A program made the translations under genes and the position numbers. This document shows positions 1 through 64,000 of a stretch of DNA of 64,000 bases, piece by piece. Origin of the DNA: a virus (lineage: Duplodnaviria > Caudoviricetes); IMG/VR virus record IMGVR_UViG_3300014206_000010, positions 24,452-88,451 of that record. One strand, written 5' to 3'. The notes below the pieces were generated by a model, which worked only from the letters and a program-made list of their open reading frames with translations, searched no databases and was not told the origin of the DNA. Numbering within the stretch: the first letter of the stretch is position 1; the number at the start of each line of letters is the position of its first letter.

Positions 1-1588
1 CAAAAGTAACCAAAGAAAGTATTTCATCTTTTAAATCTTCTACCATAGCAACTTTTGCTTTTGGATCAAGACAACATTCAAGAACAACTCCTGACCTTCC
101 CGCATAAGAATGAGCTTCCTCATAAGCATCAGAATTTTTATAAGTAGTTTGAGTATTACTATCATCTTCCCCATCATTTACATGCGTGTAAATTCCAGAA
201 CCATGAATTCCAAGTGTTCCAAAAAAACAATTATCATTATATTTAAACTCATCAGCATAAAAATCCGCATCGTGCTGACCGCCATTCAGACCACGAAACA
301 TTTGATATTTTGTCTGTTTAACTGTATTCCAATATGAAGTTTCATCAACTACTTTTGGACGTGCATCAAACCCTCTTTTTTGACAAATTGAACTTAATAA
401 TTCCCATCCAACTGTATAATTAGTAGCACCTAATTTATTATAATAACTTTTCCCGCTTTGATTATTCCATAAAGAGTTTTTTTCATCATCTGAAAAGTCT
501 TTATACATATCAGCATCACTTTTCAGTTTTCTCGGTAATACTTTTCTGTTACCTTTAGCAAGTTTTGCTTTTAAATCGTTTTTTATTTTTTTTAATGATT
601 TAAAACGTTCATCAAACGTTGAAAAAAGATTAGAATTACTTTCAACTAAAAATCCGATAACATCATTTCGCTTTTTTAACACTTTATCAATTTGATCAAT
701 ATAATCCTGAGTAGTAAGATTAGCAACAACAGCAGGATTATATTTAATCATTGAATCAAAATCTATAACATTATCTCCAAATGGTTTAGAATTTCCTTGA
801 GCTTTATAATTCAAAGCTCCGCCATTATCTACTCGTATTAATCTGCCAGCTGAATCAATTAAACAATTATCATTCTGATAAATATCCCAATTAGCTAAAA
901 GAGCGTCTACAACAAATCCCTTAGCCATCTCATCATAATCTTTACTACTTGAATTTTTAGTCATAGGAATAAATTTGGATAACATTACAGTTTCTCCATT
1001 TTCTTCATATAACTCATAATCGGGGACTCTTAATCCCATTAAATCATAAAGTTGATTAGTTAAATATTCAGAATGAACATGTTCATTCGAAGTATTTGTA
1101 CCTTTTTTCATCACATACTGATTGCCCCTAACATCTTCTACTAATTCAGCTCCAGTACTACCACCTAACTTTTTAACCACCTTTAAAGTGCTTAAATCAT
1201 TTGGAAATAATTCGTTGATGTATTTTTGTTTATCAATAGATTTTTTAGAACCATCTACTAATTGTTTACCAACTTTACTCTTACCTCTAAAAACACGCCA
1301 ATCGTATTTAGTCTTAGCATTCGGAGTAGCTGCATAAATATACATTACCCCATCTACAACTTTAGTTTGACCAGGAATAACAGCCTTACAAATTTCTGTA
1401 TCAGGTTCTATTTCATTAATATGATCATATAAAGATTTTGAGACGCATACATAATATTCATAAGAGTCACCAAACTCATCAGATTTAATTTTATAAGCAT
1501 CGCAAGCCTTTATAAGAATATCATCAGAAATATCACTAAGAAAATTTCCCTCAGCAATTTTGTCTAACGCTTTTCTTATATTTTTCAT
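1..1588 (-). CDS. Partial (runs off window start) multidomain protein: KA/Trp module + HipA/CtkA-like atypical kinase + ADP-ribosyltransferase-like domain; candidate virion-delivered effector
   Basis: Manual translation from ATG at 1588 (MKNIRKALDK...) is open to base 1; absent from the ORF track because it has no stop in the window. Kinase motifs LGGSTGAE..YVMKK, SEYLTNQLY, NWDIYQNDN, RVDNGGAL; ART-like QMFRG..GIHGSGIYTH..AHSYAG. Confidence 0.75.
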   Translation of the reverse strand, partial: MKNIRKALDKIAEGNFLSDISDDILIKACDAYKIKSDEFGDSYEYYVCVSKSLYDHINEIEPDTEICKAVIPGQTKVVDGVMYIYAATPNAKTKYDWRVFRGKSKVGKQLVDGSKKSIDKQKYINELFPNDLSTLKVVKKLGGSTGAELVEDVRGNQYVMKKGTNTSNEHVHSEYLTNQLYDLMGLRVPDYELYEENGETVMLSKFIPMTKNSSSKDYDEMAKGFVVDALLANWDIYQNDNCLIDSAGRLIRVDNGGALNYKAQGNSKPFGDNVIDFDSMIKYNPAVVANLTTQDYIDQIDKVLKKRNDVIGFLVESNSNLFSTFDERFKSLKKIKNDLKAKLAKGNRKVLPRKLKSDADMYKDFSDDEKNSLWNNQSGKSYYNKLGATNYTVGWELLSSICQKRGFDARPKVVDETSYWNTVKQTKYQMFRGLNGGQHDADFYADEFKYNDNCFFGTLGIHGSGIYTHVNDGEDDSNTQTTYKNSDAYEEAHSYAGRSGVVLECCLDPKAKVAMVEDLKDEILSLVTF

Positions 1589-1589
1589 A

Positions 1590-3305
1590 TTAATCTTCTC
1601 CTAATAATAATGTTTCTGCTTTTTCCAAAGTCATATCTTCTTCAAAGAAATCATTTTCTTGAGCCTTAAAAGTATTTGGCGTTGCTTGTTTTTTGTCACC
1701 CGATGTTTCTATTTCTTCTTCTGAAAATAAATCTTCGGCTTTTTTTAATTCATTTGAATTAGTTTCATCCAATAAAATATCTTCAGCCTTAACAAGCTCT
1801 TCTGAAGATTCTGAAGAATCTCCAAAATCAAGTTTAGCAGCTTTGGTTAATATTGCTGTTGCTTTTTCTCTCCAATCCTTAATTTTTGAACCAATTAAAG
1901 AAGCAAATGCTGGATTTTTACGTTTTTCATTTGCTTTATCAACTTTACGTTTATTGATTAAAACTTCTTGAAAAGTTCTTGTTGTAAATTGAGCTGGATC
2001 AATATTATTTTCATCTTTCTTTATAATCCCTAAAATTTCATCACGTTCTTTTCTATCGTCAGCTTCATTATCAAGTCTTGGAGCCTGCTTGAACTCAAAA
2101 TCTTGATAACGATTTTCTATAACTTGAATTGTTTCTGGCACAGTCATATAAATTTCAGAAACCATCATAGCTCTACTTATGATTGCTTTTGTATCTTCAC
2201 TTTCAGAAAGAGTAGTTAAATCTTTATTAGTCATTATTACAATGCGACCAGTAAATTCAAAATTTTGTTTAATGTCATCAGGGTCACCAACTATACGTGC
2301 TCCAGTAGATGCAGTTGCTTTCTTCATAACAGCCGCACAATCACTTCTTCTTAAGACCTTATCATTATCATCAAAGATAATAATTTTATTGTTATGAGCT
2401 TTAAGAATATTCAATAATTGTTTTCCACTATTAACATCAGGTGCTTCAAATGTATCATAATCATCATCTCCTGGTGCGTCTCCTACTCCAAATGGTTTAA
2501 GATTCAAAAGTTCAGCCATTTTCTTAAATCCGTAAGATTTACCAACACCAGCTCCTCCTGCTGAAATCATAAATCTTTGTTCATTATTATCCAAGAATTC
2601 AAGATATTGTTCATTTAAGTCTTGAACAACCTCTACTGGATCCATGTAGTCTTTTTCTTTTTTCTTCATCTTATAAACAAATTGATCATATTTTATACGA
2701 CCTTCTTTTGTTTTAAGATTGAACATTTTTTTTACCCTATCGTCATTTCTGTCAAGATACCATTTTTCAGTTATTTTGTCACCTTCATCTACACCTCCAT
2801 CAGTATCTATTTCAGCAGCAACATCTGAATTATCTACTGTATCTTGATCATCTGAAGTTGAAGTATCATTTGTTTTAGCTCCTACATTACCAGTCATCTT
2901 CATTAATTGAATAAGAGTTCCTGAAGTATCAACTTTAGACATATCAAAATTTCTTCTTCCAAGTTCATCATACGCTATCTTACGCATTTGAGCATTACCA
3001 TTTTTACTATTAGCAACCTTTAAAAGATTATCATCAGAAGTTTTGGTTGCCCAGATTGCTAATCGTTGAGAATCCATAGGTTTACTCTGACCTTTAACCT
3101 TAGCATTTGCTATCTGTTGAGTAGTAGGTTTTGAAGAAGTTTGATTTGAAGATACATTAGAATCTTTTGATTGAGTTTTATTTTTAATTGGACGCCAATC
3201 ATATTTTCCTGATTTGTATTCAGTCCAAGCCCATTTACCATTTGGGTGAACGTCACCCACTTGTCTTTTAATAGCTTTTTCAATTAAATCTTTTTCCTTT
3301 GTCAT
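1590..3305 (-). CDS. P-loop (AAA+-like) NTPase with N-terminal GDVHPN/Trp module and acidic C-tail with repeated (L/V/E)KAE motifs; putative internal head protein
   Basis: Walker A GGAGVGKS, Walker B IIIFDDND, sensor-like IVIMTN; IEKA, LVKAE, LKKAE, LEKAE motifs. Confidence 0.65.
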   Translation of the reverse strand: MTKEKDLIEKAIKRQVGDVHPNGKWAWTEYKSGKYDWRPIKNKTQSKDSNVSSNQTSSKPTTQQIANAKVKGQSKPMDSQRLAIWATKTSDDNLLKVANSKNGNAQMRKIAYDELGRRNFDMSKVDTSGTLIQLMKMTGNVGAKTNDTSTSDDQDTVDNSDVAAEIDTDGGVDEGDKITEKWYLDRNDDRVKKMFNLKTKEGRIKYDQFVYKMKKKEKDYMDPVEVVQDLNEQYLEFLDNNEQRFMISAGGAGVGKSYGFKKMAELLNLKPFGVGDAPGDDDYDTFEAPDVNSGKQLLNILKAHNNKIIIFDDNDKVLRRSDCAAVMKKATASTGARIVGDPDDIKQNFEFTGRIVIMTNKDLTTLSESEDTKAIISRAMMVSEIYMTVPETIQVIENRYQDFEFKQAPRLDNEADDRKERDEILGIIKKDENNIDPAQFTTRTFQEVLINKRKVDKANEKRKNPAFASLIGSKIKDWREKATAILTKAAKLDFGDSSESSEELVKAEDILLDETNSNELKKAEDLFSEEEIETSGDKKQATPNTFKAQENDFFEEDMTLEKAETLLLGED

Positions 3306-3359
3306 AATTATTATCTGTAATGTTATTTGATTCTACTTATGATAAAGATAATAACTGCT

Positions 3360-3644
3360 TCAATCTGTTTCCCATTCAATAGGAAGTTCTATGTGATAAA
3401 AATCTTCCATTATTTCATGAGTTATCTTCTTTACATTTTCGGAGTCTTTACCTTTTTCAAGTTCTTTTTTTATAAGTTTTTTTCCTCCAGCACATAATCT
3501 TATTATTTCTTGAGCGTTCTTTTTTGCATTAAATAATTCATTTACTAATTCAAAATTATGTTTTGTGTCTTTTAAAAATTTAGCAGGAGACATATTATTA
3601 ATTTTTTCTATTAGTTCTTCACCAAATTCTTTAGGTGTAGCATT
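3360..3644 (-). other. In-frame continuation of the glycosyltransferase after TGA (NATPKEFGEELIEKINNMSPAKF...); the track's 77-aa ORF is part of it
   Basis: CCA TGA AAT GCT ACA CCT...: 17 sense codons link the TGA to the ATG at 3593 in the same frame; a full-length product would be 484 aa. Confidence 0.7.
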
Positions 3645-4814
3645 TCATGGAATAATGATTGCTCTGACGTTTTCAAATAATGGGTCATATAAATCCTTAT
3701 CACTATATTCAGAAAGTCCTCTATAATCACGTAACACTGGATAAGCACCGCATAACATAGCTTCAATAATAAAACCATTTATATGAGTTTTACAATAACG
3801 TGCATAATGTTTAGACCAAGATGGGTCAATAGCAAATTTAGTATTTTTTAAAGTTGATACAACTTCACTTCCTGACATTTGACCCATATATTTCATACCA
3901 AATTCAATAGCTCTATCCCAAAGAGAAAGTTTACCGTCAAGTTCCTTAGGAAGTTCAGGGTCACGCTTTATTGTGCACATATAGTTACTTTTCGTCTTCG
4001 TTTCACTGGTCATATAGTTATATTCTATGCCTGTACCAGCAATTTTAATAGAAAAACGTTTACCTCTTTCGCCTTGAATATAAGGGACAGAAGCAATGAG
4101 CTCTTCCATGTGTTTCATACTTTTAAACATATGAGCTGCAAAAAAATCTTCCTTCCTATTATTCATTATTTTAATAGGCATTCTTGCATTATCTGGAATA
4201 TACCGTGGATTTAATAACAAACTTCTCGGAATACCTATTTCAGAACAACATTGATAAGCAGCTAAATGAGCACAACCTAAAAACAATATTTTATTTTTTA
4301 AAGCTGAAATATTACTTGCTCTTACATTAAAATAAGCATCGTGACAAAGAAAAACTTGTTTAATATTAGAAGGTAAATCAAAAAACTTCCACCAGAAATT
4401 AAAATCTATTCCCTTTTTATTCCAAATAGAACTTTTTGTTGGCATGAAATTCCATAAAATTATATCAGCATCTTCAACAAGTTTTTTCCATCTTTTAACA
4501 GAATCTTTTTCATACACTCCTATACGATTGCTTGGTGGTAAAAAATATCCATAATAATTATTTCTCCAATATCCTGTTGCTTCATCTTTTTCATATCCTC
4601 CTGCTTGAGATTGAAATTTTATTTTTCTTTGATATTCTCCGTTTTCAAGTTCTTTTACTTTTTTATCATAAGTTTTTTGTGTAGTTGAAGCAGGAGTCAT
4701 TTGAGCGACATCTACTTTATGACCTAAATATTGGAATGCTTTCAACATACTTGCTACATATTCCACAATTCCTCCATATTTTGCTATCTGAAAATCTGCT
4801 ATAAATATTTTCAT
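3645..4814 (-). CDS. GT-B fold (GT4-like) glycosyltransferase, interrupted by an in-frame TGA at 3645-3647
   Basis: N-terminal KIFIAD..YGGIVEY and C-terminal IIEAMLCGAYPV signature typical of GT4; the reading frame continues past the TGA. Confidence 0.75.
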   Translation of the reverse strand: MKIFIADFQIAKYGGIVEYVASMLKAFQYLGHKVDVAQMTPASTTQKTYDKKVKELENGEYQRKIKFQSQAGGYEKDEATGYWRNNYYGYFLPPSNRIGVYEKDSVKRWKKLVEDADIILWNFMPTKSSIWNKKGIDFNFWWKFFDLPSNIKQVFLCHDAYFNVRASNISALKNKILFLGCAHLAAYQCCSEIGIPRSLLLNPRYIPDNARMPIKIMNNRKEDFFAAHMFKSMKHMEELIASVPYIQGERGKRFSIKIAGTGIEYNYMTSETKTKSNYMCTIKRDPELPKELDGKLSLWDRAIEFGMKYMGQMSGSEVVSTLKNTKFAIDPSWSKHYARYCKTHINGFIIEAMLCGAYPVLRDYRGLSEYSDKDLYDPLFENVRAIIIP

Positions 4815-4825
4815 GATTAAAACAA

Positions 4826-5482
4826 TTAATTGTTAATGGAATAAATTTCTTCTGGTAATTTTTTCTTTATATATCCTTGTTCGTAAAATTGTAACCCCGA
4901 TTGCGAACGATAGAATTTAGAAGCAAGTTTCCATTTTATTTCATGAAATTCTTCAACTGGAACAGAACATTTTAAAATGTATTTCTGTTTTTGTTTTTCT
5001 ACTTGAACTTGAGAACGTCTTTTATAAGAGTGCGGAAATTCTCTATAATAAAGAAGGTCAGAATAATGTTTTTCTAATATGTCTTTTATAAAGAAATGAA
5101 AAGGATGTCCAATTCCCCAAGGAGCCACAACTGAATATCCCTTATTATTTTTTAAAAATTTATTAATCCATTTAACAACTCCAAGTTCTATTTCGTTTAA
5201 TTTTTCTTTCCCGAAATATTTGTTAAGATGTTCATATGTTGCTTCATGTGTTACTTCTTTATAATTCTTATGAAATTCATAGTAACTTTCATCGTGAAAA
5301 TTTAAATTCAAATGATGAAAAGAAATATTCAAAAAATTATATAATTTTTCGTCTTCTAATATACGTTTTGAATCATTCTCTACAGTAAGAATCTGAACTT
5401 CGTATTTTGACGAAAATAAAAAATGGGAACAACTAAATAATGCGTCATCGCTATGAGGCTGCACAATTAACAATTTTTTCAT
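4826..5482 (-). CDS. PIG-L/LmbE-family N-acetylglucosaminyl deacetylase
   Basis: QPHSDDALFS (HxDD) and PWGIGHPFH (second His) motifs. Confidence 0.8.
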   Translation of the reverse strand: MKKLLIVQPHSDDALFSCSHFLFSSKYEVQILTVENDSKRILEDEKLYNFLNISFHHLNLNFHDESYYEFHKNYKEVTHEATYEHLNKYFGKEKLNEIELGVVKWINKFLKNNKGYSVVAPWGIGHPFHFFIKDILEKHYSDLLYYREFPHSYKRRSQVQVEKQKQKYILKCSVPVEEFHEIKWKLASKFYRSQSGLQFYEQGYIKKKLPEEIYSINN

Positions 5483-5488
5483 TACAAT

Positions 5489-6418
5489 TTATTTATTGAC
5501 TTTTATGTTTAACTTTATATTCTTTAACTTTGGATTAGCACTTATTTTCTTAATAGGAATTGTAAACGCTCTTAATTCTGAATTCCAAGCAAAATTAGGT
5601 TTTTTATTATTTATGGTACAACGACAATATGGATGAATTGGTGAAATAGTAGGCAACCATTCTTTTACCTTTCTTCCAATATTATTTCCATTTGCTATAA
5701 TATCAGATAATTTAAAAACAATAGGTTCACTATCTGGGTTTTCTGGGTCAGTCAAATAAAGTTCTTTACATCTTTGACATGCACCAGGATAGACATCAAA
5801 CCAAACTTCAGCTTTGCTACCATATTGTTTTAATATACTTTGAGCTCTTCCTGAATTATATGCTTCATGCGTAAGATAATAAGCTATTCTCAACCAGTCA
5901 ACTTCCCAATCTTTTGAAGTTTCAGCAAGGTCTGCTGCAAGTCCTCTTGCTCCAAGTCTCAATTCAACAGATTTTATAGTTTTTTCTTTAATCATCTTTT
6001 GAACTAACAGTGATTGTTGATTGTTATTTAAAACAACATTACTTAATCCTGTTCTCATTCTACTACCTAAATTGGTAATATCAGTATATGCTCTTTGCTT
6101 AACGGTTTGTAAAGCAAATTCTTCTTCTTCAGTTAATGGTATAAAATTACCTGAAGATAAAAATCTTTGAAATTGAGCATATGTCATTTTTTTAGCTCTT
6201 GCATCTCCAATAGCTTCTGCTAATATTCCAAACAAAAAAGCATGTTCAATAATACCTTTTTTATTCTTGTATTTATTCAAATCAATGCCAATGGCTAATA
6301 ATATATCTTTATCACTTTGAGAAAGAAAATCCAATCCCAATTGACCAGCTACAAATACTAACTCATATCTTTTGAGTATTGATAGCATATCTTGAATTTG
6401 ACCTTGGTTAAAAATCAT
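5489..6418 (-). CDS. Phage head morphogenesis protein (MuF/SPP1 gp7-like)
   Basis: C-terminal ACQRC...PIHPYCRCTI motif; lies near the portal gene. Confidence 0.75.
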   Translation of the reverse strand: MIFNQGQIQDMLSILKRYELVFVAGQLGLDFLSQSDKDILLAIGIDLNKYKNKKGIIEHAFLFGILAEAIGDARAKKMTYAQFQRFLSSGNFIPLTEEEEFALQTVKQRAYTDITNLGSRMRTGLSNVVLNNNQQSLLVQKMIKEKTIKSVELRLGARGLAADLAETSKDWEVDWLRIAYYLTHEAYNSGRAQSILKQYGSKAEVWFDVYPGACQRCKELYLTDPENPDSEPIVFKLSDIIANGNNIGRKVKEWLPTISPIHPYCRCTINNKKPNFAWNSELRAFTIPIKKISANPKLKNIKLNIKVNK

Positions 6419-6606
6419 TTCTTTTCCTCCTTCTTTTCATTATCTTTAATAACAGAAGCAGTTTCTTTAGCTAAATATTTTAAGACTTCTGTAACCGCTC
6501 CAGCTGTATTATTATTCCATTCTTTTACAAAAGTATTTTCATACTCAGTAACAACTGAAAAAGGAGAAGGAATGGAATGATTATCTTTCGTTTGTTTTTT
6601 TGACAT
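6415..6606 (-). CDS. Hypothetical protein
   Basis: ORF in operon; ATGA overlap with the next gene. Confidence 0.55.
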   Translation of the reverse strand: MSKKQTKDNHSIPSPFSVVTEYENTFVKEWNNNTAGAVTEVLKYLAKETASVIKDNEKKEEKK

Positions 6607-6610
6607 ACTG

Positions 6611-7183
6611 TTAAAATTTTATTCCCGCATCAATTGTATATCCAAATTTATCTTCAATTCTTATTCCGGAAACTCCAATCATGAATTTTTGTTTTATATC
6701 TACTCCGAATTGAATCTTATTAATTCTTAAGTCAATTGAATTACCTATTATACCATAAAATTGTATCGTAGGAACTTTGTAAATAATTTGTTTTTCATAA
6801 ACCGTGCGTATATTAGGTTTAATGAGAGAAGTGGCAGTAATGAGTTTGTTTTGACTTACAACGGCATCAACTTTGAATGTTCCTGAACTATCATTAGAAA
6901 AATCTAAATTATATTTCCTTTGTAAATAATAATCCTTCCAAATGGCAAATAATTTGGCTGTATCGGTGGGCATAAAAACGAGAATTGAATCAGGAACTTT
7001 TACTTCATAAGGTTCCAGAACTTTTATTGTATCTCTAATTGTGTCACCTTTTTCCCATTTAACAACAATTTCAGTTTTAGATTTAGGAGTCTCAACGCTT
7101 GATCTTCCTAATAAATATCCTATGAAAATAGCAATTAAAACTACGATTATTCCTCCAACTGATATTGTTATTTTATTGTCCAT
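6611..7183 (-). CDS. Membrane-anchored protein (N-terminal TM), possible spanin/envelope protein
   Basis: Hydrophobic ISVGGIIVVLIAIFIGYLLG; beta-rich C-terminus ending in F. Confidence 0.45.
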   Translation of the reverse strand: MDNKITISVGGIIVVLIAIFIGYLLGRSSVETPKSKTEIVVKWEKGDTIRDTIKVLEPYEVKVPDSILVFMPTDTAKLFAIWKDYYLQRKYNLDFSNDSSGTFKVDAVVSQNKLITATSLIKPNIRTVYEKQIIYKVPTIQFYGIIGNSIDLRINKIQFGVDIKQKFMIGVSGIRIEDKFGYTIDAGIKF

Positions 7184-7670
7184 ATGATTTTGAATTTAAT
7201 TTTTGATCATAATTTTCTATCATATCTTCCAATTGAGATATTTTTTGTTTATATTCTTTTTCTCTTTTTTGACTTTCTTCTTCAAGACTATGATATTGTT
7301 CAAGCAATTGTCCATATTTTTGTTTTTCAAGTTCACGCTGTTTTTCGTAATCAGTTCTCATTTCATTTAACTCTGACCTAAAAGAGACTATGATTTCATT
7401 ACTTAATTTACGTTCATTTTGATATTCAGAATACAAAGTATCATATCTTGCTTTCCACCAAGTGTCTTTGTCTTGAACTTCATTATTTAAAACATCATAT
7501 CTTTTTTTCCAAAATTCGTCGCCTTTCATATCAGCTTCTGCTGAAGCGTCACGAACTTCTTGTTCATATTTTCTTCTGTCTAATATCCTTGATATAAAAG
7601 CAAACCCTACACCTCCAGTACCAAATAATAAAGATATAATAGCAAAAGCATTTTCAGATAACCATTCCAT
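7173..7670 (-). CDS. N-terminal TM + coiled-coil protein (holin-like/lysis-associated)
   Basis: AFAIISLLFGTGGVGFAFI TM segment followed by a long charged coiled coil. Confidence 0.45.
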   Translation of the reverse strand: MEWLSENAFAIISLLFGTGGVGFAFISRILDRRKYEQEVRDASAEADMKGDEFWKKRYDVLNNEVQDKDTWWKARYDTLYSEYQNERKLSNEIIVSFRSELNEMRTDYEKQRELEKQKYGQLLEQYHSLEEESQKREKEYKQKISQLEDMIENYDQKLNSKSYGQ

Positions 7671-7677
7671 CTTAAAA

Positions 7678-8235
7678 TTATTTTTGTTTATTTATTTTAA
7701 TCTTAGCCAATTTAACTCTTTTGAGATAATTATCTGCATTATAATTTGAACGCAAATAACGAACTATTTCATCAGCAAATAATTTAACTATTTTATCAAA
7801 TGCAATTGAATAATTTTCCCAATCTGAATAATTATTTAAAGTACAAAGATAAAATATTGCTTTAGTTGGAGAACTTATTTGATTAAAAAATTTATACCAT
7901 TCTTTATTTTCTGAATTAACGAATTCAAAATCTCTCCAACGAATAGTAGGAGTTAAAACGTCTAAATTATTTGATAAATTATAAGTAAAATATCTTCCAA
8001 TAAAAGAACAATTTTTACTTAAAGTTAATCCATATCCTTGTTTATCATCTCTATAAAAATCAAATGCAAATGCTATACCATATGTTTTATGTTTACGAAA
8101 ACAATTAAATAAATCATATGCATAATCTACAACAACTTCAACTTTATGATTTCTTAATTCAGCAGCAAGTGCTTTCTTAAAAATTTTAGAAGGTTTGTCA
8201 AATCGTTTAGATGTCAAATAAACTACTTTACACAT
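7678..8235 (-). CDS. Hypothetical protein, possibly a degenerate Amidase_3-like fold
   Basis: Pattern of strands and helices (VVYLT..ALAAELRNHKVEV..AFAFDF..GYGL) resembles an amidase, but no catalytic His/Glu is evident. Confidence 0.3.
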   Translation of the reverse strand: MCKVVYLTSKRFDKPSKIFKKALAAELRNHKVEVVVDYAYDLFNCFRKHKTYGIAFAFDFYRDDKQGYGLTLSKNCSFIGRYFTYNLSNNLDVLTPTIRWRDFEFVNSENKEWYKFFNQISSPTKAIFYLCTLNNYSDWENYSIAFDKIVKLFADEIVRYLRSNYNADNYLKRVKLAKIKINKQK

Positions 8236-8240
8236 AACAA

Positions 8241-9938
8241 TTAGCTTTGAGTTGTAACAGGTGTCACAGAAACCTGAAATATAATATGTTGTTGTGTTCC
8301 AGCAGTTAATACAGATTGTAACATATTTACACTTATATAATTCATATATTTAAGAGAAATATAAATTGTTGATTCTTGAGTCTTATAATTATATATATCG
8401 ACTGTAATAACACATTTAAAATATCTATTCCCTGCATTATAAAGACTTGTATAAGTAGCTTTAGGAATTGAAAATATCATCTGAAGTGTCGCAGCTCCTT
8501 CAGTATAATGAACCAATCCTCCTGCATTACTATAAAGATTCGTATCATTAGAAATTACAGGGACTACAGGAATAAAAGATAATATCTTTGGAAAGTCTGA
8601 ATTATAAAAAAGTCTTATTCTATATGGACTATAAGGATATGCATCATCATTGGTAAAATATTCTACATCATCTCCTTGTACAATAACTCCTCCCAATCCT
8701 CCTCCTGTGAAATCAAATGAAGTTGTTAAATCAATTCTAAACAAATCAGTAGGTAATACTCCTTTTTTATCTATTTTCGAAAAATTAATTATTCCATCAT
8801 TTAATTGTTCTCCTGATATATTATTAACCCAATAAACTAATTTAGCTAATGCTGTTTTAACACTATCTGTTGATGTTACCACTGGATATTCTGTCATAGA
8901 AGGAGGAAAAGTTTCTGAAGAAACTGCTATATTGTCTGAATTTTCATGTAAATCAGCATATTTCTTTAATTTAGATATTGCACTTTCAACAGTATCATTA
9001 TTATTGACAGGTGTCTTAGTAGCACTTGTTGAAAAATTACTACTTATATTAATTCCAGTTGCCCATTTAAATTGATTAATCCATCTTTGAATTTTTGAAA
9101 TTATAGTAAATAAAGAATCTCCTTTTGAAGTATCTACAGTAGCTCCTCCTGTTACTAAATCATTTGGTAAAATTTTATTATAAATAGTAGTAGGAGTAGT
9201 AGCATCTGATATAGCTGTATTAGCATTTGATATAATAGTTTGATTTTCTTTTCCTACATTATTTATGGAAGTTGATAACGCTTTTTGATCTTTATCGTAT
9301 GTGTCTTTAGCAACAACACCTCCTGATTTATCAAGGACATTTTTTATAGCATCACTAAAATTAAAGAAAAATCCTCCATTCCAAGTAATTGAATTTCCAG
9401 TTACTTTTGAAAGAAAAGAAGAAAGTTTATATTTAACAAGACTCCAAATATTATTTCTTTTTACTTTTCCTAAAATATAATCATCAGCAGTATAATCAGG
9501 ACTTTGTTCATTAAATTGAAATACAAGTTTTTTATTAACTGCATCAAAAACACCTGATACATCATCAATTAAAAGATTTGATGAAGTTACATGATATTGT
9601 ATATTACTTCCAAGGTCATCAATTAAAAGATTACCTAAAGAATCAGTGTATTGCACTTTAGTTGATGTAATAGCTAAAGCAAAAGCATTTGCTTTATCTG
9701 AAATCTTAAACCAAGCTCCTACTGATAAACCTACGCTTGTTGCTATATTAACAAGTTCTGAATAAGTTGTGGTTGATATTGTATTTTTATCTAAAACAAC
9801 CCATTGACTTAAATTTATATCATAAACCTTATGAACCATTTGACTTGGTGTATTATCATACCAAATCAATATTGTATTATCTGGAGGAGTACTTCCTATA
9901 TAAACTCCAGAAACTTGTCCTAAATTTTTTGTTGCCAT
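8241..9938 (-). CDS. Putative virion structural protein (tail/fibre-associated)
   Basis: Ser/Thr/Gly-rich; repeated DTVESAISKL/DSVKTALAKL-type segments seen in fibre-like proteins; adjacent to the portal. Confidence 0.5.
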   Translation of the reverse strand: MATKNLGQVSGVYIGSTPPDNTILIWYDNTPSQMVHKVYDINLSQWVVLDKNTISTTTYSELVNIATSVGLSVGAWFKISDKANAFALAITSTKVQYTDSLGNLLIDDLGSNIQYHVTSSNLLIDDVSGVFDAVNKKLVFQFNEQSPDYTADDYILGKVKRNNIWSLVKYKLSSFLSKVTGNSITWNGGFFFNFSDAIKNVLDKSGGVVAKDTYDKDQKALSTSINNVGKENQTIISNANTAISDATTPTTIYNKILPNDLVTGGATVDTSKGDSLFTIISKIQRWINQFKWATGINISSNFSTSATKTPVNNNDTVESAISKLKKYADLHENSDNIAVSSETFPPSMTEYPVVTSTDSVKTALAKLVYWVNNISGEQLNDGIINFSKIDKKGVLPTDLFRIDLTTSFDFTGGGLGGVIVQGDDVEYFTNDDAYPYSPYRIRLFYNSDFPKILSFIPVVPVISNDTNLYSNAGGLVHYTEGAATLQMIFSIPKATYTSLYNAGNRYFKCVITVDIYNYKTQESTIYISLKYMNYISVNMLQSVLTAGTQQHIIFQVSVTPVTTQS

Positions 9939-9939
9939 A

Positions 9940-11712
9940 TTATATTCCTTCTTGCTTTAAAAAATTATCAAATGCTTTTACAATTAAATTTTCTGTTTTT
10001 TCTCCTTTAGTAGTTTCTTCTCCTTTAGTAGTTTCTTCTTCTTCATTTTCTTCTGAATATAAATCAAAAGGATTAGATTGTTTTTTGTCATCCTTCTTAG
10101 TTGTTTTTAAATTACCGTTTTCAACTGAATTTTGTTGAGGCATTAAATTATTATTTTCAATTGAATTTTGTTGAGGCATTAAATTATTATTTTCAATTGA
10201 ATTTTGTTGAGGCATTGATTGAATATTTCTACTTTGAACAAAAGTAGCATTATTAGGAGAATCTCCTCCTTCTAATGGTTTCATTTCATATTTCTCTCTT
10301 GCTTCATTAACAGTCATAAAACTATTAACTTTATCAATATCCATCTTTAATTCTTCATCAATAGTCAAACCGTTTAATCCCATGAACGAAAGTTCAAAAT
10401 CAGGATTTATTTGTTCAACGATATATTTATTTATTTTTCTTTGAATAAATTTAAGAAGAGGATACAAACCTTTATCTTTTGAATGCTGCAATCTTTGTTC
10501 TTGACTTCCTTCAAACATTCCTCCACCTCCTGAAGAACGACTAATATCCCAACCTATTTCAGTTGGGTCAATTGAATAAACAGCAGAAGAAAGTTTTATC
10601 AAATATTCCATCCAGGAACTATATTCCATGTCACGATTGTTTTTCTGAAGGTCAATCCAATCTACATCCGCTTCTACAACAGGAGTTTTCCATGATTGCA
10701 TTACACCCGAAATCATCGATTGCCATTGTTGTTTAAATTGTTGCAAAGCCGCTTCGTTGTTTGTTCCTTTAATTCTTAATAACCCTTTTGGAGCCGAACC
10801 TTGACTGAAAAAACGTCTATTATATTCATCTCCCCAAAGCATTGAAGTAACTACATTAATAAGTTCTTCAAGTTCTGAACAACCATAACCATTTGACCAA
10901 ATAGAAGTAGAAGGATTGCGAATACCAAAACATAATTCCCAAGGATAGAATTCATTGACTTTCACGTTTTGATATACTTGTACAAATGAAGGATAATAAC
11001 CGTGAATCTTTGGACCAAATTCATTTCTGTCTTGCCAAACATTTGAACCCTGTCTTTGAAAAAATACATTATTGTAATCTTTGTCAAAAAAGGAATCAGC
11101 CATTCTGAAAGTAGAAGCGTCGGTTGCCATAAAAGATTCAAGATTTCCCCTTCTATTTCGAATACACTCAAAGGTCATTTGGTCATATACTAAAGAATCA
11201 TCTACTATTTTACGAATAAAAGTATCAAAGTCATCATGTTCCCATTGACTAACATTTCCCCCCTTTAATATAAAATCTGTGATAGCAAAGGCAATCTTTT
11301 TGTCTTTGTCAGTCATCTTTTGTTCAATTCCACCTTTTGGTTTTTTTCTTATCACAAAACCAGTAGAATATTTATTTTCTTGAGGCTCAGCAAAATCTGC
11401 TACTTGATTTTTTCTTGTTTTTATAATAGAATTGATGATAGGAGCTTTCGACATTCGCTTTAATGTTGTGTAAGACAAAGCAAACGGCTTATCTTTATAA
11501 CCCAGATTAGCATTAAATTCTAATGGATCAATAAAAAATGCTTTAGGATTTTGTTCAACTTTATTTTGAATGGTATTAAATACCTGATTAGCTTTAACCA
11601 TATCATCGGGTGAATCTGAACGCAAAGCTTTTTCAAGCGTTCTAAATTTCTTTGCTTTCAGTTTAACTTCAGCAAGTCCTATTGCATCTAATTGTTGAGA
11701 TAAATTACTCAT
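9940..11712 (-). CDS. Portal protein
   Basis: YGCSELE..W..EYNRRFFSQGSAPKGLL..FKQQW..KTPVV..W.DLQ..DMEY motifs typical of phage portals; TINE-like TVNEAREK. Confidence 0.9.
   Translation of the reverse strand: MSNLSQQLDAIGLAEVKLKAKKFRTLEKALRSDSPDDMVKANQVFNTIQNKVEQNPKAFFIDPLEFNANLGYKDKPFALSYTTLKRMSKAPIINSIIKTRKNQVADFAEPQENKYSTGFVIRKKPKGGIEQKMTDKDKKIAFAITDFILKGGNVSQWEHDDFDTFIRKIVDDSLVYDQMTFECIRNRRGNLESFMATDASTFRMADSFFDKDYNNVFFQRQGSNVWQDRNEFGPKIHGYYPSFVQVYQNVKVNEFYPWELCFGIRNPSTSIWSNGYGCSELEELINVVTSMLWGDEYNRRFFSQGSAPKGLLRIKGTNNEAALQQFKQQWQSMISGVMQSWKTPVVEADVDWIDLQKNNRDMEYSSWMEYLIKLSSAVYSIDPTEIGWDISRSSGGGGMFEGSQEQRLQHSKDKGLYPLLKFIQRKINKYIVEQINPDFELSFMGLNGLTIDEELKMDIDKVNSFMTVNEAREKYEMKPLEGGDSPNNATFVQSRNIQSMPQQNSIENNNLMPQQNSIENNNLMPQQNSVENGNLKTTKKDDKKQSNPFDLYSEENEEEETTKGEETTKGEKTENLIVKAFDNFLKQEGI
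10108..10215 (-). repeat. 36-bp tandem repeat x3 encoding MPQQNSIENNNL in the portal C-tail
   Basis: ttttcaattgaattttgttgaggcattaaattatta repeated directly; the third copy is degenerate. A further 18-bp x2 repeat (ETTKGE) lies near 10000-10040. Confidence 0.9.
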
Positions 11713-11751
11713 ATTATAATCGGATTTTACTTTAAAATATTCTATAACTGT

Positions 11752-11789
11752 AAAAAAATAAAAGGAGAATCAAAAAAGACTCTCCTTTT
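11752..11789 (-). terminator. Rho-independent terminator
   Basis: Minus strand GGAGAGTC-tttttt-GATTCTCC hairpin followed by a U-rich run. Confidence 0.65.
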
Positions 11790-11827
11790 ACCAAAATAAT
11801 ATTTTATTTATTATTATAATATTGTTA

Positions 11828-12160
11828 CTATTTATAACTGCTTAATTTATTTTCTAATTTTCGAGTAATGAAACTATCAAAAATAATATACTTCATACCT
11901 AACATATTATAAATTATTATTGCTTCATCAAGATATTCATAAAGAACTGAATTATCATCAAAAGATGTTATTTCCCAGCCTTCTCCATGTTCTATGTCTT
12001 CACATAATTTATCAAAAGCATCTATTAATATAGCATCATCCATTATAGATTTTGAAAAATATTTCATATCCTTAACAGATGTATCAAGTTCAGATGCTAT
12101 TAATTGTAAATTGACATCTAATGGTTCTGGAAGACTTGTTATTTTCTTCGATATTGTCAT
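11828..12160 (-). CDS. Hypothetical protein
   Basis: ORF track; ATGA overlap with the upstream gene. Confidence 0.6.
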   Translation of the reverse strand: MTISKKITSLPEPLDVNLQLIASELDTSVKDMKYFSKSIMDDAILIDAFDKLCEDIEHGEGWEITSFDDNSVLYEYLDEAIIIYNMLGMKYIIFDSFITRKLENKLSSYK

Positions 12161-13185
12161 TTTATTTTATTTACAAGAAATACCAAATTCCAATTTTGTT
12201 TCATATCACGTTCCATCTCTTGAACATCAAATCCATATTTCTTAAGATGTTTACGAAGAATTTTGAAATGTGTAAAATCAGTCTTTAAATCCATATTCAT
12301 ATCAAAGTTGTATTCAAAAATAATTTGATCAACATTACCAAAATCTGTACAACTTGTAAGAACTTCCCATTCAGAACCTTCAATATCAACCTTCATTTTA
12401 GTAGGTTTATATTTTTCCATAATTTCGTTGATATTCATACATTCAACAGGAACTCTTTTTCGATTATGTTTTACAAGAAATGAATAATAATACGGTGCTT
12501 TTCCTAAATAAAAGTCACGTACTTTATCATCATTACCAACTACTGCCTTATTGTAAGCAATTACATTTTTTGCTCCATTATCTTCTATATTAATAGATAG
12601 AAATTCAAAGTTCACTGCTTCAGGTTCAAATACAATAATTTTTTTAACTTTATCAAAGGCATCACAAGTGAAAGCTCCAATGTTACCACCTAAATCTAAA
12701 ACAACATCATTCTTAGTAAGTATCAAACCTCCTAAACCTACTGAACGACGAATGTATTCACTGCCTTTGAAAACAGAATCAACTATATGTTTTTCAGTTG
12801 GTAGGTTTGAACGCCATTTTAAAGTTTTACCATCTTTTTTAGCAACGTCCAAAGTGAAATCTGATTGAACTTCTCTGAATTCAGATAATCTTTTAATTTG
12901 AGATATAACTTTTGTTATATTACAAAAATGAATGAAATCGTTAATTGAAACATTACTTAATAAAGGTGTTTTGTCTAAATTCAAATCAAACCCTTTTATT
13001 CGTTTTCTCAATTTTTCTTTTTCTTCATCTTCTTTTACGATGTTAATAGAAACGTCAAGTATTTCTCCTTTTTTTTCTCTGATACTAAATGCAAGTAAAT
13101 TTTCAATTAGAACTTGAGTTGTAGTTTTCTTTTCTACAATTTCAAATCCCTTACTTACAAAAAACTTTTCCAATTTTTTATTCAT
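12157..13185 (-). CDS. FkbM-family SAM-dependent methyltransferase with N-terminal extension
   Basis: VVLDLGGNIGAF, VFEPEAVNF, NKAVVG, KMKVDIEGSE motifs. Confidence 0.85.
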   Translation of the reverse strand: MNKKLEKFFVSKGFEIVEKKTTTQVLIENLLAFSIREKKGEILDVSINIVKEDEEKEKLRKRIKGFDLNLDKTPLLSNVSINDFIHFCNITKVISQIKRLSEFREVQSDFTLDVAKKDGKTLKWRSNLPTEKHIVDSVFKGSEYIRRSVGLGGLILTKNDVVLDLGGNIGAFTCDAFDKVKKIIVFEPEAVNFEFLSINIEDNGAKNVIAYNKAVVGNDDKVRDFYLGKAPYYYSFLVKHNRKRVPVECMNINEIMEKYKPTKMKVDIEGSEWEVLTSCTDFGNVDQIIFEYNFDMNMDLKTDFTHFKILRKHLKKYGFDVQEMERDMKQNWNLVFLVNKIK

Positions 13186-14300
13186 TACTTCTTTTTTATA
13201 ATTGTTTTACTTTTAGGAATAAATTTTGAGCGTTGTTTTCCCGAACCGATAATTATTTTCCAATATTTTTGAAATTCACATAACCACATTTCAATTTGAT
13301 GAAGAGAAATGTTATGAAAATCATTAACATAATATTCTCCTTCTTCTTTATCCCAATATAAATATTGAAAGCGTTCACCTTTTTCTTTTCCTATTTTTCC
13401 TAACCATTTTGGTGCTTCATCTCTCAACCAATAAATAGCTTGTTTTTGTTCTTTAATAGTTTTAAGATTTGGATAAATAAGACGTATGCCAATAGAAGCT
13501 CCAGGACCAACGTTTGTAAAATCATTTTGATCAAATTTCATAAATTTTCTATTCGTATATCTCGGAATATAAGTGAAGTCTTGATAAAACTCATGAGCAA
13601 TAAAGTCTGCAACAGCAGGGAACGTTTTTAAATATTTAATGATAACTTCTGGGTTCTTAGCAGTAATTACCTTAGCAATGAGCTTATCTATATTTTTATG
13701 TAGATAAGGAATAACTACTTTTGTATAACAATAATCTCTTGATTGATTAGGAGCAGCCCTTGAATTTATTAAATAAGCTGTTGTGTAAGGATTTTGTCCT
13801 GAAATACGAACTCCTGCTATAAATCTTGAAAATTCTTCTTCATCATATTCTTCCCAATTAGGAATACCATTGCGCCATTTAGTTGCTGATATTAGTTTTC
13901 CTTTAGCTTTAACTTGTTTTAATCCTGATTTAATAGGTACTTCAAATAAATTTGGTTGAAATGTTTTTCCCTTAGAATCAAAAGTAAAAGTTTCAGGATT
14001 GTTAAAGAAACGAAAAACCATTAATTTCCAAATCAAATTCTTAAGAGAAAGACCTTCATCAAGAAGAATATTTTTTATTTCCCATTGGCTGTTACGATCA
14101 AGTTCTCTATAAACATTTGTAAATTTTGATTCTTGAAAAATTTTATTTTTTGTCCAAGGTCTTTCTTTTTTGTCAATAAATCTTCTTTTCCAAATCATTT
14201 GTCGTTCATACATTGTCTCAAAGAAAAGACGTAAATGAGGTTCGCATACCTCTAAATCTTCACTTGGAAGTTTATTACACCATGATGCCCATTCAAACAT
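13185..14300 (-). CDS. aGPT-Pplase1 / 5-hmdU DNA kinase helical-domain family protein (DNA base hypermodification)
   Basis: F..MYERQ.IW.RR....PWT...I....KFTNVYRELDR, FRFFN, FIAHEFYQDF, NVGPGA..G, EMWLCEFQKY motifs; TAATG overlap with the FkbM gene. Confidence 0.8.
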   Translation of the reverse strand: MFEWASWCNKLPSEDLEVCEPHLRLFFETMYERQMIWKRRFIDKKERPWTKNKIFQESKFTNVYRELDRNSQWEIKNILLDEGLSLKNLIWKLMVFRFFNNPETFTFDSKGKTFQPNLFEVPIKSGLKQVKAKGKLISATKWRNGIPNWEEYDEEEFSRFIAGVRISGQNPYTTAYLINSRAAPNQSRDYCYTKVVIPYLHKNIDKLIAKVITAKNPEVIIKYLKTFPAVADFIAHEFYQDFTYIPRYTNRKFMKFDQNDFTNVGPGASIGIRLIYPNLKTIKEQKQAIYWLRDEAPKWLGKIGKEKGERFQYLYWDKEEGEYYVNDFHNISLHQIEMWLCEFQKYWKIIIGSGKQRSKFIPKSKTIIKKK

Positions 14301-14302
14301 GT

Positions 14303-14635
14303 CTATAAAGTTTTTGTATTTAATCTCATCATAAATTCTCTTTTAGCTTCAATATTCCCTTTATTCATCAACATTATTAAAACTGATTTTTTAATTTTTT
14401 TAAAAGGTCTATGAGGTGCTCTTATTAACTTTGTTGTCCTGATATCAAAGTTACATCTATTCCTGATTCTTTTAGCCTTTCCTGCAAAATAAGTTGAAAC
14501 TAAAGGCAAATAAGCATTACCATGAAAACTATGAATCTCAAATAATTTATTTCCCCAAATACTATCATCACCGTCTCTTATAATGTCACCAACTTTAAAA
14601 TATTTCCAAATTTTATTATTGTTATCTTTTAACAT
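14303..14635 (-). CDS. Hypothetical protein
   Basis: ORF track; operonic spacing. Confidence 0.6.
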   Translation of the reverse strand: MLKDNNNKIWKYFKVGDIIRDGDDSIWGNKLFEIHSFHGNAYLPLVSTYFAGKAKRIRNRCNFDIRTTKLIRAPHRPFKKIKKSVLIMLMNKGNIEAKREFMMRLNTKTL

Positions 14636-14727
14636 AATTCACTTTTCTTTTTATAACTATGTAATAAAATGAAGAGGGAACCAAGTTTTACAACCTAATT
14701 CCCTCTTAGAAGAACACTGCTTCCTTG

Positions 14728-15390
14728 TTAAAATCTGAATGTTATAATTTGACGTGGAGTCAATTCATAATCTGTACCATCTTTTAATTCTTTCAAAATT
14801 TCGCAAGCCTTAATGTCAACTAATGTATTACAGATTGCTCTTACAATATCATTGTATTCTCTTCTTGCTGTAGCTTCTTCCTGAGTTGTTGGAGCGTTAA
14901 CAAACTTTTCTTCTGCATCTTTAGCAGATAAAGTATTTATAGCAACACTTTTTTCTCTCGGGATATAAGTTTCTTCCCAATCGTACGTCTTATAATCGCA
15001 ATCAATTTTAATGCCTTCTGTCCAATATTTATCTGGTTCTTTAGTAGGAGCATTTCCGCAATCTTTAATTTTATTATTTGCTTCAATTTTCTTTGTTTCT
15101 AAACAAGTTGTCAGTTCTGGCAAAATAATTGAATCTACCTGATTTTTGATTTCCTTACCAGTCTTTGATACTTTAATGTTTCCGCTGTAATTCATGGAAT
15201 CCATTATATCAGATTTTTCAATTTTTTCTTCTGAATCTTGAATTTCAAAAGGATTTTTTTCAACTTCTTTTCCCTTTGTTATTTTGTCTTCTTCATTTTC
15301 AGCAACTTCTTTTGAATTAGTAAATCCGCTATAAATACGATTTACTTGAGAAGCTCTTGCATTTCGAATTGCATTTTGAATATCATTCAT
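14728..15390 (-). CDS. Hypothetical protein, possibly internal head protein (ITKG/IEKS motifs); true start probably 15390 (MNDIQNAI)
   Basis: The track's start at 15432 overlaps a separate upstream small ORF that ends at 15395. Confidence 0.6.
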   Translation of the reverse strand: MNDIQNAIRNARASQVNRIYSGFTNSKEVAENEEDKITKGKEVEKNPFEIQDSEEKIEKSDIMDSMNYSGNIKVSKTGKEIKNQVDSIILPELTTCLETKKIEANNKIKDCGNAPTKEPDKYWTEGIKIDCDYKTYDWEETYIPREKSVAINTLSAKDAEEKFVNAPTTQEEATARREYNDIVRAICNTLVDIKACEILKELKDGTDYELTPRQIITFRF

Positions 15391-15394
15391 ATTT

Positions 15395-15571
15395 TTAATC
15401 TTTAATGTATTTATTATACAAAACATAAGCAATCCAGCCTATAACTATACCAAATGCTCCAAAAATTATGTTTGAGATTGAAATCCAAATAGGAGTATAA
15501 TGCATATAAATCAAACCTCCTATAACTACGATTAAAATAACCGCAATCAAAATAATAGTTTTCTTTTTCAT
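15395..15571 (-). CDS. 58-aa two-TM membrane protein (holin candidate), below the ORF-track cutoff
   Basis: Manual translation MKKKTIILIAVILIVVIGGLIYMHYTPIWISISNIIFGAFGIVIGWIAYVLYNKYIKD*; fills the intergenic gap exactly. Confidence 0.65.
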   Translation of the reverse strand: MKKKTIILIAVILIVVIGGLIYMHYTPIWISISNIIFGAFGIVIGWIAYVLYNKYIKD

Positions 15572-15579
15572 ATTTTTAC

Positions 15580-16554
15580 TTATTTAATTATCATTCCATA
15601 AAATTCTTCTAACGTGTATTTTTTATTATAACTGTATTTGTCTTTCTGATTATTAACATCATCAAGCATATTCTTAAGCAAACTTTTCCCATTCTTAGTC
15701 TGATAATCTGTGTTATTATAAACAGAAAGATTTAACCAAGTCATCTTTAGATTGAATATTATTTTCCCTAACAACTCATCTTCATTTATTTTAGAAAATT
15801 CACTAAAACGAGTTGATATCCATTGAGCCATTGGCACTAAATCAATATTCAAAGGTTCTTTATAAGGAGTTATTGATTTAATAAATTTTTCAAATGCTTT
15901 TGGCCCAAATCTTGGTTTAAGTTTAGGTATATTATCAGAAGTGTCTCCCATTATAACTTTATACAAAAGAACTTCAAATGGTTTGACAGGCATGACTTGA
16001 ATATCAGTATCTAAATATTCATTCCAAAATACTTCTTTTTCTGGAATGCAATACAATTTAAGATTTTTAGAATTATTATTAAATAATGATACATTCTTAT
16101 TCATTATTTGTCGAATATCTGAATCTCCAGTAATGATTACCAATTCTTCATTTAAAATGTATCCGAAATAAATTCCCCATACATATAACAAATCATCTCC
16201 TTCGGCTCCCATTACTCTACTAACAATTAATCCCTTTTTTCTTAGAAGTGACTCAAGCTCATCTAAAACAGTCAAAAAATATTTGTAAAATGAATCTCTG
16301 ACTTTTGTCAAAGCATATTTATAATCATCATATAAACTATAACGCCATGACGGTGAATCAATGACGAATGCTACTTGTTTAACATCTTTAAACCTTCTTA
16401 CAGTAAAACATAAATCAATTATGCATTTACGAAGTAGAACTTTTTGCTTTTCTGGGTCGCTTAAAACTTCATTCATATCTTGACCTTTATAATAGGTTGA
16501 AAATATAGAGAAATTACGATGAAATAAATAGTTCCCGTCAAATAATATATTCAT
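15580..16554 (-). CDS. 5'-3' exonuclease / flap endonuclease (PolI N-terminal / T4 RNase H-like)
   Basis: LFDGNYL, EGDDLL, ITGDSD, MGDTSDNIP...GPKA motifs. Confidence 0.9.
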   Translation of the reverse strand: MNILFDGNYLFHRNFSIFSTYYKGQDMNEVLSDPEKQKVLLRKCIIDLCFTVRRFKDVKQVAFVIDSPSWRYSLYDDYKYALTKVRDSFYKYFLTVLDELESLLRKKGLIVSRVMGAEGDDLLYVWGIYFGYILNEELVIITGDSDIRQIMNKNVSLFNNNSKNLKLYCIPEKEVFWNEYLDTDIQVMPVKPFEVLLYKVIMGDTSDNIPKLKPRFGPKAFEKFIKSITPYKEPLNIDLVPMAQWISTRFSEFSKINEDELLGKIIFNLKMTWLNLSVYNNTDYQTKNGKSLLKNMLDDVNNQKDKYSYNKKYTLEEFYGMIIK

Positions 16555-16632
16555 ATTTTAAATTTTTTACTATAAATAACTATGGGGAACTGCTTATAAA
16601 ACAACTCCCCATATTTTTATATTTTAATTACA

Positions 16633-17412
16633 TTATTTTAACAATTTCACTTTTTTGACTTGAGCTTTAACTCCTGAACTTACTTGTTTATGTAGTTCTG
16701 TATTTTTACCATCTTTGAATCCAAAGGCTCTGGCTGAATCAAATTTTTCCCTTCTTGCTGAACCTCTACCAACTTTATATTTGTTTTCAACGTACTCAGT
16801 AACGGCTGTATCATTACGAACTACCAAAGCAGTAACTTTTGTCCCAAAATCAACATCTTTAGCTTTTTCACGGTCACTCTCTTCTTTCAACTTATTATCC
16901 AGCCCAGCTGCACATCCTGTTAAATAACTTCTTTGATACTTATCCATGCTGATAGGCTTCATAGCATATTCAGCCGTCTTTTTATATTCTTTGAAACGAT
17001 TTTTAGAAAATGATACAAAACGTTCAGCAAGCATAGAACGCAACCATTTAACCGTTTCAAGATTTTCTTTCTTACCGAAAATCATCAATCTTTTGTAAGT
17101 TCTTCCTACTTGGAAACATTTACAAAAATTCCATTTACAAAGAACATATAACAAACGGAATTCCCATTCACCTCCGATGTTTTTATAAGTAAATCCATCA
17201 GTCTTTTCTTCAAGAATAGTATCTTTAGACTTTTCTTCATCAGTTCCAATTTCATCCATGGATAAATTATACTGAATTAAAATTCTCTGAATAGCAGCTG
17301 CTGCTGCATTTGCTTCCCCTTCAGAATTAATTTTCTTTGCACCTTCATAAAGGTTTTGCAACTTTCTTAGCTTTTTTAATACGCTGTCTAAATTTTGATT
17401 TTTCGTTTCCAT
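16633..17412 (-). CDS. DUF2786-like domain protein
   Basis: KKLRKL..L...EGEANAAAAAIQRILIQYNL N-terminal motif. Confidence 0.65.
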   Translation of the reverse strand: METKNQNLDSVLKKLRKLQNLYEGAKKINSEGEANAAAAAIQRILIQYNLSMDEIGTDEEKSKDTILEEKTDGFTYKNIGGEWEFRLLYVLCKWNFCKCFQVGRTYKRLMIFGKKENLETVKWLRSMLAERFVSFSKNRFKEYKKTAEYAMKPISMDKYQRSYLTGCAAGLDNKLKEESDREKAKDVDFGTKVTALVVRNDTAVTEYVENKYKVGRGSARREKFDSARAFGFKDGKNTELHKQVSSGVKAQVKKVKLLK

Positions 17413-17451
17413 ATTACAATTTTATTTACAATGTTATTTACGATTACAATA

Positions 17452-17482
17452 CAAAGATAATACTTTTTTTACAAACGGCAAA
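17452..17482 (-). promoter_or_regulatory. Bacteroidota-type sigma70 promoter (TTTG-N19-TATCTTTG)
   Basis: Minus strand TTTGCCGTTTGTAAAAAAAGTATTATCTTTG, about 40 nt upstream of the ATG at 17412. Confidence 0.8.
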
Positions 17483-17526
17483 ACTTTTTACCAATTATTT
17501 TTGGGTTTTTTAAAAAAATTTAACTT

Positions 17527-19005
17527 TTATGCTGAAAAATCTTTTATGAAACCAAGAAAATGTTTTGCTCTCGTAAATGCAACATATACAAGATTACGTT
17601 CTTGTTCAGCCATCCAAGGAACGGTCATGCAATATTTCAAATACAATTTATCTTCACAAATAATAAACACTTTGTCACTTTCTAAACCTTTTGCTTTATG
17701 AATTGTACTCAAACAAATACCGTTCTTGTTATCATCTGAAAAAATCATTTTTATTCGGTCAATAACTTCTTGAGTTAATATCAAACCTTCTGATAAAACT
17801 TCAATGGCTTTTAATTTGTCTTCATAAATTTTATAGATTTCAGTTTCTCTTGCTTCTGCTGCAGTGCAATTCTGCTTTGTAACCACTTTTCCTATTATCC
17901 GTGATAATTCCCTTTCAAGTCTTTCCATTACATCCTTAATCTGCTTGCGATTGGTTTTCTTAATCATGTTAATAAGATTAGTTCCTATGTCTCTACCTTT
18001 GACATATGCTTTAACTCCTGAGCCTATATATTCCATACATAATTTAATCAATGGAGCTGTAACTCTACAGAGTATCATATCACCATCTTTAACATCTGCT
18101 ATAACGCTTTCCCTACTTACTACACCTGATGGCGCTTCTTTTCTTGCTTTTATTTGAGGAACAATTTCTTTGGCCATTTCTATTATATTTGCATCACAAC
18201 GATAACAAACTGAAAGAGGAAGTTTAACGGTATGGGGAATATTTTTCAATAAATTAAAACTTTCAACGTCAGCTCCAGCAAAACCATATATTGCTTGTCT
18301 TGGATCGCCAACCGCAACGAAACGACCAGTAGGTTTCAAACATTTCAAAAATAAGTTTCTTTGAGCTGTATTTAAATCCTGACATTCATCTATAAAGACC
18401 CAATCATATTGATTCATTCGTAATTTTTTTACATTGGGGAAATAAATCATATCAGTAAAATCTATAATTTGAGTTTCACTTTCTCCCCATTTTATTCCTT
18501 TAATTGCAATATCAATTTCATTATTCAAAATATCAATATTATGTTTGAAAGCTATATCATCAAGTTCCCTTTCAGTATTTATTAGATTTACTCTACCGAG
18601 GTCAATTAACTTTATAATATTTTGTTTCCAATTATACATTTCTTCATTTGTTAATGTAATATTAGATTTCAATATTCCATACTTTATTCCATTATTAACC
18701 CAAGAAATATATTTATCTTTAGATAATTTAGAATTCAAAGAACGCATAACCGCTGAAGCTCCAAGGCTATGAAGAGTTTTGATTTCCACATTATCCATAT
18801 TTCCAATCTTTATTTTTAATTCTTCAACAATAGCTTTATTAAAAGCTAAAAACAACACTTTTTTATTCTTAGGAATAAGTTTCAAAGCATTAACAATTGT
18901 AGTTGATTTTCCTGAACCTGCAACGGCATCAATAACAACGTTTCCTTTCCCCTTTTGAATATAAATGTAAACAGCTTTTTGATATTTACTTGGTATGAAT
19001 GTCAT
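17527..19005 (-). CDS. UvrD/Rep-like SF1 helicase (copy 1)
   Basis: AVAGSGKST, LAFNK, IDECQD, VGDPRQAIYGF, SVCYRC, STIHKAKGLE, YVAFTRAK. Confidence 0.9.
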   Translation of the reverse strand: MTFIPSKYQKAVYIYIQKGKGNVVIDAVAGSGKSTTIVNALKLIPKNKKVLFLAFNKAIVEELKIKIGNMDNVEIKTLHSLGASAVMRSLNSKLSKDKYISWVNNGIKYGILKSNITLTNEEMYNWKQNIIKLIDLGRVNLINTERELDDIAFKHNIDILNNEIDIAIKGIKWGESETQIIDFTDMIYFPNVKKLRMNQYDWVFIDECQDLNTAQRNLFLKCLKPTGRFVAVGDPRQAIYGFAGADVESFNLLKNIPHTVKLPLSVCYRCDANIIEMAKEIVPQIKARKEAPSGVVSRESVIADVKDGDMILCRVTAPLIKLCMEYIGSGVKAYVKGRDIGTNLINMIKKTNRKQIKDVMERLERELSRIIGKVVTKQNCTAAEARETEIYKIYEDKLKAIEVLSEGLILTQEVIDRIKMIFSDDNKNGICLSTIHKAKGLESDKVFIICEDKLYLKYCMTVPWMAEQERNLVYVAFTRAKHFLGFIKDFSA

Positions 19006-19036
19006 AATATTGAGTATTTAATTTGTAATTCTGTAA

Positions 19037-19067
19037 TAAAGTTATTACTTTGTTTTCAAATTACAAA
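19037..19067 (-). promoter_or_regulatory. Variant Bacteroidota-type promoter (TTTG-N19-TAACTTTA)
   Basis: Same 19-nt spacing, about 30 nt upstream of the helicase ATG. Confidence 0.5.
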
Positions 19068-19115
19068 ATAATTTTATTGTTTTCTTTGCTAAATTTAACT
19101 TTGTTTAACTTAAAC

Positions 19116-19145
19116 AAAAAAAAGGAGCCACTTTTATGCAGCTCC
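19116..19145 (-). terminator. Rho-independent terminator
   Basis: GGAGC...GCTCC stem followed by U8 on the minus strand. Confidence 0.6.
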
Positions 19146-19169
19146 TCCTCTGTTTTTAACAATAATTAA

Positions 19170-19466
19170 TTAAACATTCAATATTAAATTATTATTTTCA
19201 GCTAAATCAATTAATTTCTTTTCTGAAGGAATCCAACCGCAAACAAATATTAATTTAAATCCTTGTGCTTTAGCAGCTTTATACCAAGCGTTTGATAATG
19301 TTTTAAATCGTTTGCTATTCATATATAAATCAAAATCTGATATAGAAACTTCCCACCAAATGTAAGTCATGGGAGTATTGCCTGTTTTATAAGAATAAAC
19401 AACAATGCCTTCTTTCAGACTTTCAATTTTCTTAATAACGTTTAATATGAATTTTTCTATTTTCAT
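19170..19466 (-). CDS. Hypothetical protein
   Basis: ORF track. Confidence 0.6.
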   Translation of the reverse strand: MKIEKFILNVIKKIESLKEGIVVYSYKTGNTPMTYIWWEVSISDFDLYMNSKRFKTLSNAWYKAAKAQGFKLIFVCGWIPSEKKLIDLAENNNLILNV

Positions 19467-19470
19467 TTTA

Positions 19471-21396
19471 TTATCTTAATTCACAAGCTCCACCAGAACA
19501 TCCAATTGCTGTCAATTCTCCAGAAAAAATATCTTTACGGTTACTCATTATTGAATTGAAATCAATATCATTATTATCAAGATAATCTTTGATATCATTA
19601 TATTCTTTTTCAACATCTTCTGAAGATAATCTTTGAAATGGAGCATTATCATAAATTTGATCTCCGAGTTTTGGCAATAACGATACTCCAGTAAAAAGAT
19701 AATCTTCAGTAAATAAAACAGCAGCCACTTCATCCCATTCATTTTCAGCAACTTCTACAGTAGCAGATACATTATTAGAAACCGCTCTGGTTGTTAAACT
19801 TCCTTTATTTATCCAATAATGTTTTACCATACTAATAAACTTCAAATGTTCAACAGCAGAAACATCATCTTTAACAACCAAATTCTTATTCAAAGATTCA
19901 ATTGGAAAACTTATAACCGCTTCATCTCCTCTTAAAACTTTAACCATAGGAGTATCTTTCAATGCTAAAAACTCTGGACTATAAGTTTTGATACGAACTC
20001 TGCGCAAATATTTATGAGCATGAGCTGGATGAATACCACTACAAAATAATCCAAGTATGCTTGATGCATTTCCACTCGGTTTAACAGTAGTACAAGTTCT
20101 ACTTTTATTTATTCCAAAATTAGCAGCATATTTAGCATTGGTTTCAGCAACTATATAAGCTCCTTCCCTCAATACTTCACCTCTTAAAATAGGATTGGCA
20201 TAAATACCTGTAATGCTTACTCCTATGGCTCTATCACGTTCAACTATTTCTTTAGAAGCCGAAGAAAGATATTTGAAATTAGTATAAAGAGATTGAATTG
20301 TTGCTACAAAAGAAGATACCTTACAAGCCTCATAAAAATCTTCTTTTGTCTTAATTCTTTCAGCATTAATTTCTACAAGATTGCAAAATGCAAAACCAGT
20401 TCTTCCATTAATAGTAGGCTTCATTACTATTTCTGCACAAGGATTAACCGTATATTCAAAATTCTTTACATTTATAAATCCTGGTTCACCGAATTGTCTG
20501 ATAACAGATAATTTTTCCTTTAATTCCTTGTAAGAAATTGAATCTTTGAAAGTAGTTAATATACTATTGTTAGCCATAGCTCTTTGAGGATTTTCAACCC
20601 ACCAATTCCCTGTTTTTGCTTTTAACATTAAATCATCATTCTTATCGAATAATGCTATCATAGCAGAACGTCTTACACCTCCACTAACTACACTATCAGC
20701 GATATGACAACAAATATCATGAATTTCAATACTATTCAATTTTCTTCCTTGTGCAGAATCTATAATTTTTATTATGTTTTTTATAGCTTTCCTTAAAGGT
20801 TCTGGTCCTGGTGCTGCAAATTTATTATCAATTAAAGCTCCTTCTGGACGAATTAAATCATAATGTATATTAGGAATTTCGCCATTAAATTTCGCTGTCA
20901 TTAATTCTTTAATACCTAAAGACCAGCCTTCAATGGAATCGGGAATCTGAAATAACGGTCGTTTAAATCCAGTAGATTTTTTTACAACTGGTAATTTATT
21001 TATATATTCTTTATGCAAAGAATATCCTACTCCACATCCACATAATAATAAGTACATTATTTCATCAAACACTTCTACTCTGTCAATAAAAGTGCTACAA
21101 CAATTATACAACTTTGCTTCATGTTTTAAAACACCGCTGTTCTTACTTGAAGAAGCAAATTGCCTTCCCCTTTGTGAAGATAGTATTTTTTTATTATACT
21201 CAAGTTTTTTTGCTTTATCAATCATTGACGAGACATCAGAATCCATTAAATTAATGTCAGTTAATTTAACTTTATGCATATCATAAATTCTGTCAATTGT
21301 TTCATTCCAAGTTTCCAAAATACCATTATCTTTTTTTTGAGCGTATTTGGAAAGGAATACATAATCTGCTAATAAATCAATGCTACTTTTATTCAT
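19471..21396 (-). CDS. nrdJ: Class II (adenosylcobalamin-dependent) monomeric ribonucleotide reductase
   Basis: LYNC, GCGVG, TVNPCAEI (thiyl Cys), FCNLVEIN, TTVKPSG, C-terminal GCSGGACE Cys pair. Confidence 0.9.
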   Translation of the reverse strand: MNKSSIDLLADYVFLSKYAQKKDNGILETWNETIDRIYDMHKVKLTDINLMDSDVSSMIDKAKKLEYNKKILSSQRGRQFASSSKNSGVLKHEAKLYNCCSTFIDRVEVFDEIMYLLLCGCGVGYSLHKEYINKLPVVKKSTGFKRPLFQIPDSIEGWSLGIKELMTAKFNGEIPNIHYDLIRPEGALIDNKFAAPGPEPLRKAIKNIIKIIDSAQGRKLNSIEIHDICCHIADSVVSGGVRRSAMIALFDKNDDLMLKAKTGNWWVENPQRAMANNSILTTFKDSISYKELKEKLSVIRQFGEPGFINVKNFEYTVNPCAEIVMKPTINGRTGFAFCNLVEINAERIKTKEDFYEACKVSSFVATIQSLYTNFKYLSSASKEIVERDRAIGVSITGIYANPILRGEVLREGAYIVAETNAKYAANFGINKSRTCTTVKPSGNASSILGLFCSGIHPAHAHKYLRRVRIKTYSPEFLALKDTPMVKVLRGDEAVISFPIESLNKNLVVKDDVSAVEHLKFISMVKHYWINKGSLTTRAVSNNVSATVEVAENEWDEVAAVLFTEDYLFTGVSLLPKLGDQIYDNAPFQRLSSEDVEKEYNDIKDYLDNNDIDFNSIMSNRKDIFSGELTAIGCSGGACELR

Positions 21397-21974
21397 ATCA
21401 TTTTATTCATATCATTTTTATTCTTTCTTTCTTTCAGTAAATTCAAATGTATTGTTTCATCTGCTACTAATTTAGACAAAAATTGTAATGCTATTTTTAT
21501 AGTAGTAGTTTCTTCGATTTTTAATAATTTATTTTCTAATTTTTCATAAAAATCAATTGTTTTTTCTTCTGATTTAATAGCTATGTTAATAGCTTCTTCA
21601 ATATCTTTACCGATGGTTACACTTGAAGTGTTGAAACGTTGGTCAATCCTTCCTCCGATTTTACGAATGAAATCAGATAATTTAGAATAATGCTTCATTT
21701 CAGTCAAAGCTATTCCAAGCATAAGTTCTCCAATATCTTCAAAAGTAGCTTCCTGAGTAGTGTACATATGAATAGCAGTTAATTCAGAAAAATCATTCTG
21801 TCCGTTGTTAATAGGATAAAACCATTCTGCCATTACTCCATCATCAGGTTTTGCTTTATCAAAATTTGGATATTCAATTTCTGGATTGCTGTAACGCATA
21901 GCATTTACAAGTCCGTCAGTAAGGTCATCAATTTGATTCCTGCTTGATGGCTTCTTTAGAACAAAGTCTCTCAT
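21393..21974 (-). CDS. Ferritin-like (rubrerythrin/bacterioferritin-like) diiron protein
   Basis: SELTAIHMY, EMKHY, SEEKTIDFY, DETIH: paired E/ExxH motifs. Confidence 0.75.
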   Translation of the reverse strand: MRDFVLKKPSSRNQIDDLTDGLVNAMRYSNPEIEYPNFDKAKPDDGVMAEWFYPINNGQNDFSELTAIHMYTTQEATFEDIGELMLGIALTEMKHYSKLSDFIRKIGGRIDQRFNTSSVTIGKDIEEAINIAIKSEEKTIDFYEKLENKLLKIEETTTIKIALQFLSKLVADETIHLNLLKERKNKNDMNKMI

Positions 21975-21986
21975 AATGTTTAATGA

Positions 21987-22430
21987 TTATTTTTTACCAG
22001 TATGACCAAAACCTCCAGCACCTCTTTCTGTTGTTTCTGTAAACCTTTCAGCGCATTCAAATTCTGCTTGTATTACATTTTCAACAAAAACAAATTGAGC
22101 TATTCTTTCACCTCTTTTGAAAGATACTTCTTTATCACCGTGATTTATCAACAAGACATTACATTCTCCCTGATAATCGGAATCAATAGTTCCAGGAGCA
22201 TTTACACAAGTTATTCCATATTTAATAGATAATCCACTTCTGGGTCGTACTTGTGTTTCCATATCTTCAGGAAGCTGCATAAAGATGCCCGTATGAATCA
22301 TTTTTCTTTCACTCGGCTTAATAGTAAAATCTTCATTTGCCTTTACATCAGCTCCTGAACTTCTTGGAGTAACATAGACAGGAAGTTGACCTCCGTTTTT
22401 CAAAATAATCTTTACTTTTCTTTTTTTCAT
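21987..22430 (-). CDS. dut: Trimeric dUTPase
   Basis: SGADV, RPRSGLS, GTIDSDYQGE, ERIAQ, RGAGGFGHTG. Confidence 0.95.
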   Translation of the reverse strand: MKKRKVKIILKNGGQLPVYVTPRSSGADVKANEDFTIKPSERKMIHTGIFMQLPEDMETQVRPRSGLSIKYGITCVNAPGTIDSDYQGECNVLLINHGDKEVSFKRGERIAQFVFVENVIQAEFECAERFTETTERGAGGFGHTGKK

Positions 22431-22512
22431 ATTTTTCTATAATTAATGTTAAATCTTCTTAAAATATAACCTTGAACGATTCTGTTTTTAATATTAATAA
22501 ATTTTAATTTTA

Positions 22513-24195
22513 TTAGATAAAAGAATATCTAAATCCAGTAGATAATTTATTTGCTCCCAATGTAGCAAGCCAAATTGATGAACTGATATCATCGTGTTCT
22601 CCTACGCTTTCAAGACCATGCTCAGTAAATGCAACTGAACCGAGGTCACTGAATATAAGGTCTTTCATGTTTTCTGAAAATTTGTCTCCAATAGGTATAT
22701 GTATTTTACCTCTTTCAAATAAAATAGCAATTCCTGGCCAACCTGTTTTTAAATCATATTTATCTATTCCAGTAGTGTGCCCCATTACAGGCATCCCTTG
22801 TTTATCTCCTTCTTGTACAAATATTTGCTGAAAAGTATTCTGTTCCATTACTATACAATTGGGTCTGAATCTTACATTTAATCCTTTTAATATTTGCATC
22901 TGTTCATGGAATGTCTTTCCCTTATCTCTGTAAATATTTAATAAATACATTTCTCTTGTATCATCTTCAACTCCCCAAGTAGAAAATACAGTATAATCAC
23001 TTCCAACATTTGCAGAAATAGCAAAGTCACATCCCATAACAACTTTATTAAACTTCATAGGAAAATCATCACGATTTCTAACAAGCGTATAATTCTCCAT
23101 TCTAACCAAAGAACGCTCCAAAATCTTTAATGGAAATATTGATGATTCATTTGTAATAGGACGACAAAGATTTTCTCTTGAAAAGATTATATTTCCTTGA
23201 GTTTGTTTTTTATCCATTAAGTCAGCAAAACTCCAACGCTGGGGCCATAATATACGTCCGTCAGGAAATATAGCAGGATATTCAATTACAAACCATCCTT
23301 TTTTACTGGCTTTACTTCTTAAATCTCCGTATAAATCTGAAGCATGAAAAGGAGTTCCGACAACAATTATTTGTCCTCCAGGAACAAGCATATTCATAAT
23401 TACTGAATGAAAATAGTCAATGCTCTTTTTTCTTTGTAGAGAACTGTATATGACGTTATCTTTTAATCCATCATCAACTACTATCCAATATGGATGAGCA
23501 CCACGTACTGACGACCCAAACCCCTTACACGTCAACCTCGCTCCGTTCTTACATACTATGTTAGTTGAAGCCCAAGCTCCTGCGTTACGAGTATCGGGAA
23601 ATAATCTATCTTTTAATACATCATTATTTTCAATTGTTCCTTTTAATATTTCCATTAAATCAACAGATTGCTGAAGAGAAAAGCTAAACAAATATCCTCT
23701 GTTAGAATTTGATTTTGTAGGTCTTGCTGAAAATACACTACTTTTTGGCTTAGAATATCGATATAATTGCCAAGCAGCGTAAGCATTGGAAAAATAATAG
23801 GACTTCCCGTGGTCTCTCGCTGCGTTGATACACAACTTTCTATGTCTGTGAACTAAATCCCCCCACTCAAGATGATGCCATGATAATTGAAAATCAGGCA
23901 TAACAGAAGTTATAAAATATGTTAGATTTTTGTTTCTTAGAGTTTCTTCTATAGATAATGAAAGTCTTTCAGTATATTTAGGAGCAAAATCAACTTTTGT
24001 ATCTCCAGTAAACATTACCTGAAAAGTATCTTTCATCAAATTATCTAATACCCAATCTAAATCTCCTTCTGATCCCTGCATTAATTCCAGTATGCCTTTG
24101 TCATCCATGCCGTCAATTATCTCATCAACTATATTTAGACATTCAAGTCTATGCATTGGAGATTGTAACAAAGTAGTTTTACCAATATCTGCCAT
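22513..24195 (-). CDS. terL: Terminase large subunit
   Basis: AARDHGKS Walker A, IVVDD Walker B, VVGTP; nuclease MGCDFA..SDYT..EQN..HDD. Confidence 0.92.
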   Translation of the reverse strand: MADIGKTTLLQSPMHRLECLNIVDEIIDGMDDKGILELMQGSEGDLDWVLDNLMKDTFQVMFTGDTKVDFAPKYTERLSLSIEETLRNKNLTYFITSVMPDFQLSWHHLEWGDLVHRHRKLCINAARDHGKSYYFSNAYAAWQLYRYSKPKSSVFSARPTKSNSNRGYLFSFSLQQSVDLMEILKGTIENNDVLKDRLFPDTRNAGAWASTNIVCKNGARLTCKGFGSSVRGAHPYWIVVDDGLKDNVIYSSLQRKKSIDYFHSVIMNMLVPGGQIIVVGTPFHASDLYGDLRSKASKKGWFVIEYPAIFPDGRILWPQRWSFADLMDKKQTQGNIIFSRENLCRPITNESSIFPLKILERSLVRMENYTLVRNRDDFPMKFNKVVMGCDFAISANVGSDYTVFSTWGVEDDTREMYLLNIYRDKGKTFHEQMQILKGLNVRFRPNCIVMEQNTFQQIFVQEGDKQGMPVMGHTTGIDKYDLKTGWPGIAILFERGKIHIPIGDKFSENMKDLIFSDLGSVAFTEHGLESVGEHDDISSSIWLATLGANKLSTGFRYSFI

Positions 24196-24281
24196 AATAA
24201 CTTCTTTCTTTTATACGACAAAAAGCTAACAATGATTTTATACAATGTTAGCTTTAATTATTTTATAATTAGAATCTTCTT

Positions 24282-25064
24282 TTAAAAAGATATCGTTCCT
24301 TTAATTGTCTCATGTAAAGTATCATACATTTTTTGTTTTTCTTCAGAACTTAATTCTTCATCTGAATCAATTGAAGATTTGAATCTCAATATATCGTTGT
24401 TCATAACTTTACACAATGCAAGAATTTCAGTTTGAATTGTTGAATGACAACTCTTCTTATCAAAATTAAGTTTGAATTCGTGAGTACCCTTTGTGAATTC
24501 TAACATACCAAACGCTCTTAACAATTGAAATACTTGATTTGCTGTGCCGTGAGACAAATTAGTTTTTTTTACAACTTCAGTTCTGGTAAAAATTACTTCG
24601 TTTGCTTTTTCAATTGGTTTGCCTCCTGTGAGTATCATCCAGAGTTTGATACATTGGTCTTTAGCATGAAGTCTATTTGAAGTATCATTCAAAAAATCTC
24701 CAATACTTCTTTTTTCAATTCCTTTTTCCAAACCTCTGGTTTCAAGATAATCATGAATAATACGTTCTTCAAGGACAACAACTTTTACTCCGTTTTCTTT
24801 AGCAGAATCAATTGCTGCATTTGCAACAATAGGATTTAAACAAGCCATAAGAAGAACAGATTGTTCAACTGGTATTTTCTTAATAGGCTTAGCAGAAAAT
24901 TCTTCAGGTGCTTTAGGTTCTTGATTATCTACTTTTTTAACTACTTTCTTGACCTTCTTAACCTTCTTAGTAGAAACTTTACCTGTGACAAGGGCAGCTT
25001 CAATTTCTGCTTTTGTTCTTCTTTTCCTTTTAGGAACTTTTTGATTTTTTAATTCGTCTGACAT
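24282..25064 (-). CDS. Hypothetical protein (basic N-terminus, possible winged helix)
   Basis: ORF track; FTRTEVVKKTNLSHGTANQVFQLL is HTH-like. Confidence 0.55.
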   Translation of the reverse strand: MSDELKNQKVPKRKRRTKAEIEAALVTGKVSTKKVKKVKKVVKKVDNQEPKAPEEFSAKPIKKIPVEQSVLLMACLNPIVANAAIDSAKENGVKVVVLEERIIHDYLETRGLEKGIEKRSIGDFLNDTSNRLHAKDQCIKLWMILTGGKPIEKANEVIFTRTEVVKKTNLSHGTANQVFQLLRAFGMLEFTKGTHEFKLNFDKKSCHSTIQTEILALCKVMNNDILRFKSSIDSDEELSSEEKQKMYDTLHETIKGTISF

Positions 25065-25126
25065 AACAATTTAATTTACATTTATTTTAAAAATATAACT
25101 GTTTTATTTTTAGGTTAAAAACTTTA

Positions 25127-25789
25127 TTATTTGTTTACACATTTGAATTCAAAGAATTCATTTCCCTTGCTTCTTGACTTATTTTTGTCAACCAAAATAT
25201 CTCCTTTTTTGGAACGAAGTTTTTTCATGTACCAACGCAATAAATCCGCTGTAGCTTCTACATCATTCATGGCTCCGTGAGCATCTGTTAATTTAATTTT
25301 AGCTGCTTCACAAGACGCTCCTAAATTAATTTTTTCTTTTCCTAAAATACCAAATGATAATTTTGCTAAAACAAGAGTGTCTATGAAATTAGGATACATC
25401 CATTCTTCAATAGTAGATTTTTTACAAAAATTAAGAGCCCAATTTAGCATACGAATATCAAATGTTACATTATGCCCTACTGGTATGAGTCTTCCCATTT
25501 CTCTTTTTCTTGTTTTAACTCTATGAATTTCCCAAAATTCAATAGCAGTAGCAATAAAATCTTTAACAGACATTCCTGAATTAATATCGGACATATTTAC
25601 CATAGTCCTGTTTAATGCTTGTTGTTCGATAACTAAATCAGCATAAGGTTTTACAAAAGTTTCCCAACGATCTATCTCTTTTAAGGTTTTACCGTCAAGA
25701 ATAACTGCAGCATATTGAGTTATTGGATTTTTCGATTCAATCAATCCTCCTGTTTCGCAGTCAAAAACAATATAATTACTTTTTATCAT
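25127..25789 (-). CDS. DEDDh 3'-5' exonuclease (DnaQ-like)
   Basis: VFDCETGG, GHNVTFD, DAHGAMNDV. Confidence 0.88.
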   Translation of the reverse strand: MIKSNYIVFDCETGGLIESKNPITQYAAVILDGKTLKEIDRWETFVKPYADLVIEQQALNRTMVNMSDINSGMSVKDFIATAIEFWEIHRVKTRKREMGRLIPVGHNVTFDIRMLNWALNFCKKSTIEEWMYPNFIDTLVLAKLSFGILGKEKINLGASCEAAKIKLTDAHGAMNDVEATADLLRWYMKKLRSKKGDILVDKNKSRSKGNEFFEFKCVNK

Positions 25790-25808
25790 ATCAATGTATT
25801 AAATAATG

Positions 25809-25848
25809 AAACCGTGTAACTTACTTAACTTTGAGCCACACGGTTTTT
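25809..25848. terminator. Stem-loop / likely terminator
   Basis: aaaccgtgt ... acacggttt inverted repeat with flanking A/T runs. Confidence 0.5.
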
Positions 25849-25936
25849 TATTTTGCCTATTTAACAAATCTTTTCTGAATTTAAAGTCCAGTAAGATAAT
25901 AATTTTCAAAATTAAATTTTTCGAGGTCGAATAGGC

Positions 25937-26311
25937 TTATATAAAAGAAGAAAAAATTATATCATTAATATTATTTCGTTTGCCGAAATCATAAGTAATA
26001 TTTGAAAATCGTTGATTATTTATTATGATAGAAAGTAAATTGTTTGTATTATTATATTTATTCTTTTCTTTACTGGGATAAATAAGTTCATCCATGAACA
26101 CATACAACTGCATCACATCTGAAGTAACTTGCACATCTGTCCTTTGGCAGAAATTAAAATTAATAACAGTTTTCAGAGTTTCAACTGAAAATACGGATTG
26201 AATTACTTCTGTTTTAAAATTCTTACTAACATCTTTGTCAGTAGGAATTGCTTTAACAGATACGGTAAACAGAAGCATAACCGTAATCGTCATAAAAATC
26301 AATTTTTTCAT
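25937..26311 (-). CDS. Hypothetical protein with signal peptide
   Basis: MKKLIFMTITVMLLFTVSVKA signal-like N-terminus. Confidence 0.55.
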   Translation of the reverse strand: MKKLIFMTITVMLLFTVSVKAIPTDKDVSKNFKTEVIQSVFSVETLKTVINFNFCQRTDVQVTSDVMQLYVFMDELIYPSKEKNKYNNTNNLLSIIINNQRFSNITYDFGKRNNINDIIFSSFI

Positions 26312-26432
26312 TTTTATAAATTATTTTTGATTTACAACAGCTTCTTCAATGTAGGTGTAGTTTTAACCTATCTCACTATTGTTTTTACTACTTTGTTTTT
26401 GAATCAAATACTTTATACTTATATTTGATAAA

Positions 26433-27059
26433 TTACTGTTCTTCGTAATTTACTCCATCGTCAGCGGCATTCGTATTAGATTTAGAAGTTTTTTTACAAC
26501 TTTCAGATACTTTAGCTGCTTGCGTGCCAACTTTATTATCTGTTTCTGTAGTTTCTTTAACTCTTTTTTTATCTTCCTCTAAATCTTTGAAAATCATTCG
26601 AGAAATAGGACAATCTTTTTTATTTTCACGTTTTTCGCATATTTCATGGTCAATAATTGCATGAATTTTCAACTTAATATCAGTTTCATTAGGTTTAAAA
26701 GATTCAGAAAAATCATTAAGAAAATCATTAAGACTATTCTCAAAATTCCTTTCACCTGCTTTGAACCCCTTCTTATATTGTTCGTTTGCTACTTTTAAAA
26801 TAATATCAGAATTTGATTTTGCAACAATATTAATTGCATCGTCAATAATTTTCTTAACTTCTTCTTTTTGAGCGAACTTTTGATTTTTTACATTCAAAAT
26901 ATATTTCAGATTATTCATTACCATTTGAATAGCAACCGCTCCGTCAGTATTGCCTCTTCTGCGATAAGTATGATTACTAAACCATAAAGCATTCCAAATA
27001 ATAATTCTTTCAGTTTTATTAAGTAAAAGACCTAACATAATTTTTTTGATTTTCTTCAT
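26433..27059 (-). CDS. Hypothetical protein
   Basis: ORF track. Confidence 0.6.
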   Translation of the reverse strand: MKKIKKIMLGLLLNKTERIIIWNALWFSNHTYRRRGNTDGAVAIQMVMNNLKYILNVKNQKFAQKEEVKKIIDDAINIVAKSNSDIILKVANEQYKKGFKAGERNFENSLNDFLNDFSESFKPNETDIKLKIHAIIDHEICEKRENKKDCPISRMIFKDLEEDKKRVKETTETDNKVGTQAAKVSESCKKTSKSNTNAADDGVNYEEQ

Positions 27060-27376
27060 TTTGCTTTTTTTATTTTATTTGTTAATAAATCGAAACTTCT
27101 CCAACTTTCTGTGTAAACTAAATTCCATTTCCCCTTGTCATCTTTTCTTATGACTTTCACAAATCTTTGTTTAAATTCTTCATCATTATATCCTTTAGCA
27201 TATTTAAACTTACCGTCATATTTATGATTTGGTATTTGTTCTTCAAAGGGTGCTATTTTTACCACTTCTCCTTTTTTCCAAGGCTTTGGTAAATATTTAT
27301 TGTGAGATTCAGATTCAGGATTTCCGTTCACTACAATAAATTTTGGTAATTTTTCTTTATTTGTTATTGCTTTCAT
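27056..27376 (-). CDS. Hypothetical protein
   Basis: ORF track; ATGA overlap. Confidence 0.6.
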   Translation of the reverse strand: MKAITNKEKLPKFIVVNGNPESESHNKYLPKPWKKGEVVKIAPFEEQIPNHKYDGKFKYAKGYNDEEFKQRFVKVIRKDDKGKWNLVYTESWRSFDLLTNKIKKAK

Positions 27377-27420
27377 TTTAATAATACATTTAATGTATAA
27401 TTATAAACTTTGCTAAACAT

Positions 27421-27462
27421 AAAAAGAACGGAGAAGCAAACATTATTCGCAAAACTCCGTTC
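27421..27462 (-). terminator. Rho-independent terminator
   Basis: gaacggag ... ctccgttc stem with a U-run on the minus strand. Confidence 0.55.
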
Positions 27463-27487
27463 CATTTTTTTTAAAAAAAATTTGATG

Positions 27488-27796
27488 CTATTTTTTAGCA
27501 GCTTTCTTTCCTGACTTAACAGGTTCAATTACTTTTTTGATTGTAGTTGTAGGAGTAAATTTCAGTGTATGACTTTCTTTTACATCCATAGGCTTTTTTG
27601 TCAAAGGATTCATTCCTTTACGAGCCTTATTGACTTTCTGTCTAAACTTACCAAGAGTTGGTAAATTAACATCATCACCATTTTCTACACAAGCTTCAAC
27701 AATCACTTCGCTCAAAGCGTCAACAACTTTGTTTACGTCTGTTTGAGTAATACCAGCTTTTTTAGCCACTGCGGCTACCAATTCATACTTTTTCAT
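27488..27796 (-). CDS. hup: HU-family DNA-binding protein
   Basis: MKKYELVAAVA..AGITQ, LPTLGKF, ARKGMNPLT..., LKFTP. Confidence 0.92.
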   Translation of the reverse strand: MKKYELVAAVAKKAGITQTDVNKVVDALSEVIVEACVENGDDVNLPTLGKFRQKVNKARKGMNPLTKKPMDVKESHTLKFTPTTTIKKVIEPVKSGKKAAKK

Positions 27797-27847
27797 TTTT
27801 TTTTACAATTAAATTAAACAATTATCACAGTTCACTATACCTGTTTT

Positions 27848-28264
27848 TCAAATTTCAATAACGCTGAGACCTTCTGTTTTTAGTATTTCTAACAATTTTT
27901 CCATTTTTTCATCCCTTACTTTTTCAGTAATATACCACATAGATAAATCGGTTTTTGTAATGAAATTTCCTGGCGTTAATCCTTTATTGATTGTTATACC
28001 GTATTCCCAATGAGCCTTTGGTTTTTCTAAAAATCTCATATCTTCTTCAATGGTATGTAAATCATATGCTGAAATTGATATTCCTTCTTCTTGAAAGTTT
28101 ATCATTAATTTTTTTAATCTCTTAGGCTCTTCTTCCTCATCATCAAGTGAATCATCTTCTTCGTCATCATAATCAGATGACTTTTTGGAAGTTGTTTTAG
28201 TTTTCTTTTGATATTGAACTTTACCGCTTTTTTCCGGAATTTGACTTGTTCTAACTTTTACCAT
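27848..28264 (-). CDS. Hypothetical protein
   Basis: ORF track. Confidence 0.6.
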   Translation of the reverse strand: MVKVRTSQIPEKSGKVQYQKKTKTTSKKSSDYDDEEDDSLDDEEEEPKRLKKLMINFQEEGISISAYDLHTIEEDMRFLEKPKAHWEYGITINKGLTPGNFITKTDLSMWYITEKVRDEKMEKLLEILKTEGLSVIEI

Positions 28265-28265
28265 A

Positions 28266-28592
28266 TCATTTATTTCTTATTGATTCTAAAAATTCATTAC
28301 CTTCTTTCTTCCACCAAGTGACAAATTGAAGTTTATTCTCATATTTCTTTCCTTTATTATATTCATTGAAAGAATAAGTTACCACACGTCCAAAATTTAC
28401 AAGAGCTTCCTTAAATAATTTTTCTTTAATTTTTATCATCAATCTTTGAGCAACAAGTATATCTGGATTCATTCCATTCTCCGAACTTGAACAAGCTACA
28501 ATACATTTACATTCTTTAATTTGTTCTTTTATCACTTTGTCATAGTCGTTACACCAATGACGACAAAAATTTTCTTGATTTAATATTTTCAT
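28266..28592 (-). CDS. Hypothetical protein
   Basis: ORF track. Confidence 0.55.
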   Translation of the reverse strand: MKILNQENFCRHWCNDYDKVIKEQIKECKCIVACSSSENGMNPDILVAQRLMIKIKEKLFKEALVNFGRVVTYSFNEYNKGKKYENKLQFVTWWKKEGNEFLESIRNK

Positions 28593-29110
28593 AGCAATCC
28601 TTCTTCTTTAAATTCTTTCAATACATTTCTTTGAGCCATCATAAACTCAACAGATACACCCCATGCTTCATCACTTACCATTCTGATACCAGCTTTGTAA
28701 AAGTCCCAAAAGTAAGTATCAATAGAAGAATCAATAGAAGAATCAATACCACATATTTTGTAATTGATGTTTTCTCTACACAAAGGGATAAAGATATTTA
28801 TTTCATAATCTGATATATAAATATTAACACCTTTTTTGCAATCAATATCTTTTATGAATATTTTATGTCTGATTCCATTTATTCCGTCAGTAAAATAAAT
28901 ACTATGAATTCTAAAATCTTCAGAAGTCATTTTTTCTGCGCCCATTTGATTTGAATCAGGCAGTATCTTAGATATACATTCAAGCATTGTCTGAGATATA
29001 AGAACCCTTTTGCTAATTATCAGATTATTAATTTCAAACTTTTGTTTTTGTTTTTCTTCATCAAGTTCTTTCTGAAGTATCCAACGTGCTATTTTCTTTA
29101 CAATGTTCAT
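28589..29110 (-). CDS. Hypothetical protein
   Basis: ORF track; ATGA overlap. Confidence 0.6.
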   Translation of the reverse strand: MNIVKKIARWILQKELDEEKQKQKFEINNLIISKRVLISQTMLECISKILPDSNQMGAEKMTSEDFRIHSIYFTDGINGIRHKIFIKDIDCKKGVNIYISDYEINIFIPLCRENINYKICGIDSSIDSSIDTYFWDFYKAGIRMVSDEAWGVSVEFMMAQRNVLKEFKEEGLL

Positions 29111-29159
29111 ACGATTTATTATTATTTTGTTTAACTGGAATGAATAACTTTGATGGCTT

Positions 29160-29283
29160 CCCCCTTATGAAATACAAGTTTTTCCCCTCAAACCCCTTTA
29201 CAAAATTTCATTCAAATATTTGAAGTATTTGTATATTTGTTATGTATGTACATACGCTTACGCATAACCCCCTATAACCCCCC
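29160..29283. other. Non-coding element with five C4-C6 tracts (G tracts on the minus strand) and two perfect palindromes
   Basis: C-runs at 29160, 29184, 29193, 29268 and 29278; TTCAAATATTTGAA (29211-29224) and GTATGTACATAC (29244-29255). Confidence 0.6.
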
Positions 29284-29293
29284 TTCGGCAATT

Positions 29294-29470
29294 TCATTTT
29301 GCTACAATTTTTTTAAGTTTATTTTGGTAATCGGATAAAGCATTTTGCAATGCAGGAATAGGCTGATTGGTATAATTTTCAATCTTTTCATTCAGAATAT
29401 CTTGAATCATTTGGATATCTCTTTTTAATTGAAAAATTTGAATTTCTTTGTAATTTTTTTTATTATTCAT
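29294..29470 (-). CDS. 58-aa hypothetical protein (below track cutoff)
   Basis: Manual translation MNNKKNYKEIQIFQLKRDIQ...NKLKKIVAK*. Confidence 0.45.
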   Translation of the reverse strand: MNNKKNYKEIQIFQLKRDIQMIQDILNEKIENYTNQPIPALQNALSDYQNKLKKIVAK

Positions 29471-29626
29471 AACATCAAATATTTAATTGCTCGTGACCTT
29501 TAATTCATCAATCTAATAAAGTAATCATATTAAGTTTTAAAATTTAATAGCAATTTGCTTATCATCGTTATCATCATTGCTATTACTTAATAAACATTAA
29601 TATTTTCGTAAGATAAAAAATCTTAA

Positions 29627-29815
29627 CTATAATCCCCAAATTACATAATTCAAAAAATCAACCACTTTGTCCCAGAAGTATATAAATTGAACAAATAAAT
29701 AAATTGATATAATTATCAAAGAACCGTATGTAATCGTTCTCCAAATTTTTCTGTAAATAGGTTTCAAAACCTTCTTACCAAAACGTCCATCAATTGCATT
29801 TAATAATGTTTCCAT
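29627..29815 (-). CDS. Small membrane protein (start probably METLL at 29815)
   Basis: The track's N-terminal extension overlaps a promoter; TM segment YGSLIIISIYLFVQFIYFW. Confidence 0.55.
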   Translation of the reverse strand: METLLNAIDGRFGKKVLKPIYRKIWRTITYGSLIIISIYLFVQFIYFWDKVVDFLNYVIWGL

Positions 29816-29860
29816 GTTAATAATGTTTAATTTGTTATAAAATAACTTTGTTTTACAATA

Positions 29861-29891
29861 CAAAGATAATACCTTTTTTACAAACGGCAAA
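29861..29891 (-). promoter_or_regulatory. Bacteroidota-type promoter (TTTG-N19-TATCTTTG)
   Basis: Near-identical to the 17452 copy. Confidence 0.8.
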
Positions 29892-29950
29892 ATAAAAAAG
29901 GGAAAATCTTTGCGAAATTCCCTTTTACTTACAAATTAATTATAAAAACA

Positions 29951-30214
29951 TTATTTCATTATGTTAAGGCTACCAGAAACAATTTCAATTTGTTCTTTAT
30001 TTGGAATAAAAAAATATTCAGTTTCTCCATCAAGAATTAAAATTTCAGAAGAAGGTTGACTTTTTAATCTGAACGTTGTATCTCCAATTGCTTTAAATCT
30101 TACAATATTTCCACTAAATTCATCTGGTACTACACCAGAAATGAATGTTGCACCATAACCTATGCTCAATACTGGAATAGGTCTTGAATTAGAATCAACA
30201 GTATATGTTTTCAT
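29951..30214 (-). CDS. Hypothetical protein
   Basis: ORF track. Confidence 0.55.
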   Translation of the reverse strand: MKTYTVDSNSRPIPVLSIGYGATFISGVVPDEFSGNIVRFKAIGDTTFRLKSQPSSEILILDGETEYFFIPNKEQIEIVSGSLNIMK

Positions 30215-30258
30215 TACTTTTAATTTTTAAATTGTTTTATGATACTTAATAGTTGTTT

Positions 30259-30432
30259 TTATATTTCATGTATCTTAAGACTATTAATTACTTTGTAACC
30301 GTACAAGTATCTCAGTTTGTCCTCAACCTTATCTCGGCTTTCAGCTTCTATTTCCATTTTAAGCTGAATGATTTGTTCTTTACGACTTTTGCTACCAAAG
30401 AACTTAATTTTAAATTTCTTTAAATTCGACAT
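30259..30432 (-). CDS. 57-aa hypothetical protein (below track cutoff)
   Basis: Manual translation MSNLKKFKIKFFGSKSRKEQII...LKIHEI*. Confidence 0.5.
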   Translation of the reverse strand: MSNLKKFKIKFFGSKSRKEQIIQLKMEIEAESRDKVEDKLRYLYGYKVINSLKIHEI

Positions 30433-30472
30433 CTTTTGTTTGTTTTTTTTTAATTTGTTTAACTTTTGTTTT

Positions 30473-30922
30473 TTATAACGCTTTTTGACTAATAATTTTC
30501 ATTTGTTTCATTATCTTCATACGATAATTTTGAGATGCTTTAGGATTATGAAGTTTTATTGCTTTGTTTATATCTTTATCTAGATTATAATGATTTTGTA
30601 ATATGTTAAACATTTCTAAACTCTTCTTTTTATCAGTACGACAATCAAGAGTAAATTTATTTTCACCAATAATACGATTTACATCTTTAACAAAGATAGG
30701 AGTTATTTGTAAAATTCCTACATCGTTTTTCGTTCCAATAGCTTCAGGATTACCCTTGCTTTCTACTTGAATAAGAGCTTTTACAAATAATTCCCATTCA
30801 CTTTTACTTTCACATTTTGTTACTTTTTTCTTTGGAATGATTATTCTTATTTCTTGAGTATGTATTCCTAAATTACAACTTGATATTAAAAATATAATAC
30901 TCGTTAAAATCAATTTTTTCAT
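30473..30922 (-). CDS. Lipoprotein lytic transglycosylase (SLT/lysozyme-like fold)
   Basis: Lipobox-like FLISSC; ALIQVES (catalytic Glu), G..QITP motif. Confidence 0.75.
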   Translation of the reverse strand: MKKLILTSIIFLISSCNLGIHTQEIRIIIPKKKVTKCESKSEWELFVKALIQVESKGNPEAIGTKNDVGILQITPIFVKDVNRIIGENKFTLDCRTDKKKSLEMFNILQNHYNLDKDINKAIKLHNPKASQNYRMKIMKQMKIISQKAL

Positions 30923-31004
30923 TTCTATTTGTTTTAATGGTATTTCTTTGTTTTGTTCTTCTGGATGTCTCTCTTGAAATATTCTTTAAGAACTTTACTA
31001 AACT

Positions 31005-31034
31005 AAAAAAAAAGGGGCAACTTTCGCTTGCCCC
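31005..31034 (-). terminator. Terminator ending the tmRNA transcript
   Basis: GGGGCAA-GCGAAAG-TTGCCCC followed by U9 on the minus strand. Confidence 0.85.
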
Positions 31035-31345
31035 AAATTTCGGTTCACGCAACGGCTCTTAGCTGTTGAGGGAACATTTGAATTATTTTGCCTGTTATTG
31101 GCTTGTAAGTACTCCACAAATCATACTTATATGCTGTCAAATCCATTCACCCCCTTAAAAAATGATCGGATTGGCTTTTCATCTCCCCTTAGGTGAGTTT
31201 TGCATTCCGTTAGGCATTCCACCGATCATTTTTAAACACCGTACTATCGCGACGGATTAACGCATAATTGGCTGCTATGGTGGAGGTGACGGGAGTCGAA
31301 CCCGTGTCCAAACATACTTTACTAAATGTATCAACGTACTTACTT
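31014..31345 (-). ncRNA. ssrA: tmRNA gene, circularly permuted (two-piece): acceptor piece ~31343-31278, intervening segment 31277-31155, coding piece from 31154 to ~31035/terminator
   Basis: The 3' tRNA-like end (GGACACGGGTTCGACTCCCGTCACCTCCACCA) precedes the 5' end (GGGGGTGAATGGATTTGACAGC). 7-bp acceptor stem with G3:U70; tag ORF 31092-31045 encodes GKIIQMFPQQLRAVA*. Confidence 0.92.
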
Positions 31346-31348
31346 CAT

Positions 31349-31507
31349 TTATAACTTTGCTAAAATTAATAACCGAATTATAATTAAAAATAACAATATA
31401 ATACATAATATGTACGCTTTCTTATCAGAACTTTTAATAACTTGTTTAATGTCCTCTCTAATAGCTTTATTTTCCTGAACTTCTTTATTCTTCTTTACTT
31501 TAAACAT
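31349..31507 (-). CDS. 52-aa protein with C-terminal TM (below track cutoff)
   Basis: Manual translation MFKVKKNKEVQENK...YILCIILLFLIIIRLLILAKL*. Confidence 0.5.
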   Translation of the reverse strand: MFKVKKNKEVQENKAIREDIKQVIKSSDKKAYILCIILLFLIIIRLLILAKL

Positions 31508-31784
31508 AAGGCTCTATGTTTTTTTTTAGCCAAACTTCATCTTGGAAATTCTTTTTAAACTCCTCAATTTTCTTATCTGCTTCTTCTTTCGTATCTGCTT
31601 CAAATAGTTGAGACGAAGGACAAAGAGTATTAGCATAAGCATCTAATTGCGCTTGTTGATTATCATATATTCTTGTCCTTGCTAAATCAGGTGAATATAC
31701 AGGAATATTTGGATTATCACAAATATCATCAGGCAAGACATCATATTTTGTCCACGCCATATAAACTCCATAAATTTTACCCAT
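31500..31784 (-). CDS. Hypothetical protein (start probably MGKIY at 31784)
   Basis: The track's longer start overlaps the upstream gene. Confidence 0.55.
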   Translation of the reverse strand: MGKIYGVYMAWTKYDVLPDDICDNPNIPVYSPDLARTRIYDNQQAQLDAYANTLCPSSQLFEADTKEEADKKIEEFKKNFQDEVWLKKNIEPYV

Positions 31785-31788
31785 AATA

Positions 31789-31989
31789 TTATTCCTCCGT
31801 TTCTTTGTTAAGTTTTTCAACCATATCCATAGAGACACAAAGCAAGTTATTGTAATCTGAACTTTGAGCTTCTTTTAGATATTTATCAATTTGTTCTCGA
31901 TTCTTTTTCTCTTTTTTCATGCATCTTGTTACATATCCCATAATACAAAATGCGTTACCGTCTATTCCTACTAAATTATATTTTTCCAT
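31789..31989 (-). CDS. Small conserved-looking phage protein (LVGIDGNAF motif)
   Basis: The pattern L.G.DGNAF.IMG.V...M..........Y.......DY..LL is familiar from phage hypothetical proteins. Confidence 0.6.
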   Translation of the reverse strand: MEKYNLVGIDGNAFCIMGYVTRCMKKEKKNREQIDKYLKEAQSSDYNNLLCVSMDMVEKLNKETEE

Positions 31990-31991
31990 AA

Positions 31992-32294
31992 TTAAAAATT
32001 TACTTTATTTGTTACATAAATAACAATTTTCTTTACTCCGTTATTTGATACAAACCCTTTAATTGCATCAATGAATAATCTTTCGCCCTTATAAGAAATT
32101 TCTATATGAGCGTCTCCATCTAACATTTTAGTTAAAGATTCAGCGAATTTAGGGTCTTCTGCTTCCTCCTCTTTACTCATTTTAAAACTTTCTTCTACCT
32201 TATCCCTCAAATACTGAAGTCTGGTGTAATTTGCTCCCAAATCATCCGTATATTGTTCAGGAGTCAATTTGTCAAATTTGTTGTCTGTTTTCAT
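31992..32294 (-). CDS. Hypothetical protein
   Basis: ORF track. Confidence 0.55.
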   Translation of the reverse strand: MKTDNKFDKLTPEQYTDDLGANYTRLQYLRDKVEESFKMSKEEEAEDPKFAESLTKMLDGDAHIEISYKGERLFIDAIKGFVSNNGVKKIVIYVTNKVNF

Positions 32295-33631
32295 AATCTT
32301 ATACTTTTATTTGTTAAAAAATCCAACGCTTCATTAATTTCTTGGTCAGCTGGAATAGCATCAGCCGAAGGTTCAAATCCCGCAAGATATGCTGCTTCTA
32401 ACATCTGTTTATCATCTTGGTCTAAAACATTTACCCTTGTTGAATTGTCGCTCATATTATAATTTAGTCCTTCAGGAATATATTCAATTCCATATTTATT
32501 AAAGAGTGCTACAACGCTATCCCAATTACATTCTTCTCTGCTATCATTTTTTTCAAAGAACATTTTATCAACCGTTATTCTATAACCCTTGATAATAAGT
32601 TTTAACGCTTTTGCTTGTGCTTCTGAAAGTTTCTTGTTACCTTTAGCAGTTTTATGCATAGTAACAAATTCGTCAATTGTTAGTTCCTTCTTTACCTTCT
32701 TTGCTTTTTTTACTTTCTTCACAGACTTTGTTTCCTTCTTAACAACTTTCTTTACAGGCTCAGACTTCTTTGTAGAAGTCGTTGCCTTGTCAGTACGTTT
32801 TCCCTGCTTCTTGTCAGCTGGATTAATTCTCCAATCGAATTTTCCTTCAGCGTATTCCGTCCATAACCAAGTCGGGTGATTAGGATGAACGTCGCCCACT
32901 TTGCGAACAGTTTTAGCTTTCTTCTCCTTCGTCTGTTCCCCTTTATCAGCCTTCTTAGTTTCTTTCTTTGTAGATGCTTTATTTACTTTAGCAGCTTTCA
33001 TATCTTCAGCTTTCATATCATAAAAACTCATGTTTTCCTGATTAGAGAAAATAATAACATCATAACCAGTTTCTGTATCATAAGTTTCACAAATGTTTTT
33101 CTTGACTAAACTACCCATAACACCTTTAACGGTCTTGACTTTCATATTAAGTAAATTAGCAATATCATTACAATCAATATAACTATAAACTTCTCCAAAA
33201 TTATCTTTCAGTTGGTCATTCAATAACAAAATCACTTTAATTTCTTTTTCTGTTAATTTGAACGAATCCATAATTTCTTTGACGTTCTTATAATTAATAG
33301 CTTTGACAACTTTTTCAGTAGGTTTGCTTGCATCTTCTAAATTCTTTAAGCGACAAAACAAGATATTCTGAATGTCTCCGTTTGTAACATCTTCGCTTTT
33401 AATATTTTTTAACTCAGCAAGATTATTCCAATTATTGAGAATATATTTAGCAAGTTCCCTTGCTTCTTTAGCAGCTGGACGTCTTTTGCTTGAAATAGCA
33501 GATAGTTTTACAGCTTTAATTTCATTGAGCTTTATAAGACACTCATCCATTACAGAAATAACCTTTTCAACTGCGTTACTTACATTCTTATTATCTTCCA
33601 CCTTTACGGTCTTATTTAATTTTGTTGTCAT
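32291..33631 (-). CDS. Lys-rich protein with winged-HTH-like segment and GDVHPN/Trp module
   Basis: LTEKEIKVILLL..DIANLLNMKVKTVKGVMGSLVKKN; VGDVHPNHPTWLWTEYAEGKFDWR. Confidence 0.6.
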   Translation of the reverse strand: MTTKLNKTVKVEDNKNVSNAVEKVISVMDECLIKLNEIKAVKLSAISSKRRPAAKEARELAKYILNNWNNLAELKNIKSEDVTNGDIQNILFCRLKNLEDASKPTEKVVKAINYKNVKEIMDSFKLTEKEIKVILLLNDQLKDNFGEVYSYIDCNDIANLLNMKVKTVKGVMGSLVKKNICETYDTETGYDVIIFSNQENMSFYDMKAEDMKAAKVNKASTKKETKKADKGEQTKEKKAKTVRKVGDVHPNHPTWLWTEYAEGKFDWRINPADKKQGKRTDKATTSTKKSEPVKKVVKKETKSVKKVKKAKKVKKELTIDEFVTMHKTAKGNKKLSEAQAKALKLIIKGYRITVDKMFFEKNDSREECNWDSVVALFNKYGIEYIPEGLNYNMSDNSTRVNVLDQDDKQMLEAAYLAGFEPSADAIPADQEINEALDFLTNKSIRL

Positions 33632-33709
33632 ATTATTTTGATTTTAATTATTATAAACTTATTGATTTGTTAAAATAAACTTTGTTAAAAATAAACTTCA
33701 TGAAGTTAT

Positions 33710-34267
33710 TTATTGATGGGGATGTTTCTGTATGAAGAATGTCATACTTTCAGTTTCCGAACAGCTTTTACGGATTTCTTCCCAACTCTGACAATAACCT
33801 TCTATTTCTATAAAATCACCATTCCAACCGTTCACTGAATAAGAATAATGAGTAAGCGGTCTCCAATTAGGATGTTTTTCAAAGTCTTTTGATTTTCCAG
33901 TTTTAGAATTTTCTATTGTCGTAGAACAACTTCCTATACGTCCCATTAAATATGACCACCTGTTACAAACTCTAATATCAGTTTCTTTACCGAATTTGTT
34001 ATACCAAAGTTTACATTCTTCTTTTGTTAAATCATGTTTTGTGCCGTTGATAAAAGATTTTTTATTTTTGAAAGCAACCTTTTCTTCTACTTTAGGTTCT
34101 TCTGATTTAGGTTCTTCCAATTTAGGTTCTTCTACTTTAGGTTCTTTTGCTTTGGTAGATTGAGTCTTAATAGTTCTCCAGTCAAATTTTCCTTTAGAAT
34201 ATTCAGTCCAAGCCCATTTACCGTTTGAATGAACATCTCCAACTTTTCTTGAATTATTTGCTTTCAT
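33710..34267 (-). CDS. Early protein with N-terminal GDVHPN/Trp module and EEPK repeats
   Basis: VGDVHSNGKWAWTEYSKGKFDWR; 15-bp repeats encoding KVEEPKLEEPKSEEPK. Confidence 0.65.
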   Translation of the reverse strand: MKANNSRKVGDVHSNGKWAWTEYSKGKFDWRTIKTQSTKAKEPKVEEPKLEEPKSEEPKVEEKVAFKNKKSFINGTKHDLTKEECKLWYNKFGKETDIRVCNRWSYLMGRIGSCSTTIENSKTGKSKDFEKHPNWRPLTHYSYSVNGWNGDFIEIEGYCQSWEEIRKSCSETESMTFFIQKHPHQ

Positions 34268-34305
34268 AATCTTTATATTTTATTTGCTATTATATATTTA
34301 TACTA

Positions 34306-34336
34306 CAAAGATAATACTTTTTTAGCAAACGGCAAA
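34306..34336 (-). promoter_or_regulatory. Bacteroidota-type promoter (TTTG-N19-TATCTTTG)
   Basis: Same motif; the upstream ~50 bp also resembles the 17452 and 58285 copies. Confidence 0.8.
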
Positions 34337-34510
34337 ACTTTTTACCAATTATTTTTGGTAAATTTTTAATTTTTAGCAAGATTTAACTTTTACTTAATAA
34401 ATAAGCTAGAAAACCCAATAAAAAAAGCTCTAAACTTCACAGCCCAGAGCTTCACAAATTATAAATGAAAACAATCAATTCAATAAATTATATTACTTAA
34501 TCTTTTATCA

Positions 34511-34795
34511 TTATAAGTTTTGCCACCAATACTCTTCTTCACAAGAATCTTTAGAATCACTTACAGTACTTTCTTCTCCTTCATTTGGAATTTCTTTGTT
34601 TACTTTAACTTTTCTTTTTGCTACCCAAAGTGTCTGATTTGGTATTCTATTATAAGTAAATCCAAGGAGTTTTATTTTATAACTCTTTTCTGTTTCTTCT
34701 ACGACTTTAACCGCTACCTGATGTTTGATAAGATTTTTATCAAAATCCATAGTGGAATAATTATAAATTCCGTATTTGGTTACTAATTTAGACAT
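34511..34795 (-). CDS. Hypothetical protein
   Basis: ORF track. Confidence 0.6.
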   Translation of the reverse strand: MSKLVTKYGIYNYSTMDFDKNLIKHQVAVKVVEETEKSYKIKLLGFTYNRIPNQTLWVAKRKVKVNKEIPNEGEESTVSDSKDSCEEEYWWQNL

Positions 34796-35040
34796 CGCTC
34801 ATTTTTATATAAATCTTTCAAATATTTTTCTACATTTGCTGGTAATGTAGTTTCAGATTTACTTGATACAAATATTTCAGGTTCTTTTAAACTTATATTT
34901 TGTTTGTCAATATAAATACCAATACATAACCATTCAAATTCTAAAGTTCTACTTCCAACATTTAAATTGATAGCTGGAAGGATAGCCCAAAAACTCTTGG
35001 GTGTTAAATCAATATCAATCTTTAGACTTATACGTTTCAT
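34783..35040 (-). CDS. Hypothetical protein
   Basis: ORF track. Confidence 0.5.
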   Translation of the reverse strand: MKRISLKIDIDLTPKSFWAILPAINLNVGSRTLEFEWLCIGIYIDKQNISLKEPEIFVSSKSETTLPANVEKYLKDLYKNERCLN

Positions 35041-35081
35041 AGCTTATTATTTTTTTCTTATTAACCTATTAAACCTTGTAA

Positions 35082-35915
35082 TCATTTAATCTTACTCCAA
35101 TGAACTATAACATCCAAACTTTCTTTACCTTCAAAATCTCCTCCCCAATTGTTATTATTTCTTTTCTTGATAGATATTATATCAGGGAACGCTTCCGCCA
35201 TACGTTTGGTCTCTGAATTCATAAAATCAACATTCCTATAATTAGAGCAACCCCCTTTGGCATTAGAACCGCTTGTCTTATCAAACGCAAATTTATTTGT
35301 AATTAATATATCATACCCCATTTTCCGCATTGCTATACCAGTAGCAAAATCTTCCTTGATAGGCCAATCGGACATATATATAGGATTCTTCTTCTGAGAA
35401 TAATATTTCTTACAATCAACCCCCCATATAGCAAAGAAACGTTTATTGCGTTCTATATCCTTCATACCAATTCTATTGAAAGGTCTGAATGAAATTCCGG
35501 CAATACCTATATTCTTTTCATCAAGAGAATCCCATAACCAATTAAACATATTAGCCTGATGTTCTAATATTTCGCTGTCAGTAAAATTATTCTTGTTTAA
35601 CACTCTCGGAGTCTTGTATCCGTCGAGACGTACTGAGAACGTTATATTATCGTCCACAAATATTATCTTTCCCTTAGGAGCGTTGTAAGCAAGCCATTCC
35701 CTTACTTCAGCAAGATTCTTAGCATTGGAATCATATTCTTGAATATTTTTAACCTTATCACCCCAATTCTTTTGATGCAACTTTAATTCTCCTGAATGAC
35801 AAAACAAAGAAATTTGTTTTAATATTTCCGGATGTAACCTTTTCAAAGTTTTTTGATCATCAACTCTGCCCCGAGTTGTCAAAGCAATAAATATATCTTT
35901 GTTTATTTTTCTCAT
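35082..35915 (-). CDS. GT-A fold glycosyltransferase, TAGT/GREB1 (base-J glucosyltransferase)-like
   Basis: IALTTRGR, IIFVDDN (DxD-like), KEDFATGIAMRKMGY, GGCSNYR motifs. Confidence 0.65.
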   Translation of the reverse strand: MRKINKDIFIALTTRGRVDDQKTLKRLHPEILKQISLFCHSGELKLHQKNWGDKVKNIQEYDSNAKNLAEVREWLAYNAPKGKIIFVDDNITFSVRLDGYKTPRVLNKNNFTDSEILEHQANMFNWLWDSLDEKNIGIAGISFRPFNRIGMKDIERNKRFFAIWGVDCKKYYSQKKNPIYMSDWPIKEDFATGIAMRKMGYDILITNKFAFDKTSGSNAKGGCSNYRNVDFMNSETKRMAEAFPDIISIKKRNNNNWGGDFEGKESLDVIVHWSKIK

Positions 35916-36154
35916 TTTGATTTGTAAAAATAATTAATATCAAATTTATACAATTTTTTCCAATCAATAGGAAAGAATGGTGAAATATTATTTTTATTTA
36001 TACAATCAATCATTCTTTTTGCATCTTCCTGAGTTGTAAACAAAGCAACAGCAATTATTGTTGCTCCATAACCAGGATGAGTATCTCTTACTTTAATACT
36101 ACCAAAAAGTCTATTGATTTTAAAACAATTTTTTCCAATTTTAACTATTTTCAT
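35912..36154 (-). CDS. Hypothetical protein
   Basis: ORF track; ATGA overlap. Confidence 0.55.
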   Translation of the reverse strand: MKIVKIGKNCFKINRLFGSIKVRDTHPGYGATIIAVALFTTQEDAKRMIDCINKNNISPFFPIDWKKLYKFDINYFYKSK

Positions 36155-36174
36155 AATACAATGCTTTTACAATG

Positions 36175-37413
36175 TTATTTCTTTTTCTTATTACCGCTAT
36201 AATATTCTGTATTTTTATTCTTGTATTTTCCTGCTTTAGTTTTGCTCGGTGGTATATTATCTTTTCCTCTTCCTCTTCCTAAATTATTTCGATCAAGTTT
36301 TTCTTCTTCTTTAGCAACAGGACGTTTCCGTTCCGCATCTGCATCAAACTCTGCTTGTCTTGCTTCCATCTCCCGCTTTTGCTTCCTTATTTTTCCAAGG
36401 AATAATTCCTTGGTCCTTTCAGCAGAACTTTTTTCTACTTCTGTAACGTCTTCTGCTTTTACATCCATTGTTTTATTTCCTGCTGTTTTCTCAATTACAG
36501 AAAAATCATAAGCACTTTGGGATGGATATTTCATTTCTGCATCTGCATCAAAATCACCGCTTATATCTACAAACTTTGCGTAATAACTATTATGTAATCC
36601 AGCAACTAATTTCTTTGTATCAAAATTCATTCTTGCCGCTACACGTCCCAATATAATTTCTTTCAAATTAATTGTCTTGAGTATTTCTTTTTGAATATGA
36701 TTCTGGATTGTTACTTCTACATTAATATCCAAAGAACCATTAATGTTAACAACGTCTCCTTCTGCTTCCTTGCGGATTTGTTCCAAAGTACGAAGCATAG
36801 ATGTATATGCATCTATTCCATTCAGCGAAACATATCTTGCTTTCATTTTACTATACATCCAAGCAAGTTCTTCCAACCTTGGACGTTTGTTATAAAGTCT
36901 GACATCTGAAACACGATTACGAAATTCTTCACGCTTCTTCTCAATCTCTACAATATGTTTCTTTAATATTTCCTTGACATCATCCTCATTAACAATAATA
37001 CTATAATCTTCCCCCATTATCTTTACTACTTCCGCAACGGTAAACATTCTTCCAAGGAGTTCAATTATATCTTCTTCAAAGGGGGATAATTTATACACAG
37101 CTATTTCTTCTTTCTTTCTTCCCCCATAACAACCTGCCCTACCATACGCCATAGCCTTTGCGCTTGATATCTTGCCTCTCATTACATTATACTGCCTTTT
37201 GAGTTCCATGATATCTTCTTGTTCTTTTAAACTGAGATGTTCTATGAACTTTCTCAATCTATGCGGTAACATAGCAATGTTGATTTCATCTCCTTGCGAA
37301 GTTATATACATTGTATTGCGTATTGTTTTAGTTCTTTGTAACGCAATCATTTTTTTATATTCCTTTGGGTTAACAACACCCTCTGGTATAGGTATGACTT
37401 TAATTTTTTCCAT
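36175..37413 (-). CDS. Large hypothetical helical protein (terminase small subunit-like is possible but unsupported)
   Basis: 412-aa ORF; no diagnostic motif recognised. Confidence 0.5.
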   Translation of the reverse strand: MEKIKVIPIPEGVVNPKEYKKMIALQRTKTIRNTMYITSQGDEINIAMLPHRLRKFIEHLSLKEQEDIMELKRQYNVMRGKISSAKAMAYGRAGCYGGRKKEEIAVYKLSPFEEDIIELLGRMFTVAEVVKIMGEDYSIIVNEDDVKEILKKHIVEIEKKREEFRNRVSDVRLYNKRPRLEELAWMYSKMKARYVSLNGIDAYTSMLRTLEQIRKEAEGDVVNINGSLDINVEVTIQNHIQKEILKTINLKEIILGRVAARMNFDTKKLVAGLHNSYYAKFVDISGDFDADAEMKYPSQSAYDFSVIEKTAGNKTMDVKAEDVTEVEKSSAERTKELFLGKIRKQKREMEARQAEFDADAERKRPVAKEEEKLDRNNLGRGRGKDNIPPSKTKAGKYKNKNTEYYSGNKKKK

Positions 37414-37438
37414 TAATCTTTTTATTTACAAAATCTCT

Positions 37439-37735
37439 TTACCTTTTTATATTTGTTTTTGTTAACGTTTTAGTTGCGCTTATTTTTCTTTTATGATATT
37501 TTTTCATTATACGCAAACGTTTTACTCTTACAACGCAAAGAGGATAATTATTTTGCTTAGGATAATCTGATATCTTTACTATCTCAAATTTCTTTTGCCT
37601 ATCTATGAAAGCTGTTATTTGATATTTTGCTTTCTGATAATATATGAATATACGAAAAGACATTGGGGAATCTATTTTTACCTCAACGTCTTTATCTCTT
37701 TTTCTCAATTCCTTTTCAAGTTGTTTTAAATTCAT
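37439..37735 (-). CDS. Hypothetical protein
   Basis: ORF track. Confidence 0.5.
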   Translation of the reverse strand: MNLKQLEKELRKRDKDVEVKIDSPMSFRIFIYYQKAKYQITAFIDRQKKFEIVKISDYPKQNNYPLCVVRVKRLRIMKKYHKRKISATKTLTKTNIKR

Positions 37736-37740
37736 AATAC

Positions 37741-38091
37741 TTAATCCTCATGTATATCTTTATAAATTACATAGACGCAATTACAATGTCTTTCTAAAAT
37801 AAAATATTTTGTTTTTGGGCATTCTTCTATAAACTTATCTACCATATCACAAATATCTTTTCCTCTCATATCATGTCTATACCAATCTGTGACTACTATT
37901 ATTACATCATAAGGAACTCCATACATGAGAATCATAAAACGTAATGAAGAAGAAAGAACTTCTGAATTTGTTTTAGTAAGAGAAACAACCGTAGATTTTA
38001 ATACAACTTCTTTTGCGCCCTTTCTTTTAAAGAATTTAACAATAGACATAAACTCTTTGTATTTATTACTTACCTTTTCTACATTATCCAT
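37741..38091 (-). CDS. Hypothetical protein
   Basis: ORF track. Confidence 0.5.
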   Translation of the reverse strand: MDNVEKVSNKYKEFMSIVKFFKRKGAKEVVLKSTVVSLTKTNSEVLSSSLRFMILMYGVPYDVIIVVTDWYRHDMRGKDICDMVDKFIEECPKTKYFILERHCNCVYVIYKDIHED

Positions 38092-38251
38092 ATTAATATT
38101 TTATTTCAATTTTGCAATTAATCTTTCATTATCTTTTGCTAATTTCTGTACTATATCATACATCTTTTTAATATTATTCAATGTTAATGCTTTTTCAATA
38201 AATCTCTATTCCTATCAATTTGTTTTTGTATTTTATTTTCCATTACAAAAT

Positions 38252-38677
38252 CTATTTAACAGTCTTCAAAAATTCTTTAGGAATTATCAAATTACAAGGA
38301 ATAACATCATTTTCTAAAGATGGAGAATTTCTTCCCATAGCATTCCAAAATATTCTTTTGATATCTTCTATACTCCATCCGGCAATTCCGCAACCTATTT
38401 TTGTCAAATAAAATGTAAATTGTCGATTATTCAATACAAAATTTATAAATCTATCAATACTTGCTTCCAAAGCTTCTTCTGATACTTTCTTCATATTCTC
38501 ATCAAGAGTTGGTATAGCATAAGATTTGCCTTGTAGCCCTTCAGAATTTCCCCATTTTGCTTCAAACTTTTGAAAAGCTATATCAGCAGCTCCTCCTATA
38601 TGAAAACCATTTTTATTACTTCCAAATACAAAAACTTCATTTAATCCAAGATTGATAATAATTTCCGGAGTATACAT
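38252..38677 (-). CDS. A1S_2505-like phage non-structural protein
   Basis: EVFVFGSN..G.H.GGAA..A...F.A.WG..EG.QG.SYAIPT...FYLTKIGCGIAG. Confidence 0.75.
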   Translation of the reverse strand: MYTPEIIINLGLNEVFVFGSNKNGFHIGGAADIAFQKFEAKWGNSEGLQGKSYAIPTLDENMKKVSEEALEASIDRFINFVLNNRQFTFYLTKIGCGIAGWSIEDIKRIFWNAMGRNSPSLENDVIPCNLIIPKEFLKTVK

Positions 38678-38710
38678 TATTTGTTTTATTATTTATTATA
38701 TAAACTTTGT

Positions 38711-38743
38711 AAAAAAAAAGAAAAGGAGAATGAAATCTCCTTT
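38711..38743 (-). terminator. Rho-independent terminator
   Basis: aaaggaga-atgaaa-tctccttt hairpin with a U-run on the minus strand. Confidence 0.6.
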
Positions 38744-38824
38744 ATCTAAACATTAAGAACATAGAATATGTTATTAACTAATCAAAATCTTTATATCAAA
38801 AAATTCTTATTATTGATATAAACC

Positions 38825-39016
38825 TCATTTGTTTATTTTTTTAGAAATTTCTTCACTGACAGAAGGATGAGTTTTAGTAACATCTTCTTTGTTTTCTTTT
38901 TTACCTTTTTTCCTTCTAATTTTAGGAACTGGAATGAACTTTCTTGGAGATTCTCCAATGTCTTCTTTTGATTTATTTAATTCATCATCAAAAGTTTTCT
39001 TTTTAATATCTTCCAT
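38825..39016 (-). CDS. Hypothetical charged protein
   Basis: ORF track. Confidence 0.45.
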   Translation of the reverse strand: MEDIKKKTFDDELNKSKEDIGESPRKFIPVPKIRRKKGKKENKEDVTKTHPSVSEEISKKINK

Positions 39017-39022
39017 AATTAA

Positions 39023-40507
39023 TTATTTTATTATAAAAACTTTGCCTTTCAAATCATTATTAAATATTGGAGTCCAAACATAAATTAATTCTTTCTTAGC
39101 TCTGGTAATACATACATATTTAAGATTTTGTTCTTGCTCGTATTGCCAAGGTTGTGTTGCATATTTACTTGGTATAAGTTCCGGAGCTAAAAAGAATATG
39201 CGGTCATTTTCCAAACCTTTTGCTTTATGTATCGTACTTAACATTATCCCTTTTATATCATCTGAAAAAATATTATTGATTAATTTCTTCAATTCTGCTA
39301 CAGTGTTTACTTGCTCACAAAGACATTCTATCACTTCCGTTTTTTGTTGCAATAATTCCATTTTAGGATGTAAACTTGGTCTTTTGAATCCTCTTTTTTC
39401 AAGTTTTCTCAAAAGTTTATTCTTTTCAAACTCAAGCATACTTTGTAAACCGCTTAATGTTTTTGTTCCTGTTTTATTTATCAAACTCAAAATACCTTCT
39501 CCAATTTCTTTTCCTCTGATTTTTGATTTAATTTTATTTTTCATTAACCAAAGATATGTTTGAACCAAAGGTTTCAAATTTCTACAAAGTATCCAATCTC
39601 CTTGTTCTATTTCTGTTAAACTACCGTCTTTAACAATTCCTTCAATAGCATTTGGAGCATATGATATTTCAGGTACAATTTTTTGAGCTTCTTTTACAAT
39701 ATTAATTGCACACCTATAAGATACACTCAAAGGCAATTTAATTGCTCGTCCATTAATGTTAGCAAGTCGGTCATAACTTTCTGCATCTGCTCCCGCAAAT
39801 CCGTATATTGCTTGTCTTTTGTCTCCTACCGTTACCAATCTTCCTTTTCTATTTAAACACTTTTTTATGAATTCATGTTGAGCTAAAGAAAAATCTTGAC
39901 TTTCATCACAAAAAACATAATCAAACTTCCGGAAACGAATTGAAAAATCAGTAACAGGAACATATATCATATCCATGAAATCAAATTGAGATTTATCTTT
40001 GATAGTATATTCAAAGGCTTTCATAACCATTTTGATATCATCTTCTTCGATATTTACATCATAATGATTAACAAGTTCTGTTATTGATTCAACATCATTA
40101 TTACAAAGATTACATCTCATCAAATCTAATATCTTAGGAATAACATAAAAAAAATAACCTTTTTTCTTTTCAGGTATTTTGAATTCTTTTAAAACTTTTT
40201 CTGTTTTCGCTATACCTTTATTGGGATTCATTTTAACTTTTCCTCCATATCTCTGAAGAATTGAATGCCAACCACAAGAATGTATAGTCATTATATCAAC
40301 ATCTCTTTTTTCATTTTTATTTTTTAATTCATCAACAATTGAATTATTAAAAGCAAGGAACAGGGAACTTGAGTTATCTGGAATATATTTCAACAATTCT
40401 AATAACACAGTAGTTTTCCCTGAACCTGCAACAGCTGATATGTTAATGTCTTTATTTGTTAATTGAAATACTTTATAAATTATTTTTTGATTTTTTGAAG
40501 ATTTCAT
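39023..40507 (-). CDS. UvrD/Rep-like SF1 helicase (copy 2)
   Basis: AVAGSGKTT, LAFNN, CDESQD, VGDKRQAIYGF, SVSYRC, STIHKAKGLE, YVCITRAK. Confidence 0.9.
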   Translation of the reverse strand: MKSSKNQKIIYKVFQLTNKDINISAVAGSGKTTVLLELLKYIPDNSSSLFLAFNNSIVDELKNKNEKRDVDIMTIHSCGWHSILQRYGGKVKMNPNKGIAKTEKVLKEFKIPEKKKGYFFYVIPKILDLMRCNLCNNDVESITELVNHYDVNIEEDDIKMVMKAFEYTIKDKSQFDFMDMIYVPVTDFSIRFRKFDYVFCDESQDFSLAQHEFIKKCLNRKGRLVTVGDKRQAIYGFAGADAESYDRLANINGRAIKLPLSVSYRCAINIVKEAQKIVPEISYAPNAIEGIVKDGSLTEIEQGDWILCRNLKPLVQTYLWLMKNKIKSKIRGKEIGEGILSLINKTGTKTLSGLQSMLEFEKNKLLRKLEKRGFKRPSLHPKMELLQQKTEVIECLCEQVNTVAELKKLINNIFSDDIKGIMLSTIHKAKGLENDRIFFLAPELIPSKYATQPWQYEQEQNLKYVCITRAKKELIYVWTPIFNNDLKGKVFIIK

Positions 40508-40512
40508 TTCAG

Positions 40513-40851
40513 TTAAAATTTCTTATTGCTATCAGCAGCACTCCACTTATACCAAGTTGAACCCTTTGTAAATTCACAACGAATTACTATTCCATCTTCC
40601 ATTACTTTATCAAACAAAGAAAAGAAATTAGTTCTGTTTACACATTGTGAAGCATTCTTAGTGATAAATTCTGTTATGTTTATACCTTCTACTGTATTAA
40701 AATCAATAGATTGAGCAGTATTAAAATATCCTTCTTGCCATTTATAAACATTAAAATACAAACTATTACCAGTAGGAGTTACAATTTGTAAAATTGTATA
40801 TCCTTCCATAATAAGTTGTTCAATTGCTTTTTGAAAAATATTTTCTTCCAT
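40513..40851 (-). CDS. Hypothetical protein
   Basis: ORF track. Confidence 0.55.
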   Translation of the reverse strand: MEENIFQKAIEQLIMEGYTILQIVTPTGNSLYFNVYKWQEGYFNTAQSIDFNTVEGINITEFITKNASQCVNRTNFFSLFDKVMEDGIVIRCEFTKGSTWYKWSAADSNKKF

Positions 40852-41486
40852 TACATCTCTCCTTTTTCTTTAAACATTATTAAAATTTCTTTTATTCTCT
40901 TCAAACTCTTTGAATATTGTCCATTCGTTATATCAGTATTTTCCTTTAAAAACTCTGATATTTTTTGTCCTAACATTCTTGACCTACAAATCCTCGTTTC
41001 TAATTCATTCAAACTTAAATGAATCATCAATAATTCTGTTGTATCTGGTTGACTATTATCATGAAAATTAGAATTAACAATAGTTAATGCTTCAGTTATT
41101 TCTATACCATTATTTCTTTGCATTTCTTTTTTATAACATCTAAAGAAATTTCTTGACAATGATTTATTATAGTAAAAATAAAAATTGTATTTTTTATTAA
41201 TTATAAATTTATCCAAACATTTATTGAAAATCAAATAACAATCAGCAACCAACTCGTCTCGTTCAGGAAGCGTGTCTTTTCTGTAAACATTTTTTAACAA
41301 ATTAAGATAATTGGAAATATTTTTTTTTACAATATCTTTCATCATTTTAAAAACTAAATTCTTATAAGCATCGACTCTTTTTTCGTCTTTTGAAAATCTT
41401 ATTATAGCAATGCATTTATTAGCAAATTTCGCTTTATAATGATAGTCTTTTTTAAAAAACACGCTTTCTAAACTCATAAGATTCAA
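40851..41486 (-). CDS. Sigma-factor-like protein (ECF-like regions 2 and 4)
   Basis: RDELVADCYLIF..CLDKF...FYFYY (region 2-like); LNELETRICRSRMLG...HTH-like C-terminus. Confidence 0.55.
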   Translation of the reverse strand: MNLMSLESVFFKKDYHYKAKFANKCIAIIRFSKDEKRVDAYKNLVFKMMKDIVKKNISNYLNLLKNVYRKDTLPERDELVADCYLIFNKCLDKFIINKKYNFYFYYNKSLSRNFFRCYKKEMQRNNGIEITEALTIVNSNFHDNSQPDTTELLMIHLSLNELETRICRSRMLGQKISEFLKENTDITNGQYSKSLKRIKEILIMFKEKGEM

Positions 41487-41815
41487 TTTTTCCCTGCAGT
41501 TTTAAAATTCTTTATTGTCTCTTGTATTTGAAATTCTTTGAAAGGTTTTATTTTCTTTTCAAAGTGGTCGTGAGAACGTTTTTTAAGCATTTCTCTTTTA
41601 TCTTGTTTTGAAGCTGATGAATATCTACCAATATCTATATTTTTTTCTGATAATGGTATATTTTCATTTATTTCTTCTCTAATTTTACCACAATTTGGAC
41701 ACGGAGCATTATTGCTAATAAATTGTCCATCTACTAATTTATATGTGTTAGAAAGATATTCATCTTCTATACCAAACTTAGGACATCCTAAATTTCTACA
41801 AATAAATTTACTCAT
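41483..41815 (-). CDS. Zinc-ribbon protein
   Basis: CRNLGC ... CPNCG. Confidence 0.6.
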   Translation of the reverse strand: MSKFICRNLGCPKFGIEDEYLSNTYKLVDGQFISNNAPCPNCGKIREEINENIPLSEKNIDIGRYSSASKQDKREMLKKRSHDHFEKKIKPFKEFQIQETIKNFKTAGKN

Positions 41816-41817
41816 AT

Positions 41818-42318
41818 CTATTTATGTTTTTCAATTATTCTGGAATACTCAAGAATTAATAAGGCATCACTGATTGCTAAAGTTATTTTACCAACATATG
41901 GATAAAGTTGTTGAGCTTTAATTTTCAATTTATTCTTCCATTCAGTGGTAGATTTTTTACCTTTATTACCTAATTGTAAAGCCTTCTGCCACTTTTGAGG
42001 TGTAACCTCTACAGTAGGTATTTTTCTACATAAAAGAGCCATTTCCAAGTGTCCAAATCCTTTACCAAAGTTGAACATACTCGAACCACCCATGCCAGGA
42101 AGACCTCCTACTTTTTCCAAATAACATATAGTATTATTTTGATAAGTAGTAATGAATGACAAAAGGTCTTGAGGAGTATCAGGCATCTTTATAACTTCAA
42201 TCACCCTGTTTTCTTTCAAAGAAAATATAGCAATTCCACCATTTTTTCCTGGGTCAATAGCCATTATTTTATCATCCTTGAAATATTTTATTCGTTCTTT
42301 GTTTTCCATTACCTTCAA
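41818..42318 (-). CDS. ruvC: RuvC-like Holliday junction resolvase
   Basis: MAIDPG, YLEK, FNFGKGFG, VTPQKWQK, DALLI. Confidence 0.85.
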   Translation of the reverse strand: MKVMENKERIKYFKDDKIMAIDPGKNGGIAIFSLKENRVIEVIKMPDTPQDLLSFITTYQNNTICYLEKVGGLPGMGGSSMFNFGKGFGHLEMALLCRKIPTVEVTPQKWQKALQLGNKGKKSTTEWKNKLKIKAQQLYPYVGKITLAISDALLILEYSRIIEKHK

Positions 42319-42344
42319 TTTTATAATTATAAAAATAACTTTGA

Positions 42345-44207
42345 TTAGTTTTTTATATATCTACTGACATCCTTCTCTTTAACCACATACAGAGTGTTTT
42401 CATTGTTAAAAGACTCACTAACATTCTGCGTTATCACCAAAATAGTTATACCTATTTTTTCAAATATTTTGATAATATTTTCTTGACCCTTGCTATCCAT
42501 TCCATGAAAGCATTCATCAAAGCAAAGAAGATTTAAACCTTTTCCGTTTGTTGAAAGATTTATCAAATGTTGAATACCAAGAATTCCAGCTAATGTAACA
42601 CGTCCACGTTCTCCTCCTGACTTTGCTAAAAATTGTTCAGCTGTAACGCCATCGTTCAAAGCAAATATACTAATTTTTTCACGGACTTCACCTGATTTCA
42701 AAATAACAAAACCATTAATTAATACCGAAATATCAACATTAAACTTTCTCAAATAACTGTTTGTAATTCCTTCAATTATTTTAATTGATTTGTTTGCAAG
42801 ATATGTCATGAATCCAGAACGTCCCATATTGAACCGCCAAAATTTAATTGATTCTATCTCTTCGGTAATTGGTAATAAATTTTCAGTTAATTTCTTTATA
42901 CTATTATCACATTCATTTATGCGTTCGCTTAAACTGTTTAACAATTTATCATCTTTCTTTCTTTTCTTGATAGCTTTCTTTTCTTCATTCCATTTAACTA
43001 TTCTTTCAAGAAAATCTGAACGGTCTTGAGTTTTATTCTTGATTTTACGTTCGTATCTTGATTTTTCTTCTTCAATGTCTCCAATCAATTCTTCTGCTGT
43101 TTCAGATTCCTTGATTTTTTTATTCAGATTTTTAAGTTCTGTTTCTTTTGACTCATACGTTTTAGTTTGTTTATTAATTTCAGATTCAGCTTCTTTTAAC
43201 AAAGATTTTGTATCTTCAATAGATAAATTCAATTCTGATTCATGTATGAATTCATGATTACAATTTGGACAAACTATCGTATCCTCAAGTTCAGTTTTGA
43301 GTTTCCTTTCTATCTTTTTATTTTCAGAAAGTTTTGATTCAAGTCCTTCTATTTCTTCCTTGAGTTTCTTTCGGTCTTTTTTCAATTGAGTTGTATCTTC
43401 AACCGTTATTGATTTAATTTGATTTTGTTTTTCTTTTACAAACTTATTCCATTTTTTCAAATAATTATCAATTTCTTCAATATCTTTTTCAGTTTCACTT
43501 ATCTTTTCAGATAATTCTTTTAACTCTTCTTCGGTATTATCATTAACAAGCACTTCTCGTCTTTGCTCATCAAGTAGTTCCTTCTTATCTGATAACTTAC
43601 CTACCTTATTATCAATTTCTTTGTATTCAGCGTCCTTTTCTTTGTAACGTAAATCAAGTTCTTCAATAACAGGATTAATCATATCAGCAGAAGTAATACG
43701 GTTCATTATTTCTTTCTTTTCTCCGTCAGTTGCTGTAAAGAATGTGTAATGATTATCCTGACTTATTATGAAATATCTCAACAAATCATCACGATTTATA
43801 CCAATGAGTTCAATAACTCTTTTATTTGCTTCATTTACTGAAACAACTTGTTTATTCAATTTATCATTTTCCCATATTTCAATTTTTACAGGTTTATTAC
43901 CACGAAAGAATTGTCGACTGATTTTTAACTTCATTTTCAGAACAGGATTATAAAGATAAAATATAATATGACATTCTTCTTCATCTCGATTAATAAAGCT
44001 ATCTTTCTTGATAGATCTCAAACTTTCATTTGTAAGAGCTATACATATTGCTTCGAATAAAGTCGTTTTCCCCGCACCATTGTTTTCCAGCCCCCTATCA
44101 GTTTCATTTTTACCAAAAATAACTGTACAAGCGTTATTCTTGAAATCATACACTGACTCCTTGTGAGCAAATAAATTATATATTTCAATTTTAATGGGAT
44201 TCCACAT
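42345..44207 (-). CDS. sbcC: SbcC/Rad50/gp46-like ATPase
   Basis: NGAGKT, Q-loop ISQ, zinc hook CPNC, SGGE, CFDE, TQ; coiled coils. Confidence 0.92.
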   Translation of the reverse strand: MWNPIKIEIYNLFAHKESVYDFKNNACTVIFGKNETDRGLENNGAGKTTLFEAICIALTNESLRSIKKDSFINRDEEECHIIFYLYNPVLKMKLKISRQFFRGNKPVKIEIWENDKLNKQVVSVNEANKRVIELIGINRDDLLRYFIISQDNHYTFFTATDGEKKEIMNRITSADMINPVIEELDLRYKEKDAEYKEIDNKVGKLSDKKELLDEQRREVLVNDNTEEELKELSEKISETEKDIEEIDNYLKKWNKFVKEKQNQIKSITVEDTTQLKKDRKKLKEEIEGLESKLSENKKIERKLKTELEDTIVCPNCNHEFIHESELNLSIEDTKSLLKEAESEINKQTKTYESKETELKNLNKKIKESETAEELIGDIEEEKSRYERKIKNKTQDRSDFLERIVKWNEEKKAIKKRKKDDKLLNSLSERINECDNSIKKLTENLLPITEEIESIKFWRFNMGRSGFMTYLANKSIKIIEGITNSYLRKFNVDISVLINGFVILKSGEVREKISIFALNDGVTAEQFLAKSGGERGRVTLAGILGIQHLINLSTNGKGLNLLCFDECFHGMDSKGQENIIKIFEKIGITILVITQNVSESFNNENTLYVVKEKDVSRYIKN

Positions 44208-45291
44208 TTTGCATTTGTTTTATTAAATTAAATCCATATTTGAATTTGTTTCCCCCTATTTTATTTTCAGAACAAAATTTCAAAAAGTCTTTTGTTATAA
44301 TTTTCTTATCATATAAAAGTACACTATCTGACTCTGATATCTCAATTGCTTCTGTTGCTTCATTTGATTCAAATTTACAATCAATACCATATTTTCCTTG
44401 TATTTCACCAATATTTATTGTTTCACAATCAGTCTTTTTTCCTCTAAAGATAAAACGAATATGGTTATATTTTTCACCTTCATATTTTTCTAATAAATTT
44501 CTTAATGTTTCTTTATCATTAGCATCAATAATTTCTTTGATATACTTAGGAAATTTAGAAGGAACAAATTTAATTGAACCGTCGTCAAAAATAACAGTAA
44601 ATCCTTTATCAATAATATTTTCTCCATAATTATTCTGATAAGCTGAACCTGTATAAATTACATTATCTGCTAACTTAGAAGCATTATGATAATGTCCAAT
44701 TAAAACTTTAGTCCAACTTTTAAACATAGAAGGTTTTATTATGGAAGATACTTTTGAACCGTCGTTATTAACTACTCCATCAAATCCTGAATGAGTTATC
44801 AATATCAATGGAGTATCTAAATCAATATCTTGTTCTTGTAAATTATCGCTAATTTGTTCTTCAACTTTTTGATATTCTTCCAACCATTTTTCATCTTTAA
44901 AATAAGGAATAAAAGCAATAACACAACCATTAATTAACTTCCTACTACCAGAACGATAAAGATTAACACAAGGCTCTGAATAAACATCTAAATAACTCTT
45001 TTCATCATCACTATCTGTTTTATCATGATTTCCAGGAATAACATGTAATTCAATTTTTTCTTTTGTTAATTTTTGTAATATTTCTTTCCAATCGGTCAAA
45101 CATTGTAACGGCTGTCCTGAACGATTAGTGAATACATCACCGCCGCAAAATATCCGTTTTGTTTTATATTCTTCACAAAGAACTACAAGTTGATTAAAAA
45201 TATCTTTTACCAACTTACCGTTGTCTTTGTCTAAATGAATATCGTTCACAAGCACACCCAGTGCTTTTTTACTATTTTTTCGCTCTACCAT
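44191..45291 (-). CDS. sbcD: SbcD/Mre11/gp47-like metallophosphoesterase nuclease
   Basis: NDIHL, GGDVF, PGNHD, ITH, GHYH, YTGS. Confidence 0.92.
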   Translation of the reverse strand: MVERKNSKKALGVLVNDIHLDKDNGKLVKDIFNQLVVLCEEYKTKRIFCGGDVFTNRSGQPLQCLTDWKEILQKLTKEKIELHVIPGNHDKTDSDDEKSYLDVYSEPCVNLYRSGSRKLINGCVIAFIPYFKDEKWLEEYQKVEEQISDNLQEQDIDLDTPLILITHSGFDGVVNNDGSKVSSIIKPSMFKSWTKVLIGHYHNASKLADNVIYTGSAYQNNYGENIIDKGFTVIFDDGSIKFVPSKFPKYIKEIIDANDKETLRNLLEKYEGEKYNHIRFIFRGKKTDCETINIGEIQGKYGIDCKFESNEATEAIEISESDSVLLYDKKIITKDFLKFCSENKIGGNKFKYGFNLIKQMQNVESH

Positions 45292-46012
45292 ATCTCCAAC
45301 CTTTTTCTAAAAATTCGTCAGATTTTATAACTTTGGTTATCACGCCATTAGTTATGTAACGATTTCCTAAATTTGCATTTCTCAATTTTTGTTTTGTTTC
45401 TTTACCAACTTTCTTGCCTTTATGAGTTTCAGATATTTTCTTCAATCCTTTCTCGGAGTATTTTCTTTTTGTTTTGAGCATAGCTTCTTTAATATGCTGC
45501 TTATGTTCATCAGAAAGTTTTTTACCCTTTTTAGCAATAGAAAGTTTTTTCTTGTGCTCATCAGACAATTTGCCTGTATTTTTACCAATCATTGAAGATG
45601 ATTTCTTTCTTCTCGTTTCTTCATCCTCTTTGATACCGTATCTTGGATTTTTGCTTCCAATCTTACTTTGTCTTATTTTCTCTCTGACTTCTGGTAAGGA
45701 AGTAAAATATGTATCGCAATTCATACCGTTAGTTGAACCACAAACTATATTATATCCAATCTTCGGGTCAGTTGAGTTATATTTCTTGGTGAATATGTAC
45801 TCCCAAACATTTAATAATTTCTTACTTGGTATATAATCTTTCAATATTTCTCTTTTGAAATTTTCTCTACCGTATTTTTCTATTGCCTTTAATAATGTTG
45901 GGCCACTACCAATATACCAAGGGTCAAGAGTTTTCTCACTAAATATCTTGTGTTGACCTATGTAAATTTTACCAGTTATAAGACAAGTTGTTTTGTAAAT
46001 AATTCCTCTCAT
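45272..46012 (-). mobile_element. Free-standing GIY-YIG homing endonuclease (NUMOD3 repeats)
   Basis: GIIYKTTCLITGKIYIGQH, Y.GSG, LSDEHKKKLS repeats, C-terminal YITNG..GWRYG. Confidence 0.88.
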
Positions 46013-46058
46013 ACAACAATTCTTTTCTTGTCTTATAACTGGTTTACTAATATGCCAA

Positions 46059-46448
46059 TTATGAATTTACACGAAACTCTATTTTCTTGTTTACATCATC
46101 CAAAGTAACTGAATGAATCGTAAGGTCTCCCAACATATGACCCCAAATTCCCCACTTACCATTTGAACTATCTCTGTTGTATGAATTCTTAACTAACTTT
46201 TCATTACCAGACATAGTTTCTTTCTCCTCTTTGTAAATTTGTCTATATTTATCACAAATTTGAAGAACCATAGCAAGTAAATTACGATTACTTGTTACTT
46301 TGAATTCGCACTTTTTCTTCAAAGGATAAGATATGATACAATCATATTTCTCACCTTCTTTAACCTTAGAAGCTATAAACATAGTTTCGACAAACTTTTT
46401 ATCAAAAGTTTGGGCATGTATTTCTAATGTATTAAAACACCTTTTCAT
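46059..46448 (-). CDS. Hypothetical protein
   Basis: ORF track. Confidence 0.55.
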   Translation of the reverse strand: MKRCFNTLEIHAQTFDKKFVETMFIASKVKEGEKYDCIISYPLKKKCEFKVTSNRNLLAMVLQICDKYRQIYKEEKETMSGNEKLVKNSYNRDSSNGKWGIWGHMLGDLTIHSVTLDDVNKKIEFRVNS

Positions 46449-46491
46449 AAATTCACATTTTCCTTATAAACGCTGTTAATCCTCTTTCATA

Positions 46492-47610
46492 TCAATTTTC
46501 TTCTATACCTTTTTCAAGTGATTCTTTCAAAGCAACTAAATCACTTTGCATAGATTTTTTAATTTTGTTATGCAATACATTTAACAACTTATTATGTTCC
46601 TGATAAAGTTTAAAGAACTCTCTCAAAGTGCTCCAACATAATTTACCGTTCATAAAACTAACTTTTCTTGCCCCCTCTTTTTTCAAAATTCCCATTTCAA
46701 GAGCATAATCAATATCTTCTTGTGAAAGAATTATACCATATCCAAGTAATATTCTTATATTAGTTTTTTTACGACTACCAAAATCATTTTTAACAACTCT
46801 TACCTCTGTGATTTGAGCTACTTCTACATCATCTATTTTTTCATTAGACCTTAAATTCATTGAAAGTCGCAAAGTAGGCATCAAGGAAACCCATTCACCT
46901 CCCGTACTTTTTCTTGTTGTAATACCCATGGTACTTTGTACGTATTGATGATTAAGAATTACAAAATGAATTGCATGAGTGTACATTTCTGACATAATTG
47001 ACTTTGCGAATTTTTTAGCTTCTTTTGCAAAAGCCATCATTTTTTCATTCTTAAATTCTATGCCTTCAACTTCAGCACCTTTCTTAAGCTGCTGTTCCAT
47101 ACGCTTAGTATTTTCCTCCATAGTATCAAGTTCTGATTTAGAAAGAGTTGCTCCAAGGCTATCCCACATGAAAAAGAATTTTGGCTTCATCTTCATTTCT
47201 TTCATTATCTCATCAGCGTCCATTATCAATTTCTTTACTTGCATGAACATAGCCTCAACATATTTTATTTTAACAATGATAATCCTATTTACAGGCAAAC
47301 CTAATTGCAAAGCATAATCTTTGTTGTCTCTATTTTCACTGGAAAGAATAACAGCAATACCATCATCAGGATTTTCCTTTAAAAAGTATTTCATGGACAT
47401 TAATCCCAACGTTGTTTTACCACTTCGACTTTTACCCGCTATCTCTATTATACCAGTAGGCAATCCAAAAATATGAAGATTATAATCAAGTGAAGGACTA
47501 CCTGTATGAGCCCAACTTTTTACATCTTTGAATCCGTCTTTATCAGAAAATCTTATCACGTCTTCACTATTGAATTTTTTCACTATTTTATCAATAATAT
47601 TTTTATTCAT
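46492..47610 (-). CDS. recA: RecA/UvsX recombinase
   Basis: IIEIAGKSRSGKTT, FMWDSLGA, ILNHQ, STGG. Confidence 0.88.
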   Translation of the reverse strand: MNKNIIDKIVKKFNSEDVIRFSDKDGFKDVKSWAHTGSPSLDYNLHIFGLPTGIIEIAGKSRSGKTTLGLMSMKYFLKENPDDGIAVILSSENRDNKDYALQLGLPVNRIIIVKIKYVEAMFMQVKKLIMDADEIMKEMKMKPKFFFMWDSLGATLSKSELDTMEENTKRMEQQLKKGAEVEGIEFKNEKMMAFAKEAKKFAKSIMSEMYTHAIHFVILNHQYVQSTMGITTRKSTGGEWVSLMPTLRLSMNLRSNEKIDDVEVAQITEVRVVKNDFGSRKKTNIRILLGYGIILSQEDIDYALEMGILKKEGARKVSFMNGKLCWSTLREFFKLYQEHNKLLNVLHNKIKKSMQSDLVALKESLEKGIEEN

Positions 47611-47629
47611 AATTTTGATTTTTATAAAA

Positions 47630-47661
47630 TAAGCCAGCGATATGTTTCAACCGTTGGCTTA
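47630..47661. terminator. Stem-loop / likely terminator after SSB
   Basis: taagccagcg ... cgttggctta inverted repeat. Confidence 0.5.
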
Positions 47662-47688
47662 AATTAATTAAACAATAAGCAGATAAAT

Positions 47689-49008
47689 TTATTTTCCGGC
47701 AAGTTTTTTTCTAATATCACTCAAAGAAATTTTTGCTTTAGGTTTTTCTTCCTCTTCCTCATCATCTTCTTCTTCTTCGTCATCATCTGATTTAGCTTTA
47801 CGAATAACTTCACGGATATCATCATCAGACATAGATTTCTTGACCCTAATTTCAAGTTTGTTGTCTCGTATATATTTTTTCAATCCACTTCTATCAAGGT
47901 CATCCAATGTATCCTCTTCTTCATCGTCCTCTTCGTCATCCTCTTCTTCATCGTCCTCTTCGTCATCCTCATCGTCAGATACTTTCTTAGCAGAAACTTT
48001 TGAAGTTTTCTTAACAGGTTTTTCTTCCTCTTCTTCTTCGTCTTCCTCGTCTTCCTCGTCTTCGTCAGATACTTTCTTAGAAGAAACTTTTTTAGAAATC
48101 TTTTTCTTTGAAGGTTTTTCTTCTTCAGATTCAACGTCATATTGAGCTTTAATTTCTTCAACATGTTCCAACCAATCTTCGTCTTCAAACAATCCAATTT
48201 CATGTTCTTCATCAAAATTCTGTAACCCTTCAAGAGCTTTTTCAAAATCTCTCATACCGTACTTTGAAATGACTTCAATAAGCGGTTTCAAAGACATAAA
48301 GTATTCAATTTCTTCATCAGTAAGCGGACGAGCATTTGCTTTCTTAGGAAAAGAAACATCATAATAATTTTCACCCTTTTTCTTGTTAGGATTCCTCATA
48401 TATTTAACCATAACAGGCAATCCTTCATCAACATCAGTAAATGGGTCAACTTCAATAACATCGTCTTCGTCTTCAGAAAATGCTAATTTATTAAGTAAAT
48501 CACGAACCATCTTTTTAAATTCCCAAACTTTAGGATGAAGCGGTGTATCAGCAGTTACTCTATCCGCATAACATACCCAAGAATATTGAGGATTTAAAGA
48601 ATTTGATGTCATGCCAGTACCTGAAATTGCTTCAAGTTTATCTGCATCTTTTGACCATTTCTTTTTAGCAAATTTTGCATATTCTTCAACCAAATCCCAT
48701 TTAGTTCCACCGTGAAGTTTTGAATCAAGAACAGTAGTGCGTCTTAGGTCTCCATTATTACCAGCTACTGTAAGCCAATAACATTTCTTTGGGACATAAA
48801 AAGCTTCACCTCCTGGATGAACAGGAAAAATACGAATTTTAAAAGTTTTTCCGTCTTCAAGATTTAGATATTCATTGCTATAAGCTCCAATGTTTTCATT
48901 ATCTTCATCTATGCGCTTTTTCAATTTTTTAATAGGAGTCGCTTTCAACTGCGAGCGAAAATCTCCAGATGTTCTTTTTTTTACCATAATTTTTTTAAAA
49001 TTTACCAT
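47689..49008 (-). CDS. T4 gp32-like single-stranded DNA-binding protein with long acidic tail
   Basis: KIRIFP..., YDVSFP, position between recA and uvsY-like genes, extreme D/E C-terminus. Confidence 0.75.
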   Translation of the reverse strand: MVNFKKIMVKKRTSGDFRSQLKATPIKKLKKRIDEDNENIGAYSNEYLNLEDGKTFKIRIFPVHPGGEAFYVPKKCYWLTVAGNNGDLRRTTVLDSKLHGGTKWDLVEEYAKFAKKKWSKDADKLEAISGTGMTSNSLNPQYSWVCYADRVTADTPLHPKVWEFKKMVRDLLNKLAFSEDEDDVIEVDPFTDVDEGLPVMVKYMRNPNKKKGENYYDVSFPKKANARPLTDEEIEYFMSLKPLIEVISKYGMRDFEKALEGLQNFDEEHEIGLFEDEDWLEHVEEIKAQYDVESEEEKPSKKKISKKVSSKKVSDEDEEDEEDEEEEEEKPVKKTSKVSAKKVSDDEDDEEDDEEEDDEEDDEEEDTLDDLDRSGLKKYIRDNKLEIRVKKSMSDDDIREVIRKAKSDDDEEEEDDEEEEEKPKAKISLSDIRKKLAGK

Positions 49009-49013
49009 TTTTA

Positions 49014-49538
49014 TTATTCAATTACTTTTTTCGTTCTTTTTATTAAAACGTTGTTAACTCTACCTTCTATAACACTATCCGACAATTCACTGGATTGTAT
49101 AGACAAAGAAAGTTTGTTTAGCTTTTCAGATTTATCTTTTGCTGACCAAAATATTGAATTAATATAATCTCTATTCTTTTGAACTTCAATCATTTTCCTT
49201 CTCAACGCTTGATATGCTTTATTACTAACAACTGCATTATTGAGATTTTCAACAGTTGGATTTCTACCTCCATTTTGTGCTGCTAATTCAATTCTTAATT
49301 TTTCTTTTGTTTTTGCTTCAAAAATTTCCAAATTAAGTTTAGCTTCAGAAACTTGAGATTCAGCTTCAGCAAGAAGATTTCCAAATCTATTAACAATTAC
49401 TGGGAATGTAATCAATTCTCCTATTAAATTTGAATAATCAATTTTTAACAAAGAATCGACTTCCATATCTTCATCAAAATTATCAAATAATAATTTGTAT
49501 GATTTATCTTTGACTTGAATTAATTTCTTTTCCATCAT
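49014..49538 (-). CDS. UvsY-like recombination mediator (coiled coil)
   Basis: KIDYSNL..E....P......G.L.A.AE...pattern; next to SSB. Confidence 0.55.
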   Translation of the reverse strand: MMEKKLIQVKDKSYKLLFDNFDEDMEVDSLLKIDYSNLIGELITFPVIVNRFGNLLAEAESQVSEAKLNLEIFEAKTKEKLRIELAAQNGGRNPTVENLNNAVVSNKAYQALRRKMIEVQKNRDYINSIFWSAKDKSEKLNKLSLSIQSSELSDSVIEGRVNNVLIKRTKKVIE

Positions 49539-49851
49539 TTAAAACTTTTTGTTCATTTTCACTATTTAAAATATGAATTCCTATCACGCCATAACCAATA
49601 ATATCTTCCAAAGTATCTAATACGCTTTCAAAATTCGGCTTATTATTTTCCATAATATTAACAGGTTTTCTTAATCTTTTTTCAATTAAAGTCCTAAATC
49701 TGTGCGCCTTATCCCAAATATGTACCATATTGCCATTTAATCCTAAATCAAAAGATGCACCGCCATAATCAGCATTCTTTTTTATTAAAGTTTCAATCAC
49801 TTTATCTAAAACTTTTTGAATACTTTCTTTGTTCATTTCTATTTCCACCAT
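49504..49851 (-). CDS. DUF1599 / nucleotide-modification-associated domain 1 (Nmad1)
   Basis: KKNADYG...IWDK..R...ESVLDTLEDIIGYGVI. Confidence 0.75.
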   Translation of the reverse strand: MVEIEMNKESIQKVLDKVIETLIKKNADYGGASFDLGLNGNMVHIWDKAHRFRTLIEKRLRKPVNIMENNKPNFESVLDTLEDIIGYGVIGIHILNSENEQKVLNDGKEINSSQR

Positions 49852-49853
49852 AA

Positions 49854-50423
49854 TTATTTTATTAAATTATTTATTAATTTTTTTAAATCAAAATTTATTC
49901 CAAACCTATCTTTTAAAATTTCTTCACATTCAATCCTTTTTGATTTTATATGATTCAAACAATATACTTTTTCTGATTCAAATACTTTCACTCCCATGAT
50001 TTCATTTCTTATTATAAAAGTATACATTCCAAGCCAATCACATAATTTACAAAAAGTTTTAACGTCTTTGTCCTTAAATTTATCAAACAAAAATTTCAAA
50101 TTAATTGTTTCTAATTGATGTTCGACAAATTCTGTAAGACTTTCACGAATATCTGAACCATTGAAATAATTATACTTAACAACATGACTTATATCTCTTC
50201 CTAAAATTGATTCATCGAAATCATGCAATATAGAATATTCAACACATTTGAGTTTGAATTCATAAAATTCAGGTGGAAAATCAGTAATGTTTTCCAAAAG
50301 GAAAACGCATATTGCAGATACTTTAAATGAATGCTGGGAAACACTTTCTTTTATAACACTATCTCTTTCTTCCCATTGTTTAATATTATCAAGCGTAACA
50401 ATTCTATTTACAAATTCTTTCAT
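49854..50423 (-). CDS. HD-domain 5'-deoxynucleotidase (YfbR-like)
   Basis: ESVSQHSF, ILHDFDE..GRDI, CKLCD. Confidence 0.8.
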   Translation of the reverse strand: MKEFVNRIVTLDNIKQWEERDSVIKESVSQHSFKVSAICVFLLENITDFPPEFYEFKLKCVEYSILHDFDESILGRDISHVVKYNYFNGSDIRESLTEFVEHQLETINLKFLFDKFKDKDVKTFCKLCDWLGMYTFIIRNEIMGVKVFESEKVYCLNHIKSKRIECEEILKDRFGINFDLKKLINNLIK

Positions 50424-50444
50424 AACAATTTTATTTACAATTTA

Positions 50445-52523
50445 CTATTTTTTTTTAACTTTGTTTATTTTTGTTTTATAATCAGATATTACATATAACT
50501 TTGTTTTATCATTACTCATTAATTTCTTTTCTTTTTTAAATCTATCATTTTCTACAGTTCCATTAATAGCTACAATACAACCTTTCAAATTAGCAATATC
50601 TTCGCCTATTTTCTCAAAAGTGTTGGGCCACATAAGAATAGGAATTATGGTATTATTACAATCTATATTTAAGATACACATAATTCCATTCTTAATTTCT
50701 TTCTCTTTGTAATATATTAATTTACCTGCCACAGTCACTTCAGTTTTTTCTTTAGTAGTTAAAAATTCATCATCATTAACATAAATTTTAGCAATTCTTT
50801 TATTTGGTATAGCATCACATATCATACCTTTATAATCAACTTCACCAAATCCAGTAAGACGTTTCTGCTCTAAAATCCAAAAAGCATTAGTTTTAGCATC
50901 TTCGACATTATATTCTTCAGGCATTGAATCTCCCCTTACTTCAAGATACTTTGATAAAAGTTTTCTTCTTTCTCTTGGATTTTTAATATCTTCAAGAAGG
51001 TCAAACGCTCCAGCAATAATAAGATGTTTTACAACAGTTTTATTAACCTTCGAAGGCACTCGGCTTAAGAATTCTTCTAACGAATAAAATTGACCACCTG
51101 AATTCCTTGTATTCATAATATTTTGAACTGCTACTTCTCCCACTCCTTTAATTTTAGTAAGACTGAAGAATATACGTTGTTCTTTTGAATCACAAGTAAA
51201 ATTTATATCAGAGAAATTAACATCTGGCGGACGTATTTCAATTTCAATTCCAGTTTTCTTTAATTCAGCAAGTTTATATGGTACTCCAGCTTCTTTAGAA
51301 AATTGTAATGCAGTTGTCCAAAATTCCAATGGATAATTTACTTTGAACCATTGACTCCAATATGACATAATTGAATATGCTGCAGCGTGACTCTTATTAA
51401 AACCATATCCAGAAAATGCAAGTAATTTATTCCAAACTTTATCAGCATATTCTTTAGGTTTTTTAATATTATTTTTTTCAAGTAATTTTATATATCCTGT
51501 TTTAAATTTTTCTCCAAATGAACTTAGTGTTTTTATATCCTTCTTTTTAATAGTTGTTCTAAGAACATCTGATTCAACTTCAGTTAAACCTCCAACAATA
51601 ACAGCTTTCATAATCTGTTCCTGATATACATATAAAGAAAATGTTTCTTTTGTTATTTCTTCCATACCAAAATCATATGAAGGTTTTTTCTTCCCGTTCT
51701 TAATATCAGCAAAATCTCTATGAGCATACACTCCCATTGGACCAGGACGAAATAAAGCAGTCATTGCTATAAGGTCTTCAAGATTATCTGGTTTAACTTG
51801 TCTACAATAATTCATCAAACCAGTTGTACCAAACTGAAATACATCTTCATTCCAACCTCTTTTAAAATATTTAAAGGTTTCATCGTCATCAAGAGGAATT
51901 TTATTAACATTAATTTTTTTACTACAATTTTTTTTTATCAAAGTGAGAATACTCTTAAACTTATCAAGCTGAGATAATCCAAGAATATCTTCTTTTAGAA
52001 ATCCTGATTTATCAATATATTTACCTTCCCATTCTGAAACTAATACACCATCAATATTTTTGATTGGCAGCAATTCCCATAAATCAATTTTCCTTCCATC
52101 AATTGAAAATTTAGGGACTATAACAACAGCTGAAGGATGTACTGATTCTGCCTTTGGAATTAATAAAGCATATTTACAAAGATGAACAATATCCGGATAA
52201 TCTTGAACAAATTTGAATAATGTCTTAGATTTTGTAGCATATTGTATCAAATCTCCCCAAGTATATTCAATTTGGTCATCAATGTCTTTTGTTAATTTAT
52301 TAGTATAATCAAAAGATAACCCCTTTTCTTTTCCAAAATCTTTTATACAAGTTTTCAATTTCATTCTTGTATATGTTCCAATAGAACAAGTGTAATTATA
52401 TCCATATTTTTCCTTGATATAATTTTTCACTTTATCCCTATATTCTGTGGGGAAATCAATGTCTATGTCCGGCATCATATCGCCACGATATATCTTCTTT
52501 TCTACTATTTTTGATATTTTCAT
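50445..52523 (-). CDS. dnaE: DNA polymerase III alpha (DnaE-type), C-terminal catalytic fragment
   Basis: MPDIDIDF, SVHPSAVVI, LKEDILGL, FRPGPM, YQEQIM, GYGFNKSH, IKGVG, OB fold. Confidence 0.95.
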   Translation of the reverse strand: MKISKIVEKKIYRGDMMPDIDIDFPTEYRDKVKNYIKEKYGYNYTCSIGTYTRMKLKTCIKDFGKEKGLSFDYTNKLTKDIDDQIEYTWGDLIQYATKSKTLFKFVQDYPDIVHLCKYALLIPKAESVHPSAVVIVPKFSIDGRKIDLWELLPIKNIDGVLVSEWEGKYIDKSGFLKEDILGLSQLDKFKSILTLIKKNCSKKINVNKIPLDDDETFKYFKRGWNEDVFQFGTTGLMNYCRQVKPDNLEDLIAMTALFRPGPMGVYAHRDFADIKNGKKKPSYDFGMEEITKETFSLYVYQEQIMKAVIVGGLTEVESDVLRTTIKKKDIKTLSSFGEKFKTGYIKLLEKNNIKKPKEYADKVWNKLLAFSGYGFNKSHAAAYSIMSYWSQWFKVNYPLEFWTTALQFSKEAGVPYKLAELKKTGIEIEIRPPDVNFSDINFTCDSKEQRIFFSLTKIKGVGEVAVQNIMNTRNSGGQFYSLEEFLSRVPSKVNKTVVKHLIIAGAFDLLEDIKNPRERRKLLSKYLEVRGDSMPEEYNVEDAKTNAFWILEQKRLTGFGEVDYKGMICDAIPNKRIAKIYVNDDEFLTTKEKTEVTVAGKLIYYKEKEIKNGIMCILNIDCNNTIIPILMWPNTFEKIGEDIANLKGCIVAINGTVENDRFKKEKKLMSNDKTKLYVISDYKTKINKVKKK

Positions 52524-52524
52524 A

Positions 52525-53328
52525 TTAATTTCTACTTTTCATTCCGTATCTAAATCCAGAAGGTAATATATCTCCTTTATTTATAACAGTATTTACAATA
52601 TCATTAGTTATTCTAACCTTGCCTGTCATAGAATTAACATAATCTATATTTTTTGTTTTATTTTTAATCTTTTTACTTAATTGTTTCTTCTTTTCTTCTG
52701 TCCATTTATTACCATAATTAGCATTAAGATTACCAATAAATCTTCCTTTCATCTTTTCAGATTGTTTCTTTTTTTGTTCGTCATTCCAATAATTTTTATA
52801 ATTAGGATTTTTATCACCTGAATATCGTCCTTTCAATGTTTTAGATATTTTATCTTTATAATCTGTTTCTTTTAATGTTTTTAATCTTTTAAGTTCTATA
52901 TTTTTTCTTATTTCAGGATGTAATTTATTAAATCTTTTTACTGATTCTCCACATTTTTTTGCTATATTTGGGTCTTTCATAGGACTTCCTGAACCGAACT
53001 TATTAGCAGTACCCCATAAAACGTTACAACCTCCTAATTTATAAGAATAATGAGCTTTTTCTTGTTTGATATAATATTCTTCCATCTTATCAAGACATTT
53101 TTGAGAACAAGGTCTTTGATATAAAATTTCACGTCTTATAAACTTTTTCCAATGCTTAGGATAATCTTGTTTCAACTTATTTATAAAATTTGTCCAAATG
53201 CTACCGCTACCAGGATATAAATCAAAATCTTCTAAACAAAAGTGTTGCCCTACATAAAAAGGTTTATGTCCATTAAATTTATATTTTGTTATGATTGTAA
53301 ATTTGTAAATTATACCTATTTGTTTCAT
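52525..53328 (-). mobile_element. GIY-YIG homing endonuclease inserted between the two polymerase fragments
   Basis: GIIYKF..FYVGQH, YPGSG, NPNY/NANYG NUMOD-like repeats, C-terminal RITN..GFRYG. Confidence 0.88.
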
Positions 53329-54998
53329 GACATTGTTTTTAATTTATCAACATCTATATCTATACTTGATAAATCTAAATCAACGTTAATATCTATTTCT
53401 TCCCCATTTGTTAAAGGTAATTTCTTGCCTTTAGGAATAGTAATTTTTTCTCCATTTTCTAATTCTAATTCAAAAACAATTGGAGGTGTAACACGAGTTT
53501 CATTTAAAAAACGTGAAAACATTAATCCATATTTTAATGGATCAACATCAGTAATATGTAGACAATAAGCAACCAAACTACCACAAACTGAACCACGACC
53601 TGGTCCTGTATTTATATCTCTTTCTCTACACCAATTAATAATATCCCACAGAATCATAAAATAATCAATCAAACCGTTTGGAACAATAACTTCGCATTCT
53701 GTTTCTATTTGCTTTAAATAAATTTCAAGCTTATCTGGTTTAAGATGTCCAAATCTTTCATTAACACCTTTTTCTAATTCTTTGAAAAATAATTCTTCAA
53801 CATTATCAACTTCAAAACGAGGTAATTTTCTTTCTCCTGTATTAATCCTAAAATTAATATCATCAACTAATTTAGAAGCATTCAATATACCAGACGTTAT
53901 AGCTTCAAACAAAGGTTCTGTATTTTCAATCCATTCTGAATAAGCATTAATGGTATCACCAGCACTCTTAAAATATTGTTCTCCTGATTCAGGTGATACC
54001 CTATTATTGATTTTATTCAATAAAGTTTTGAGTTCACTTTCTTCTTTATCAAGATAATATGAATCATTTATCAAAATAGGTTCTAACATTTTACGATAAT
54101 TACACAAATAAGTATCTATGTTTTCAAGATGTTTCTTAAACAATTGCTGAGAAATGAATTCAACTGTATCAATCTGATAAAATACTTTATCAAAACTTTT
54201 TTTGTATTTAGATATTAATTTTATTACTTCTTTTCTATTATCCTTAATATAATTTATTTCACTTTCCTTAGGCACTACGCAACATAATCCCTCTCCGAGC
54301 GTATAAAGTAAGGCATCTGGAATAAACCCTTTGTAATCAACATTTATAGCTTTATTCACAAGAAGTAAATTTTTCCATCCTTGATAATTGAGAATGTACA
54401 ATTTTAATTCAAATATTTCTTGATTTTGTTTTTCTTCTGAATATTCCTTAGCAACAACTATGGTTTCTCCAATAACTGATTTCATTCCCTTTTTTTCACA
54501 AAAGGTTTGAAAAGAAAGAGTACCAGCCATGGTATTTTTATCACAAATTCCAAGTGCTTTACAACCAAGAAAAGAACCTTTTGTAACCCATAATTCAGGA
54601 GAACCGGAACCATTCATCATTTCATATTCTGTGTGAACTCCTAAATGAACAAAATCCATTATAAACGGTTCACTTGTTTTACCAAGATATTTGAAATCAT
54701 TAAATTCTGGTTTATATATGATTTCATTGTACTTATTCTTATCTTGTTTTAATCCCGAATAATAAAATTTAGTTCCAAATTCAAATAAAATGAAATTAAC
54801 TTTTTTTTCATCTAATATATCAAATTCTTCATCTGAAAGAATAAATGAAAAATCCTCATCAATTATTTTACCTTCAAATGAATGCAAGTACAAAAAATCA
54901 CCAATCTCTTTTATTGAAATAATATCAGAATCGTTTAATTTTGACTCTGATATTATTAACTTATTTTCTTCTACCCATTTTGCTAAAGTATCCGTCAT
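53325..54998 (-). CDS. dnaE: DNA polymerase III alpha N-terminal fragment (extension + PHP domain)
   Basis: [53 protein letters not shown]; stops before PDID. Confidence 0.93.
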
Positions 54999-55001
54999 AT
55001 T

Positions 55002-56258
55002 TTAAAGTTTACCTAAAAATTCATGATTTATTTTAACAGATAACCTTGAAAAAAAGAAATTCTTAGCAAGCATTGAAATATCCCAATTGTAATCTGACGC
55101 ACCATAACCTTCGTCAATTTTCATTTTAGCTTCTAATATTTCTATTTCAGAAATAGCACAATGTCTTGCTACATCTTTTTCAATGTCAGTTACTAAATTA
55201 ATCATTTTAATCTTGTAATTCAAATAAATTTTCAATAGCTGATAAACGTTAAACAAATACTTAGAAAAGTTTGCTAATTGATTAATTTCATCTTGTATCT
55301 CACTTTCTCCCTTTGATATTTTAATAAGATTATCAATTATAATCTGAAGATTATATTCAATCTCTCTAAAACAATTTACAGGTATTTCATGGCTGAAGTT
55401 GAAATCTATGCGTTTTTCTTTAGCATTGCAATCTTCGTACATATTTCCTACAACTTTTTCACTTTTACCTTTAATCCATAAATCACTCATATTCTTAGCA
55501 ATCTTATTCCATTTATAAATATGAAGGCTTTGAGAATTATGAGTTTGCGTACCAAGCTCAATTCTTAAAGCTCCGGCAATAAGTTCAGTGAGAAAACTGA
55601 ATTGAAATATATTTGTTGGCAACCCCCAATGTAAATCATTACTTCTATTTTGGACAGTTGTAATTAATTTTCCCTTCCTTATTTTGAACATTATTATATC
55701 ATTACAAGGAATGTCTTTGGTTTTATATCCCAAATCAAAATTAGGATTCCAAATAGCCATAACCACTTGTCTTGAGTTAGAATTTTCTGAAAATAATTTA
55801 ATAACATCAATGACTTGGTCGTAACCTTTTGAAGCGTTTAAATTATCATCAACAAATGAATCTTCAGTTCTAATTCCCCAATGACGCAAACGATAACCAT
55901 AAGGAGCGTGAAACGTTTTACCATCATCAGAAAAATCTGCCATCTTCTTGTTGAATAAAGTTAAAAAAGATACATCCTTTTTCCCTAAAGCAATCCACAT
56001 TGCTTCTGCTAAAAGAAAGAAAATATTTATATTCCTTTCATAACCACCAACACATCTACGATATGGATTAGTCAATTGTGTTTTTAAATCAAAAATTTCT
56101 TTTACTTCACCATCTCTACTTGATTCATAAGGTCTTTGAGTATATATATAATAATTAATCAAAGGATACATCCCTGAAAAACTTTCTGTTTTAACTACTC
56201 CAAGCTCAGGCGCAAAAACATTATTAATGTCAATTTTTTCTCTGTTCATAATTTTCAA
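55002..56258 (-). CDS. Thymidylate synthase-fold enzyme; candidate dUMP hydroxymethyltransferase
   Basis: EAMWI, YGYRL, DQ, SRQ, IWNP, DIPCN, RSNDLHWGLPTN (Asn, consistent with dUMP specificity), SLHIY. Confidence 0.85.
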   Translation of the reverse strand: MKIMNREKIDINNVFAPELGVVKTESFSGMYPLINYYIYTQRPYESSRDGEVKEIFDLKTQLTNPYRRCVGGYERNINIFFLLAEAMWIALGKKDVSFLTLFNKKMADFSDDGKTFHAPYGYRLRHWGIRTEDSFVDDNLNASKGYDQVIDVIKLFSENSNSRQVVMAIWNPNFDLGYKTKDIPCNDIIMFKIRKGKLITTVQNRSNDLHWGLPTNIFQFSFLTELIAGALRIELGTQTHNSQSLHIYKWNKIAKNMSDLWIKGKSEKVVGNMYEDCNAKEKRIDFNFSHEIPVNCFREIEYNLQIIIDNLIKISKGESEIQDEINQLANFSKYLFNVYQLLKIYLNYKIKMINLVTDIEKDVARHCAISEIEILEAKMKIDEGYGASDYNWDISMLAKNFFFSRLSVKINHEFLGKL

Positions 56259-56320
56259 CTTTATTTATTATTTTACTTTTAATCTTATTAAATAACCTAA
56301 ATAAATAAACTTTGTATAAT

Positions 56321-56356
56321 AAAAAAAAGGAGAATATTTTCATATCCTCCCTTTTT
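56321..56356 (-). terminator. Rho-independent terminator
   Basis: Imperfect aggaga..tcctccct stem with U8 on the minus strand. Confidence 0.5.
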
Positions 56357-56424
56357 AGATTACAAATAAAATTTACTTCTTTTTATTTTTAGAAGTTTTA
56401 TTTGCTTTAAAAGTTTTCTTTGTT

Positions 56425-57546
56425 TTAGAAGTTTTTCTTGACAGGTTTTTCTTCCTCTTCCTCATCTTCTTCCTCATCGTCTTCCTCTTCTTCCTCGTCT
56501 GGTTCTGGTTCTTTGACTACTTTTTTAAAAGTTTTCTTTGAAGATTTTTTGTCTAAATTTTCTTCCATCTTCTTTCGGTTTTCACCTAATTTTTTGTCAA
56601 TCTTTTGAACGGTGGCAGTAATATATTCCATTAAACCAGAGATGATTTCAACTGCTTCAGAAAGTGTAATTCCTTTAATAAAAGGAGCACCACTCCAACA
56701 AATTTTATATTCAATATCAGCTTTATCAAGAATATCAGTAGACTTAGTGAAAGTTAAAAGATAAAGATTACATTTGATTGAACCATCATTTTGAGCAGAA
56801 CAATTTTCAATAAGAACCATTGAACGCTGAGAATTCTTACCTTTATGTTTGATTGTAACTCCAGCACTTGCTACCCAAGAATATACATATTCACTTTCAG
56901 GAAATAAGTCTTTCAAAGGCTCAAATGCTTTTCTATCTTCTTCATTATTTTTTGGGTCAAGTTTTGTACCACGTTTTCCGGCAGGTTTTTTAGCTTTCTT
57001 TTCAACCTTAATTTCCTTTTTTACTTCTTTTACCTCAGGAACAGGTTTTTCATCTTCTTCATCATCTTCTTCGTCATCCTCTTTTGTAGCATCAACAATA
57101 GCCTTGCGAATATCATCATCAGACATAGATTTCTTTACTTTAATTCCAAGACCATTTTCCTTATTAAATTTCTTAAGGGCAGTTCTGTCCATAGAATTAA
57201 GGTCAAGACCTTCTTCTTCATCATCCTCTTCTTCATCTTCCTCATCTGGTTCTTCAACCTTTTTAGAAGATTTTGCTGATTTTTTAACAGGCTGTTCTTC
57301 TTCTTTAGTTACTTCTTCAGAAAGTTCATCTGCTTCATCTTCTTCTGAAGGATTTTTTTCACTTTCATCTTCTACAAAAGATTCAGCAATTTCAACCAAA
57401 GTCTCAATGTCTTCATCCTCCATACCGTCAATTCCATTACTGGTAAGAATTTTAAGAAGTTCTTTACGTGCTTCTTCTTCAGTTTTAACATTAATTCCTA
57501 ATGTTTTTACTCTTTTTGCAGTTGCTGCATTCAATTTAGTTGCCAT
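56425..57546 (-). CDS. Highly acidic protein sharing a ~35-aa helical module with SSB
   Basis: D/E tracts; MDRTALKKFNKENGLGIKVKKSMSDDDIRKAI. Confidence 0.7.
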   Translation of the reverse strand: MATKLNAATAKRVKTLGINVKTEEEARKELLKILTSNGIDGMEDEDIETLVEIAESFVEDESEKNPSEEDEADELSEEVTKEEEQPVKKSAKSSKKVEEPDEEDEEEDDEEEGLDLNSMDRTALKKFNKENGLGIKVKKSMSDDDIRKAIVDATKEDDEEDDEEDEKPVPEVKEVKKEIKVEKKAKKPAGKRGTKLDPKNNEEDRKAFEPLKDLFPESEYVYSWVASAGVTIKHKGKNSQRSMVLIENCSAQNDGSIKCNLYLLTFTKSTDILDKADIEYKICWSGAPFIKGITLSEAVEIISGLMEYITATVQKIDKKLGENRKKMEENLDKKSSKKTFKKVVKEPEPDEEEEEDDEEEDEEEEEKPVKKNF

Positions 57547-57597
57547 TTTTATTACGATTTAAAATTTGTTTATATTACTATTATTAAAAACTTTTTG

Positions 57598-58239
57598 TTA
57601 ATCTTCATCCATGTTATAACTTGAATAAACTTTGCGTTGCTGAAGTAACTCATTGCCGTATTTTTTTATGAGATAACTTTTTTGCATTTCTATTATATCT
57701 GTTACGGTGAACGGCTCGTCTCCATTATCAATCACTTGTTTTTTAATTTTTTTCTCTTCGTTGTTAAAATAAACTTTGTTAAGAATTTTTGTATTATAAC
57801 CCCGCAAGAAAAGACTAAAAACAGCTCTTTCTTTTCCAACCAATCCTTCTAAAAGGTCAACACTATTAACAATAAATTTATTTTTTTCTGAAGAAATTTT
57901 AGTATCATCTTCTATTCCATAATCATAGTTTATGTCATCAATTCTTGTTTTATGATTTTCTCTACTGATATATTTTATAAAATCTCTTGTTTTATTAGAG
58001 CAAGCAGCTGCAAGATAAAAACGAATTGGCACAGGTTTTGAAGCTTCATTTCTGCGATACTTAGCCCATCTTCTACCATAAGATTTAATAGATGTGAATA
58101 TTTTTATTTTGAATTCTTGTACTAAATCTTCAAATTCAAAAGATAACTCTTCATATGAAAATATTTTACTGGCGTATTTATTACCAAGATATTCATATCT
58201 GTGATAGAGTTTTTCTGACATTTTAATATCCTTTTCCAT
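57598..58239 (-). CDS. Sigma-factor-like protein
   Basis: SFEFEDLVQEFKIKIF (region 2-like DLxQE); LVGKERAVFSLFLRGY (region 4-like). Confidence 0.6.
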   Translation of the reverse strand: MEKDIKMSEKLYHRYEYLGNKYASKIFSYEELSFEFEDLVQEFKIKIFTSIKSYGRRWAKYRRNEASKPVPIRFYLAAACSNKTRDFIKYISRENHKTRIDDINYDYGIEDDTKISSEKNKFIVNSVDLLEGLVGKERAVFSLFLRGYNTKILNKVYFNNEEKKIKKQVIDNGDEPFTVTDIIEMQKSYLIKKYGNELLQQRKVYSSYNMDED

Positions 58240-58284
58240 TTTGATTTACAATTTTAATTTACAATTTGGATTACAATTACGATA

Positions 58285-58315
58285 CGAAGTTAATACTTTT
58301 TTTACAAACGGCAAA
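58285..58315 (-). promoter_or_regulatory. Variant Bacteroidota-type promoter (TTTG-N19-TAACTTCG) upstream of the sigma-like gene
   Basis: Shares TTTGCCGTTTGTAAAAAAAGTATTA with the other copies. Confidence 0.7.
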
Positions 58316-58415
58316 ATATTTTCCAAAAAATTATTGGGTTTTCCAAAAAATTTAACCTTTATTAATAAATAAACTTGGATAACCCAATAAATAATTGTAT
58401 AATCTCAATATAAAA

Positions 58416-58847
58416 TCATAATATTCTACAAACTTCATTTTTATTAGCAATTTCATATTCTTGTAACCTTGTAGAATAAAGTGTCAAAGTTTTGTCCTTA
58501 TTGATTTGATCTAAAATCCAAATATCTCCCCTAAATGAAAAATCGTTACCAACAGCATAATAATTTTCCAAATCTATTTTATTCATTTCAAATTTAGGCT
58601 TTCCAAGTCTATCAAATAATTCATTTTTTAATTCTTCCATCTTAGAAGAATTATTCAATATACTATCTAAACGATTTCTATTTGCTATATCATTTATTTT
58701 TTCAGTCTTGTAATTCATTACTTTCTGATAATACGATTTATCATTCGGACTGAAATAAATTTTTTTTCTAAATTCAGCAATCAAATACTCTTTTTGTATT
58801 GCAAGAAAATATTCTGCTACTGAAAGATTTCTTGTTTTTGTTGTCAT
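58416..58847 (-). CDS. Hypothetical protein
   Basis: ORF track. Confidence 0.6.
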   Translation of the reverse strand: MTTKTRNLSVAEYFLAIQKEYLIAEFRKKIYFSPNDKSYYQKVMNYKTEKINDIANRNRLDSILNNSSKMEELKNELFDRLGKPKFEMNKIDLENYYAVGNDFSFRGDIWILDQINKDKTLTLYSTRLQEYEIANKNEVCRIL

Positions 58848-58852
58848 ATCAA

Positions 58853-59827
58853 TTATTTTTTTAATTTACCAATTACATCTGTGTTAAAATCTCTCGGCTT
58901 TTGTAAATTTGTAAAAACTTCCAATGCTTCTTCTTTACTACATTCATCAATGTCTTTCTTTGTTGTATAAACTATACTTGTCATGAAGTAGTTTTCAAGT
59001 TCCAAACCGTATCTTTTAATATCCTTTATAGCATCAAAATCATATAATAATATAACATTTGTAACTCCTTTCAATCTTAATTTCTTACTTTGTTCAGATG
59101 ATATTTTTTTACCAAATGTACACACGCATTTAATTTCTTCAGTGTCCCAAAGTCTTAACGTTTTATCAACAGCAATTTTATCAAAAATTCCTTCAACCAA
59201 AACAACAGTTAAAGTATTTTCTGTTATTTCATCATAACCAAATAACAGTTCCGAAAATTCAGTTCCTGGACTATTTTTATATCTCAATTGATCAGTAGGA
59301 ACTTTTTTAGCACCGTATCTTCCAACAAATCCTTTTATTTTACCATTATCATATATTGGAATTAAAACATAATTTTCATATTTTCTAAACAAATTTGTAT
59401 GACCTATATTATAACGTTTACAATTATCAGGTGTTATACCACGATTTTTTAGATATTTCGTGCTTGCTAATGAAACTTTCCACCCTGCCGGCATACTTAC
59501 TAATGGAAGTTCTTTCAACGTCACCTCATCGTTCTTTAACTCTTCTTCTAACATACCACGAAGGCTTTGAATAGTATCTCTATTTTCAATAGTTGCTCCA
59601 CCAAGTAAATATGTTTTATCAAGCTGTTTTAAAAGTTTGTAAATACTTCCGTGAGAACCACATTTTTTACAATCAAATAATTGAGTTTCTTTTGATATAT
59701 AAAAATGTTGTTCTTTACCGCAGAAAGGACAATCACATATGTATTGACCCCTACGATTGAGTTTAGGATTTATCAATAAATCTCTCAAATCTATATCAGA
59801 AATTGTTCTTGTCTTTATTTTTCTCAT
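58853..59827 (-). CDS. dnaG: DNA primase (zinc finger + TOPRIM)
   Basis: CPFCG..CKKC, YLKNRGI, VEGIFD, YDFD. Confidence 0.92.
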   Translation of the reverse strand: MRKIKTRTISDIDLRDLLINPKLNRRGQYICDCPFCGKEQHFYISKETQLFDCKKCGSHGSIYKLLKQLDKTYLLGGATIENRDTIQSLRGMLEEELKNDEVTLKELPLVSMPAGWKVSLASTKYLKNRGITPDNCKRYNIGHTNLFRKYENYVLIPIYDNGKIKGFVGRYGAKKVPTDQLRYKNSPGTEFSELLFGYDEITENTLTVVLVEGIFDKIAVDKTLRLWDTEEIKCVCTFGKKISSEQSKKLRLKGVTNVILLYDFDAIKDIKRYGLELENYFMTSIVYTTKKDIDECSKEEALEVFTNLQKPRDFNTDVIGKLKK

Positions 59828-60497
59828 ATCTAATATATCCCTTTATCCAACCTTTTGGAATTTCTGAGTTTATATCATTTCTTTTGTTAATCTTACCATT
59901 ATTTATCCAAAAGAACTTTGAACCATACATTGGATTGTTTTTACCAATGAACTTTTTCCTTATCCCTTCTTTTTCTTCTGCTGTTAAGTTAGCAAATGGG
60001 TCTTTGCCTTTTCTTATATCGCTCCAATGTTTCTTAGTATCTTTTGAATGTTTTTTACCTTTCATTGGATGATTTTCTCTAAACATTTTAATCATTTGTC
60101 TCCTTTTGCTTTCGCTCCATTTCTTTTGAAAGTTAGGATTACCCGCTCCAGTCAACTTCCTTCTTATCTTTTCACGCACTTCAGGAAGTTTTGCTGGATT
60201 GCCCTGATTATTAACGTCTCCGCGAACTATATTGTATCCAATCTTCGGGTCAGTTGATTTATACTTAACAATATAAACATGTTCCCAAATATTCATTTCG
60301 TGATGAGTTTCGCATAGCTTCAATATTTTACGTTTGAAATTGCTTCGCCTGTATTTCTTGACTGCTTTAAGGAAAATAACTCCACTGCCCAAATAAGTAG
60401 CATTGAATCTTTTATTTGCATTAAACTCGTGTTGTCCAATATATATCTTTCCATTTACTAAACAAGTTGTTTTGTAGATAAATCCAATTGGTTTCAT
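59796..60497 (-). mobile_element. Free-standing GIY-YIG homing endonuclease
   Basis: GFIYKTTCLVNGKIYIGQH, YLGSG, HPMKGKKHS, NPMYG, WINNG..GWIKG. Confidence 0.88.
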
Positions 60498-60553
60498 GAT
60501 TTTTAAATTTTTCTACTTAATAACTGCGGTGAAACTTCAACCGCTATTCTGTG

Positions 60554-61915
60554 TCATTCATTATCATATTCCATATTTAATTCCATGGTTCTTTTTCTAT
60601 CGTAAAATCTGGCGTGGGAGAAATTATTTGCTATTAAAATAGGACTACCATTTTTATAATCACGTAACTTGTCTGTATGTAATCTCATCACTTCCTCTTT
60701 TGCTTCGTCTCTTGTCTGATTTATAGTGATGAAAATATCCACGGGTCTTAGTTTTCCTTTATCTTCACTGAGTTGAGCACGTGTTATAACAAATTCTGGG
60801 TCATTCTTTTCCTCTTCTGGAATATTACTACTTTGAGTTGCGGTATGTACGACAGCATTAAATTCCATTGCTAACATTTTCATACCTTTAGCAAGTTTTG
60901 CTTGACGAAAACGTTCTTCTCCTGGCGTGTAATTATGTCCATCACCTACTTCTAATAATTCCAAATAGTCTATAATAATAACATCAATTTTACCATATAA
61001 TTTTTCCATTTCTTTGACTTCTTTTCGAATGTCAACAAGAGTCTTAGCATTAAAACTTTCTTCTGAAGAAACAATAATATCAGATTTTCGAAGTTTCTTT
61101 ATAATACGCTTTGAAACAGCCATTTTCTTAGCAGGTATATTACCAAGTTTCACATCTTGATAAAGAGTTCCAGTCCAAGCAGCATCATAACGATTTAAAC
61201 ATTGTTCCTTAGTACCTTCTAATTGAAAGTGAGCGACTCTAAATCCCTGTCTTGCGGCAGCAACCCCAATATGAACCAAAACTTGACTCTTACCAGCTCC
61301 AGAATCTCCTAACCATAAAACACATTCTCCTGTTTCAGGACCACCATTTTCTCCTCCTAAACGATAATCAATTTCATCAATAACAGTAGGTATTTTGTAT
61401 CTATATTTCCAATCTTCACTTCTTCGTTTTGCTTGTCTTTCAGCAAAGTCAGAAAATACAGTTTCAAATTTAGCATTTTTAATTGAAAATTTACTAAAAT
61501 CTTCAGCATATTTCACAAATAAATCCCAAGCTTTATCTTTTTCACCTCTATTATATACATCAGCAATAAGGTCATTGGCTTCAAGAAACTTCATCTTTTT
61601 GATAAAAGTCTCAAAGGAATCTATTATTAATTCATAACCTCCTTTTTCATCAATTTCAATATCTGAAATTTCTTCTAATTTGTCAAGAACTTTTTCATCG
61701 TCAGAAAATTGTTGTTGAATCTGACCTAAAGATGGAACTTTGCCAGTTTGGTCATACCGTTTTGTAGCCCACTGCCACAATTTCTTTTCAGAATCAATTT
61801 GTAAGTAAGAAAATTTTAAATATTGTTTTGTTATTTCAAATACAGTTCTTCTTTCAAAAGCTGCTGCAAATAACTCAATTACAAAATTACTTGTTAAACT
61901 ATTATCTTTCGTCAT
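60554..61915 (-). CDS. dnaB: Replicative DnaB-like helicase
   Basis: GDSGAGKS, FQLE, IIIDYLELL, TATQ. Confidence 0.9.
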   Translation of the reverse strand: MTKDNSLTSNFVIELFAAAFERRTVFEITKQYLKFSYLQIDSEKKLWQWATKRYDQTGKVPSLGQIQQQFSDDEKVLDKLEEISDIEIDEKGGYELIIDSFETFIKKMKFLEANDLIADVYNRGEKDKAWDLFVKYAEDFSKFSIKNAKFETVFSDFAERQAKRRSEDWKYRYKIPTVIDEIDYRLGGENGGPETGECVLWLGDSGAGKSQVLVHIGVAAARQGFRVAHFQLEGTKEQCLNRYDAAWTGTLYQDVKLGNIPAKKMAVSKRIIKKLRKSDIIVSSEESFNAKTLVDIRKEVKEMEKLYGKIDVIIIDYLELLEVGDGHNYTPGEERFRQAKLAKGMKMLAMEFNAVVHTATQSSNIPEEEKNDPEFVITRAQLSEDKGKLRPVDIFITINQTRDEAKEEVMRLHTDKLRDYKNGSPILIANNFSHARFYDRKRTMELNMEYDNE

Positions 61916-62528
61916 ATCCTCGTTTTATATATATTTTTGGATACTCCTGTTTCAAGAGTATTTTACATTCTTTTTTAAACAAACAAGTTGCACATTTAGA
62001 ACTTTTATGAAAATATAACGTTGTATTAGCAATACACCATAAGAATCCTCTTTTAGTATTATGATAATCTTCCTTGAATTTTTCTTCAACTGGACGAATA
62101 CTCGTTACTATTTTACCAATTTCAGTTTTCTTTTTTACTATATTTATTTGATGATTTTGTTTTAATCCAATTCTTGTTATATATACATTAGTGGCAATAT
62201 CATATTTTTTCCAACGTATAATAGCAGACTTTCCAAAAATCCAACTGAAACGTATTTGTCTTGAATAATCTTTTTCACTTCCATCATTAAACCAACTTTG
62301 TACCCCATACTGTAAAAATTTTCTAACAAATTCTTCTCCTATACTATCTGAAAATGTATTCATGAAATTATTCCAACAAGCTGTATCTGAATTATTACAT
62401 TTGTAATTTACTTTTCTTTTGGTTACTTGTTCTAATAATTTTATGAATGTATCTACGGCATATCTGAAAAGTCTTTGTCTCTTTCGATTATTTTTTACCA
62501 TAATTCCAACCATTTGGTAATTCTTCAA
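61902..62528 (-). CDS. Hypothetical protein (start uncertain)
   Basis: ORF track; overlaps the end of the homing endonuclease gene. Confidence 0.6.
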   Translation of the reverse strand: MKNYQMVGIMVKNNRKRQRLFRYAVDTFIKLLEQVTKRKVNYKCNNSDTACWNNFMNTFSDSIGEEFVRKFLQYGVQSWFNDGSEKDYSRQIRFSWIFGKSAIIRWKKYDIATNVYITRIGLKQNHQINIVKKKTEIGKIVTSIRPVEEKFKEDYHNTKRGFLWCIANTTLYFHKSSKCATCLFKKECKILLKQEYPKIYIKRGYDER

Positions 62529-63420
62529 AATTATTTATGTATTTATTATTAATTCCATTATTTATACAAACTTTGCCCTTATTTCCTGGTGATTTTCCTA
62601 TAAAAAAATTAGATAATCTTTTCTTTGTTTCTTCGGTGTGATGCTTTCCCTTGAACGGAGGATTCAAAGATACATATTTTTTTATATTTTCACGATGATT
62701 TTCGCTCAATTTTCTACCTATTAATTTTTCTGATAAATTATTTCTAAAATCTTCAGACATATGTATCCCTTTATTCCAAGGAATTTTGCCTTTATGAGAA
62801 TCAGATATTTTTTTTCTTGTTTTCATTGATGATTTCTTCCCCCTATTCCAAGGAATTTTGCCTTTATTCTTTTCAGAAACTTTATTACTAACTTCTTTAT
62901 TTTTCATTGGATTTTTATCTCCAATTTTTGATAAACCAATTTTCTTTTTAGTCTCACAACTTAATTTCTTATTTTTACCACTTTCAGACATTTTCTTTTT
63001 AGTCTCATCAGAAAGTTTTTTGCCTAAATTTATATCTCTTAATTTTTTTTTAGTAGATTCATCTAAACGTGAACCATTTCCTCCCCAAGCTATGTTACAA
63101 CCGCCTACCTCGTAAGAGTAATGAGATTTTGTTTTCTTTATATAGTATTCTTCAAGAATATCTAAACCCTTTTGATTTACTAATTCAGAAGCATACAAAA
63201 TCTCCCGTTTGATAAGTTTACGCCAGCATGTTGGATAATCTTGCTTCAAACGATTTATAAAATCAGTCCAAATCTTTCCACTACCTTCATAATTAGAAAC
63301 ACTGGAAGATAAGAAGTGTTTTAACCCTCTTTTCTCCCAGTGTTGTCCTACATAGAATGGTTTATGACCGTCAAACTTATATTTTGCTATGATAGTGAAT
63401 TTGTATATTATTCCATCCAT
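62488..63420 (-). mobile_element. Free-standing GIY-YIG homing endonuclease (NUMOD3 repeats)
   Basis: GIIYKF..FYVGQH, YEGSG, LSDETKKKMS and KIPWN repeats, CINNG..GWNYG. Confidence 0.88.
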
Positions 63421-64000
63421 TTTTTAATCCATTTTTTCAAAGTTTCTGACCAGTCTTCACAAGAAACATCTAATATACCAACTTTCTTTTCTCCTATTCT
63501 ATCAACATAATTATTTAACCTTGTTTCAGAATGTTTTGAAAAATAAGCATCATATAAATCAAAAAAATCTATAATTACACTTTTTTTCTTATTATCAGTT
63601 ACCCCCAATACTCTACCGCAGCGTTGTATTATATTCGCTTCTTCCAATCCGCCATCTACATTCAGTAATACTTGCGCAGCAGGAAGAGTCACGCCTTTCT
63701 TAAATATATCAGATGCTAATAAAAAACCGCCTTCACCTTCTAAAAATTCTGCCTTTGCTCGCTCACGCTCATCACTTCCATCAATGCCGCTGATAAAAGG
63801 TATTCCCGAAAGTATTTCAACGTTGCGTCCATGCTCTACGCTTTGGAAAAGCACAAGCGTTTTTAATCTTAGCTCACGAAGTATTTCTATCACTGAAAGT
63901 AGTATCTTATTTCTCAAATCGTTTTCAAAAATCAATTCTTTTCTGAATCCGTTATAATCTTCCACTTCTACGTCATACTCAATATCATTATGGTCAATTA
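63408..64000 (-). CDS. SF2 helicase (UvsW-like), C-terminal part; 5' end lies beyond the window
   Basis: Frame is open to base 64000 (IDHNDIEYDVEVEDY..); LVLFQSVEHG, ASDIFKKGVTLP, QRCGRVL. Confidence 0.85.
   Translation of the reverse strand, partial: IDHNDIEYDVEVEDYNGFRKELIFENDLRNKILLSVIEILRELRLKTLVLFQSVEHGRNVEILSGIPFISGIDGSDERERAKAEFLEGEGGFLLASDIFKKGVTLPAAQVLLNVDGGLEEANIIQRCGRVLGVTDNKKKSVIIDFFDLYDAYFSKHSETRLNNYVDRIGEKKVGILDVSCEDWSETLKKWIKKWME

What the first reader, a model, noticed from the sequence alone, without database searches (positions are those of the whole stretch)
31014..31345. Phage-encoded circularly permuted (two-piece) tmRNA
Seen: on the minus strand the T-arm/acceptor 3' end (..ACGGG TTCGACT CCCGT CACCTCC A CCA, ending 31278) comes before the 5' end (GGGGGTG AATGGATTTGAC, starting 31154). 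The pieces form a perfect Ala acceptor stem with G3:U70, helix 2a (AGCATA/TATGTT) and an 8-bp helix (GTACTTAC/GTAAGTAC). A tag ORF and a strong terminator follow. Established: permuted tmRNAs are known from Alphaproteobacteria, some cyanobacteria and some Betaproteobacteria, whereas Bacteroidota tmRNAs are, as far as I know, one-piece. Inference: an independent permutation in a phage, giving it its own ribosome-rescue RNA. tRNA scanners would probably miss or miscall it.
Basis: partly seen in the sequence, partly recalled or inferred. Interest (0 to 1): 0.88.

Follow-up and report, generated by a model that had tools for sequence, protein, structure and literature searches.

The report
Two-piece tmRNA gene in Bacteroidota phage
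This uncultured, roughly 100-kb phage, probably of Bacteroidales, carries a real back-to-front ("two-piece") gene for tmRNA, the RNA that frees stalled ribosomes; it belongs to a small, pseudoknot-poor lineage that looks derived from the host group's own one-piece tmRNA, is already annotated in some phage records, and is described in none of the papers I could search.

Summary
On the minus strand, the 3' tRNA-like half (31343..31278, ending ACCA) precedes a 123-nt spacer and the 5' half (G1 at 31154). A tag frame (31092..31045, GKIIQMFPQQLRAVA*) and a terminator follow. Rfam's merged permuted-tmRNA model scores 62 bits (cut-off 47). ARAGORN misses it.

Thirteen of 79 related phage contigs, plus a phage contig in a Bacteroidales MAG, carry the same gene. 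Spacers are unalignable (76-234 nt; two hold a tRNA-Glu). Compensatory changes occur in all five helices, G3:U70 is invariant, and tag changes are mostly synonymous.

The lineage fails the alpha, beta and cyano models (28-42 bits, tRNA-like domain only), which other phage permuted tmRNAs pass. It shares UUUGACAGC/GUUUGGAC, a glycine resume codon and usually no encoded CCA with Bacteroidia-type one-piece tmRNAs. It has no room for pseudoknots.

An independent, Bacteroidota-derived permutation is therefore likely (about 0.6) but unproven.

It is less novel than claimed. Phage two-piece tmRNAs are published. Members of this lineage are annotated in Chryseobacterium phage MA9V-3 and in crAss-like phages. 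This scan noted the lineage before on other DNA. Processing, charging and function are untested.

The parts
31351..31359 (-). Promoter-like motif CAAAGTTAT, 7 nt upstream of the first paired base of the acceptor piece
   Evidence: There are 6 exact copies in the window, all on the minus (coding) strand, against 1.6 expected; 0 of 100 shuffles reach 6. The same or a near motif sits 7-9 nt upstream of the acceptor piece in most homologues. Promoter function is inferred.
31278..31343 (-). Acceptor piece (66 nt). It comprises the P2c strand 31343-31336, P2b 31329-31327, the P2a strand 31317-31311, UGGAC 31310-31306, the T arm 31305-31289, the acceptor 3' strand 31288-31282, discriminator A 31281 and an encoded CCA 31280-31278.
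   Evidence: Sequence; Rfam alignment; covariation.
31155..31277 (-). Intervening sequence (123 nt) between CCA and G1, presumed to be discarded
   Evidence: The spacer is unalignable among homologues and ranges from 76 to 234 nt. Its own fold is unremarkable, z -1.0. No Rfam family matches it.
31010..31154 (-). Coding piece (about 141-145 nt). It comprises the acceptor 5' strand 31154-31148, the P2a strand 31135-31129, P2b 31118-31116, the P2c strand 31112-31105, a 12-nt single strand, the tag frame and the terminator.
   Evidence: The 3' end is assumed to be at the terminator's U run.
31045..31092 (-). Tag reading frame GGC..TGA. It encodes GKIIQMFPQQLRAVA*, preceded by the alanine carried on the tmRNA. 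The resume codon is nucleotide 63 of the coding piece.
   Evidence: The frame was read by homology with ARAGORN's calls in relatives, such as GKTIQMFPQQLRAVA* in L099 and L113. Window against L092 shows 6 synonymous and 2 non-synonymous codon differences.
31005..31034 (-). Intrinsic terminator: a 7-bp GC-rich stem, a 7-nt loop and a run of T
   Evidence: It is conserved in position in homologues, with changes on both sides of the stem.

Best explanation
This is a working, phage-encoded, circularly permuted tmRNA gene of a lineage found in phages of Bacteroidota.

Inferred pathway: a single transcript runs from a phage promoter-like motif, starts at or near the acceptor piece, and ends at the intrinsic terminator. 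The two halves pair through a long interrupted helix 2 (P2a, P2b, P2c) and the 7-bp acceptor stem. The spacer is left as a loop. Host RNase P cuts 5' of G1 (31154). Host 3' processing trims after A73 or the CCA (31278). In most relatives CCA is not encoded, so host CCA-adding enzyme must add it. The result is two RNAs of about 66 and about 141-145 nt held together by base pairing.

Host AlaRS then charges the RNA through G3:U70. Host SmpB and EF-Tu deliver it to stalled ribosomes, since no smpB was found in the phage record. Translation resumes at GGC and appends (A)GKIIQMFPQQLRAVA.

The RNA has no room for pseudoknot 1 or pseudoknots 2-4. The 8-bp intermolecular helix P2c probably takes over PK1's stabilising role.

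The gene most likely descends from a Bacteroidia-type one-piece tmRNA by a permutation separate from the alpha, beta and cyano ones. It is an accessory gene, present in about one in six related phages.

The confidence given (0.78) is for a real, functional permuted tmRNA gene. For the independent Bacteroidia-derived origin alone I put about 0.6.
For: Identity: RF04321 scores 62.2 bits against a cut-off of 47. The acceptor stem with G3:U70, the T arm and helix 2 are in the sequence.

Selection for structure: the gene occurs in 13 of 79 whole records of TerL-related phages and in a phage contig of a Bacteroidales MAG. Across them, 91.4% of cells are paired. Eighteen of 30 pairs change on both sides (0 of 500 shuffles reach this), and slid controls give 42-51% pairing. 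G3:U70 is present in 11 of 11 distinct sequences.

Selection for the tag: the frame always opens with GGC AAA and ends Ala/Val-rich. LRAVA is kept through four third-position changes. Nucleotide differences by codon position are 78, 80 and 135.

Spacer dispensable: spacer lengths range from 76 to 234 nt with no common sequence. In L090 and L091 a tRNA-Glu gene lies inside it.

Two pieces are required: 13 of 14 genes lack an encoded CCA, so cleavage after the discriminator is needed before charging.

Host group: the nearest TerL and DnaE homologues are in Bacteroides, Chryseobacterium, Tenacibaculum and Cellulophaga phages. A near-complete relative sits in a Bacteroidales MAG.

Origin: the alpha, beta and cyano models give only 28-42 bits, on the tRNA-like domain alone. 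As a positive control, other phage permuted tmRNAs pass beta_tmRNA at 118-128 bits or alpha_tmRNA at 61 bits. The lineage shares UUUGAC-AGC, GUU-UGGAC, a Gly resume codon and a missing CCA with Bacteroidia-type one-piece tmRNAs. Other phage permuted tmRNAs have UUCGAC, GCN resume codons, AN.. tags and an encoded CCA. A tree forcing all permuted genes together is 29 lnL worse (p-AU 0.05). Only the phage contig matched RF04321 among 150 Bacteroidota genomes, and 38 of 41 carry a standard tmRNA.

Minimal form: the resume codon is at nt 60-66 from G1, against 90-103 in one-piece Bacteroidota tmRNAs. Only 10 nt separate the stop codon from the terminator.
Against: ARAGORN does not call this copy.

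The window's copy is the odd one out: it alone encodes CCA and uses a TGA stop.

The tRNA-like-domain tree is poorly resolved (support 48/56). Holding the phage lineage together with the Bacteroidia-type tmRNAs is itself 10 lnL worse than the free tree (p 0.26).

My comparison set held no bacterial alpha, beta or cyano sequences, only phage copies typed by Rfam. The shared characters could reflect adaptation to host SmpB, AlaRS and processing enzymes rather than descent.

PK1 is needed for tagging in E. coli unless replaced by a hairpin (PMC3968760), so a PK1-less tmRNA might work poorly or differently.

The tag is longer than host tags (15 against 9-10 residues) and ends AVA rather than LAA or FAA.
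Confidence: 0.78

Rival explanations
1. The gene was captured from one of the three known permuted bacterial lineages (alpha, beta or cyano), or from their phages. It later shrank and converged on Bacteroidota host features.
For: Among the old lineage models, beta_tmRNA or cyano_tmRNA gives the best partial score. The beta consensus also has UGGAC and GACA. One other phage permuted tmRNA (L004) also has its resume codon at nt 63. The tRNA-like-domain tree cannot exclude this (p-AU 0.05 for all permuted genes together). Permuted tmRNA genes do move between phages of different hosts (PMC9004378).
Against: The matches to the lineage models cover only the universal tRNA-like domain and fall far below the gathering scores. 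Genuine phage-borne beta and alpha copies pass those models full-length. Three separate characters (the P2a sequence, the Gly resume codon with its upstream context, and no encoded CCA) all point to Bacteroidia-type tmRNA.
Confidence: 0.17
2. The RNA is not a rescue RNA but a decoy. It titrates host SmpB, AlaRS or ribosomes and so inhibits host trans-translation, as proposed for the tRNA-like-domain-only molecule of mycobacteriophage DS6A.
For: No smpB was found in the phage record. The RNA lacks all pseudoknots. The tag differs from host tags. A precedent is discussed in PMC4131195 and PMC11915505.
Against: The tag frame is conserved in frame, start and C-terminal character, with mostly synonymous changes. 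The single-stranded UAA(A/C)N context before the resume codon is also conserved. A decoy would need none of this.
Confidence: 0.08
3. It is not a functional gene. It could be an assembly artefact, an attP-type fragment of a host tmRNA left by integration, or a decaying relic.
For: Phages that integrate into ssrA carry 3' fragments of it (stated in PMC9004378). ARAGORN does not call this copy.
Against: The same order of parts occurs in 14 contigs from different samples. Both halves are present and co-vary. The gene has its own promoter-like motif and terminator. The tag frame is intact in all copies.
Confidence: 0.02

Closest known systems
Permuted tmRNA genes annotated in phages of Bacteroidota. 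Examples are Chryseobacterium phage MA9V-3 (PV245944.1, 22766-23124) and the crAss-like Suoliviridae cr50_1 (NC_055868.1), cr10_1 (NC_055875.1), cr114_1 (NC_055897.1) and cr60_1 (NC_055891.1).
   Same: They share the permuted order and RF04321 scores of only 50-65 bits. They also share a Gly resume codon at nt 60-63 from G1, UUUGAC-type 5' ends, no encoded CCA, variable spacers of 60-214 nt that sometimes hold a tRNA gene, and Ala/Val-rich tag ends.
   Different: The carriers are different phage groups (DnaE about 35% identical, or unrelated crAss-like phages). The tags differ (GN... against GK...). The window's copy encodes CCA, uses a TGA stop and is not called by ARAGORN. I found no paper that describes these annotated genes as a lineage.
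Phage-encoded two-piece tmRNAs of aquatic myophages (OM43 phage Melnitz and pelagimyophages; PMC9004378), and the beta- and alpha-type copies in IMG/VR contigs L003, L006, L008 and L009
   Same: They are phage-borne permuted ssrA genes that rely on host SmpB.
   Different: Those pass the alpha or beta lineage models full-length (61 and 118-128 bits). They resume at GCN with AN.. tags, encode CCA, and mostly have the resume codon at nt 81-87. The Melnitz gene is linked to a glutamine riboswitch; none was found here.
Two-piece tmRNAs of Alphaproteobacteria, a betaproteobacterial group and some cyanobacteria (Rfam RF01849, RF01850, RF01851; Keiler 2000 and Sharkady & Williams 2004, as cited in PMC3968760 and PMC11915505)
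   Same: They share the gene order (acceptor piece, spacer, coding piece), the tRNA-like domain assembled from two RNAs, and a reduced number of pseudoknots.
   Different: This gene fails all three curated models and is smaller (about 205-210 nt in total). It has no room for PK1, a glycine resume codon, and is found on phage DNA rather than in the host chromosome.
One-piece tmRNA of Bacteroidia (for example L108 from the Bacteroidales MAG, and L137-L140)
   Same: It shares the 5' UUUGACAGC and 3' GUUUGGAC sequences flanking helix 2a, a GGC resume codon after UAAAU/UAACU, and usually no encoded CCA.
   Different: These are 372-400 nt, with the resume codon at nt 96-99; four pseudoknots are the general rule for tmRNA (PMC3968760) but I did not map them in these sequences. 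Their tags are 9 residues long and end ALAA, AFAA or AMAA. They are not permuted.

Membership tests
tmRNA, permuted form (Rfam RF04321) | Score at or above the curated gathering threshold of the merged permuted model | tested here: met
   62.2 bits against 47, E 1e-9, model positions 1-213.
tmRNA, permuted form (Rfam RF04321) | The 3' tRNA-like half lies upstream of the 5' half on the same strand, and the two form a 7-bp acceptor stem with G3:U70 and discriminator A | tested here: met
   G3:U70 is present in 11 of 11 distinct homologues, and there are compensatory changes at two acceptor pairs.
tmRNA, permuted form (Rfam RF04321) | A tag reading frame downstream of helix 2 that ends in a hydrophobic, Ala-rich C-terminus | tested here: met
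   The frame is 31092..31045 and encodes GKIIQMFPQQLRAVA*. It is conserved with a synonymous bias. ARAGORN calls the homologous frames in relatives.
tmRNA, permuted form (Rfam RF04321) | Maturation into two base-paired RNAs, alanylation, and SmpB-dependent tagging | not testable with these tools
The feature is inferred from the missing CCA in 13 of 14 genes.
[quoted passage not shown] | Full-length match at or above each lineage model's gathering score (50, 84 and 70 bits) | tested here: not met
   The best scores are 31.7 bits (beta) in the window and 28-42 bits in relatives, covering only model positions of about 77-166. As a positive control, L006, L008 and L009 score 118-128 bits on beta and L003 scores 61 on alpha.
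Bacteroidota-phage permuted tmRNA lineage (annotated in MA9V-3 and crAss-like Suoliviridae; not a curated family) | Gly (GGN) resume codon about 60-66 nt from G1, with no room for PK1 | tested here: met
   The window has GGC at nt 63. Relatives have it at nt 63-66, MA9V-3 at 63, and the crAss-like genes at 60-62.
Bacteroidota-phage permuted tmRNA lineage (annotated in MA9V-3 and crAss-like Suoliviridae; not a curated family) | Bacteroidia-type helix-2a flanks (UUUGAC-AGC and GUU-UGGAC) | tested here: met
   The window has AUUUGACAGCAU and AUGUUUGGAC.
Bacteroidota-phage permuted tmRNA lineage (annotated in MA9V-3 and crAss-like Suoliviridae; not a curated family) | CCA not encoded | tested here: not met
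   The window encodes ACCA. All 13 relatives and the five database members do not. I treat this as a usual feature rather than a defining one.
Standard one-piece tmRNA (RF00023) | Colinear 5'-to-3' order with pseudoknots | tested here: not met
   There is no RF00023 match at the gathering score in the window. The order of parts is permuted.

The most novel reading that the evidence does not exclude
Phages of Bacteroidota, including abundant gut crAss-like phages and this ~100-kb family, carry a fourth, independently permuted tmRNA lineage. It would be derived from their hosts' one-piece tmRNA and stripped of all four pseudoknots to about 210 nt. If it is active, it would be the smallest natural tagging-competent tmRNA. 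It would also show that an intermolecular helix can replace PK1 in nature.
Probability: 0.5. Interest if true: 0.62.

Novelty: new variant of a known kind. Interest (0 to 1): 0.52.

Why it matters
Permuted tmRNA is textbook for three bacterial lineages. A further origin, in phages of a phylum whose cells use the one-piece form, would be another natural replay of RNA gene permutation.

The lineage is also a natural minimal tmRNA. It has a tRNA-like domain, one long helix, a single-stranded tag frame and a terminator. That bears on what pseudoknot 1 is for.

On the practical side, ARAGORN-based phage annotation pipelines miss copies such as this one. Typing by the old lineage models would label them 'beta' or 'cyano'. 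This may explain the 48 permuted genes counted in Bacteroidota genomes in PMC11915505.

A cultured pair exists for testing: Chryseobacterium phage MA9V-3 and its host.

Tried and rejected
1. ARAGORN on the window, including lowered thresholds and a scanner-only test variant with a TAA stop, made no call. I did not find out why.

2. DNA searches of the phage collection with the window's gene found only a 44-nt T-arm match in an Alcaligenes phage and nothing by megablast. Relatives had to be reached through TerL.

3. I considered that a GGUGGA segment in the spacer pairs with the acceptor 3' strand as a conserved 'anti-acceptor'. The longest complements are 4-6 nt and are matched by 8-97% of shuffles, so I rejected the idea.

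4. I looked for a structured or known RNA in the window's spacer. The fold z-score is -1.0 and no Rfam hit appears at E<=10 apart from noise.

5. I searched for a phage smpB; none was found in the 88-kb record, which is 89% complete.

7. To fetch bacterial alpha or beta comparators I tried to obtain an E. coli handle, but there was no match.

8. PMC516066 and PMC16621, the original two-piece papers, are not held. Their content is cited only through reviews.

9. Gene order around the tmRNA in relatives that lack it is rearranged. I could not define a clean empty site.

Full report
**What is there**

Read on the minus strand, the region starts with a promoter-like word, CAAAGTTAT (31359..31351). 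A 66-nt segment follows (31343..31278). It ends in UGGAC, a 5-bp T arm with loop UUCGACU, the strand CACCUCC, a discriminator A and CCA. After a 123-nt spacer comes GGGGGUG at 31154, then AAUGGAUUUGAC and a helix-2 strand. A 12-nt single strand leads to an open frame, GGC..UGA (31092..31045). Ten nucleotides further on is a GC-rich terminator hairpin with a U run (31034..31005).

The two halves form a 7-bp acceptor stem with G3:U70. Every coordinate in the finding is right.

**Is it more than chance?**

Rfam 15's merged model for permuted tmRNA (RF04321) matches 31340..31045 at 62.2 bits, against a gathering score of 47, with E 1e-9. ARAGORN reports nothing in the whole window. It stays silent at lowered thresholds.

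**What carries it**

The window is part of an 88-kb IMG/VR virus record judged 89% complete. It has 29% G+C, and the ORFs that read as genes are nearly all on one strand. It encodes a portal, a large terminase, a split DnaE-type polymerase, UvsX-like, SbcCD-like and DnaB-like proteins.

The nearest isolated relatives are all phages of Bacteroidota. TerL is 36% identical to the Bacteroides phages DAC19 and its relatives. DnaE is about 35% identical to those of Chryseobacterium, Tenacibaculum and Cellulophaga phages. A 97-kb relative with 86% TerL identity is binned in an 'uncultured Bacteroidales' MAG. A Bacteroidota, probably Bacteroidales, host is therefore a reasonable inference. It has not been demonstrated.

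**Relatives and selection**

TerL brought in 80 related IMG/VR loci. I searched the whole records behind them with RF04321. After inspection, 13 of 79 records carry the gene, including 3 of 32 records that are at least 90% complete. The MAG's phage contig carries it too. The gene is thus accessory. It lies in a rearranging zone of small genes.

All 14 copies have the permuted order. The spacers range from 76 to 234 nt and cannot be aligned with one another. In L090 and L091 the spacer contains a complete tRNA-Glu(UUC) gene.

I wrote down a structure of five helices in 30 pairs and counted it on 11 distinct sequences.
- 91.4% of cells pair, against 76.1% in shuffles (0 of 500 reach it).
- With partners slid by one to three columns, pairing falls to 42-51%.
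- 18 pairs change on both sides, against 9.6 in shuffles (0 of 500).
- The acceptor stem and T arm are 100% paired, and G3:U70 is invariant.

This covariation spans the spacer. The two halves are therefore selected to pair with each other.

The tag frame always opens with GGC AAA. It ends RAVA, RAAA, AMAA, AVAA, QAAA or RAVV. Between the window and L092 there are six synonymous and two non-synonymous codon differences. LRAVA is kept against L095 through four third-position changes. Across pairs, third positions carry 135 differences against 78 and 80 at the first and second positions. The frame is therefore read as protein.

**Why two pieces**

Thirteen of the 14 genes do not encode CCA; only the window's copy does. 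Charging needs a free CCA end. The transcript must therefore be cut after the discriminator, and that cut separates the halves. No smpB was found in the phage record, so host SmpB, AlaRS, EF-Tu, RNase P and 3'-end enzymes are presumed to act.

**Size and pseudoknots**

The resume codon is nucleotide 63 of the coding piece, and 63-66 in relatives. In 29 of the 30 one-piece tmRNAs from Bacteroidota genomes it lies at nt 90-103; the remaining one (L142) is a 523-nt outlier call with the codon at nt 246. Only 12 nt separate helix P2c from the resume codon. Only 10 nt separate the stop codon from the terminator.

There is thus no room for PK1 or for PK2-PK4. The mature RNA would total about 205-210 nt, against 347-401 nt for those 29 one-piece tmRNAs. 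PK1 is required for tagging in E. coli, but a stable hairpin can replace it (PMC3968760). The 8-bp intermolecular P2c helix sits in exactly that place, and I suggest it plays that role.

**Which lineage**

The old lineage-specific Rfam models match only the universal tRNA-like domain. The window scores 31.7 bits on beta, and relatives score 28-42 bits on beta or cyano. The gathering scores are 84, 70 and 50.

As a positive control I scanned other phage-borne permuted tmRNAs found by a DNA pattern.
- L006, L008 and L009 pass beta_tmRNA full-length at 118-128 bits.
- L003 passes alpha_tmRNA at 61 bits.
- All of these score 98-147 bits on RF04321.

Those genes resume at GCN with AN.. tags, have UUCGAC, and encode CCA. 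The window's lineage instead shares four characters with the Gly-tagged, Bacteroidia-type one-piece tmRNAs, including the tmRNA of the very MAG that holds the related phage contig (L108). The characters are UUUGAC-AGC, GUU-UGGAC, a GGC resume codon after UAAAU/UAACA, and absence of CCA.

A maximum-likelihood tree of the 65-column tRNA-like domain puts 10 of 12 phage sequences with 5 of 7 Gly-tagged one-piece sequences, but support is weak (48/56). Forcing all permuted genes into one group costs 29 lnL (p-AU 0.05). Forcing the phage lineage together with the Gly-tagged one-piece tmRNAs costs 10 lnL (p 0.26).

In 150 sampled Bacteroidota genomes, RF04321 matched only that phage contig. Of 41 genomes, 38 have a standard tmRNA.

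I read this as probable independent descent from a Bacteroidia-type tmRNA, at about 0.6. Capture from a known permuted lineage followed by convergence on host factors is not excluded. My comparison set also lacked bacterial alpha, beta and cyano sequences.

**What is already known**

Phage-encoded two-piece tmRNAs are published. Melnitz and the pelagimyophages carry them, and 53 ARAGORN-called two-piece structures were reported among 18,146 phage genomes (PMC9004378).

Notes from this scan say that a Bacteroidota-type phage lineage had been seen repeatedly on other DNA and is annotated in crAss-like phages and a Chryseobacterium phage. I checked this claim.
- Chryseobacterium phage MA9V-3 has an annotated 'transfer-messenger RNA SsrA' at 22766-23124. 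RF04321 scores it at 64.7 bits, and ARAGORN reads it as permuted with tag GNVIDINKYVAKLEVAA.
- The crAss-like Suoliviridae cr50_1, cr10_1, cr114_1 and cr60_1 have annotated tmRNAs that ARAGORN reads as permuted with GN.. tags.
- In these, the resume codon is at nt 60-62 and CCA is not encoded.
- RF04321 scores cr50_1, cr10_1 and cr114_1 at 50-60 bits; cr60_1 gave no match at the gathering score.

The kind is therefore in the databases. However, I found no paper that describes it. The 2025 tmRNA database paper still speaks of three permuted clades, yet its table lists 18 'alpha', 23 'beta' and 7 'cyano' permuted genes in Bacteroidota genomes (PMC11915505). Some of those may be binned phage copies like L113; I did not test this.

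**Verdict**

The gene is a real and very probably functional phage tmRNA of the permuted form. The independent-origin reading is the better-supported one but is not settled. The novelty is moderate: an undescribed but already annotated lineage, with this copy invisible to ARAGORN. Function during infection remains a hypothesis. Possibilities include freeing ribosomes when host messages are destroyed, or coping with RNA-cutting defences. The gene's presence in only about one in six related phages fits an accessory fitness gene.

Noticed in passing
L090:1622-1693 (also L091); L155:743-815: Complete tRNA genes lie inside the discarded spacer of the permuted tmRNA gene. Two relatives of this phage carry tRNA-Glu(UUC) there, and the crAss-like phage cr114_1 carries tRNA-His(GUG). 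The tRNA's own processing would help release the tmRNA halves.
   Followed up: partly
L153:78-244; L155:219-386; L156:333-434: RAGATH-22, RAGATH-9 and RAGATH-20 RNAs match above Rfam's gathering scores. They lie a few hundred bases upstream of the permuted tmRNA genes of the crAss-like phages cr50_1, cr114_1 and cr60_1. No such RNA is present in the window.
   Followed up: no
window 29144-29152, 29842-29850, 31351-31359, 42335-42343, 45327-45335, 50495-50503 (all minus strand): The word CAAAGTTAT occurs six times, always on the coding strand and mostly 30-45 nt upstream of start codons. Only 1.6 copies are expected. It is probably a phage promoter element that does not fit the Bacteroides TAnnTTTG consensus.
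   Followed up: partly
window 35082-35915 (-): This ORF has a TET-associated glycosyltransferase (TAGT, PF20691) match at 27.9 bits, just over the cut-off of 27.5. It hints at hypermodified DNA bases. A thymidylate-synthase-like ORF of 418 aa lies at 55002-56258.
   Followed up: no
window 50445-54998 (-): The DnaE-type polymerase is split into two ORFs (53325-54998 and 50445-52523) with a 267-aa ORF (52525-53328) between them. Cellulophaga and Tenacibaculum phages also annotate two DnaE CDS.
   Followed up: no
L098:1606-1705 (-): A weak match to the wcaG RNA motif (31.5 bits, below the gathering score of 42) lies inside the 163-nt spacer of one relative's tmRNA gene.
   Followed up: no
window 1-64000: The phage window has no tRNA gene by ARAGORN although it carries a tmRNA. 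Two paralogous phrog_1967 helicases lie at 17527-19005 and 39023-40507.
   Followed up: no
OK149171.2 55254-55297 (L152:601-644): Alcaligenes phage vB_Af_QDWS595 has an unannotated 44-nt stretch that is 93% identical to the T arm and acceptor strand of this tmRNA. It may be an unannotated tmRNA or a tRNA-like element.
   Followed up: no
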